A stretch of DNA of 38,092 bases from Promethearchaeota archaeon (lineage in GTDB: Archaea > Asgardarchaeota > Lokiarchaeia > Sigyniarchaeales > SOKP01). This document shows positions 1 through 38,092 of the stretch, piece after piece. Numbering within the stretch: the stretch's first letter is position 1; each line of letters starts with the position of its first letter. Below the pieces are notes generated by a model. The model searched no databases, was not told the DNA's origin, and saw nothing but the letters and a program-made list of their open reading frames with translations. Where the stretch lies: positions 1 to 38,092 of the forward strand of contig JAFGGO010000070.1 of assembly GCA_016930515.1 (NCBI GenBank). The letters run 5' to 3'. The translations under genes and the position numbers were made by a program.

Positions 1-410
1 ATAAGTTAAAATATTTATAATTGATGTTATGCATGTGAGACTGAATATTCTAAACAAAAAATAAGCACAAGATATCAATTTTAAAAATCTTTTGTCTTAT
101 CGAAATCCTTGATTTTAATTATCTTTTTTCTTGATAGGTTTAATCAATAACATTTATTTCAACGGTTTTCGCAATTTAATTTTGCAAAACAAATACAATA
201 GAGTAAAATCTCACTAGTTTAATGCCTTGTTTTTATCAGTATCGATCATTCGATTTTGAATTACTTTAATTATTGAAATAGAACAAAATTAGGAAAAATT
301 AGGCAAAAATGTTTTATATTCGTAGGGATAATACATTATCATATTCCATAATTTTTAGGATTAAAAGTATCAAAAAATTTTGGAGGACTAAGGTTAAAAG
401 GTGGAAAAAA

Positions 411-2366
411 GTGTCTGAAAATCAGACCAACGAAAAAGAGATGATCGGAGTTTTCGTGTGTCGCTGAGGAATTAACATCGCAGGTATATTAGATGTTCCT
501 TATATCGTGAGTGAACTAAACAAATTACCAAGCGTAAAAGCTTTTGAATATTTGAGCATGTGTACCGAGGGTGGTTCGTCTTACATCAAGGAACAAATCG
601 TGGAACATAAACTATCGAAAATAGTCGTTGCGGCATGTACACCAAAAACGCACCAACCAGTATTTCACGCCATATTAAGCGAAGCGGGTTTACCTCCTCG
701 ATATCTGGAGTTTGTAAACATCAGGGAACATTGTAGTTTTGTCCATCAACAGGATAGAGAGCGGGCTAACGCCAAGGCAATAGAGCTCATTAGAGCGGGA
801 TTGGCTCGCGCTCGCCTCTTGGAGGACGTTCCGACAAAGATTGTTCCAGTAAAGCCAGAGGCGCTCGTGATTGGAGGGGGTATCGCCGGATTAAGCGCAG
901 CAATTGATCTAGGAGACGCTGGTTATAAGGTTTATCTTGTAGAAAAGAACACGACTATCGGGGGGAGAATGTCGCAATTAGACCGAACATTCCCCACGGA
1001 CGATTGTTCTATATGAATTCTTGGACCAAAAATGCTCGAAGCGAATCGACATCAAAACATAAATATCATGACATATAGCGAGGTTGTTAAAGTAGACGGC
1101 TATATCGGGAATTTTAAAGTGCAAGTCAAGAGGAATGCGCGATTTGTGGACGAGGATAAATGCACTGGATGTGGAACGTGCACTGATCGATGTCCAATTT
1201 ACGTGCCAAACTATTTCGACGAAAATTTATCGGCCAGAAAAGTAATAGACATTGCTTTTGCTCAAGCCGTTCCTGCAGTTCGAGACATCGTAAGAGAATC
1301 GTGCGTCGAGTGTTTTGCGTGCGTTGATTCTTGCGATCAAGAAGCCATCGATTTTAGTCAGAGAGATAAAATAGTCGAATTAGAAGTTGGTACCATCATC
1401 GTTGCAACAGGATGGGACATATACCAAGGAGACGATTACGGATACGGAACCTACGAGAATGTGATAAACCAAATACAACTCGAAAGAATTATCGCACCAA
1501 ACGGGCCAACCCTAGGTCATTTAAAACGACCATCCGATAGGAAGCGTCCAACCAGGATATTATTTATAAATTGCGTTGGATCGAGAGATGTGAGCAAAAA
1601 TCCCTATTGTAGTGTTGTATGCTGTAACTTATCGCTAAAAAATTCTAAACTCATAAAATCCGAATATCCTGATTCCGAGATCGTATGTTCGTACATCGAC
1701 ATGAGATGCGCGGGTAAGGATTACGAGGAATATTATAGGAGATCCCGGGATAAGGGCATTCTTTTCATTAAAGGCTTGGTTGGAAGCATCAAGGAAGATC
1801 CGGTGACAAAAAATCTCATCGTCCAACTCGAACCCGTAGGAACTGATACCGTCGTGGAAATGGAGTTTGACATGGTAGTCCTGTCGTCAGCCTCTCTACC
1901 GTCCGAAGGTACCATGGAGATCGCCAAGGTCATGAACATGGAAAAGAGTCCCGACGGATTTTTAAAAGAATTCCACGCAAGACTGGACCCAATTAGTACA
2001 AAGGTTCCAGGAATATATCTAGCCGGTTCAGCACAAGGTCAAAAAACCATTGAATTAGCCGTGAGCCAAGCGAAAGGCGCAGCTTCAACGGCGGGCATCC
2101 CAATGGGAAAAGGAGAGTACATCATGGAACTCATTCGAGCTACACCACTCGACGAACGATGTGCTAAATGCTACAAGTGTATTGATGCGTGTCCTTATAG
2201 TGCCATTTCCGTAAACGAGACTGGCAATTTAGTAGTTGATATTATTCGATGCCGTGGATGCGGAACGTGCGCAAGCTTGTGTCCTTCCAAGGCTATTGAG
2301 TTGACCTATTTCAGGGACGAACAATATGTTGCCTTATTAGACGAAATGCTTCCAATTGAAGAATAA
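411..2366 (+). CDS. hdrA: Heterodisulfide reductase subunit A-like flavoprotein, selenoprotein (651 aa; Sec19 and Sec202)
   Basis: GTG at 411 (AGGTGG upstream) opens MSENQTNEKEMIGVFVCR-UGA(465-467)-GINIAG, matching the HdrA GVFVCxCGxNIAG motif. The frame continues through ORF 507-1016 to TFPTDDCSI-UGA(1014-1016)-ILGPKM (HdrA TFPTxDCxxCIL) and into ORF 1032-2366. Also GGGIAG FAD motif, inserted ferredoxin, CVGSRD, YCSVVCC and C-terminal ferredoxin. Confidence 0.95.
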
Positions 2367-2382
2367 AGAGACGAGAATTAAA

Positions 2383-2823
2383 ATGGAAATAGACGACATT
2401 AAAATTATCGCGTTCTTGTGCTGGAAATGAGGATATGGTTCGGCAGACATGGCTGGTACGATTCGCGCTCAATATCCAACATCAATTCGCACAGTATTAG
2501 TGCCTTGTACGGGAAGAATAGGTGTCGATCTTGTCATGCGAGCCTTTGGAAGAGGTGCGGATGGCGTGTTAATTGTTGGTTGATACCCAAAAGAGTGCGA
2601 TTACGAGAATGGGAATTATTTCGCTTACCGACAAGTGGAATACATTAAAGAAGTGCTTAATTATTCTGGAATTGACGGTAGACGAATATCAATGAGCTAT
2701 TGCACTGCCGCAGAAGGTCAAAAGTTCCAACAAGAAGCGATAAAATTCGATAAACAAATCAACGAATTAGGACCCAGTCCGATTCGAATTAAAAGCGACG
2801 CGAAAACCAAAGCGAAAGCTTAA
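2383..2823 (+). CDS. mvhD: MvhD/VhuD/FlpD-type [2Fe-2S] subunit, selenoprotein (146 aa; Sec16 and Sec67)
   Basis: ATG 2383: MEIDDIKIIAFLCWK-UGA(2428-2430)-GYGSADMAG...VPCTGRI...GADGVLIVG-UGA(2581-2583)-YPKECDYENGN...LGPSP. Both UGAs replace the conserved Cys of MvhD motifs CxxCxYxxAD and GCxxGxCHY. The ORF track only shows the 2635-2823 tail. Confidence 0.95.
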
Positions 2824-2827
2824 ACAA

Positions 2828-2899
2828 ATGTGTTATCTAATGACGCTAGGTTAAAAATTTGAGAATCTAGCCGAAGAAATGGTTGCCCCATTAACACAT
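2828..2899 (+). promoter_or_regulatory. Eukaryote-like (Lokiarchaeal-type) SECIS element in the 3' UTR of hdrA-mvhD
   Basis: Helix I ATGTGTTA (2828-2835)/TAACACAT (2892-2899); core AUGA (2840-2843)...GA (2873-2874); helix II GCTAGGTT/AATCTAGC (8 bp); 11-nt loop AAAAATTTGAG. Starts 4 nt after the mvhD stop. Confidence 0.9.
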
Positions 2900-3015
2900 C
2901 AAAAATTTTTTAAAAAAAATTAAATTAGAAACACAACTATGCTAATAAAATATCGTTAATATTTTGTACTATCAAATATTCGATTAAAAAAAGTTTAAAA
3001 CTCAAGTGGAAACTC

Positions 3016-4143
3016 ATGGAAGCGAAAGCTCAATATCTGATTAAAATAGAAGATTTTCCCAAATTATTGTCAACTATTCTTAAAGAAAAGATTGTTGATA
3101 AGATCATTAGTGCCGAAACGAAAGTTAACGCAAAGACCAAGGAAGAAGACAGGTTTACTGTAGTTCCGAAAGTAGTTGATAAGGTCGAAGAATTGACCGG
3201 TTTTCCCTTGTCAAATTTTATCGCATACGGATACGCACGAACGGATTCTACCGCGAAATACCTACATAAATCCCTACAAGGAGGATTGAAAGAGAAAGTA
3301 GGATTAATCGCAAGACCTTGTGACACGAGAGCCTTGGTAGAACTTGCAAAGCTCAAGCAAGTTAAATTAGAAAACTTATTCATTATCGCAATCGAGGATC
3401 GAGGCATGATTCCTGGGGCGGCAAAAGAAATAAAAAAGTTCAAGGAGATCGATGTTTCAAAAATAGAAAAGGAAAAAATAGGGGACAAGGGTCTCATCGT
3501 GAAAATAAAGGGGAAAGCACAGGAGTTAGACATTCCCGTAGCAGAAAATTGCCTCCGCTGCCTGCGAAAAACCCCCTCCATTGCAGATTTGTCTGTAAGC
3601 GACATTGGAATACCAATTGACTCGGATGAAATAATTCTGAAAGTTTATTCAGAAAAGGGACAGGACGTTCTTAAAAAATCCGGGATAAAAACCAAGGTAC
3701 TTTCTGGAGATGCTCACGCGAAAAAGTTCGAAGAAATTGTCCAAAAAGCCAAGAATAAGCGAAAAAAAGATCTTGAAGAATGGGCCAAAGTTCCCCAAGC
3801 AGAAAAAATCGAACGCCTTCAACAGTGCACGATGTGTGGAATGTGCATCCGGGGATGCCCAGTTTGTTATTGTGTAGACTGCATCCTACAAAAAAAGCGT
3901 AAGGATAAAGCAATTAATAAGGAAACATATCAACTCACGAGAATTGCTCATGTGGCAGATCGATGCGTTGAATGCGGTAATTGCGATAACAATTGTCCGC
4001 AAAACTTGCCATTATCGTTATACTTCCAATCGCTTAATGAATCCTTTAAAGAAAAGTTCAAGTACGCTCCCGGAGAAAACGTGGACGATACGCCCTTCCG
4101 AAGCGGAAAAGCCATCTCCGAGATGGAACTCGAAAAAACATAA
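3016..4143 (+). CDS. FdhB/FrhB-family (F420-dependent dehydrogenase beta-like) subunit with C-terminal 2x[4Fe-4S]
   Basis: ARPCDTRALVELAK motif, CLRC..ADLSV, CTMCGMCIRGCPVCYCVDC and DRCVECGNCDNNCP clusters; follows hdrA-mvhD. Confidence 0.8.
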   Translation: MEAKAQYLIKIEDFPKLLSTILKEKIVDKIISAETKVNAKTKEEDRFTVVPKVVDKVEELTGFPLSNFIAYGYARTDSTAKYLHKSLQGGLKEKVGLIARPCDTRALVELAKLKQVKLENLFIIAIEDRGMIPGAAKEIKKFKEIDVSKIEKEKIGDKGLIVKIKGKAQELDIPVAENCLRCLRKTPSIADLSVSDIGIPIDSDEIILKVYSEKGQDVLKKSGIKTKVLSGDAHAKKFEEIVQKAKNKRKKDLEEWAKVPQAEKIERLQQCTMCGMCIRGCPVCYCVDCILQKKRKDKAINKETYQLTRIAHVADRCVECGNCDNNCPQNLPLSLYFQSLNESFKEKFKYAPGENVDDTPFRSGKAISEMELEKT

Positions 4144-4276
4144 TTTTCCTTTATTTTTTAAAGTCTATTATATTCCTCTTTCTTTCATCTTGATTATATA
4201 GATTTAAAAACAATATCGTCTTAGATTATTTTAAGACAATAATCAATTCTCATTAAAGAGAGGGAAGAGCAATCTC

Positions 4277-4711
4277 ATGGACGAATATCATCAAAAAAAA
4301 ATTATCCTTATATTTTCAGTCATTAACTTAATTTTAATCGTAATTAATATCGTTTCAGGATTTTTACCTCATTATCAAGAAGAAACAGCAGAGCTGCCAA
4401 TAAATGTAATATTTATTGTTATCGGGTTCATTTTACTAATAACATGTAGCACGAGATTGACATGCATTAAAAATAAAATCGATACCGTACAATCATTCAT
4501 TATTTGGGACATTATTATTAGTGTTCATGGCGGGACTTTTTTTATCATGGAAACTTTTATACATTTATTTAATGAATATAATTTCCAAGGAATTTTATCT
4601 TATAGTGGTTTTGTAATTGGTGCTATTTCAATGTGGCTTGTTTTATTGACAAATATCATTACACTCATCTTATATAAAAATTTAAAAAAAATTATAAAAA
4701 ATATATTGTAG
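4277..4711 (+). CDS. Hypothetical membrane protein (~4 TM)
   Basis: 144-aa ORF with four hydrophobic segments and a basic C-terminus; purine-rich RBS-like sequence upstream. Confidence 0.6.
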   Translation: MDEYHQKKIILIFSVINLILIVINIVSGFLPHYQEETAELPINVIFIVIGFILLITCSTRLTCIKNKIDTVQSFIIWDIIISVHGGTFFIMETFIHLFNEYNFQGILSYSGFVIGAISMWLVLLTNIITLILYKNLKKIIKNIL

Positions 4712-4927
4712 AACTCTGGCTCGAATTAAACATTTTAAAGAGTTTTTAAAATAATAATTTTAGTAAAGAAACCTATAAAAAAAGTTTTTGAAAACTTCAG
4801 ATATAATGGTTTACCTACAGATAAATAAAATTGTCAAATTAGAAAAAAAAAGGTAATCAAATTCCTTAAATACCCGTCCATTCTCTTTTAACACAAGAAA
4901 GAACATAAAAATGAGGTGTAGCTGAAG

Positions 4928-5518
4928 TTGGAGGTACTGAACGCAAAAAAAACCATAAGAAAAACGATGTCGATATATCTCGTAAATTATAATAACGAAA
5001 ATCCAAAAATCAAGGATGTTGAAGATGTTCTCAAGTATTTTAACGATAAAACGATAAACTTTGCCACTGTGGACGTCCCAGACGACTTTCTCATATCTTT
5101 TAGGAATTCTCCTCTCCCTGGATTATTGCGATCGCTTGGGATCTCCTATTACCAGATTAAGATTCCTGAAGAAACAAAAACCTTCTTTTTAGAAAAATTA
5201 AGAAAGATAGAAAAGCACCTTACGCAGGATCAGGAAGAATTCGCCCTTTTGGAAGATAAAAACAGCGCAAGGGGCAGATATCTTAAATTTTGGATCGAAT
5301 TATATCAAAAAGAACTCCAAGAAAACAAGGAGTTTTTCGAACAGAAGGTTCGACCCGTGTATATTGCTGAGACGATGATAGGAATGATCGAGGGAATGAT
5401 GGATCAAAATATCTTGCTCCTTCACTTCGGAGATGAAAAAACTTTCAGCGAGATCATGAAAGTAATAAAATACATTAACGAAAAAATCGACGTGTCTTAC
5501 TTGCATTACATCGTTTAG
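4928..5518 (+). CDS. Hypothetical protein with central coiled-coil
   Basis: 196-aa ORF, TTG start after GAGGTG, T-rich tract after the stop; no recognised motif. Confidence 0.6.
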   Translation: MEVLNAKKTIRKTMSIYLVNYNNENPKIKDVEDVLKYFNDKTINFATVDVPDDFLISFRNSPLPGLLRSLGISYYQIKIPEETKTFFLEKLRKIEKHLTQDQEEFALLEDKNSARGRYLKFWIELYQKELQENKEFFEQKVRPVYIAETMIGMIEGMMDQNILLLHFGDEKTFSEIMKVIKYINEKIDVSYLHYIV

Positions 5519-5785
5519 TTCATCCAATATTTTTTTTAATTTCCTTTATTTTTTTGCTGTTTTAATTATCGAAAATATTTAGCTTTTTAGGAATAATATA
5601 ATCCTTATATATTTAGAATTTAAAAAAATCAAATGAATTTATTAAATGATAATCAACACAATTTGGGTGTTAATTCGTGTTTTATATATATTTCATTGAA
5701 AATGTGAATAAAATAGAAGATATTTAAATATTAAAAGAAACATAATAAAGATCATAACCAAATATAGTCAAAAAGATAGATCGCA

Positions 5786-7162
5786 ATGAAGTTAAATCAG
5801 AATAAAATAGCAAGATTCTTTATTATCGGATTTTTCTTGTTTGCTGTTATGACTTCCATCGATAAACAGGATTTAAACACGGCAAGTGATTCTCGAGGTC
5901 ACGACATTCTTAAATCATCCGAAGCAAGCTCGTCGCTTGTTCAGTGGAATGTGACCTGGGCGAGTAATTCATCAGAAATGGCTTGGGATATCGCACTAGA
6001 CTCATTGGAAAATATTTATGTTGCAGGATCAAATATGAGTAACCCTGACCAGATTTTTATCATAAAATACGATAAAGAAGGTAATTACATTTCAAAAATC
6101 ACGTGGGAAACAAACCAATTAGAAGGAGATACTGGAATTGCCCTAGACGGTTTAAATAATCTTTATTTCATCGCCGGAACATATGACGAAAGCTCGAGCG
6201 ATTACAACCTTACCGTGGTAAAATATAACAGTGCAGGTATTTACCAATGGAACGCTACATGGGGTGGAACGGGATACGAGGTCGGTAAGAGCATTATAAT
6301 AGATTCTTCTAATAATGTTTATGTTACGGGAGAAACATCGAGTTTTGGAGCCTTAGGAAGCGATATGTTTGTTGTCAAATTTAACAGCTTGGGCGAATAT
6401 CAGTGGCACGCCACATTTCCTGGCATAAATTCCGAAGTTGGAAATGATATCGCTCTTGATTCATCAGGGAACATTTATATTACGGGTTATTCAAGAAATA
6501 GCTCTGATTATTACGATATTTGCGTGGTCAGCTTCGACGCTTCTGGAACATGCAGGTGGAATCAAACTTGGGGAATTTCCAATAACGAACAAGGACGAGC
6601 AATTGCCTTAGACGATTCAAATAATCTTTATATCGTTGGTTTGACAAATAATTCGATTGATGGAGATTTTAACGCATTTTTAGTATCTTTCGATAGCACT
6701 GGAACTTATTTCTGGAACGATACATGGGATAGCACCTATGACGACTCGGCCACTGACGTCGCTCTCGGGAAGGATAATAATATTTATGTTTTAGGGGCTA
6801 CAGTTGACGAAATTGGTACTGATATTGATGTACTCCTATTATGTTACGACAGCGAGACTAATTACAAGTGGAACGCAACTTGGGGAGGACCGAGACAAGA
6901 AATGGGAATGGCAATGATTCAAGATTCTTCAGGCTCTTTTTACATAACTGGATTCGTGGATAGCAATAAAACAGGGGCGTTTGAATACGATAGTTTTTTA
7001 ATAAAAATGACTTTTGAATCCACTTCAGACCAAAGCTCTGTTCCAGGGCAAGGATTCATTCCAGGATTTGACCTTCCAATTATTAGTGTGGTTGTTACCA
7101 TAATGGTAATTTCAATCGTCGTTATATACATCAATCGAAAAAGAAACATTAAAATTCGATAA
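5786..7162 (+). CDS. Secreted beta-propeller (SBBP-like repeat) surface protein with Loki-CTERM/PGF-CTERM-like anchor
   Basis: N-terminal signal; ~7 repeats of W-N-x-T-W-G...IALDSxxNIYxxG...D.xxxKYDxxG; C-terminal IPGF + TM helix + RKRNIKIR. Confidence 0.85.
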   Translation: MKLNQNKIARFFIIGFFLFAVMTSIDKQDLNTASDSRGHDILKSSEASSSLVQWNVTWASNSSEMAWDIALDSLENIYVAGSNMSNPDQIFIIKYDKEGNYISKITWETNQLEGDTGIALDGLNNLYFIAGTYDESSSDYNLTVVKYNSAGIYQWNATWGGTGYEVGKSIIIDSSNNVYVTGETSSFGALGSDMFVVKFNSLGEYQWHATFPGINSEVGNDIALDSSGNIYITGYSRNSSDYYDICVVSFDASGTCRWNQTWGISNNEQGRAIALDDSNNLYIVGLTNNSIDGDFNAFLVSFDSTGTYFWNDTWDSTYDDSATDVALGKDNNIYVLGATVDEIGTDIDVLLLCYDSETNYKWNATWGGPRQEMGMAMIQDSSGSFYITGFVDSNKTGAFEYDSFLIKMTFESTSDQSSVPGQGFIPGFDLPIISVVVTIMVISIVVIYINRKRNIKIR

Positions 7163-7348
7163 TAAAATTTCATTTTAATTCTTTCTTACTTTTTTTATCT
7201 TTTTTATCCTCAGAAATCCTTTTTAACACGAAAATTTACAATCATTTTCTCATTATATAAATCTATTTTCAAACCTTAGTATAACCTTTATTACGGTATT
7301 TGACTTAATAGTATTTAATAACATAAAACATCAAGTGATCGATAAATC

Positions 7349-8116
7349 ATGAGCTTACCAGCAAAGAAAACCAACAAGACCAGCGAAACCATCACCGAGT
7401 ACGAGTATCGCATGCTGAATCACGACATGGTGCTCAAGTACGACGATAGTAAGTGCGTTGAATGCGGATTTTGCCATCGCGTGTGTCCCGTTACCGTGTC
7501 TATTTACGACGAAGTGCTTAAAAGAACGGCAATTGGCACTCCCGAGGAAATGAAAATCCCTTCCGACCAGAAAACGGTTGTTGACACCGATAAATGCATT
7601 TGGTGCGGATGTTGTACCTGGATTTGTCCGGGATACACCTTGGAATTACTCATTAATGGGGAAAACAAGCTCCTCTTGGTAGAGAACGGCTCCCTGCCAG
7701 AGTTTGAGGAGGAAATAAGAACGCTCGATAACGGTCAAAAAGTACGAAAAGTCGTTGAAGGGAGCATTACAATTACTTGCAACGAAAAAGACGACAAATT
7801 AATTGAAGCTTTCGTGGCCGAATGCGCTGTCGACGCTATGAAAAAAGAAGGGAAATCCATCACGGTGGATAAGGATAAGTGCATTTTATGCTTTAAATGT
7901 AGCGACGCCGCAAAGAGATACGACAAAATTGATGTAAGGGTGTATCGGGATCGTTTTAAAAAGGTAAAGGGAGAGCCTGGGTCCGTGTGGAACGGCATCA
8001 TGCTCAGGGTTCTCGGAAAGGAAGGAAAGATAAAAGGTATCAAGAGCAAGAGCCAGAATAAATTAGCAGATTCGGTTCTCAGGCTTTTAGGTAGGGTCGA
8101 AACAGAAGAAGAATAG
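7349..8116 (+). CDS. 4Fe-4S polyferredoxin (FwdF-like), C-terminal cluster motifs partly degenerate
   Basis: CVECGFCHRVCP and CIWCGCCTWICP intact; later ECAVDAM and CILCFKCSDA incomplete. Confidence 0.75.
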   Translation: MSLPAKKTNKTSETITEYEYRMLNHDMVLKYDDSKCVECGFCHRVCPVTVSIYDEVLKRTAIGTPEEMKIPSDQKTVVDTDKCIWCGCCTWICPGYTLELLINGENKLLLVENGSLPEFEEEIRTLDNGQKVRKVVEGSITITCNEKDDKLIEAFVAECAVDAMKKEGKSITVDKDKCILCFKCSDAAKRYDKIDVRVYRDRFKKVKGEPGSVWNGIMLRVLGKEGKIKGIKSKSQNKLADSVLRLLGRVETEEE

Positions 8117-8238
8117 TCTTTTTTTATATATTATTACTTCTTTTTAATTTTGTATTTTGCATTTATTTGTAGATTAATAATAATCTCTTTTTTTTGTTGG
8201 ATATTGAGGATTTTTATATTAAAGGAAAAAAAAAGGAT

Positions 8239-8973
8239 TTATGGATATAATGGTATGTAAGTATTGGGAGCTATAATGTCCTCGAGGTCAAATTCGTAAT
8301 ATGATTCGTAGTCAGGATCGTAAGATCCACTTACATCTAATGAATTATGTGGTACCGAACTCCAAGTGGTTTCGGAGAAATCTTCAGAATATATCATACT
8401 CACATGTAATTTTATAGAAGATGGTGTCCCGAGATTTTCTAAAAGAAAACGAGATTCAAAATAAGCGCCGGTTTGGTTCCATTCTCCAGTAAAGTTAAGA
8501 CCTGTTTCGTCCCAATAGGTCCCGTTCCAAGCGTCCATTCCACTCGAACCATCACCAGTTCTCCACCAGAAGTGATGGGTGGCGCTAAATGCTATTTCGG
8601 GTTGCTGGGTATTATATGTCTTTCCAAGAGTAGTTCCTGAACTGTTAGCTCCTATATAAATAAGAAGATAATAATTTAGGCCAGCATTCGAGATGTCAGA
8701 ACCGTTGAGCCCAACATATAAATAATCCGAATCCCAAGTTATGTACCCGAAAAATCCGCTCGCAGAACTCGAAGTGTTAAATCGTTCCCTATCCAAGTAA
8801 AAGTCGTTAACGCCGTCAATAACTATCGTGTGAGAATACGGTTCGATAGGAGTATCGCTAGGAGTTCCAGCTGGTGGGGCACCAAAGAAGGTGATGCCTA
8901 AAAAACCACCAAGAACGCCTCCAGCAACAAAAGCCAATATAACTAAGAAAACTGTAATTCCATTTTTCGCCAT
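8239..8973 (-). CDS. Membrane-anchored extracellular protein, probable DOMON/CBM9-like sugar-binding fold
   Basis: N-terminal TM, Pro/Thr linker, IVIDGVNDF...YITWDSDYLYVG and FESRF patterns typical of DOMON-like/CBM9 domains. Confidence 0.55.
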   Translation of the reverse strand: MAKNGITVFLVILAFVAGGVLGGFLGITFFGAPPAGTPSDTPIEPYSHTIVIDGVNDFYLDRERFNTSSSASGFFGYITWDSDYLYVGLNGSDISNAGLNYYLLIYIGANSSGTTLGKTYNTQQPEIAFSATHHFWWRTGDGSSGMDAWNGTYWDETGLNFTGEWNQTGAYFESRFLLENLGTPSSIKLHVSMIYSEDFSETTWSSVPHNSLDVSGSYDPDYESYYEFDLEDIIAPNTYIPLYP

Positions 8974-9183
8974 AAATTTCTTACCCGTGATAAACGAATT
9001 GATTTATAAGAAATCAATGTTAATTTTTAAATTTTTGTCGAAATTCGATCATGATCTTGATGAATATATATATGTGCCATACCTATTTGGATTTCAAAGG
9101 TATAAACTTAAAAACAAACGATCATATCTTCTGATCGTTACTTGAAATAAAAGAACAAATTTTATACATAGAAGTGAAACAAC

Positions 9184-10185
9184 ATGGTAAAGAAAGTAGC
9201 AATCAACGGGTTTGGCAGAATTGGACGGTTATTCTTCAGAGCCGCTTGGGGTAATCCCGATATTGAAATTGTCTCCATCAATGACCTTTTTGAACCAAAA
9301 TATTTGGCGTATGTATTAAAATACGACACCGTCTTTGGACGTTTCAAGGGACATGTTCAAGCAAAGGATGGAGCATTGGTAGTTGATGGTAAAGAAATTC
9401 CAATTACTGCCGAAAGAGATCCTGGAAATCTTCCTCACTCGAAGAACGAGATCGATGTTGCGGTAGAGTCTACTGGATTATTCGTGGCTCGAGATAAGGC
9501 GTCAAAGCATCTTGATGCAGGAGCGAAGCGAGTTTTGATTAGTGCTCCAGCAACCAATCCCGATATCACGGTCGTATTGGGATGCAACGATGATAAGATC
9601 ACTTCAGATCACAAGATCATTTCAAACGCATCGTGTACGACTAATTGTCTCGCTCCCGTTGTAAAAGTATTGCACGAAAATTACAACATCAAATACGGCT
9701 TGATGACCACCATTCACTCGTATACCAACGATCAATCGAATGTGGACATCGCCCGTGCGGGAGACGCGTCAAAAATGATTCGGGGTAGAGCGGCCGCCAT
9801 GAACATGATTCCCACATCAACCGGTGCTGCAAAGGCTATCGGAGAAATCTATCCAGATCTTAAAGGAAAATTGGATGGTATCGCAATGAGAGTTCCTACC
9901 GTAGACGGGAGCGTTGTAGATTTAAAAGCGATCCTTGAAAAACCAGCTTCAGCAGACGAAATAAACGCAAAGATGAAGGCCGCAGCAGAAGGTCCGTTAA
10001 AAGGTATTTTAGCCTATAACGACGAACCAATTGTAAGTAGCGATGTAATCGGAGATTCCCATAGTTCCGTGTTTTCAAGCATTTGGACAAAAGTAATTAA
10101 CGACGAGGCGTTCATATTAAGCTGGTACGATAACGAATGGGGATTCTCCAATAGGATGGCGGAGCTTATCGTAAAAAAATTATAG
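9184..10185 (+). CDS. gap: Class I (bacterial/eukaryotic-type) glyceraldehyde-3-phosphate dehydrogenase
   Basis: VAINGFGRIGR, ESTG, NASCTTNCLAP, TTIHSYT, IPTSTGAAKA, RVPT, WYDNEWG. Confidence 0.97.
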   Translation: MVKKVAINGFGRIGRLFFRAAWGNPDIEIVSINDLFEPKYLAYVLKYDTVFGRFKGHVQAKDGALVVDGKEIPITAERDPGNLPHSKNEIDVAVESTGLFVARDKASKHLDAGAKRVLISAPATNPDITVVLGCNDDKITSDHKIISNASCTTNCLAPVVKVLHENYNIKYGLMTTIHSYTNDQSNVDIARAGDASKMIRGRAAAMNMIPTSTGAAKAIGEIYPDLKGKLDGIAMRVPTVDGSVVDLKAILEKPASADEINAKMKAAAEGPLKGILAYNDEPIVSSDVIGDSHSSVFSSIWTKVINDEAFILSWYDNEWGFSNRMAELIVKKL

Positions 10186-10511
10186 AATATTTTTTTTATT
10201 TTATTTTTATCTATCTATTTATTGAATAATTCTCTTTTGTTAAGTCTGGTTTTAAACATATATTCTTCATAAATCATCACGGATTGCATAGAGGTAAATA
10301 AATAATGATTGATTTATCAGTTATTTTTTTTGATAATTTTTTTTGTCAAGAATGACAAGCGAACTTATCATCATCGTTTATGAGATTTGCGGAATTGCCC
10401 TTTTGGAATATTTTATGAGCGAGCATTTAAATACGACGAATCATTATTAAGATCATAAACCCATAAAAAATTTTGAGGGTATTAGAAAAAAAAATAAAAG
10501 TTGATAATGCA

Positions 10512-12452
10512 TTGGTTGTAGATACAGGAGAAATTAGTCGAATATTTGTTGCTATTTGTCAATGAGGACTTAACATTGCCGAAACAATAGATTGTAAGGC
10601 GTTAACGGAATATTCTAAAAAGTTACCTGGCGTGGTTGGTTGCGACAATTATATTAGTCTTTGTACTACTGCGGGATCAACTTTCATTCGAGAAAACATG
10701 GCTTTTAATAACGCCAATCGCTTGGTAGTAGCTGCTTGAACGCCAAAAACCCACGAACCCGTTTTTAAAAAGATATTAAGCGATGCGGGGATTAATCATT
10801 CGTATTTAGAGTTCGTCAATATTAGAGAGCATTCGTCTTTCGTTCACAGGGGAGATAAGAGTGGTGCTCTCAATGTAGCAAAAGATCTCATCAAGGCTTC
10901 AGTCGCACGGGCCGCAGACCTCGAAAAGATTGATATAAAAAGCGTTGATTTGGACAAGAAAGTCCTTGTAATAGGCGCTGGCGTGGCAGGACTTTCTGCT
11001 GCTATTGATTTGACTGAACAAGGGTACGAAACATATGTCGTGGAAGAAAGACCCAGTATTGGAGGTATAATGGCAAAGCTCGATAGAACCTTTCCAACCG
11101 ACGATTGTAGTATCTGAATTTTAGGCCCCGTCATGCTTAAAGTAGCGAGCATTCCAAACGTGCATTTGTACACATATACAAACATTGAAGATATTTCGGG
11201 ATTTATTGGAAATTTCAAGGTAAAGCTGAGGAGAAAGGCGCGATTTGTTACGGAGGATTGCAACGGGTGCGGAGCGTGCGTTGAGGCTTGTCCCGCCTAT
11301 GGGTTTGATGAGTTTAACGAAAACATGAACTCACGAAAAGCAATCTACACGTATTTTGCCCAAGCAGTACCCTCAATTGCACAAATTGACATGGATCGAT
11401 GTATTCAATGTGGGATTTGCGAGGACGTTTGCGAATTAAACGCCATTGATTTCGATCAGAAAGATACAATAGAAAGTTTAACGGTTGGTTCGATAATTGT
11501 TGCAACGGGGCTTGATGTGCATAAGGGCAAGGAATACGGCAGGGGAACATATAGTAATATCTTAACGCAACTCGAATTAGAAAGAATCTTGGCACCAAAT
11601 GGACCCACTAAGGGACATCTCGTACGACCTTCCGATGGAAAGCGACCAAAAAAAATTCTATTTGTCAATTGCGCGGGTTCGAGAGATAAAAAAACACATT
11701 TTTATTGTAGCGTGGTATGTTGTAATCTCTCCATTAAAAACTCAAAATTAATAAAATCAGAATATCCCGATACAGAAATAGTTGTTAGTTTTATAGACAT
11801 GAGATGCGCTGGAAAAGATTACGAAGAATACTATCGAATGGCGAGGGATAGTGGAATTGTATTTGTTCGTGGACATGTAGGTAAAATAAAAGAGGACCCA
11901 AAAACGAAAGATCTCATCGTGCAAATTGAAGCCTTTGGAATGGACAGATTCTTGGAAATGGAATTCGACCTGATCATCTTATCGTCGGCATCTATTCCAC
12001 CAAAATCAGCAAAGAAGGTCGAAAAAATGCTTGGATTAGAAACAAGCAGGGACGGATTCTTTAAGGAGGCACACTCCCGATTGAACTTGATAGACACCAA
12101 GATCCCTGGTATTAGCATAGCAGGTGCTTCTCAAGGACCCAAGACAATTCCCGACGCTATCACTCAAGGAAGGGCAGCAGCATCCTCGTTAACGAGCATT
12201 TTACACAAGGATAAATACGAAATCCTTTTAATTAGAGGACACATCGAAAAAGATGCATGTGCGAGGTGTGGACTATGTGCACTGAATTGTCCATATAATG
12301 CCATAATAACAACCAAGAGCGGTCTCGAAGTGAACGAGATACTCTGCAGGGGATGCGGTACTTGTTTGGCAAATTGTCCTTCCGAAGCGATCACTTTAAA
12401 ATATTATCCAGAATCTCAATACGAAAAACAAATCGACGCGATTTTAAGCTAA
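10512..12452 (+). CDS. hdrA: Second HdrA-like flavoprotein, selenoprotein with three Sec (646 aa from TTG 10512; alternative TTG 10473)
   Basis: One frame: RIFVAICQ-UGA(10563-10565)-GLNIAE...LVVAA-UGA(10737-10739)-TPKTHEP...GAGVAG...TFPTDDCSI-UGA(11115-11117)-ILGPVM joining ORF 11133-12452; no other stops; colinear with hdrA-1. Start codon uncertain. Confidence 0.93.
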
Positions 12453-12528
12453 TTCGCATAAAAAAGGCAATGATTGCCGTTTGTTTGCTTTTTTAAATAT
12501 TTTGTCCTCATTCAACCAATTAAGACCA

Positions 12529-12598
12529 AACCCGATAGGATGATTCGAACGAAAAAATGATAGTCGTTTGGAGACTCACCCTCGCAAGGGATCGGGTT
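12529..12598 (+). promoter_or_regulatory. Eukaryote-like SECIS element in the 3' UTR of hdrA-2
   Basis: Helix I AACCCGAT (12529-12536)/ATCGGGTT (12591-12598); AUGA (12540-12543)...GA (12573-12574); helix II TCGAACGA/TCGTTTGG (8 bp with 2 GU); 11-nt loop AAAAATGATAG; followed by a T-rich terminator-like tract. Confidence 0.9.
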
Positions 12599-12642
12599 AT
12601 TTTTTATTTTTTTAAGGATTAAGGAAAAAAAGATAATAAAAT

Positions 12643-14337
12643 TTAATTTATTGAGGAACAATCCCATTTACCGTTAGCTCTCGCTATATTAACATCCTCG
12701 TTTAACCTTCGCTGCAAAATCACGTAATCTGGCTCGTTATTTCGAGTTAAAGGGAAATCTTCAAGAAACACGATCAACGAAGGACGTTTATAAGAAGCCA
12801 TTTCCTTACAGTGTTCGGCAATGCCTTCCTCAGTTAAAATTGCACCTTTTTTAATCTTTATATATACAACGATTGCTTCAGTAAAAATGGCGTGTTTTGC
12901 ACCTAAAACTCCAACATGTTCTATTTCTGGCAAGAGAGATATGAATGCCTCAATTTCAGGTTGAAACACTCTATAACCTTTTGGATTTATCATATATTTT
13001 TTTCTTCCTGCTAAATGAATCCCCTTTTCATCCTTATAACCCATATCACCTGTATAAAGAATTGAATCCGTTGAAAGGACATCTCTAGTCGCAACATCGT
13101 AATTAAAATATCCAAGAAATGTTTGTGGTCCTTCAAAGCAAATTTCGCCAATTTCTCGGTCTTTAAGAATTTCTCCAGCAGAACCGTCTTCCTTCATAGG
13201 AGCGCGAATTGTAGCAGGATAGATTGGAAAAGGAGTACCGAGATTGTTAGTAATGTCTTCGATTGTGGCATCATCGGGCGTATAAGTGCACAATCCTGAA
13301 GTTTCGGTGAGTCCTAAACCCGTGCCGATTTTTGGAGCCATTTTTGCAAGGTTTTTTAAGAATTCTATATCAACCGACTGGCCGCTGTAAATCGCATGTT
13401 TAAGCGAGCTTAAATCATAACCATCGTAATGCTTTAAACTCCATTCCATTGAATAAGACGCAGGAATTTGCCCAAGGCAGGTGACCCTATGGTTCTGGAT
13501 CGCCGATAAAGACCTTTCCGCATCAAACCTGCTTAACACGATTGCCGATCCACCTTGAAAAAGAATCGTCATGAGTTGTTCAGTCAGTCCACCAATGAAA
13601 GCTGGTGGCATATTAACTAGCATTCTATCGTCTTTAGTTATATTAAAAGCAATGGATAAACACATATTTTGGCAGGATATTCCCCGACTTGTGAGCATTG
13701 CAGGCTTCGGAAATGCAGTGGTTCCCATCGTGAACAATAGCAAGATAGGATCGTTTTCATCAACTTTAATACATTCATTTTCAAAACTTTCAAAATCGTG
13801 GTTATTACTCAATGCTTCTTCGTATTCCCTCTCAGCTTGGTCAAAAAGATCTTGACCATTTAAAATACCTTCTCGATATTTGTCGTGAGGATTACCAAAC
13901 TGTATTACATAATCGAGCCACGGGTAGTTGTTCCGAATTGCATAACCAATAGTACCAAAATTACCAAATTTTGTCTTGCCAAGATGACAATACATTTTTA
14001 TCTTGTCCCTTATTAAAGCTAAAGATATCATAATTTCGGGAGGTTTTAAGCTCAAATCGAGAGGACACCACATGACTCCAAGTTTCATACATGCAAAACC
14101 CAAGATAAAATGTTCGTAAGAATTCGGGAGACTTGTAACGCAAATATCGCCTTTTCTCAAATCCATATTGAACAATTTAAACGCCATCGCGTTAATGGCG
14201 TTCAATAATTCTTTATATGATACCTCCCTTCCAGTATCGCAAAAAAATAACGCCATGTGGTAAGGATTTATACCAGCCCATTTTTCCACAACTCCAGTAA
14301 GAGTGTGTGGATGTTTTTCGAATTCTTCCAAAGACAT
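12643..14337 (-). CDS. AMP-binding (ANL family) acyl-CoA synthetase-like protein with degenerate motifs
   Basis: FTMGTTAFPK (P-loop variant), GLGLTETSG, GEICFEGP..FLGY, YTGDMG, GRKK. Confidence 0.85.
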   Translation of the reverse strand: MSLEEFEKHPHTLTGVVEKWAGINPYHMALFFCDTGREVSYKELLNAINAMAFKLFNMDLRKGDICVTSLPNSYEHFILGFACMKLGVMWCPLDLSLKPPEIMISLALIRDKIKMYCHLGKTKFGNFGTIGYAIRNNYPWLDYVIQFGNPHDKYREGILNGQDLFDQAEREYEEALSNNHDFESFENECIKVDENDPILLLFTMGTTAFPKPAMLTSRGISCQNMCLSIAFNITKDDRMLVNMPPAFIGGLTEQLMTILFQGGSAIVLSRFDAERSLSAIQNHRVTCLGQIPASYSMEWSLKHYDGYDLSSLKHAIYSGQSVDIEFLKNLAKMAPKIGTGLGLTETSGLCTYTPDDATIEDITNNLGTPFPIYPATIRAPMKEDGSAGEILKDREIGEICFEGPQTFLGYFNYDVATRDVLSTDSILYTGDMGYKDEKGIHLAGRKKYMINPKGYRVFQPEIEAFISLLPEIEHVGVLGAKHAIFTEAIVVYIKIKKGAILTEEGIAEHCKEMASYKRPSLIVFLEDFPLTRNNEPDYVILQRRLNEDVNIARANGKWDCSSIN

Positions 14338-14712
14338 TTATTAATCATATTTTTTTGTGTGTTAATATGTGTAAAGGATTGGTCTTATTAAAAATTGCTT
14401 GATTGATATCAAAGTATTATTTTGACAAATTAAATAATCAAGCTTTTGAACTTGGATAATTAAAATTATTTTTTCTGATTTTACATCAACACTTTTGGAC
14501 ATCATATTATAATTCATTTAATATAGATTTATTATTTGCATGTTATTTTCATTAGGATTTGAAATTATAAAATAAGAACCCAAGCGCTTTTGAAATAACG
14601 GTAAATAATTGGACTCCTAAAAGATTTAAATAGTTTAAACGCTATGAATATACTTAATACGAAAAGAGAACATTCAATAAAAGATGCAAATTACAGTAAA
14701 AGAGTGATAGAA

Positions 14713-16536
14713 ATGTCAGACATAAGCGAGTCAGAAAGTCAAGGGAAAAAACCTATTGGTAGATTAACTGGTAAAACAACCACTCATAAAGTAAGGGTAA
14801 AGATCGACGACCCCAAAATCGAACGAACGGATTACTTCACGATTTACGGAAAAACTGAAGGTAATAATGGAGAAAAGTCGTATTACATGTTAAATATCAT
14901 TGACATGTGGACCGAAGAAAAGGGCATGATGGCAAAATTGCAAGTGCTTGGCGATAGACCAAAGCGACCCTTCGATGTGGGAGCGGATGTTTATTTAGCA
15001 ACGGAAGAGCAAATTGCAAACTTATTAGGAATTAATAATCCTCCAGAAATATCAGTAGCTATCGGCAAGCTATTAGGATATCCGTTTAATGTCAATCTAG
15101 CGGTAAAGAATTTTGGAAGGATTTTTATCACTGGAAAATCAGGTTCGGGAAAATCTTACACAATGGGTGTATTATGCGAAGAATTCCTTAAAAAAGGAAT
15201 TCCTTTAGTGATTATTGATCGACACGGTGAATACGGAAGTTTAAAAGTTGCTGCCGACGACGACGATTCGCCTTCAATATCCGAAATTGAAATCATACCT
15301 CAAGACGACGATTTTGTGGAGCTTGAAGCTTTCAAGGTTGAAGAAAAGCTCCCTCCTAAATTTTCTATTAAAGAGAAAGCAAAAGAAAAAGGAGAAGGGC
15401 CAGGTGAAAGTTCATTTGTAGACAACATCATAGAATTTGCCGACTTGAATAAGAATAGAGGGGGGGACATCGATCTAGACTATTTATTTTCTCTTGACGC
15501 AACAGATATCGTCGCTCAAAGGTTATGTACGATTGTTAACTTGAGAGGGCTTGATTTGGAAGTTCAAGAAGTCATCGCGGGCAAGCTCCTTAAGAAATTA
15601 TACGAAGCGAGCACTTCAAGAAAGATTCCTCCTTTTTACTTGTTTTTGGACGAAGCACACTTGTTTGCAGGAAAAAAACAGACAGAGACTTGTGAGATCG
15701 TGAAATTATTTGCCCAAGAAGGAAGAAAATTTGGCGCAAACATCGTAATAGGCACCCAGCGCCCTCAACTTCTCGACACTACCATTCGAGCACAAGCCGG
15801 CACATGGATCGTTATGAACTTGAGCGATGTAAGGGACATCAGTATTACAATCCAAAGCGCAGAAGACCTAAGCAATGAAAATAAGGATGATATTTCTGGC
15901 TTAGACAAGGGTGAATGCATCATATGTGGCGAAGCTGTTGCTGGAATTCCATTATTCGTAAAAGTACGAAAAAGAACAACAAAACACGGAGGGATCGGAT
16001 TTAATCCGCTCGATTTTCTTTCGGAGCAAACGATAGAAGAGCTCCTAAAGAGAAAACATCGCATATTAGGAGAAAAAACGGAAGCAGAACTCGAAGCAGG
16101 GAAAGAAGAATTTCAGGAATTAACCTCAGCAAGATCAATTTCGAGCTATTTAGATCAAATTACCGAACTCAAGGCAAGAATAAGAGAATTAGAAGAGGAA
16201 AACGAGATCCTCAAACAAGAAATACAAGCAGGTGGTTCAACCCCAATATCCATACCTCCAGGGACCGAAGGCGAGAAAATAAAAGAATTAGAAATAGAAG
16301 TGAAGGTGTGGAAGGAGAAATACAACGCTTTGAAATCAAGAAACGAAATAACCGTAAAAACGCCAACATCAGAACCTCTTGACACATTTCCTAGCTCCAA
16401 CGATAGCGAACTCGTACTAGAATTAGAAAATACGATTGCGATGTTAGAGCAAGAAGTGAAAAAATACAAGAAAAAGGCAGATGACGGCATATTATTGGCT
16501 GAAAAGCTAATGCAGGAGCTCAAGAAAAAAAAATAG
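14713..16536 (+). CDS. HerA/FtsK-superfamily (DUF87) ATPase with N-terminal HAS-barrel-like region and C-terminal coiled coil
   Basis: GKSGSGKS, IDRHGEY, LFLDEAH, EGRKFG, TQRP. ATG 14713 preferred (GAGTGA upstream); the ORF track starts at 14644. Confidence 0.85.
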   Translation: MSDISESESQGKKPIGRLTGKTTTHKVRVKIDDPKIERTDYFTIYGKTEGNNGEKSYYMLNIIDMWTEEKGMMAKLQVLGDRPKRPFDVGADVYLATEEQIANLLGINNPPEISVAIGKLLGYPFNVNLAVKNFGRIFITGKSGSGKSYTMGVLCEEFLKKGIPLVIIDRHGEYGSLKVAADDDDSPSISEIEIIPQDDDFVELEAFKVEEKLPPKFSIKEKAKEKGEGPGESSFVDNIIEFADLNKNRGGDIDLDYLFSLDATDIVAQRLCTIVNLRGLDLEVQEVIAGKLLKKLYEASTSRKIPPFYLFLDEAHLFAGKKQTETCEIVKLFAQEGRKFGANIVIGTQRPQLLDTTIRAQAGTWIVMNLSDVRDISITIQSAEDLSNENKDDISGLDKGECIICGEAVAGIPLFVKVRKRTTKHGGIGFNPLDFLSEQTIEELLKRKHRILGEKTEAELEAGKEEFQELTSARSISSYLDQITELKARIRELEEENEILKQEIQAGGSTPISIPPGTEGEKIKELEIEVKVWKEKYNALKSRNEITVKTPTSEPLDTFPSSNDSELVLELENTIAMLEQEVKKYKKKADDGILLAEKLMQELKKKK

Positions 16537-16676
16537 ATATCTAATTTCAGGATTATTTTATTCTTTCTATTCTTATATTTATTAATTTTAATTGCTTGAT
16601 TTTAATCACCCTAATCTGAGATCTTTTAATAATATCTTAATTATTCGACTTTAAAATAGATATAAATTTTAAAATA

Positions 16677-17702
16677 TTAGACTTTATAATGTTCTAATAA
16701 TCCTTCGAGGATCTCGTTTGCGTCAGCTATTACACAATAATCCGAAGAGTCGAAAATAGTTGCGTTAGGATCCTTGTTAATCGAAATGATCGTTTGCGAA
16801 TCGTTAATACCCACAACATGTTGAATCGCTCCCGATATTCCAAAAGCGATATAAAGTGAAGGTGTGATGGTCTCTCCGCTGATTCCTATTTGTAGATGCT
16901 CGGGCATCCAATCATCAAGAATGGGTCGTCTCGTACCACCGACTTGACCGTTTGTTAGTCGTGCCAGCTCGAATAACTTATTAAAATTTTCTTTAGAACT
17001 AAGACCGTGTCCTCCTCCGATAACAAATTTGGCATCTGACAATCGAGAAGATGGTTTATCTTTCCGCGTGGGGGTACCTACGATCTTTATCTTTATTTTG
17101 CTCTTATCGTAAGAATACTCGATTTTTTGGTGATCTATTTTCTTTTTTTTTAATATCTTTTTCTTAAATGTGCCTCGTGTCACGGTACACATTTGAGGTC
17201 TAGAGTTCGGGCAATCAATTTTCACGTGGATATTACCGCCGTAAGCAGGTTTGAAGGCCTCAGTGTTGCGAAGGTTTAACCCAAATTCTTCGCTTAATTC
17301 AAAATCCAATACATCGCTCACGAGTCCCGTCTGACATCGATAGGCAACTCGAGCGGCTAAGGCGTTTCCCGCTTCGGTTGATGGAAAAAGAAAAACTGAA
17401 GGTTTGAATTTCTCAACTAAATCAAAGACTAGATCCGTAAAAATCCGTTCGTGATAATGTTTTAAATCTGGATGGCTCATGTAAATGATCCTATCCACAC
17501 CATGTTCTTCGATTACTGGCAGGTATTGTTCGGCCTCCAATGCCATAACGATAGCCACGAGTTTTTCGTTCAGTTGGTTTGCAACTTCCCTTGCCTTTCC
17601 CAAAATTTCCAAGGCGCATTCTTCAACCCTTACATGATCCTTGATTTCGGTAAAAACCCATACATCTTTATAGTCTTTCAGATCTAACACGATTTCATTC
17701 AT
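16677..17702 (-). CDS. etfA: Electron transfer flavoprotein alpha subunit (FixB/EtfA)
   Basis: RPQMCTV, GGGHG, QIGISG, GISGAIQH, INKDPNATIF; start overlaps the etfB stop. Confidence 0.93.
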   Translation of the reverse strand: MNEIVLDLKDYKDVWVFTEIKDHVRVEECALEILGKAREVANQLNEKLVAIVMALEAEQYLPVIEEHGVDRIIYMSHPDLKHYHERIFTDLVFDLVEKFKPSVFLFPSTEAGNALAARVAYRCQTGLVSDVLDFELSEEFGLNLRNTEAFKPAYGGNIHVKIDCPNSRPQMCTVTRGTFKKKILKKKKIDHQKIEYSYDKSKIKIKIVGTPTRKDKPSSRLSDAKFVIGGGHGLSSKENFNKLFELARLTNGQVGGTRRPILDDWMPEHLQIGISGETITPSLYIAFGISGAIQHVVGINDSQTIISINKDPNATIFDSSDYCVIADANEILEGLLEHYKV

Positions 17703-18528
17703 CCTCCGCTCTTGAGTGAGAGCCCGTCCATATTCTTTCGATACCGTGCTCGGTCATAAGCTCTATTATTTTCTTAACCTTTACAGTTGTGGTTCCTTCT
17801 ATAAATGACTTCTTTCGAACAAGTTGTTCGGGTTTTTCGGTTTTAATCACTCTCGTTGGCGATTTTTTCCTTCCATCGATACAGGAAGGTGAGTTCAGGC
17901 ACCTATAATCAATAACTTCTATTTCCTTGGAATAAGCTTTCTTAATCCCTGAGAGAGACACGTGTCTGGGTTCGTTAAAATAACGATTGATTCTCAAGAG
18001 GACTGGAAGTTCTACTTCGATATTTTGACTTTCGTGCCCGAAATTTCGATGACACATCAAGAGATTATTTTTATTATCAATGTCCAAGGAAAAAATATCT
18101 GTAATGAGTGGAATCTCTAGGGCTTCAGATAATTGATATGGGACCTGTCCGGTACTTGAATCCGAGGTTTTGGTCCCTGTGATAATTATATCGTAATCTT
18201 TAATGGTATCAAAGGTCTCTTTTAACACCAAGGTCGTCTGGAGCGTGTCTGAGTACGCAAAGACTGGATCGCTGAGTAATATTGCGTGATCAACGCCCAT
18301 TGCCAAGCATTCCCTCAGGGCAGATTCGGCGTGTGGAGGGCCCATGGTTATAGCGGTGACCTGACCTCCATATTTTTCTTTCAAGCTAAGACCAAGTTCT
18401 AAACCATATAAGTCATCTTGATTAATTATGTTTTCTATACCATCTCTAATTATTGTTCCCGTAGCTCTGTTTATCTGCAGATCGTGAGTTTCGGGTACTT
18501 GTTTTATCAATACAAATATATTTATCAT
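17695..18528 (-). CDS. etfB: Electron transfer flavoprotein beta subunit (FixA/EtfB)
   Basis: IKQVPET, INQDD, TMGPP, AMGVD, DTLQT, DSSTGQVP, NEPR, SPTRV. Confidence 0.93.
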   Translation of the reverse strand: MINIFVLIKQVPETHDLQINRATGTIIRDGIENIINQDDLYGLELGLSLKEKYGGQVTAITMGPPHAESALRECLAMGVDHAILLSDPVFAYSDTLQTTLVLKETFDTIKDYDIIITGTKTSDSSTGQVPYQLSEALEIPLITDIFSLDIDNKNNLLMCHRNFGHESQNIEVELPVLLRINRYFNEPRHVSLSGIKKAYSKEIEVIDYRCLNSPSCIDGRKKSPTRVIKTEKPEQLVRKKSFIEGTTTVKVKKIIELMTEHGIERIWTGSHSRAEDE

Positions 18529-19770
18529 TTATAGATTTCCTCTTAGAATGTGCTGGGAGATAATAGATTTCATAATCTCGCTAGTTCCTTCGTAGATCTC
18601 ACATGCTTTTGCGTCCCGGTAATAACGTTCGAGGGGAAGGTCTTTCATATACCCGTATCCGCCGTGAATTTGAATAGATTCTTCAACAACTTCTCGAGCG
18701 ACCTTACTTGCGATGTATTTGCTCATTGCGGCTTCTTTTGAAAAGTTTATTCCCTTATCTCTCATAAAAGCCGTTTTCTGGATTATCAATCGGGTAGTTT
18801 CGATTTTAGTGCTCATCTCCGCCAATTTAAACGATATTGCTTGAAAGTTTGAAATGGATTTTCCAAATTGGATTCGACTGTTGGCGTAATTAACGGAATG
18901 TTCATAGGCAGCTTGGGCAATCCCTAATGATTGAGCTGCGATACCAACGCGCCCATAATCCAAGGCGTTCAATGCAATCTTAAACCCATCGGAAGGAGCT
19001 CCAAGCATATTTTCCTTTGGTACACGAATATTGTTGAAATAAATGCTTGATGTGTCGGATCCTCTCATTCCCATCTTGTCTTCTTTTTTACCAACTTCGT
19101 ATCCATCCATGTCGCTCTCGAGAATGAAGGCGGCCAAGCCTTTATCTCCGTTCTCCATTTTACATTTTGAAATTGCCAAGAGAGTCGATGCAATTCCACC
19201 ATTCGTTATGAATATTTTTGAACCATTCAATATAAACCCTTCGCCATCTTGAACGGCGAGAGAATTTATTCCTCCTGCATCAGAACCAGCGTTGGGTTCC
19301 GTTAATGCAAAAGCACATATCTTTTTACCGCAGGAAATATCGGGAAGGTATCTTTTCTTCTGCTCTTCTGTGCCCCATTTAAAAATTGGATACGCTCCTA
19401 AAGAATTGTGTGCGCTTACATTAAGCGCTGTAGAGGCGCAAATTCTAGAAATTTCTTCGATAGTAATTGCATAACTAATAGTATCTAATTCAGCACCGCC
19501 ATATTTTTCGGGTATTTGTATACCCCAAGCGTTTATCTTTGAAAGCTCTGCTGCGGTTTCCCAACTAAATCGGGCTTTTTCATCAGCGATCTTGGCGATT
19601 GGTCCAAGTACGCTCTCTGCAAAATTCCTAACGCTTTTTTTTAATAATTTGAGTTGTTCATTATATTCAAAATTTAAACTTGGCGAATAAGTAAAATCAA
19701 TTCCACGATTCGCCCTTATACCAATTGATACTCGACTAATACCATGTTTGATATCCTTGGATGCTGCCAT
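18529..19770 (-). CDS. Short/branched-chain acyl-CoA dehydrogenase
   Basis: FALTEPNAGSDA, LNGSKIFITNG, KMGMRGS, GRVGIAAQ, QIHGGYGY, IYEGTSEI; AAGGAG RBS at 19781-19786; stop abuts the etfB start. Confidence 0.93.
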   Translation of the reverse strand: MAASKDIKHGISRVSIGIRANRGIDFTYSPSLNFEYNEQLKLLKKSVRNFAESVLGPIAKIADEKARFSWETAAELSKINAWGIQIPEKYGGAELDTISYAITIEEISRICASTALNVSAHNSLGAYPIFKWGTEEQKKRYLPDISCGKKICAFALTEPNAGSDAGGINSLAVQDGEGFILNGSKIFITNGGIASTLLAISKCKMENGDKGLAAFILESDMDGYEVGKKEDKMGMRGSDTSSIYFNNIRVPKENMLGAPSDGFKIALNALDYGRVGIAAQSLGIAQAAYEHSVNYANSRIQFGKSISNFQAISFKLAEMSTKIETTRLIIQKTAFMRDKGINFSKEAAMSKYIASKVAREVVEESIQIHGGYGYMKDLPLERYYRDAKACEIYEGTSEIMKSIISQHILRGNL

Positions 19771-19778
19771 TTTTAATT

Positions 19779-19908
19779 GTCTCCTTTACATTCTATAGTA
19801 ATTGTTGCACGGGAAAGCAATTTCCATGGCTCTTTCTAATTTTTTATATCTTTGCTCCGAGAAAGCAAATCCGTTCAAAACAGAAAGAGACTTGGATGAG
19901 CTTTCTCG
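19779..19908 (-). promoter_or_regulatory. Structured leader with alternative helices (candidate attenuator / RBS-sequestering switch)
   Basis: mRNA sense: CGAGAAAGC (19908-19900) pairs perfectly with GCUUUCUCG (19866-19858). GUCUCUUU(CU) (19891-19882) can pair with either AGAAAGAG (19837-19830) or the RBS AAGGAGAC (19786-19779). A further hairpin CAUGGAAA/UUUCCCGUG lies at ~19828-19808. Confidence 0.55.
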
Positions 19909-19910
19909 TT

Positions 19911-19988
19911 TTATAATAATACTACTACCACTACATCTACTAAGGAAATCGATGATAGGGTTTTGTAGGTAGTACTATTAATAACCAT
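19911..19988 (-). CDS. Putative leader peptide MVINSTTYKTLSSISLVDVVVVVLL (25 aa)
   Basis: ATG 19988 to TAA 19911; ends TTA GTA GAT GTA GTG GTA GTA GTA TTA TTA TAA; ATG lies 26 nt below a BRE-TATA. Confidence 0.6.
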   Translation of the reverse strand: MVINSTTYKTLSSISLVDVVVVVLL

Positions 19989-20013
19989 TATAATAATACA
20001 ATAAGCGCCCTAT

Positions 20014-20028
20014 TTTATAAATTTTTCG
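20014..20028 (-). promoter_or_regulatory. Archaeal BRE + TATA promoter of the leader-ACAD-etfBA operon
   Basis: Minus strand reads CGAAAAA-TTTATAAA, a close match to the archaeal BRE/TATA consensus. Confidence 0.65.
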
Positions 20029-20153
20029 AAAACAGCTAAAACTCAGCATTGTTGTATTGATTCCGATCATTTTTTGATAGATTTTGATAAAAAAAGAATA
20101 GAAAAAAATATGAAGAGAGAAGAACAAATTATATTTTTTAATAATTAATAAGT

Positions 20154-21302
20154 CTAAATATTTCCTCTAAGAATTTGTTGGGAAATGATGAGTTTCATGA
20201 TCTCGCTCGTGCCCTCATATATAGAAGTCACAATAGCGTCCCGAACATAGCGCTCGATGGGTAAGTCTTTCATATAACCGTATCCTCCGTGGATTTGAAG
20301 AGCATCTAGGGTAACCTTTTTAGCAATATCGCCAGCATAATATTTGCACATGGCAGATTCCTTGGAAAAGCGTTCCTTTGTGTCTTTCGCATGAGCCGCT
20401 CGATACACCAGAAGCCTGGCAGCGTCTACTTCAGTCGCCATCTCAGCCAGCTTGAACGATACTCCTTGGAACGAGGATATTGGCTTTTTAAATTGCACTC
20501 TCCCTTTTGCATATTCCACCGAATGCTCGAGTGCGGCTTGAGCAATGCCCAACGCTTGGGCAGCTATACCGATTCGCCCAACATCAAGAGTGTGCATTGC
20601 TATCTTGAATCCATCAGATTCTTTTCCCAATATATTTTCTTTTGGTATTCTAACATCATTGAAATACAAGCTCGTCGTTAAGTTGCTCCTAACACCTAGT
20701 TTGTCTTCTTTCTTTCCAATCTCGTAACCCTTCATATCTTTTTCGACAAGTATTGCGGCCATCCCAGTTTCGCCGTTTTTTTTTTTATATTTAGTTCCAA
20801 CAAGTAAGACTGAAGCAACACCACCATTTGTGACGAATATTTTTGAACCGTTCAGAATATAATCATTCTCGTCTTCGATCGCCATACATTCAATACCAGC
20901 AGCATCAGAACCAGCGTTTGGTTCCGTCCATGTGAATCCTGTTATCTTTTTTCCAGAAGCAATGTCGTACAAGAATCTTTCTTTTTGGTCTTCCGTACCC
21001 CATTTCAAGATAGGATAAGCTCCAACTGAATTGTGCACTGTCAAGCCCAATCCAGTTGCCCCGCACACTCGTGAAATCTCTTCAATGGTAATAGCATAGC
21101 TAATGGAATCTAAATCGGCACCGCCATATTTTTCGGGTAGTTGAATTCCCCAGGCATTTATTTTCGAAAGCTCATTTGCTGCTTCCCAAGAGAATATTGC
21201 GTCTCTATCTACAGATGAGGCTAAGGGACCGAGAACGTCCTCAGAAAAAGCTCTCACGCTGTTTCTTACCAACTTTTGCTTTTCTGTAAGTTCAAAATTC
21301 AA
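20154..21302 (-). CDS. Short/branched-chain acyl-CoA dehydrogenase (paralog of 18529-19770)
   Basis: TEPNAGSDA, LNGSKIFVTNG, GRIGIAAQ, QIHGGYGY, IYEGTSEI; TTG start about 22 nt below a TATA-like tract (probably leaderless). Confidence 0.93.
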   Translation of the reverse strand: MNFELTEKQKLVRNSVRAFSEDVLGPLASSVDRDAIFSWEAANELSKINAWGIQLPEKYGGADLDSISYAITIEEISRVCGATGLGLTVHNSVGAYPILKWGTEDQKERFLYDIASGKKITGFTWTEPNAGSDAAGIECMAIEDENDYILNGSKIFVTNGGVASVLLVGTKYKKKNGETGMAAILVEKDMKGYEIGKKEDKLGVRSNLTTSLYFNDVRIPKENILGKESDGFKIAMHTLDVGRIGIAAQALGIAQAALEHSVEYAKGRVQFKKPISSFQGVSFKLAEMATEVDAARLLVYRAAHAKDTKERFSKESAMCKYYAGDIAKKVTLDALQIHGGYGYMKDLPIERYVRDAIVTSIYEGTSEIMKLIISQQILRGNI

Positions 21303-21458
21303 GAGTAAAAACCTTTTACTTGCTATATATCACATTATGAAAGTCTCTTAAAATAATAAAAATTATCGAATTGGATTGTATAAAATCATTGAATTATCTC
21401 GAGTGAAAAGATAATCGAAAGCAAAAATTAAAAATCATTCACACCTATTCTAGGTAAT

Positions 21459-21887
21459 ATGACTGAAATTACTACTACGATAAACAGCGAAGCACCAGAC
21501 ACCACGCTTGGACAAAAGAATAAGAGAATAAAGGGAATTCTTAGTGCTATTGTGTATGCATTAACTGCCGCAGCATACATTGTCATTCCTACAAAATTAA
21601 TATCAAATTACTGGATGTGGCTTAACGAGTTTAATATTAACGGAAAGCCCGTTTACACATTAGCTCTTCTAATGCTATTCTTGTATATAATTACCTGGGT
21701 TATCGCCGTAGTCTATATCGCAGCAACAGTTCGAGCCATTGTTCAAGGAAAAAACTCCGATTTGGGTATCTCTAAAGGGATTCAGTGGTTTGGAGCGATT
21801 TCCACGGCATTTATGGCCTGTTTCTTTATATTATGGTTTGTATTAACCGGTGGTCAGATTGCAATATTTTCACTAACACCTCCGTAA
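21459..21887 (+). CDS. Hypothetical membrane protein (3 TM)
   Basis: Three hydrophobic helices; no recognised family. Confidence 0.6.
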   Translation: MTEITTTINSEAPDTTLGQKNKRIKGILSAIVYALTAAAYIVIPTKLISNYWMWLNEFNINGKPVYTLALLMLFLYIITWVIAVVYIAATVRAIVQGKNSDLGISKGIQWFGAISTAFMACFFILWFVLTGGQIAIFSLTPP

Positions 21888-21896
21888 AGCTTAAGG

Positions 21897-23006
21897 TCAA
21901 TTAGTACGATTTTTCAGAAATAAAGATTTGATAAATTTAACAATTTGAATTGTTGCTTCTTCCGATTCAGGTATGGATGTATCGAACGCTTGCCAGACAT
22001 GTGCCATATCGTTCCATTCTTGGAGGTTTACTTTAACGCCATCTTTTTTTGCCTTTTCCGCAAATCTCGTTGAATGGTCGTAAAGCATTTCAGTCTTGCT
22101 TACTTGAAGTAATAAAGGCGGTAGCCCGTTTAAATTAGCCTTTAATGGGGATATATAAGGATTATTAGGATCTGTTTTACCCAAGTAGGCATGATCCCAC
22201 CAGAAAACTCCACCATCCGCTAACAATGGGTCGGTCTCCTTGTTTTCATACATGCTCTTTGAACTCAAGGTATAATCGAGAATGGGTGATAACGCAAACG
22301 CACCTACAGGCATTTGTTCTTTTTGGTCTCTAAGTTTTAACAGTGTGGACATTGTTAAATTTCCTCCAGCAGAATCTCCCCCAATTATAATATTTTTAGA
22401 ATCGTAACCATTATCAAGTAGCCATTTATAAGCTGAAACGCAATCGTTTAATCCCTCAGGAAAGGGATGTTCGGGAGCAAGACTGTAATTAACACTAAGG
22501 ACTTTAACCTCTGCCATCCTGCTTAGATCAACGGTAAACAACCGATAGGACTTTGAAGACAACATCAGCTGTCCTCCCCCGTGGAAATATAGTAATACTC
22601 GATCTTTTTTAGCTCCAGAATGAATATTCCATTCTGCATTTATTTCATTAATTTTGACATGTTTTACCAATACATTGTTGGGAATAGGATGTTTTTTCAG
22701 CAAGCGCTCAGCAAGTGCGTTTCCTATATAACGATACATTCTTGCCAAAAACACTTGTTCATCGTAGGAAAGCAAATCATATAATTCAACGATTGTATTG
22801 GCGTTATTAGGAAGCCTTTTGAAAAATTCTTCTTTTCCATGTGCAACTTTCTTCATATATTCGTTAAGATCCTTGCCCTTGTTTTCTTCGAGTTCAAGAA
22901 AATCCCGAGTTGCCTTCTTTCGAATGAAATTCATTTTATCAACGGAAGTAAGAACGTCTTCTCTTATTCGCGACCTGTTAAATATTGGCATTCGTATTGT
23001 TTTCAT
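21897..23006 (-). CDS. Alpha/beta hydrolase, HSL-family esterase/lipase
   Basis: YFHGGG oxyanion motif, LAPEHPFP, GDSAGG nucleophile, PYISPL, MAHVWQ. Confidence 0.92.
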   Translation of the reverse strand: MKTIRMPIFNRSRIREDVLTSVDKMNFIRKKATRDFLELEENKGKDLNEYMKKVAHGKEEFFKRLPNNANTIVELYDLLSYDEQVFLARMYRYIGNALAERLLKKHPIPNNVLVKHVKINEINAEWNIHSGAKKDRVLLYFHGGGQLMLSSKSYRLFTVDLSRMAEVKVLSVNYSLAPEHPFPEGLNDCVSAYKWLLDNGYDSKNIIIGGDSAGGNLTMSTLLKLRDQKEQMPVGAFALSPILDYTLSSKSMYENKETDPLLADGGVFWWDHAYLGKTDPNNPYISPLKANLNGLPPLLLQVSKTEMLYDHSTRFAEKAKKDGVKVNLQEWNDMAHVWQAFDTSIPESEEATIQIVKFIKSLFLKNRTN

Positions 23007-23327
23007 AATGCATTACCGATAGTGTGTAAGATGATCTATTTTTGCGATTATTTCAGTCTTATTCTTATAAAATCTAAAAAAACCATGCGTTTTTTTTATA
23101 ATATGAATAATTCATTAAAATATTTTATTAATTTTTAGGATTCTTCTTCTTAGATCTAAGCTTTTATTATTTATACATAAGTTTTATTAAAAATTATTAT
23201 AATTTTTCATCGTGATTGTAAAAGCGAAAATTTGACATATTATTTAAAATTCTTTTCTGTCCCATAAAAATTAATAAATAATTTCTTTAAAGTATGTTAA
23301 AATTATGACGAATTTAGAATTCTAAAT

Positions 23328-24536
23328 TCATTTTATCAATATTTTTAAAATTTTTAAAAGGAGATTCGGATGCCTCCTAACAAATCCGAGTAAAAATTTC
23401 AATACATTCCTATCCTTAATTAATTTAAAAATAACCTTTTTAGGAAAATCCATATCACCGTAAAGCGAAATTGAATTTACGACATTATTAGTATTTAATA
23501 TAGTGAAAAAGTTTTCATAGTCGCGATAACTAAAATAGTTCAGGATGGTCCTGATTATGAAATGTAATTTCAATTGCCTTCCAATTGCCTTTAAACAAGG
23601 TTTTTGATAATGCTTGATGGCAAAGTATTTAGAAAAGTTGTTGTTCAAGAATGAATTAATAATGCAATTTGCTGCGAATTTTGCACAGATTAGCAACATT
23701 ACAACACCCCCTCCGGTTGTGGCTTTCACATGACAAGCAGAATCGCCGAGCAACAAGATATTCTTAAAAGCGATCTTATTCATGGCCCCGATCGGAATGA
23801 TCCCTCCTTGCCGACTGATTGCGTTCTTGATGTCCAAATTAAAATTATTGAGAATGCGTTTTAGAATTTTCAGAGGATTTTTAGAGGCCGCTAAACCAAT
23901 TCTGAAAATATTTTTTCCTTCGGGAACAATCCAAGCAAATAAATTCTTAATTTGAGGATAAAATAACAATTGAGCCTCGTCCATATCAAAACGAGCATTG
24001 ATTCGAACTTGCGTGCCGTAAATGATATCGTTGGTTATACCTAATTGTTTTCCGACGGTAGACAACGGACCATCGCATCCAATGAGTATCTTTGATTCGA
24101 TAACCCTTTTCGAAGTTTTGATTTTTAGATTAACGCCTCGTACGGATTTCTGGACTCGTTCGAAAGTTTTAAACCGTTCTCCAAAGAAATATTTCACATT
24201 TTGAACATTCTTGATTTTTTCATAAAATAACTTATCCAATGCGACACGATCGACTATATAGGGTTCTTCATCCCCCGAAAGACGAACGGAATTTCCAGAA
24301 GGAGCTACGAGTCGAGCAAATTTCACCCGGTTTAAAATCGTTTCTTGAGGAAGATCAATTAATGTGGATAATTTCTTGGAAATAATTCCAGCGCATTGAA
24401 AAGGAAGTCCAACTTCATCGTGCTCTTCAATAACAACGATTTTTAAATTGGAATTTGAAAGTAAATAAGCGAGGTAATTTCCGGCAATGCTCGCACCAAT
24501 AATACAAACATCTGCGTATTCATTAGAAGAATCCAT
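23328..24536 (-). CDS. Geranylgeranyl reductase-family FAD oxidoreductase (DGGGPL reductase-like)
   Basis: IIGASIAG, GLPFQCAG, IGCDG, AWIVP, GDSACHVKATTGGG. Confidence 0.85.
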   Translation of the reverse strand: MDSSNEYADVCIIGASIAGNYLAYLLSNSNLKIVVIEEHDEVGLPFQCAGIISKKLSTLIDLPQETILNRVKFARLVAPSGNSVRLSGDEEPYIVDRVALDKLFYEKIKNVQNVKYFFGERFKTFERVQKSVRGVNLKIKTSKRVIESKILIGCDGPLSTVGKQLGITNDIIYGTQVRINARFDMDEAQLLFYPQIKNLFAWIVPEGKNIFRIGLAASKNPLKILKRILNNFNLDIKNAISRQGGIIPIGAMNKIAFKNILLLGDSACHVKATTGGGVVMLLICAKFAANCIINSFLNNNFSKYFAIKHYQKPCLKAIGRQLKLHFIIRTILNYFSYRDYENFFTILNTNNVVNSISLYGDMDFPKKVIFKLIKDRNVLKFLLGFVRRHPNLLLKILKILIK

Positions 24537-24721
24537 CTATGAGACATAAGCATGAAAAAAATTAGTATTTTACTGTTTTAAAATAAAAAGAATATGATTT
24601 CATTGTCAAATAAATGCTACTTTATAACGCTTTTTTTTTAATGCTTGTATTACTTCTTGGATTTGGAGCTCGTTCCCGAATTAATCGTTCAGATTCCTTG
24701 ATTTAAAACCCTTCTTCTAAT

Positions 24722-25720
24722 TTATTTATTTCTATAACCCAAATTCATCATCATCCCATAGGTCGTGCCCAAGGTGATGTTTCTAAGTATTGAGCTATCT
24801 TGTTCCATCCGATCGGTCCTCGTTGCAAGAAAAGGAAGGAGTCTTTCAACCACATATTTTGTGGAGGGATTTTCTCGATAATATTTAATGATTCGGTTTT
24901 GAAAATCTTGCATGAACGAGTAATTATCGTTTAAAAAGTCAATTACGTGTCGTTCGCCATCAATCACGCCAAAATGTCCTAATCCCGCTTTTAACACTCT
25001 CAAATGGATCAACTTTTCTAAACTAGACATGTATTTTTCGTGCTGATAATAAATTGCCATAGAAGTAGACATTGAGATCAAGCGGGAAGAATGATATAAT
25101 GTTCCACCAGCTTCTCCTAAATAAAGGAATTCTATTTCGTCGTTTTCGTTTAAAAATAATGGACATTGATGATCGGGAGTGTGACCCGGAGTACTTAACA
25201 AGGAAAGCCTTATTTTTAAACCGTTAGAAGTAAATTGAATTTCTGATTGTTTTGATAAGGCAAGATCATCAAATTCCGAGCAAGGATTTACAATTTGAAA
25301 CGCATTTACATCAATAGGTTTCATTTCCCCCACATAATCTCCAAAGTTGCGCCTCGCTCGTTGGAGAGGGTACTCGTAATCAAGAAGCAATTCTTTTGTT
25401 TTTTGATTCGTAATAATTTTTACATCTGGGTTGAATTTTTTCACTTTCTCGTACAAAAACCATAAGCCTCCAACATGATCGTAATGATGATGAGTAGTAA
25501 CAAAATAACGCACGGACGATAAAGAAATTTGACATTGTTCGAGATATTTTAATAGATTTGGAACGCATAAAGAAGAACCACAATCCAGAATCACGACTCC
25601 TTCCTCAAATTCCGCCACGAAGCACGAGAGAAAGCCCTCTAGACCATATTCTAAAAGGTCTAGATGGTGGAGATAGTCGTTTATTTTTCCCGACTTAACA
25701 ATGATTGGTGTTTTGATCAT
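24722..25720 (-). CDS. MBL-fold metallo-hydrolase
   Basis: LDCG, THHHYDHVGG, TPGHTPDH, GHFG. Confidence 0.88.
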   Translation of the reverse strand: MIKTPIIVKSGKINDYLHHLDLLEYGLEGFLSCFVAEFEEGVVILDCGSSLCVPNLLKYLEQCQISLSSVRYFVTTHHHYDHVGGLWFLYEKVKKFNPDVKIITNQKTKELLLDYEYPLQRARRNFGDYVGEMKPIDVNAFQIVNPCSEFDDLALSKQSEIQFTSNGLKIRLSLLSTPGHTPDHQCPLFLNENDEIEFLYLGEAGGTLYHSSRLISMSTSMAIYYQHEKYMSSLEKLIHLRVLKAGLGHFGVIDGERHVIDFLNDNYSFMQDFQNRIIKYYRENPSTKYVVERLLPFLATRTDRMEQDSSILRNITLGTTYGMMMNLGYRNK

Positions 25721-25738
25721 GATAAAAAGGAAGTAAGG

Positions 25739-28120
25739 TTAAAGCTTGAGTTTTTTTCTCCAAAATTTTATCTTTTTCAACAGCGATTCTGATTCGTTCT
25801 TGCTCATTTTTCCCTGAGTTTTAATTGAAGTAATACCTAGCTCAATTTGTTTTAAAATGGCAGAATAGCCTAAAATATCGTTTATTTCTCCATGTAATTG
25901 GGATAATGAAGAAGATACTTCAGAACCCGTGAGGTTGTTTACATTTTTCACAATCAAATCGAACATTCGAGTAAGTCGAACTTCTCCAGATAAATTCACG
26001 AGAGAAATATCTTGAAATAAAGCGCTATTTATAGACATTTGAGAACTTACAGGTGCGAGATGAGGCATGGGTGCGGGCGTTGGTTGCGATGTGGGCGTTG
26101 GTTGCGGTTCGGGCGTTGGTTGCGGTTCGGGAGCTGTTTGTGGTGTATTTAACGGTTCATAAGAAGACACGAATTGTGGAGAAGATGTGGGTTGTGGAGG
26201 AGCCGAAGGACGATGGGACGATTTAACGGGAGGTTCTATTACTTCTTGTTTTTCTATGAGCCTTTGTCTCACTATGTCTCTATTAATAGCGGCGGGCATG
26301 GCTCTTAATACGTCTTTTTGAGAGTTTAACCAGGCGTCTTCGAGGTTTGGTACGAATATCTTGATGTGTTCGAGGATTTGGCTTCCTATACCAGCGATTT
26401 CGGTTTCTATTTTTGAACCCACCAGGGTTTTTGATATAACACATAGAATAACTTCTTCGTAATCCCTGTTTATACCCCATATGTTTTGAAGGGCTCGATG
26501 CCTTACAGTCACATTTGGAATTTCGGAAAGTTCTTGGAAGGCTGAAACATGATTTGGTTTAGATAAATCGATGCTGCATGCGATTCTTATGTTCACATGT
26601 TTCTTACAAGAACTGAGCGAATCGATATTAATATCGGTAATCTCGGGAGCAACGATCAATATTTTCGATTTTACTTTTTTGATAACCTCGCTAATGTGAG
26701 CCTTTGCTCCTTCGACTGATCTTATGAACCATATATCTTTCATGGTAAAGGTTGATGTTTTTTTTGCTTGGTCCCAAAATTCTTTCGTGGTGGTCTCGCT
26801 AATTTCCAATCTATTTAGAATATCTCCTAGTACTTGATCGAGCGTGCGAAGAATCTGGTTTGAAAACGTGTCCTGTAAAGTTCCAAAAGATGTCGATATG
26901 CTTTCAGTTATGCCATCGATTTTTTCTTCTGACATTTCAACTGCCCTGCTGAATTTTTGATTCACATCATCAAATAGAGTTTTTAACTCTCCACCCGCTT
27001 TTGAAGTGGTTTCTAAGAGGTTGTCGATGTTCTGAACGCTATTTTCAATAATACCTTTCAGATTCGATATAAAATCGTTGAAAAATCCCTGAATTGAACC
27101 CTTGAGCACATCTTCGGTGACATTTTCGACATCCTTTACTTGCTGGTTCAAGCTATCTTCCATTTGTTTTATCCAAGTGGAAAACACATTTTCTATTACT
27201 TGATCGACCGTTTGTTGGATGACGCCCAAGCGCAATTTTTGGAGGTTCGTGGAAATCTTTGTTTTAACGCCAAGAATTTCCTCTATCAATTCAAGGAATT
27301 GCTTTTTAATAGCTTCGGATACTTTCGTATTGATTACCTTGAATTGCTCCGACAAGACGTTCGTTTGCTGCACGAAGAGTAACTTGGTTTTATCGTCCAG
27401 TCCCGTTATCGTGGTAGATAAGTCCTTTATCTTATCCATTCCAGCCAAGGTATCGTCCATTTCTTGCTTCTGCTGAGCCATGGTGTTGAGGGTATTTGAT
27501 TTTAGATCCTTCATGAAATCTGAATAATCCTTTAAGCGAGTCATGCCTTCGGTCTGGCTTTCTAATTTCTTGAACGACGCTTCCAGCTCTTTTGGAGCGT
27601 GCGTATGAATTTCAGAAATAAAACCATGAAAACTCCTTAGCTGACTAACCAAAGCCGCATAAGGAGGGAGAGGGGCATAATGAGGTGATGCTCCTACAAT
27701 CTCCTTGAATAATCCTTTTTCAACGAACTTTTCGGCGATCATTTGACATTCTTCTTTTGGCTTTTCCATTAAAATGGCAATCTCGCCGAGAGAAAGCACA
27801 TCGCGACCAGTACTCAAGAAATACAAGTTAATCTCCTCGTCGGTGAGTTCTATCTCGGCTAAAGCTTGTTTAACCAGGTCTTCAGAATAACTCACATCCT
27901 TATCAATGATGTCCTCTATTTTGAAATTTTCAATTTCGAGATTCTTGTTTATATAAAGCAACAGCTTGTGAGGTGGAGATTCATGGTTGAATTCCACGAC
28001 AGCGGGAAATTCCTTGATATTCATAAAATCTGCCTTGGTAATCGTGATTCTCTCTTCTTTAAAGCATACCTTGCAGTTAAAGATTAGTTCTATTTCGTTC
28101 TTGTCCTTGAATAAATACAT
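25739..28120 (-). CDS. Multidomain protein: CxxC/His N-terminal module, TrmB-like winged helix, long coiled coil, TrmB/PLD-like domain, Pro-rich linker, helical C-terminus
   Basis: CKVC...HESPPH; LTDEEINLYF...LGEIAILM...FVEKGLF...YAPLPP (TrmB-like HTH); heptad-rich middle; WFIRS...VKSKILIVAP...RDYEEVIL. Confidence 0.55.
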   Translation of the reverse strand: MYLFKDKNEIELIFNCKVCFKEERITITKADFMNIKEFPAVVEFNHESPPHKLLLYINKNLEIENFKIEDIIDKDVSYSEDLVKQALAEIELTDEEINLYFLSTGRDVLSLGEIAILMEKPKEECQMIAEKFVEKGLFKEIVGASPHYAPLPPYAALVSQLRSFHGFISEIHTHAPKELEASFKKLESQTEGMTRLKDYSDFMKDLKSNTLNTMAQQKQEMDDTLAGMDKIKDLSTTITGLDDKTKLLFVQQTNVLSEQFKVINTKVSEAIKKQFLELIEEILGVKTKISTNLQKLRLGVIQQTVDQVIENVFSTWIKQMEDSLNQQVKDVENVTEDVLKGSIQGFFNDFISNLKGIIENSVQNIDNLLETTSKAGGELKTLFDDVNQKFSRAVEMSEEKIDGITESISTSFGTLQDTFSNQILRTLDQVLGDILNRLEISETTTKEFWDQAKKTSTFTMKDIWFIRSVEGAKAHISEVIKKVKSKILIVAPEITDINIDSLSSCKKHVNIRIACSIDLSKPNHVSAFQELSEIPNVTVRHRALQNIWGINRDYEEVILCVISKTLVGSKIETEIAGIGSQILEHIKIFVPNLEDAWLNSQKDVLRAMPAAINRDIVRQRLIEKQEVIEPPVKSSHRPSAPPQPTSSPQFVSSYEPLNTPQTAPEPQPTPEPQPTPTSQPTPAPMPHLAPVSSQMSINSALFQDISLVNLSGEVRLTRMFDLIVKNVNNLTGSEVSSSLSQLHGEINDILGYSAILKQIELGITSIKTQGKMSKNESESLLKKIKFWRKKLKL
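26075..26128. repeat. 3 x 18-bp coding tandem repeat (GGGCGTTGGTTGCG-ATGT/GTTC) encoding EPQPTP-type units
   Basis: Copies at 26075-26092, 26093-26110 and 26111-26128. Confidence 0.9.
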
Positions 28121-28269
28121 TTCTCGTCATCCTTGTAAATGGCTTTTAATTTCTCATACAACTTCAAATAAAATAATTTATATTAACTAAGTTTAAGAAC
28201 AAACTATAATTTAAATGTTAAATTAATCTTGTTTCAATACTTTATTAAATAGTAGTATCCATTTAATTA

Positions 28270-29949
28270 ATGATCTTTCTCAATTATAAAAATTTGGATG
28301 ATAAAAAAAATATGGGTCAAACAAAACATCAACTTTTCGTAGATTTGTTTCAGAATTTTCTAAAAATTAGCGAAGATATTGAGGCCGCCATCGTCTCTGA
28401 CAACGATGGTTTCATAATTGCTGGTGAAAAAAGGAAGGATATTGATATGGAGATCGTTTCAATTTTGGGTGTAATCGTAAATCCCATAATGGAGAGATTA
28501 AGAAACGAATTTGCATTCAAGGAGTTTGGTACTGCTAATTTTGATACGAGCGGTCACCGTCTTTTATTTGTTTCAATTGAAGAAAACAAGACACTCAGTG
28601 TTGTTTTAAGAAGTTTAGCATCAGTAGAACGGATTTCTCCTTATGCTTATTATATTGCTGAAAAAGTAGCCCAGATCCTTAATGTATCAGAAGACGAAAC
28701 CATAAACATCCACCTTCCTGAATTTGATTTTGAACCTATTTCTACCCAAGACGAGGACACGATGAACATCATCCATAAACAAAAAATTGAAGAAGGAGGA
28801 GCATATAGGTTTAAATTCATCATCATTGGCGACCACATGGTAGGAAAGACCTCCATCGTAAGGAGATTCGTAGGAAAAGAGTTTTTAACGGATTACCGCG
28901 CTACTATGGGCTTGCATGTAATGGGTCACTCCTTCGAGGCGTACGGTAATAACATCAACTTGTCTTTATGGGATATCGGAGCACAAGAGTATTTCAAGCG
29001 TTATAGGAAGATTTATTACAAGGGCGCCCAAGCAGCGTTCATTGTTTTTGATATTACAAGTCGAGAATCGTTTGAGAATGTGAAAGTATGGCACGACGAG
29101 CTCAGGGAATTCACGGAATATAAAGATTTACCAATCATCATTGTAGGAAATAAGAATGATCTCATTAACGAAAGACAGGTTAAATTTGATGAAGGCATTC
29201 AATTAGCGCGAGATTTATCTGATTTTGCCGAACTATACGAAAAGTCTGGTTTAACCGACTTTTCAGACCTTTCAAGCCTTTCAATATCATCAGACACGAG
29301 AATCATGTATATTGAAACGAGCGCACTCAATGGGGATAATGTAGAAAATGCGTTTAACTTACTTTCATATCATTATATTATAAAAAGCATGGAACTCGAG
29401 GAGCAAAGACTAAAGTCTTCTATTATCGGGGAGATTAAAAACATTCTTGAAAGTAATAAAAACACCGTAACTCTCTCGTTCGTGTCAGAAAATCCTTTAC
29501 AAAATCCTTTAATAAATTTGATTTTAGAAATCGAAGAATTAGGTCAACTATCGACTGAAAAGGATAAAAAAAAGGAGCAACAGTTCAATTACTCGAGTGG
29601 ATTGGTCGTAAAAAATCACGATTACGACTCTTTTAAAAGTTCTGACTCCGACGGAGTGTTTTTAACATTCGAATTAGCTGATAGAACTTTCATTGATCCA
29701 CAATGGAACGAGATCCTGATAAAAATCCTCGATAAAATTGGGAAGAATAAAGTAATTATTATCGGACTACTTTCTTCGGAAAAAACAGACGCATCAAAAA
29801 TAATAGAAGATTTCGTCATACCAAAGAAATATGAAAAAAAAAACACGTCCATTTTTTTTATCAAAATCAACGCTGAAAACAAGTTGGAACTTTACGAGCA
29901 GCTTGAAGTCATGGTTAACGAGGTAAAGAATCTCATGTTCTCTTATTAA
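28270..29949 (+). CDS. Roadblock/LC7 domain fused to Rab/Ras-like small GTPase plus C-terminal GTPase-like remnant
   Basis: N-terminal IEAAIVSDNDGFIIA (roadblock); G1 GDHMVGKTS, G2 YRATMG, G3 WDIGAQ, G4 NKND, G5 ETSAL. The start may be ATG 28312. Confidence 0.85.
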   Translation: MIFLNYKNLDDKKNMGQTKHQLFVDLFQNFLKISEDIEAAIVSDNDGFIIAGEKRKDIDMEIVSILGVIVNPIMERLRNEFAFKEFGTANFDTSGHRLLFVSIEENKTLSVVLRSLASVERISPYAYYIAEKVAQILNVSEDETINIHLPEFDFEPISTQDEDTMNIIHKQKIEEGGAYRFKFIIIGDHMVGKTSIVRRFVGKEFLTDYRATMGLHVMGHSFEAYGNNINLSLWDIGAQEYFKRYRKIYYKGAQAAFIVFDITSRESFENVKVWHDELREFTEYKDLPIIIVGNKNDLINERQVKFDEGIQLARDLSDFAELYEKSGLTDFSDLSSLSISSDTRIMYIETSALNGDNVENAFNLLSYHYIIKSMELEEQRLKSSIIGEIKNILESNKNTVTLSFVSENPLQNPLINLILEIEELGQLSTEKDKKKEQQFNYSSGLVVKNHDYDSFKSSDSDGVFLTFELADRTFIDPQWNEILIKILDKIGKNKVIIIGLLSSEKTDASKIIEDFVIPKKYEKKNTSIFFIKINAENKLELYEQLEVMVNEVKNLMFSY

Positions 29950-29983
29950 AGAGAGAAGATTAAAAGATGAAGTAAAAATAAGA

Positions 29984-31237
29984 TTATAAATCAATTTTTT
30001 CGGGATATGTGACTTCCAACAATTCTAACGCTTTTTTGGCAATTTCGTGAGATATTTGAACCTTTTTATCGAATGATTGATAAGCCTTTTGTATTTTTGG
30101 AAGCAAATACTCCGGAAAAATGATGAGAGGTTTAATATCCGTTAACAAGCATACGAATTCCCGATTCTCTCCGTCCTTTACATTAGCAATAACTTGGATA
30201 TCCCTCAACCAATCTAATATTCGTTGAGTGTTTGCGTATTCTGAAAACACCTTGGGGATCTTGGCTATTGGATAATAATTCTTTCTCATAAGCGCAAGAA
30301 AGTCGTAAATATCTGGATTCAACAGGAGCATCGACATACGCCCCAAATCCTCGTCGGTTTGGAGCAAAGGATCGTATTTGGAAAAAAATTCGATAGTTTT
30401 TTTCTCAAAATTTTCGTAAAGCGATGGATTGCTCGTTTTAAGGTGATCTAATAGAGTATTATTCGGAACCCGCGCCAATGTGATATCTTTTACTAAAAAC
30501 AGGTATTCTCCTTGAAACTTCATCCTACCCGTAGCTCTATCTTTTTCTCCCTTTATCCAATCCCTGCGTATTAAATTTAACTCTAAAAACGGTTCGATAA
30601 GGATGTCAATGTTGAAAACTGGTTTGATTTTTTCTAAAATATCCTTCATGTTGCTTTTTGAAATGGGTTTTTCCCTTAATGTCTTGAGGATGGTTAATCG
30701 CTCTCTCGTGTTAAAGATCAGCGCAACCTTCTGGAGCCTGTCCAAGTTTGCCAATCGCTCGACCTGAAAGATCGTGAAGCTAATGTCTGTTTTTATTTTA
30801 TCGTTAATTTTCAGTATTATGGAAGTTTGTTTTGCCGCATTCGCTTTCAAGAGCGTTTCAAAGGAATTATCTAGTCGAATCGTCAAGTCTTTAATTAAAT
30901 CCTCGAAGATGGCAATCTCGTCGTCGAGCTCGAATATTGAGATCGTGATGTATTGAGTTCCGTCCGCCTCCTGCTTGTAATATGATATGACTTGATAGGG
31001 CGTTTCTTTTAACCTACCAGTGTAATAATTGCTGTGACCGCCCTTGCTGGCGTAAATGCCCGTAGTGTGTTGATAAAAAATGGCAAAAATGTCGTTTTCG
31101 GCAATAAGACCGGAGTAGCTGTTGGGCGTGAAGTCTTCGTTCTTGAGCACGATTTGGACGGGTTTGAATTCGGGCTCTATCTCCCCGGAAGGGGATTGGT
31201 TTAAAACGAACTGAAAACAAAATATACCTTGAATCAT
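29984..31237 (-). CDS. Asgard-type hypothetical protein; possible longin/uDENN-like N-terminus plus two winged-helix-like domains
   Basis: Alternating beta/alpha N-terminus; RLTILKTLREKPISKSNMKDIL...LIEPFLELNLIRRDW and a second similar segment. The fold call is inference. Confidence 0.5.
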   Translation of the reverse strand: MIQGIFCFQFVLNQSPSGEIEPEFKPVQIVLKNEDFTPNSYSGLIAENDIFAIFYQHTTGIYASKGGHSNYYTGRLKETPYQVISYYKQEADGTQYITISIFELDDEIAIFEDLIKDLTIRLDNSFETLLKANAAKQTSIILKINDKIKTDISFTIFQVERLANLDRLQKVALIFNTRERLTILKTLREKPISKSNMKDILEKIKPVFNIDILIEPFLELNLIRRDWIKGEKDRATGRMKFQGEYLFLVKDITLARVPNNTLLDHLKTSNPSLYENFEKKTIEFFSKYDPLLQTDEDLGRMSMLLLNPDIYDFLALMRKNYYPIAKIPKVFSEYANTQRILDWLRDIQVIANVKDGENREFVCLLTDIKPLIIFPEYLLPKIQKAYQSFDKKVQISHEIAKKALELLEVTYPEKIDL

Positions 31238-31381
31238 ATTTAATATCCTCGAAGTTATGGTAAAATGTTTATATTTATATAAATTAGATGCATTAAATAT
31301 AAATAGTTCATCTTAATTTTCAAAATTTTTACTACATAATTATAAGTTTACTTTTACTAATTGAATTGATGGGATATACAT

Positions 31382-34300
31382 ATGATTTTAACAAATAAAA
31401 AGTATAAAAAATTATTGATGATGAGCTCCCTTCTAGTTATTATACTGTTTGGTGCATTCACCGAAATAAATTTTTGGGAAAATAATATTTATTCTACTGG
31501 ATTAAAGAACGATGAAAGCAACCTAAATGCGTCTCAAGGAACATATACAGTTCCCTATTCGGATGAATTGCTGGAGGACAACGGTTTTGACTCGGGATCT
31601 ACATTTTGGAAAACTTCAATAGATGATTCGAATAACGATATTAATACGGTTTATAATACGGGATCAGTAAGTTTTGATGTTTTAGGTAACGAGGGATCTT
31701 ATAATTATAGTGAAATTCCAGTCTATGCAGATTGGGGTGATGATATTGATAATCCTTATACAAATTATTGGTGCGATTCAGCTGGTTATGTAGCAGGTGA
31801 GGGTGTATCAGTAACTCATGAATGGCATGATGGCTCTGAACAAGACCAGCACGCTGGAGCCTATTGGCAATATGATATTTCAACGGATATTAATATATCA
31901 GACTATAAGGTTGTTCAAGCAGAATTAGATGCCATCGTGAGCACTCAACCAAACACAGGATCTTCTCCTTTAGAGGCACAAGATTCTGCAAAATTATATG
32001 TAGAAATACGAGATTTAGCGGGAAGTCTTCCGGCTGTTAGAGTTGCGAGCATTGAAACAATTGGCACGACATCATTAACATATGAACACATGACGGTATT
32101 AGATCAAAATATCTTGATTTCCGTAATAGAATCAGCACTTGCTGATAATTCGCAACAATTTTCCATCTTTTTGGGCATAGAGGCAGAATTTGTGGATAAT
32201 GTAGGAGCTATTGATGACGATAGGTGGAATTATTTAAGAATTAATTACTTTAGTCTAAATTTTACTTATCAAAAAATAATAGACTACGATTCTAAAGCTT
32301 CTTTTTATCAAACTGTAGCGGCTATTCCTTCAGCAGCAAAGAATATCGAGGCCAATTTGACATTAAGTTTTTGGGGTAATACTACTTGGCCAAGCGCTTC
32401 TCCAAATTCTGCTTTGAGGTTTGTTTTTAACAACAACGATCCTCACACTGAAACGATAAACCTGCTTGACTCATTAGGAATTTCACCAGCAACATTTGAT
32501 GTAACTAATAGAATCGTGAAAGGAAGTCCTTTTAATGTATCAATCGAGCTTGTAATTAAAGATTTTAACTTTTACCTCGATCACGGCATAAAAATCTCAA
32601 TTGATGATGTATATCTAAGCATAGCATATGACCTCGAATACGAAGAAACTCTAACTCGGTTAAGCTTGTTCATCAATAATGAAAATATTACTGGTAAGAA
32701 TTTCGCAGATGTTATAAGAGGAGAAACTTTCACCATTTCAGCAGAATATACAAACCAATCGGGAGATGTTATTGACAACGCAACCGTGTATCTAATCGGA
32801 CCTCCAAGCGTAACCAACTATTCAATGACTCAAAGTACCTCTGGTAGTAATTATACTGCGGAAATCGATTCTGGAGCACTCGATTATGGTGTAAAATACT
32901 TTACATTATATGCAAGTCAAGATACCTACGAAAGCCAAACGATTCCCAGCATTCGAATATCAGTAATAGATAGGTATGCTTATATCGATAAATTATACAT
33001 GAACGGAACGGATTATACATCAACGCAAACTATGGAAGATTGGCCTTCAGGGGATTTATTAAACATAACAGTTGAATACATTGATAATGAAACGGAAGAG
33101 CCAATTCAAGGAGCTAATGTAAAGATTCAAGAAGGTCTGGTTGAAATCGGTGGATTTTCAGAAGATTTGACCGATCATTATTATTACTTCTTGTTAGACA
33201 CCACGGGCAAAAGTAAGGGAGCCTATTATTATACAATAACTGCTGACAAAGAAAATTGCACATTAGATTCCCTCCAAATTACCGTCCTCATCGAGCTTAA
33301 AGCCACTCAAATTAGATTGTATATTAATGGAACAGAGCAGTTTGAGGATGATGTTTATAGTGTTGATATTCTTGATGAAGCGTTGAATATTTCAATTGAG
33401 TATCGATCTTCTTCTGGAATCCATTTAACTGAGCCTTCTATTACAAATTTGCTAGTTGGTGGTGTTGTACATTGGAATTTAGAAGAAGATTTATCTAATG
33501 AGATATATTACGTAATTGTAAATATTACAGATTTTAACGAAACCACGAATAGCATGAGCGTGTTTGCCGAAAAAGAAGGATTCGCCCCGATTGACATTGA
33601 TTTCATAATCTTAATAGAGGATGTGCAAACAGTACTTACAACAAATATCACTGATTTACTTAATGTGCCATATCTTTCAAACTTTACCGTTCAGTTCAAC
33701 TATACTCAGGATGGTCCCGGAGAGGAAGGTATCTCAACGACATTTATCTCACACAATTGGAATTCATCTTTTTCATTTTTAACAGAATTCTCCCCAGGAC
33801 AATATCGCCTCACATGTAATACATCTGGATATCCCACGACGGTTCACACCCTAAAAATAACCATAAATCCACCAAATTACGAGCCTCAAATAGCGGTAAT
33901 AAACATTCAGGTGGTTGAAATTGCTACGGATAATTTAATATTATGGATTAACGGAACTCAACGAAACGATGGGTATGTTGTTGAATCTGATGTATATGAT
34001 ACTTTAAACATTTCCGTAGAATTTAGGTCTTCAGATAAACATTTAGAAAGCCCCTCTTCGGTAAGATTATTTGTTGGAGGGATTCCAACTTGGAATTTAA
34101 TCGAGGATCCAGCTCACGAAATATATACTAAATTAATCAATATTGTCGATCTAAATGGAACGACAAATACCATGTATATATTTGCTGAAAAGGAAGGATA
34201 TCTTCCTAAAGGATTCAATTTCTTCATCTATGTAGGTGAAGTACAGACCAGCACGAGCATTTTCTTAAATAACGAGAATATGACGGGAGATTTATCTATG

Positions 34301-35197
34301 ACTCTTGCAATGGGACGAACTCTTAATGTTACGGTTGAATATAGTGATCGATTTGGAAATTATATAAGTAATGCTATTGTTACGCTAGAATGTTCTAATC
34401 CAACATTGAATCTACAATTACAGGAAGCATCAGGACAATATTATTTCATAATAATTAATACCACTGATTTTATTGGAGAAGATCTCACCCCCAGGTTCCA
34501 TATTAAAGCAACCAAGCAAAATTTTGGACGACAAGACGAAGACATATATCTTACCATAAGACAACGAAATGTCGAGATACAATTAATTAATGGTCAATTA
34601 GAATACAATCTTACTAAAGGCGCAAATGTGAGAATCCAATTCAGGCTTTTCGACACCGATTACAACGAATACATCGAGGGGGTTATCGTTTATTACCGGA
34701 TATTTAGCTCTGTTTCTAGTGTGACTGATGTAGATGGTGTTTACGAGATATATTTGACAAATCTACCTAGCGGTAACTTTGAACTGAACATGTATAGCGG
34801 AGAAACGGACTATTATGGCCAGGGAAATTTAGATATTACTTTTAATGTCAAGAATCCGAGCGACGAATCGTTCTTATATACAATAATTTGGATTTTGATT
34901 ATTGGAGGAATCATACTCGCCGTTGGTTTCAGTGGCTATATTTACGCTTATCAGAAAGTCTTAAAGTACCCAAAGCCAGTAAGAAAGGTCAGAAAGTACA
35001 AAAACAACCTCAAGAAAAGAACCTTTAAAGGTCCCGAAGTCGTGCCAAGAGAACAGGCGTTCGATCAACTTTACAAGAACGACCTTGGAGAAGTTGGAAG
35101 GACCGTCAAGATCAAAAACATGGATTTAAGCTCAATCGCCAAACAACCTCTTGATAAAGCTTTAAAAAAAACTCCTGACGAGGAAAACAAGCAATAA
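31382..35197 (+). CDS. Large membrane-anchored surface glycoprotein with tandem Ig-like repeats
   Basis: Signal peptide; many N-x-S/T sequons; repeats of LNITVEY...I.GA.V...YY..IDT...A.K..Y; C-terminal TM and KYPKPVRKVRKYK basic cytoplasmic tail. Confidence 0.85.
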   Translation: MILTNKKYKKLLMMSSLLVIILFGAFTEINFWENNIYSTGLKNDESNLNASQGTYTVPYSDELLEDNGFDSGSTFWKTSIDDSNNDINTVYNTGSVSFDVLGNEGSYNYSEIPVYADWGDDIDNPYTNYWCDSAGYVAGEGVSVTHEWHDGSEQDQHAGAYWQYDISTDINISDYKVVQAELDAIVSTQPNTGSSPLEAQDSAKLYVEIRDLAGSLPAVRVASIETIGTTSLTYEHMTVLDQNILISVIESALADNSQQFSIFLGIEAEFVDNVGAIDDDRWNYLRINYFSLNFTYQKIIDYDSKASFYQTVAAIPSAAKNIEANLTLSFWGNTTWPSASPNSALRFVFNNNDPHTETINLLDSLGISPATFDVTNRIVKGSPFNVSIELVIKDFNFYLDHGIKISIDDVYLSIAYDLEYEETLTRLSLFINNENITGKNFADVIRGETFTISAEYTNQSGDVIDNATVYLIGPPSVTNYSMTQSTSGSNYTAEIDSGALDYGVKYFTLYASQDTYESQTIPSIRISVIDRYAYIDKLYMNGTDYTSTQTMEDWPSGDLLNITVEYIDNETEEPIQGANVKIQEGLVEIGGFSEDLTDHYYYFLLDTTGKSKGAYYYTITADKENCTLDSLQITVLIELKATQIRLYINGTEQFEDDVYSVDILDEALNISIEYRSSSGIHLTEPSITNLLVGGVVHWNLEEDLSNEIYYVIVNITDFNETTNSMSVFAEKEGFAPIDIDFIILIEDVQTVLTTNITDLLNVPYLSNFTVQFNYTQDGPGEEGISTTFISHNWNSSFSFLTEFSPGQYRLTCNTSGYPTTVHTLKITINPPNYEPQIAVINIQVVEIATDNLILWINGTQRNDGYVVESDVYDTLNISVEFRSSDKHLESPSSVRLFVGGIPTWNLIEDPAHEIYTKLINIVDLNGTTNTMYIFAEKEGYLPKGFNFFIYVGEVQTSTSIFLNNENMTGDLSMTLAMGRTLNVTVEYSDRFGNYISNAIVTLECSNPTLNLQLQEASGQYYFIIINTTDFIGEDLTPRFHIKATKQNFGRQDEDIYLTIRQRNVEIQLINGQLEYNLTKGANVRIQFRLFDTDYNEYIEGVIVYYRIFSSVSSVTDVDGVYEIYLTNLPSGNFELNMYSGETDYYGQGNLDITFNVKNPSDESFLYTIIWILIIGGIILAVGFSGYIYAYQKVLKYPKPVRKVRKYKNNLKKRTFKGPEVVPREQAFDQLYKNDLGEVGRTVKIKNMDLSSIAKQPLDKALKKTPDEENKQ

Positions 35198-35227
35198 TAA
35201 ATCAAACTTCTTAAAATTTTTTCTTTT

Positions 35228-35791
35228 TTATTTCTTTTTCGTATTTTCGTTAAGCAACGCAAAAACAATCGCGTCGTGAAACGAACCGTGCAAATTTATA
35301 TAATCCGCAAGAATTCCTTCTTGTTTAAATCCTGCTTTGACAAACATTTGTATAGCAGCAAGATTTTCGACAGCGCAATGGGCCTCTAACCTACGCAATC
35401 TCAAATGAATAAATGCTACATTTTTTACGAGTTCCGTGATATAAAAACCAATACTTTTATAGAACCATTTGGGTACCAACCATATGCCGATTTCAGCTCT
35501 TTGGTGCACCCAATTGAGATTCCACAAGCTCGTACAGCCAATCGGGCTTAATTTATCGTCGTCAAAAAGTTCCACGATGTATGTAAATTGAGAAGATTCC
35601 TCCCAATAGGTGATATAGCTTTTTACCAAGCGCCTAGAATGATCCATCGACAATAAAGGTCCCAAGGATAAAAACTGGTTTACCTTTGGTAAATTTAAGC
35701 TATTATACAAGAACTCTGAATCGTTTCTCGCTACTTTTCTGAGGAACACGGTTCCATCGTCAATATTTTCCACGACGTCTATATTCAACAT
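35228..35791 (-). CDS. GNAT acetyltransferase, RimJ/RimL family
   Basis: RAEIGIWL, LRRLEAHCAVENLAA..FVKAGFKQEGIL, G.FHD. Confidence 0.88.
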   Translation of the reverse strand: MLNIDVVENIDDGTVFLRKVARNDSEFLYNSLNLPKVNQFLSLGPLLSMDHSRRLVKSYITYWEESSQFTYIVELFDDDKLSPIGCTSLWNLNWVHQRAEIGIWLVPKWFYKSIGFYITELVKNVAFIHLRLRRLEAHCAVENLAAIQMFVKAGFKQEGILADYINLHGSFHDAIVFALLNENTKKK

Positions 35792-35882
35792 TGAATGTTG
35801 AAATAAAGTCGCTATGCTTAAAAATGATATCGTCTAGGTCAAAACGAATAAAAAAAAGGGGAAAATATAACTGCAGAGTCGT

Positions 35883-36797
35883 TTAGTATCCCTTGTATTT
35901 GGGAGTGTCGCGGACTTTCTTTGCTCCTTTACATACGGGACAAGTTGAACCGTCGTCGAGAGATCCCTTTCCGCCGCATTTAGGACACGCCACGCGCCTG
36001 TTAAATGCGTTAATTCCTTCCATGACATCAGAAGAAGCGCTATTGAGGCCAAATCCAATTTGTTCGAAGTTCAAACCAACAGAGAGAGCAGATTGCGTTC
36101 CGAACTTGACGGCTTTTTTAATGATCATCAAGCTCGTCGTTGGAAGCGCTCCAAGCATTTTGGCTTTTTGGTGGACAACTTTCTCGAATTCTTCTCCAGG
36201 TTCTGTCAAATAGGACACATAACCCCATTCGTGCATCTTTTGCGCAGGAACATTTTCTCCAAAATAGATCATGTTCATGACTCTCGCTTGTCCGAGGTGC
36301 CTGATCATTCTTTGAGTTCCACCATTTGCAGGGAAAATACCCCTGTGAATTTCTGGAAAGCCAAAAACGGCTCGATTCGTTGCGATAATGATATCGCAAA
36401 CCAAGGTCAATTCGCACCCACCACCAAGGGCAAATCCGTCAACAGCAGCGATGATTGGCTTTGGAAAGGCATCAATGATGTTGTAATATCTGAGTTTTTG
36501 CTGCATTGACAACATCATGTCGCTCACGATGTTTGGTTGTATGCCCTCCCCGAACCCTCCAACTAAATCTGCTCCAGCAGAAAAAGCGGGTTTTTTTGTA
36601 AAGTCTTTCGTACCTCGAAGAACGACGCAACGAACTGACTTATCAACTTCCAATTTTTCGAGCGCCATATGGATCTCTTTTACGGTTTTTGTCTGCAAGG
36701 CGTTTAACATGTCAGGTCGGTTCAGTTCAATGACAGCGTAATTCCCATCAATACCATCTTTCGGTAAGGTAACTTTTATATGTTCGTATTCAACCAT
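35883..36797 (-). CDS. Enoyl-CoA hydratase/crotonase with C-terminal zinc-ribbon insertion
   Basis: LNRPDMLNAL, FSAGADL, PKPIIAAVDGFALGGGCEL, FGFPE (both catalytic Glu present). Confidence 0.92.
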   Translation of the reverse strand: MVEYEHIKVTLPKDGIDGNYAVIELNRPDMLNALQTKTVKEIHMALEKLEVDKSVRCVVLRGTKDFTKKPAFSAGADLVGGFGEGIQPNIVSDMMLSMQQKLRYYNIIDAFPKPIIAAVDGFALGGGCELTLVCDIIIATNRAVFGFPEIHRGIFPANGGTQRMIRHLGQARVMNMIYFGENVPAQKMHEWGYVSYLTEPGEEFEKVVHQKAKMLGALPTTSLMIIKKAVKFGTQSALSVGLNFEQIGFGLNSASSDVMEGINAFNRRVACPKCGGKGSLDDGSTCPVCKGAKKVRDTPKYKGY

Positions 36798-37001
36798 TTT
36801 TTTTCAACCTTTTTACATAATTTTATTCTAAATAATTATTGACAATAATTTTAATCTTCAGTAGAATTAATAATTTTCAAAATTCTACCTCCTTATTAAC
36901 AGCGTTAAATTAGAACGAGCGTTAAAAATGCACCAATTTCAATGAAAATAATTCTGAGTAAGATATATAAAAAAAAGATAGAATAAAAAGAAAAAAAGTA
37001 T

Positions 37002-38092
37002 TTATTTTTTCATTTCGATGAATTTTCCAGATTTCATGAGATCGACAGGTCTAAGGTATTCTTTTTTGGTTTGATCGGCTAATTTTTCTAATATGCTTGA
37101 CCAAGCCTCGTAATTTTTAACACCCATCGAGAAAGGTCCTGGTACATTCATTCCCGCCATGTTTGCGTCGTCAATTACCTTGTATCCGCTCGCAATCCCC
37201 TCTTCGAGGATGCGACAGCCCTCGTTCAACATGATGGCAAATGTTGTTGTGAGATCGAAAATCCCAGCAGGTTCTGCCTCTTTAATGCTCGCCATGATGG
37301 CGTCTCGACCCATATTCCAATCGTATAAGCCTAATTTGTTTCCTTTATTTCCCAAATTTCCTTTAGCATATAAATCTTTTATAACCTTGCCAGGCTCAAA
37401 ATCAGAGGATAAGGTTTTCTTATAATATTCCATAATATGTACCGTTGTATCAATACCAACGAAGTCTGTTAAGACACATGGTGGCATGGGTGCCTTTCCA
37501 CCCGTATCTGCATCGATCTGTGCAGGAGTCTTACCTTCTTCAGTAGCCTTATCAATCACCCAATTGAGGTAAATCTGAATAGGGGCGTTTAACCTATTCA
37601 CGATGAATCCTGGGCGATCCTTCAAGACTTTAGCAATGTATCGTTTTCCCTTCAGACAAGGAAGTTTTTGGCACACGTCCATTGCAATTTCCATCGTGTT
37701 TTCGGAAGTGTTATCGCTTTTTATGACCTCGATCAACCGCATCAAGGGTACAGGGTTGAAGAAGTGAATTCCGCACACTCTATCAGGAGCACCACAATCC
37801 TTTCCAATTTCGGTGATGCTCATTGTTGAAGTGTTAGAGCCAAAGATAACATGAGATGGCCCATTTTCAATCACGGTTTTTGCGACATCTTTTTTGATAT
37901 CCATCTTCTCAATTACCGCTTCGATAACCATATCAACATCTTTTACGGCAGTTGCTAAATTTATCGATTTAGAACATTTTGATAAGAGAGAATCTGCAGA
38001 GGCTTCTCCTAAAGCGCCCTTTTCTTCGAGTTTTTTCAGGCCTGCTGCGATGCCTTTATATCCGTTGTCAACGAACTCGTCTTTGATGTCCA
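37002..38092 (-). CDS. 3-hydroxyacyl-CoA dehydrogenase (5'-truncated by window edge; duplicated C-terminal domain)
   Basis: Frame open from the window end (DIKDEFVDNGYKGI...KDVDMVIEAVIE); SNTS, GIHFFNP, PGFIVNR, second LNEGCRILEEG domain. Confidence 0.92.
   Translation of the reverse strand, partial: DIKDEFVDNGYKGIAAGLKKLEEKGALGEASADSLLSKCSKSINLATAVKDVDMVIEAVIEKMDIKKDVAKTVIENGPSHVIFGSNTSTMSITEIGKDCGAPDRVCGIHFFNPVPLMRLIEVIKSDNTSENTMEIAMDVCQKLPCLKGKRYIAKVLKDRPGFIVNRLNAPIQIYLNWVIDKATEEGKTPAQIDADTGGKAPMPPCVLTDFVGIDTTVHIMEYYKKTLSSDFEPGKVIKDLYAKGNLGNKGNKLGLYDWNMGRDAIMASIKEAEPAGIFDLTTTFAIMLNEGCRILEEGIASGYKVIDDANMAGMNVPGPFSMGVKNYEAWSSILEKLADQTKKEYLRPVDLMKSGKFIEMKK

Follow-up and report, generated by a model that had tools for sequence, protein, structure and literature searches.

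The core of a eukaryotic SECIS element is a quartet of non-Watson-Crick pairs set in an open internal loop; it has no third helix, and its reader is SBP2. The closest described signal in Asgard archaea is the lokiSECIS. Its definition runs from an AUGA through a stem of 9 bp, capped by a loop of 11 nt that opens with five A's and closes with (A)G, to a GA, with AA as a variant (Mariotti et al. 2016, PMC4989117). Its stem is shorter than the eukaryotic one, and a single SECIS is common to the hdrA-vhuD pair (PMC4989117). The lokiSECIS corresponds to the Asgard type I eSECIS-like structure of Huang, Xiao and Zhang 2024 (PMC11227280). SBP2 was not found in Asgard archaea (PMC4989117, PMC11227280). 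Two RNA motifs are relevant to the core of these signals: the standard kink-turn, laid out as C-stem, 3-nt bulge and NC helix (PMC5061560), and the k-junction, where the T helix follows directly after A1n and the loop nucleotides L1/L1.1 pair with connecting nucleotides (Wang et al. 2014, PMC4005666; Li et al. 2023, PMC10573300).

We describe two SECIS elements in 38,092 nucleotides of DNA from a Promethearchaeota archaeon (contig JAFGGO010000070.1); this whole stretch is called the window. We think it likely that both are Loki-type SECIS elements for the UGA codons upstream of them, each built as a three-way junction in which a canonical kink-turn is joined by a conserved third arm that would aid folding or recognition. 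The published descriptions available to us lack this three-way layout, in which a third arm stands beside a canonical kink-turn. The fixed core geometry and the short helix II are already known from the published lokiSECIS definition and are no new finding.

The two elements and their host genes

The window carries two copies of hdrA and an mvhD/vhuD gene:

441..2366, + strand: hdrA copy 1 (start uncertain; frame open from 309)
2383..2823, + strand: mvhD/vhuD (stop UAA 2821-2823)
10473..12452, + strand: hdrA copy 2 (start uncertain; stop 12450-12452)

Translation places in-frame UGA (Sec) codons at 465-467 and 1014-1016 in hdrA copy 1, at 2428-2430 and 2581-2583 in mvhD/vhuD, and at 10563-10565, 10737-10739 and 11115-11117 in hdrA copy 2. 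The models for HdrA, VhuD/FlpD and (elsewhere in the genome) SelD align in single stretches through the UGA codons. Against NF040770, hdrA copy 1 gives a single unbroken HdrA match spanning both UGA codons (E 2e-224, residues 46-681), and hdrA copy 2 matches in one stretch (E 2e-219, residues 23-658). The product of mvhD/vhuD matches PF02662 FlpD (E 2e-42) and NF045873 VhuD (E 4.5e-43). The second UGA of hdrA2, at 10737-10739 (VVAA-U-TPKTHEP), corresponds in the alignment to a Cys codon of hdrA1 (VVAA-C-TPKTHQP): the two paralogues in the same window display a Sec/Cys difference at the VVAA motif. A search for related loci with the MvhD alignment, in which Sec was back-translated as Cys, returned Cys homologues only, mostly bacterial.

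Element 1 starts 5 nt past the mvhD stop; the stretch from hdrA1 to mvhD contains no further element. For element 2 the distance from the hdrA2 stop is 77 nt. At 12461-12496, in the interval between that stop and element 2, GGCAAU and AUUGCC pair into a hairpin of 6 bp, and a T-rich run comes next; transcript ends at this hairpin, if any, would leave SECIS element 2 off. The parts of element 1 are as follows:

2828..2899, + strand: SECIS element 1, the whole three-way junction, common to hdrA1 and mvhD (core model 42.5 bits)
2828-2835/2892-2899, + strand: helix I, 8 Watson-Crick pairs, in the minimum free energy (MFE) fold
2836-2838 (UCU)/2875-2877 (AGA), + strand: C-stem of the predicted kink-turn
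2839-2841, + strand: bulge A-A-U, followed by G-A 2842-2843 opposite G2873-A2874
2840-2843, + strand: AUGA
2845-2852/2864-2871, + strand: helix II, 8 bp, one G.U
2853-2863, + strand: apical loop, 11 nt, AAAAAUUUGAG
2873-2874, + strand: GA of the tandem sheared pairs
2878-2892, + strand: side hairpin AAUGG-UUGCC-CCAUU, in the MFE fold

The N.N position next to helix II of element 1 is a C.C mismatch. Within its side hairpin, the stem is formed by 2879-2882/2888-2891 and the loop UUGCC by 2883-2887, with A2878-U2892 as an optional further pair. Element 2 has the same parts:

12529..12598, + strand: SECIS element 2, the whole three-way junction (core model 46.5 bits)
12529-12536/12591-12598, + strand: helix I, 8 Watson-Crick pairs
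A12537-G12538/C12575-U12576, + strand: C-stem
12539-12541, + strand: bulge G-A-U, followed by G-A 12542-12543
12540-12543, + strand: AUGA
12545-12552/12564-12571, plus U12544-A12572, + strand: helix II, two G.U
12553-12563, + strand: apical loop, 11 nt, AAAAAUGAUAG
12573-12574, + strand: GA; after the C-stem comes a 2-nt linker C-A, up to 12578
12579-12590, + strand: side hairpin CCCU-CGCA-AGGG, in the MFE fold

The 3' strand of helix I in element 2 directly abuts the side hairpin, with zero linker.

A preliminary description of this DNA had assigned both elements one architecture: an 8-bp helix I, AUGA-N, an 8-bp helix II, an 11-nt AAAAAU-nnn-AG loop, and N-GA. Every base of it checks, and the spacing of 33 nt from the A of AUGA to the G of GA is identical in the two. 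Folding adds to this picture. For the + strand of each element, the MFE structure from RNAfold is the three-way fold (z -2.05 for element 1 and -2.17 for element 2), and the extra hairpins at 2878-2892 and 12579-12590 are confirmed within these folds. The reverse strands fold more weakly (z only -1.24 and -1.51), and the G.U pairs of helix II are possible on the + strand only. One detail of the preliminary description has to be redrawn: the hairpin that it placed in an internal loop is there, but the loop is not open. Its strands pair (2836-2838/2875-2877 in element 1; 12537-12538/12575-12576 in element 2), so the arm sits at a true three-way junction.

Both elements share with the lokiSECIS an AUGA directly before the stem and a GA directly after it, a stem of 9 bp when the N.N position is counted, 11-nt loops of the AAAAA..(A)G form (AAAAAUUUGAG and AAAAAUGAUAG), and a location just past a selenoprotein coding sequence; element 1 serves a tandem hdrA-vhuD. 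With the published lokiSECIS features present and genes with in-frame UGA upstream, the eukaryote-like Asgard SECIS identity first proposed for them is borne out. Both are predicted Sec-insertion signals of the published Loki-type, a label that follows from the match to the lokiSECIS together with the Asgard relatives of MvhD. Scanned against Rfam with E values up to 10 allowed, the window matched no SECIS family and gave chance matches only; Asgard elements are likewise unmatched by curated eukaryotic SECIS models (PMC4989117). In common with eukaryotic type I SECIS elements, the two have a 3' UTR site, an AUGA/GA sheared-pair core, unpaired apical A's and a helix I below the core. Unlike them, they have a shorter helix II of 8-9 bp and a 3-nt-bulge kink-turn on a three-way junction.

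The published text on the lokiSECIS covers core, stem and loop, whereas the elements here add three features: a conserved third hairpin whose loop carries G-Y, covariation in helix I, and a -1b.-1n pair that is never missing. The comparison with the published lokiSECIS, which the preliminary description had named as a check on novelty, thus divides: core geometry and short helix II were known, and the arm is absent from the published accounts available. No side hairpin or junction is described for Asgard SECIS elements in the main text of Mariotti 2016 or in the available portions of Huang et al. 2024, Sun et al. 2021 and a 2026 review, and a full-text literature search for SECIS with 'three-way junction' gave no description of the arm.

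The side hairpin in this genome, its family and other Asgard archaea

To follow the arm beyond the window, we built a covariance model (R1) from the 35-nt core alone, with the arm left out. R1 finds six sites at 42-49 bits in the 4.0-Mb genome; the next best hit scores 23.7 bits. All six sit 3' of genes with in-frame UGA. Three follow hdrA-mvhD pairs and one follows the lone hdrA2; the other two lie behind selD and behind an unannotated ORF in which UGA occurs three times. When flanks are included in the folds, 6/6 elements form helix I and a 4-5-bp hairpin directly after the GA, and the stem sequences are all different.

Two of these loci deserve comment in their own right. The selD gene (locus L001, contig C18, 1112-2131) has Sec at residue 18 and a SECIS at 2155-2189. 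This SECIS is type I, with an 11-nt loop and a side hairpin; published descriptions give type II as the usual SECIS form for Asgard selD. At locus L002 (contig C43), tandem paralogous ORFs of ~150 aa (4408-4862 and 4955-5425) carry clustered in-frame UGA codons and the motifs A-U-G-U-U-G and C-U-U. A comparison of the two UGA-rich ORFs with Pfam gave no family. The first ORF terminates at the UGA within the AUGA of its own type I SECIS, and behind the second, at about 5432-5470, comes an AUGA..GA element whose helix II is atypical. We regard the tandem ORFs as candidate new selenoproteins.

R1 matches are present in 133/135 genomes of the source genome's family. In a 151-genome sample of the phylum, R1 matched all 25 sampled source-family genomes and 1/125 others: within this sample, and bar that single case, only the source family has the strict Loki core (8+1 bp, 11-nt AAAAAU loop). 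The comparative set comprised 119 distinct elements from the source family, selected on the core alone. The core A, U, G and A are invariant or nearly so in the 119, and helix II, which served as a positive control, is 95% paired with two-sided changes at 9/9 pairs.

A rival reading is that the side hairpins of both elements are chance folds of G+C-richer 3' flanks. Their single-sequence folds are only ~2 sd better than shuffles, and 4-bp hairpins occur in 62-67% of shuffled flanks. The comparative data refute this reading, to which we give next to no probability. A hairpin of at least 4 bp within the first 32 nt after the GA is found in 115/119 elements, compared with 67% of dinucleotide shuffles. 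Stricter features give an arm stem score of at least 10 in 88% of elements vs 25% of shuffles, a G-pyrimidine in the arm loop in 92% vs 28%, and a side hairpin together with a helix I of at least 5 bp in 79% vs 18%. Covariation, position and loop are conserved over the 119 elements and five further families.

Covariation was scored on A3, a sequence-only MAFFT alignment of the 119 elements. The A3 consensus 3' of the core reads GA-C-U-N-ACCYY-(loop with GC)-RRGGU, and the helix I strand comes next. Across the six arm pairs in A3, 78% of cells are paired, and double changes are seen at 6/6 pairs (98 double-change cells vs 37.5). Arm covariation is 0.373 vs 0.174±0.015 in shuffled alignments (0/500), a contrast whose significance is overstated because the 119 elements are mutually related; the slid controls, which preserve this relatedness, give at most 0.232 and still favour the arm. 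Helix I covariation is 0.442 vs 0.185 shuffled (0/500). RNAalifold, run de novo on the 119-sequence A3, predicted helix II alone and did not recover the arm, so support for the arm comes from counts for a structure that we specified and from single-sequence folds. The same result may explain why consensus-folding studies missed the arm.

Element 1 is informative in this respect. The side hairpin of element 2 conforms to the family consensus ACCY..GC..RGG, whereas the arm stem of element 1 is a sequence outlier, its polarity flipped (AUGG/CCAU vs the consensus ACCY/RGGU). Despite an entirely different stem, hairpin, position and loop GC are all retained, contrary to what chance folds would give, which makes the predicted element 1 arm a strong compensatory case. 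In the MAFFT alignment, L002, L079, L084, L086 and L113 behave in the same flipped-stem manner. On these comparative grounds, the predicted side hairpin is a genuine, conserved and covarying feature.

A conserved hairpin could nevertheless be a 3'-end element, acting in stability, termination or processing merely beside the SECIS and outside Sec decoding. Both hairpins do lie at the extreme 3' end of their transcription units, just before T-runs (2906-2911, downstream of the helix I 3' strand of element 1, and 12600-12615, downstream of element 2), and a few SECIS elements have the hairpin but lack helix I. Archaeal termination, however, needs oligo-T and no hairpin. Helix I also encloses the hairpin in about 79% of elements, the distance from C-stem to hairpin is fixed at 0-4 nt, the G-Y of its loop is conserved, and the hairpin is found only alongside SECIS cores, where it is kept over gene families and Asgard families alike. 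We consider a 3'-end element highly unlikely and take the hairpin as part of the SECIS. The elements with a hairpin and no helix I are those at L043, L048, L114 and L129, which have A-rich flanks and no detectable helix I partner and keep a side hairpin of the ACCCC-GCAA-GGGU type. The three-way junction is thus not universal, and the arm is kept more strictly than the closing helix.

To look outside the source family, we turned to MvhD. Six-frame searches of the phylum sample recovered, in families f2, f8, f13, f16, f19 and f20, homologues that carry two in-frame UGA codons. We took the 3' flanks of 20 loci: 18 Sec-mvhD loci of these six families and two f7 homologues that have one in-frame UGA each. 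We surveyed them for the arm by eye and with RNAfold, a procedure that covers a small and heterogeneous set. Of the 18 Sec-mvhD flanks, 17 have AUGA-helix II-GA, C-U-N, a CCCCY..RGGGG hairpin and a helix I partner; most of the 17 arm loops contain G-pyrimidine, usually GC. Unconstrained RNAfold places a closing helix around two hairpins in 13/17, and in f19 additionally gives a GUAG/CUAC C-stem flush with the arm. The f20 locus (L152) has no SECIS within its 350-nt 3' flank, nor do the two f7 homologues (L150, L151) within theirs. The other families differ from the source family in the sizes of helix II and loop and have the same arm.

The preliminary description had suggested that the arm may be lineage-specific. 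Its recurrence 3' of Sec-mvhD in five other Asgard families overturns this view: as a predicted structure, the arm is Asgard-wide in the lineages sampled. Whether other Asgard SECIS elements have the side hairpin had been set as a check in the preliminary description, and the answer is positive, from 115/119 family elements and 17/18 flanks of other families, with covariation within the family.

The core as a predicted kink-turn at the junction

The strands flanking AUGA and GA carry a second conserved feature. The -1b.-1n pair, which joins the nucleotide two before AUGA to the nucleotide after GA, is formed in 119/119 elements (GC 112, AU 5, UA 1, GU 1). A C follows the GA in 112/119 (94%), a G stands two before AUGA in 113/119, and 7/7 departures are compensatory or wobble. 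The second (-2) pair of this C-stem is formed in 74% of the 119 elements and the third in 48%. Exactly three nucleotides, N-A-U, are left unpaired before the tandem G.A/A.G. Element 1 again departs from the family consensus in a consistent way: relative to UAG/CUA, its -1 pair changes from G-C to U-A and its -2 pair from A-U to C-G, both compensatory, and the -3 pair is unchanged as U-A. Given the always-formed -1b.-1n pair and the 3-nt N-A-U bulge, we read the core as a canonical kink-turn with a 3-nt bulge, whose short C-stem runs up to the junction. Where arm, C-stem and helix I come together, 0-2 nucleotides stay unpaired, the arm beginning about 0-4 nt after the C-stem.

Judged by conservation and covariation, the core resembles standard kink-turns of the L7Ae class, such as Kt-7: a Watson-Crick C-stem, a 3-nt bulge, G.A plus A.G, and an NC helix. 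Unlike the Kt-7 class, it has a C-stem of just 2-3 bp that leads into a junction. A likeness to k-junctions, specifically those of the TPP riboswitch and DUF-3268, is also apparent in the tandem G.A/A.G and the third helix on the non-bulged strand, a topology compared by secondary structure only. The core could then be a k-junction, folding with metal ions and excluding L7Ae. The third helix belongs to the non-bulged (3') strand and borders directly on helix I, an arrangement that would permit C/T-like coaxial stacking (PMC4005666, PMC10573300), and Asgard archaea lack SBP2. Yet between A1n and the arm stands the -1b.-1n Watson-Crick pair (119/119), usually plus a second, and the bulge stays at 3 nt. 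We therefore find a k-junction improbable.

In terms of class membership, the 2-3-bp C-stem separates the arm from the 1n/-1n step and the bulge is a standard 3-nt one, unlike the k-junction. Strict membership was rejected on the -1b.-1n pair between A1n and the arm, and this conserved C-stem is the ground for classing the core as a simple kink-turn beside a three-way junction.

Further observations concern the C-stem and its surroundings. In the VhuD SECIS of Methanococcales and Methanopyrus, as the text of Mariotti 2016 describes its figure 4B, the C after the GA corresponds to the conserved -1n nucleotide here; there, a euryarchaeal SECIS with the GAA_A bulge forms the main stem, and no side hairpin is mentioned. 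A derivation of the euryarchaeal GAA_A SECIS from helix I and the side arm was considered and dropped: in Methanococcales VhuD the euryarchaeal stem is flanked by AUGA and GAC, in the place that helix II takes. The other two hdrA-mvhD operons of this genome (L003, 1902-1918, contig C46; L004, 1511-1527, contig C75) use the mvhD stop UAG as the 5' strand of the C-stem, and the UAG stop codon doubles in this way in many mvhD elements. Where the stop lies inside the C-stem, a terminating ribosome must unfold the SECIS.

Recognition of the Asgard signal and what it means

We propose that both elements cause the 2-3 in-frame UGA codons that precede them to be decoded as Sec. The junction would have three parts. 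The first is the closing helix I. The second is the arm with the 2-3-bp C-stem, the N-A-U bulge, the tandem G.A/A.G, the 8(+1)-bp helix II and the 11-nt A-rich loop. The third is a 4-7-bp hairpin with a conserved G-pyrimidine loop, abutting helix I. The C-stem is too short alone, and we infer from this that the junction holds the kink-turn in its folded geometry; it would do so with the C-stem stacked on either helix I or the arm. The loop of the arm may serve as a second contact point for the SECIS reader that replaces SBP2.

Candidate readers are L7Ae or L30e on the kink-turn, or the archaeal EFSec. This genome has two L7Ae-family genes only, and an extra L7Ae-domain paralogue as SBP2 substitute was rejected on that count. 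With no SBP2 in Asgard archaea and just these two genes, the reader is likely a general kink-turn protein, EFSec, or an unidentified factor. A bolder version of the proposal divides recognition in two: L7Ae or L30e would clamp the kink-turn, and the arm would recruit EFSec or an adaptor. The ancestor of the eukaryotic SECIS would then have been the three-way junction and not a two-helix, eukaryote-like hairpin, and eukaryotes would have lost the arm as extra domains of SBP2 took over its role. We offer this version as speculation and rate it as rather doubtful.

The likely reading, that of a Loki-type SECIS with a kink-turn and a third arm at a three-way junction, has practical consequences. 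Adding the arm and the kink-turn to covariance models should raise the sensitivity of searches for Asgard selenoprotein genes. The third arm, with its near-invariant loop dinucleotide, and the kink-turn, whose closing pair is formed in every element, provide concrete targets for mutation, and bait. The finding bears on how archaea recognize a SECIS and on the origin of the eukaryotic SECIS-SBP2 system, for which Asgard elements are the proposed intermediate.

Follow-up and report, generated by a model that had tools for sequence, protein, structure and literature searches.

The 38,092-nt stretch of Lokiarchaeia DNA analysed here (the window) carries an operon, ACAD2-etfB-etfA, preceded by a short ORF that ends in a run of valine and leucine codons, which raises the question of what this ORF is read for and in which direction the operon responds. 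As judged from comparison of sequences, the best explanation overall (probability about 0.6) is a leader acting as a ribosome-read Val/Leu gauge on an operon that would feed branched-chain synthesis and would be on in starvation. An earlier interpretation of this DNA, made from its letters alone (the sequence-only reading), had described the ORF as a 25-codon uORF rich in V/L/I and GTA codons with a Val/Leu ending, and all of these features are present: 13 of the 25 codons are V/L/I, five are GTA, and the C-terminus reads L-V-D-V-V-V-V-V-L-L-stop. The BRE-TATA that it placed upstream was found as well (Table 1), and the start of the ACAD2 gene lies 140 nt 3' of the ORF. Since a TATA-like word begins 29-35 nt 5' of the ATG in 33 of 36 homologs, transcription probably starts 0-5 nt 5' of the ATG, and the leader mRNA would be leaderless or nearly so, as had been supposed.

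Table 1. Features of the leader and of the adjoining genes, in window positions.
Feature	Position	Strand	Basis or remark
BRE + TATA of the leader	20014..20028 (BRE 20028-20022, TATA 20021-20014)	-	25 nt 5' of the ATG
Leader ORF, 25 codons, Val/Leu run at its end	19911..19988	-	sequence; conserved in homologs
Hairpin in the ORF, 5' arm (N-N/S-T-T codons)	19965..19984	-	pairs with the run in 33/37; cognate preference
Hairpin in the ORF, 3' arm (the Val/Leu run itself)	19914..19934	-	pairing tests in homologs
Arm A, begins 2 nt after the stop; partner C or E	19894..19908	-	A:C 37/37 and A:E 27/37 against shuffles
Pyrimidine tract B (partner D)	19882..19891	-	pairing tests; partly circular for pattern-derived matches
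Arm C (19872-19858), with a small hairpin of its own with 19858-19851	19851..19872	-	pairing, folding
Purine tract D (partner B)	19830..19837	-	pairing tests
Element E, partner of A (RBS then open) or of the RBS region (RBS then closed)	19810..19826	-	E:RBS 15/37
RBS of the ACAD2 gene	19779..19786	-	sequence
ACAD2, butyryl-CoA dehydrogenase-like paralog, 30-aa N-terminal extension	18529..19770	-
etfB, nearest to bifurcating ETFs, nucleotide-site motifs altered	17695..18528	-
etfA	16677..17702	-
ACAD1, ancestral copy, 64% identical to ACAD2, without leader	20154..21302	-	upstream of the leader

When the 3456 small ORFs that precede genes of this genome were ranked by terminal amino-acid enrichment, the leader ORF took the fifth place, and eight of the 14 top-ranked ORFs were found before genes of the cognate amino acid's metabolism (mutase, 2-oxoacid:ferredoxin oxidoreductase, ACAD2, trpD, cimA, trpE, ilvE and leuA). 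The leader is kept before the same ACAD paralog in nine Lokiarchaeia loci; by protein homology alone it is conserved in four related genomes (three of the same genus, one of another), and it occurs in four metagenome loci as well. An RNA model built from 13 leaders matches 87 of the 135 genomes of the family, nearly all inspected matches having a mini-ORF with a hydrophobic terminal run, while Rfam returned chance matches only for the leader. In the homologs the ATG, the frame and the stop are retained at an ORF length of 22-30 codons, the V/L/I share of the last five codons is 95-100% (37 homologs), and GTA (81) and TTA (55) are the commonest among about 184 run codons. In the Val/Leu/Ile and Leu leader classes the density of cognate codons peaks in the last five positions, and the hairpin starts at most about 9 nt from the stop. 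By these comparisons the element is a real, conserved regulatory element. The core of the sequence-only reading, a conserved Val/Leu leader ORF with mutually exclusive helices before ACAD-etfB-etfA in Lokiarchaeia, is thereby upheld, as is the conservation in relatives that it had named as a check, where the run and A:C and, in most homologs, A:E and B:D are kept. Two other sites of this genome are probably not leaders: a trinucleotide repeat (G000:C106:14995-15105) translates as poly-Leu or poly-Ile, depending on the strand, and is probably a microsatellite, and a small ORF that ends in Trp ahead of a membrane-protein gene (G000:C17:3779-3844) overlaps an opposite-strand gene and is probably due to chance.

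The helices were assessed by per-sequence duplex and cross-pairing tests, as RNAalifold on MAFFT alignments overlooked A:C owing to its bulges. Among 37 leaders, pairing exceeded that of shuffled sequences for the ORF self-fold in 33, A:C in 37, A:E in 27, B:D in 24, E:RBS in 15 and B:RBS in 5, counts that ignore kinship among the leaders and are partly circular for B:D, some matches being derived from the pattern. When each element was paired with the partners of other leaders, a comparison equally blind to kinship, the ORF hairpin, A:C, A:E, B:D and E:RBS all preferred their own partner; the cognate minus non-cognate pairing energy was -5.1 kcal/mol for A:C, -3.5 for A:E and -2.3 for E:RBS. 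The 9-bp arm of the sequence-only reading exists, beginning 2 nt past the stop (19908) and pairing with 19866-19858, and the positions that it gave for tract B, tract D and the RBS stand as well; the switch that it built upon them does not. Its anti-RBS helix, B:RBS, passed the shuffle test in 1 of 13 and in the above 5 of 37 homologs, had no cognate preference (p 0.21) and gave a forced fold of -23.1 versus -32.7 kcal/mol, and it was therefore rejected; the element that can close the RBS is E, freed by A:C. Nor is D a decoy, because the B:D helix is present in both folds, as a pseudoknot when A:C is present and nested when A:E is, which makes D a core partner; tracts B and D are nearly invariant among the homologs. 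That reading lacked both element E (19826-19810) and the self-pairing of the ORF (19984-19965 with 19934-19914). A D:E hairpin, also considered, was supported in 1 of 13 homologs.

The conserved helices thus arrange themselves into two states. In state I, A:C coexists with the B:D pseudoknot and E is free to close the RBS; in state II, B:D and A:E form a single rod and the RBS is open. The predicted energies of the two in the window are close, -35.2 kcal/mol for state I (the B:D pseudoknot not counted) and -36.4 kcal/mol for state II, and as the transcript grows A:C is the earliest helix predicted to form. Opening of the RBS would cost 8.7 kcal/mol in state I versus 2.3 in state II, and state I has the more closed RBS in 24 of the 37 leaders, so that a switch of the RBS through E is plausible as modelled. 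RBS closing is predicted for the window leader, though not for the four LeuRS leaders tested nor for most leuA leaders, and the failure of the latter led us to discard RBS occlusion as a universal output. Because E:RBS is significant in just two of nine ACAD leaders and in none of the four LeuRS leaders tested, the output step through E:RBS appears not to be universal, and a share of it may fall to polar termination or decay. For the simple leaders of cimA, the oxidoreductase and the mutase (two oxidoreductase rows with wrong start codons being excluded from the comparison), the predicted folds have A:C opening the RBS, contrary to the present scaffold. Leaders L391 (G123) and L395 (G119) are devoid of the inner half of arm C and represent a natural deletion variant.

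The same RNA stands before other genes, and its run changes with them: V52/L26% before ACAD, L65/V5% before LeuRS, and Ala-rich before ilvE. It precedes at least 21 archaeal-type LeuRS genes with a Leu run (the second LeuRS copy in the four genomes tested), two housekeeping-type LeuRS genes, likewise with a Leu run, five ilvE genes with Ala/Val/Leu runs, and seven FrhB-TrmB fusions with Ile/Val runs, as well as small genes. The ilvE leader of this genome (L037, G000:C175:36075-36188) is Ala-rich with apparently the same A-B-C-D-E layout, and five orthologs were matched by the model. The scaffold also occurs in leuA-negative genera. Simpler, one-hairpin cognate leaders precede leuA in 17/17 genomes of the family, the trp operon in 17/17 readable loci, cimA in 10/11 (in G008, which has cimA, the leader was not found) and true ilvB in 6/6 cases where it is the first gene. 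In the cimA leaders (L033, L266-L276) a conserved I-I-P close to the start and a conserved G-I-I close to the end make up the ORF hairpin in 11 of 13, and leaders without an ORF hairpin (oxidoreductase 0/17, leuA 1/21) still have the run.

Several observations on these loci are recorded here in their own right. Genomes G108, G117, G128 and G057 have both bacterial-type and archaeal-type LeuRS, and the genome of the window the bacterial type only. The fusions, 474-489 aa long, combine a ferredoxin, an F420-binding FrhB domain and a TrmB helix-turn-helix (L434:391-1812 and L437:389-1840, genera g2 and g11). The commonest gene behind the RNA encodes a conserved protein of 45-68 aa of no known family, in two subfamilies (L320:1931-2068, L377, L380, L415 and others), which was not found in the genome of the window; a 45-codon downstream ORF that had been taken for an ACAD remnant is in fact this conserved small gene. 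One leader subfamily (L407, L411, L416, L431, L440-L445) ends in 3-4 Val/Thr/Leu codons after K-R-A-x-I-P, two of its members end in I-I-K-R-E, and some stand in tandem.

As for the regulated operon, ACAD2 is closest among solved structures to the butyryl-CoA dehydrogenase of C. difficile (5OL2, 382 bits) and not to either branched-chain subfamily, scoring 281 bits against the human short/branched-chain enzyme (2JIF; SBCAD) and 218 bits against isobutyryl-CoA dehydrogenase (1RX0; ACAD8); the YEG motif, from which a branched-chain substrate had been argued, is not diagnostic. The adjacent ETF genes are closest to bifurcating ETFs, as ACAD2 is to Bcd. At the bifurcation-site motifs EtfA has Lys in place of Arg, and two motifs of EtfB show conserved changes; these altered nucleotide-site motifs are common to all orthologous ETFs, which suggests from the sequences a distinct ETF subtype. 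The ancestral layout is ACAD1-etfB-etfA with no leader, the leader and ACAD2 being inserted in part of the genus and in G014; since the extra N-terminus of ACAD2 resembles, by eye, the start of the small gene usually behind the scaffold, the sequences suggest that leader and ACAD2 are a captured cassette. About 15 kb 5' of the two ACADs, and on their strand, the window encodes a crotonase and a 3-hydroxybutyryl-CoA dehydrogenase (35883-36797 and 37002-37931), and thiolases are present in this genome. Beside ACAD1 a small protein, membrane-like and without a Pfam family (21459-21887), is encoded divergently in all inspected relatives, and a HerA-like ATPase (14644-16536) is convergent with etfA in most of them.

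The metabolic setting of the operon was deduced from the distribution of the genes. IlvD, IlvC and AHAS gave no match in this genome (94% complete), in G008 (98%) or in G020 (100%), all three of which have leuA and cimA; AHAS exceeds the cut-off only in other families of the order (8/41), where the Val/Leu/Ile leader is on ilvB. In the family of the window this leader is on a 2-oxoacid:ferredoxin oxidoreductase, in 17/17 leuA-positive and 0/8 leuA-negative genomes and, in ten further ones, in 5/5 versus 0/5 (total agreement 35/35); the leader state of the oxidoreductase changes four times on the protein tree, and 19 of 2000 shuffles give four or fewer changes. The enzyme scores about equally as pyruvate- and ketoisovalerate-type. 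Orthologous etfB is found in 15/17 leuA-positive versus 0/8 leuA-negative genomes, and the ACAD-ETF module occurs only in leuA-bearing genomes. A further Val/Leu/Ile leader precedes a mutase (contig C61) that by alignment has Phe and Gln at the positions of Tyr89 and Arg207 of methylmalonyl-CoA mutase, which we take to be isobutyryl-CoA mutase residues; the mutase ortholog occurs in leuA-negative genomes too, and the leader is on ACAD in six and on the mutase in five leuA-positive genomes, that is, in a subset only. To speak of a family without any IlvC would be too strong, since a divergent IlvC-like protein of 360-390 aa (examples L090-L098) passes just over the ilvC cut-off in 59 of the 135 family genomes (70 by another count), mostly of leuA-negative genera and also in the leuA-positive G005, G007 and G019.

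These distributions bring forward a reverse-catabolic synthesis of branched-chain amino acids in this lineage, to which we give an even chance. Crotonyl-CoA would be reduced to butyryl-CoA by ACAD-ETF, converted to isobutyryl-CoA by the mutase and reductively carboxylated to 2-ketoisovalerate by the oxidoreductase, followed by IlvE and LeuA; Ile would be reached in parallel from citramalate. It is a tentative proposal, held at somewhat below even, that the ribosome-read regulon of pseudoknot/rod leaders exposes a de novo Val/Leu/Ile route needing no acetolactate synthase; a literature search covering few subscription journals found no report of such a pathway. Counting against the reverse route are the altered ETF motifs, the ambiguous type of the oxidoreductase, the divergent IlvC-like protein so common in the family and the mutase ortholog in leuA-negative genomes; prototrophs too could need catabolism shut off in starvation.

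The mechanism may be envisaged as follows. It is very probably the ribosome on the last codons that determines whether A:C exists. In plenty, charged tRNA-Val and tRNA-Leu would let the ribosome depart fast, A:C would form first and ACAD2-etfB-etfA would be off, with the RBS closed and probably polar termination following; in starvation the ribosome would dwell on the last codons, A:C would be blocked or melted, and the open state would result. Whether the induced operon would then feed branched-chain synthesis in a lineage without ilvB, ilvC and ilvD is evenly balanced in our judgement. Archaeal polarity is attributed to FttA, and coupling fades beyond about 30 nt (PMC12548453); as 140 nt separate leader and gene here, re-initiation by the leader ribosome is unlikely.

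The structure alone leaves the sign unfixed, because terminating and stalled ribosomes can both cover arm A. With the Haloferax ribosome footprint (PMC7261190), the cover of arm A would be 7-8 nt at the stop versus 4-5 nt when stalled on the last Leu, and this greater cover at the stop favours, as modelled, a timing scheme of the opposite sign, a rival that we consider unlikely overall though by no means negligible. According to it, in plenty the coupled ribosome would wait at the stop during synthesis of C, which would fold upon itself, A:E would form later and the RBS would be open, and in starvation a lagging ribosome would let A:C and E:RBS form and switch the operon off, ACAD2-ETF being then a catabolic branched-chain acyl-CoA dehydrogenase. 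Every conserved helix finds a use in this scheme, the near-equal energies of the two states, the early formation of A:C and the cover of most of A by a terminating ribosome accord with it, and so do the closing of the RBS by state I in most leaders, the opposite behaviour of the simple biosynthetic leaders and the presence of the scaffold in leuA-negative genera. It would, however, render LeuRS, the housekeeping type included, leucine-induced, and the ACAD-ETF module is absent from all eight leuA-negative genomes, which should need catabolism most; the affinity of ACAD2 to butyryl-CoA dehydrogenases and the concentration of conserved cognate codons in the last five positions also stand against it. 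In the systems known (pheST, T-box), starvation induces the synthetases. Because the same scaffold precedes LeuRS and ilvE, and cognate leaders precede leuA, cimA, trp and ilvB, the 'on in starvation' sign is favoured and appears rather likely. The catabolic logic of opposite sign proposed by the sequence-only reading is accordingly disfavoured, considering the LeuRS copies and the restriction of ACAD-ETF to leuA-bearing genomes.

Two further explanations concern what the gauge serves and whether it is one. It is improbable that a starvation-on gauge serves salvage only, of external isobutyrate, isovalerate or 2-methylbutyrate or by interconversion of Val/Leu/Ile, rather than synthesis de novo from acetyl-CoA: rumen methanogens do draw on branched fatty acids when making Ile and Leu (PMC10658910), the motifs of the ETF deviate and just a subset of leuA-positive genomes has the leader on ACAD or the mutase, but the Ile leader on citramalate synthase in genomes without an AHAS match implies a de novo Ile route, and salvage of branched acids would need neither ACAD nor mutase under leader control. 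That the ORF is a by-product, selection acting upon the fold of an RNA that binds a protein or works like a riboswitch and the run being just the 3' arm of a hairpin, seems most improbable. The run does pair with the 5' end of its ORF in 33 of 37 homologs, GTA and TTA do dominate it and B and D are nearly invariant, all of which would suit such a leader, yet start codon, frame and stop persist at an ORF length of 22-30 codons, the run residue changes with the target gene on one and the same scaffold, and the oxidoreductase and leuA leaders keep the run while mostly or wholly devoid of the ORF hairpin.

Most likely, then, a ribosome-read amino-acid gauge, a type of control known from bacteria, operates here in an Asgard archaeon; a literature search, in which few subscription journals were covered, turned up no description of leader-peptide attenuation for archaea. 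In Methanothermobacter, trp regulation may involve a leader with a two-codon Trp mini-ORF. If true, a covarying switch before many cognate genes of Asgard archaea would demonstrate that leader-peptide control can operate on archaeal ribosomes and a Pol II-like polymerase, and this in the prokaryotes most closely related to eukaryotes; the leader would also offer a short, portable test of transcription-translation coupling. Such leaders would also annotate metabolism by marking the enzymes that answer to Val/Leu/Ile, and in lineages without ilvB, ilvC and ilvD they would hint at a catabolic route run in reverse, so that auxotrophy would be read differently from Asgard genomes.

Among known systems, the route proposed de novo here would combine Bcd-EtfAB, isobutyryl-CoA mutase and methanogen-type reductive carboxylation of branched acyl-CoAs. 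The nearest solved relatives of ACAD2 and its ETF are the clostridial Bcd-EtfAB (PDB 5OL2, 4L1F/4KPU), from which the ETF differs in its nucleotide-site motifs, and the leader-bearing mutase shares the ICM-type active-site residues by alignment. As regards the leader, E. coli pheM-pheST resembles the LeuRS copies of the present scaffold in that cognate codons are read in a leader ahead of an aminoacyl-tRNA synthetase; its output is an intrinsic terminator and its RNA unrelated. With the enterobacterial ilvL-ilvGMEDA, ivbL-ilvBN and leuL and the corynebacterial branched-chain leader-peptide attenuator of C. glutamicum ilvBNC (PMC11857589) the window leader shares a short Val/Leu(/Ile) ORF, mutually exclusive helices and a place on amino-acid operons. 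Unlike these bacterial attenuators, it has an archaeal TATA promoter, is near-leaderless, has a run abutting the stop and would switch between pseudoknot and rod; there is no hairpin with a U-tract, the T4 tracts lying within a loop 20-40 nt past the stop, and no 1:2 helix, the 3' end of the ORF pairing with arm A in 0/37 leaders and the ORF pairing with itself instead. The mycobacterial leaderless polycysteine short ORFs, in which the run pairs with the RBS and translational attenuation has been proposed (bioRxiv 10.1101/834739), resemble it in the leaderless ORF, the 3' run, the proposed control through RBS access and the multi-locus ribosome-read regulon, and differ in the amino acids read, in the host, which is archaeal here, and in the relay of A, C and E that stands here between run and RBS. 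As there is no terminator, no 1:2 helix and no pairing of the run with the RBS, the leader is a member of neither class, and it is the mycobacterial polycysteine type with which it shares most of its geometry.
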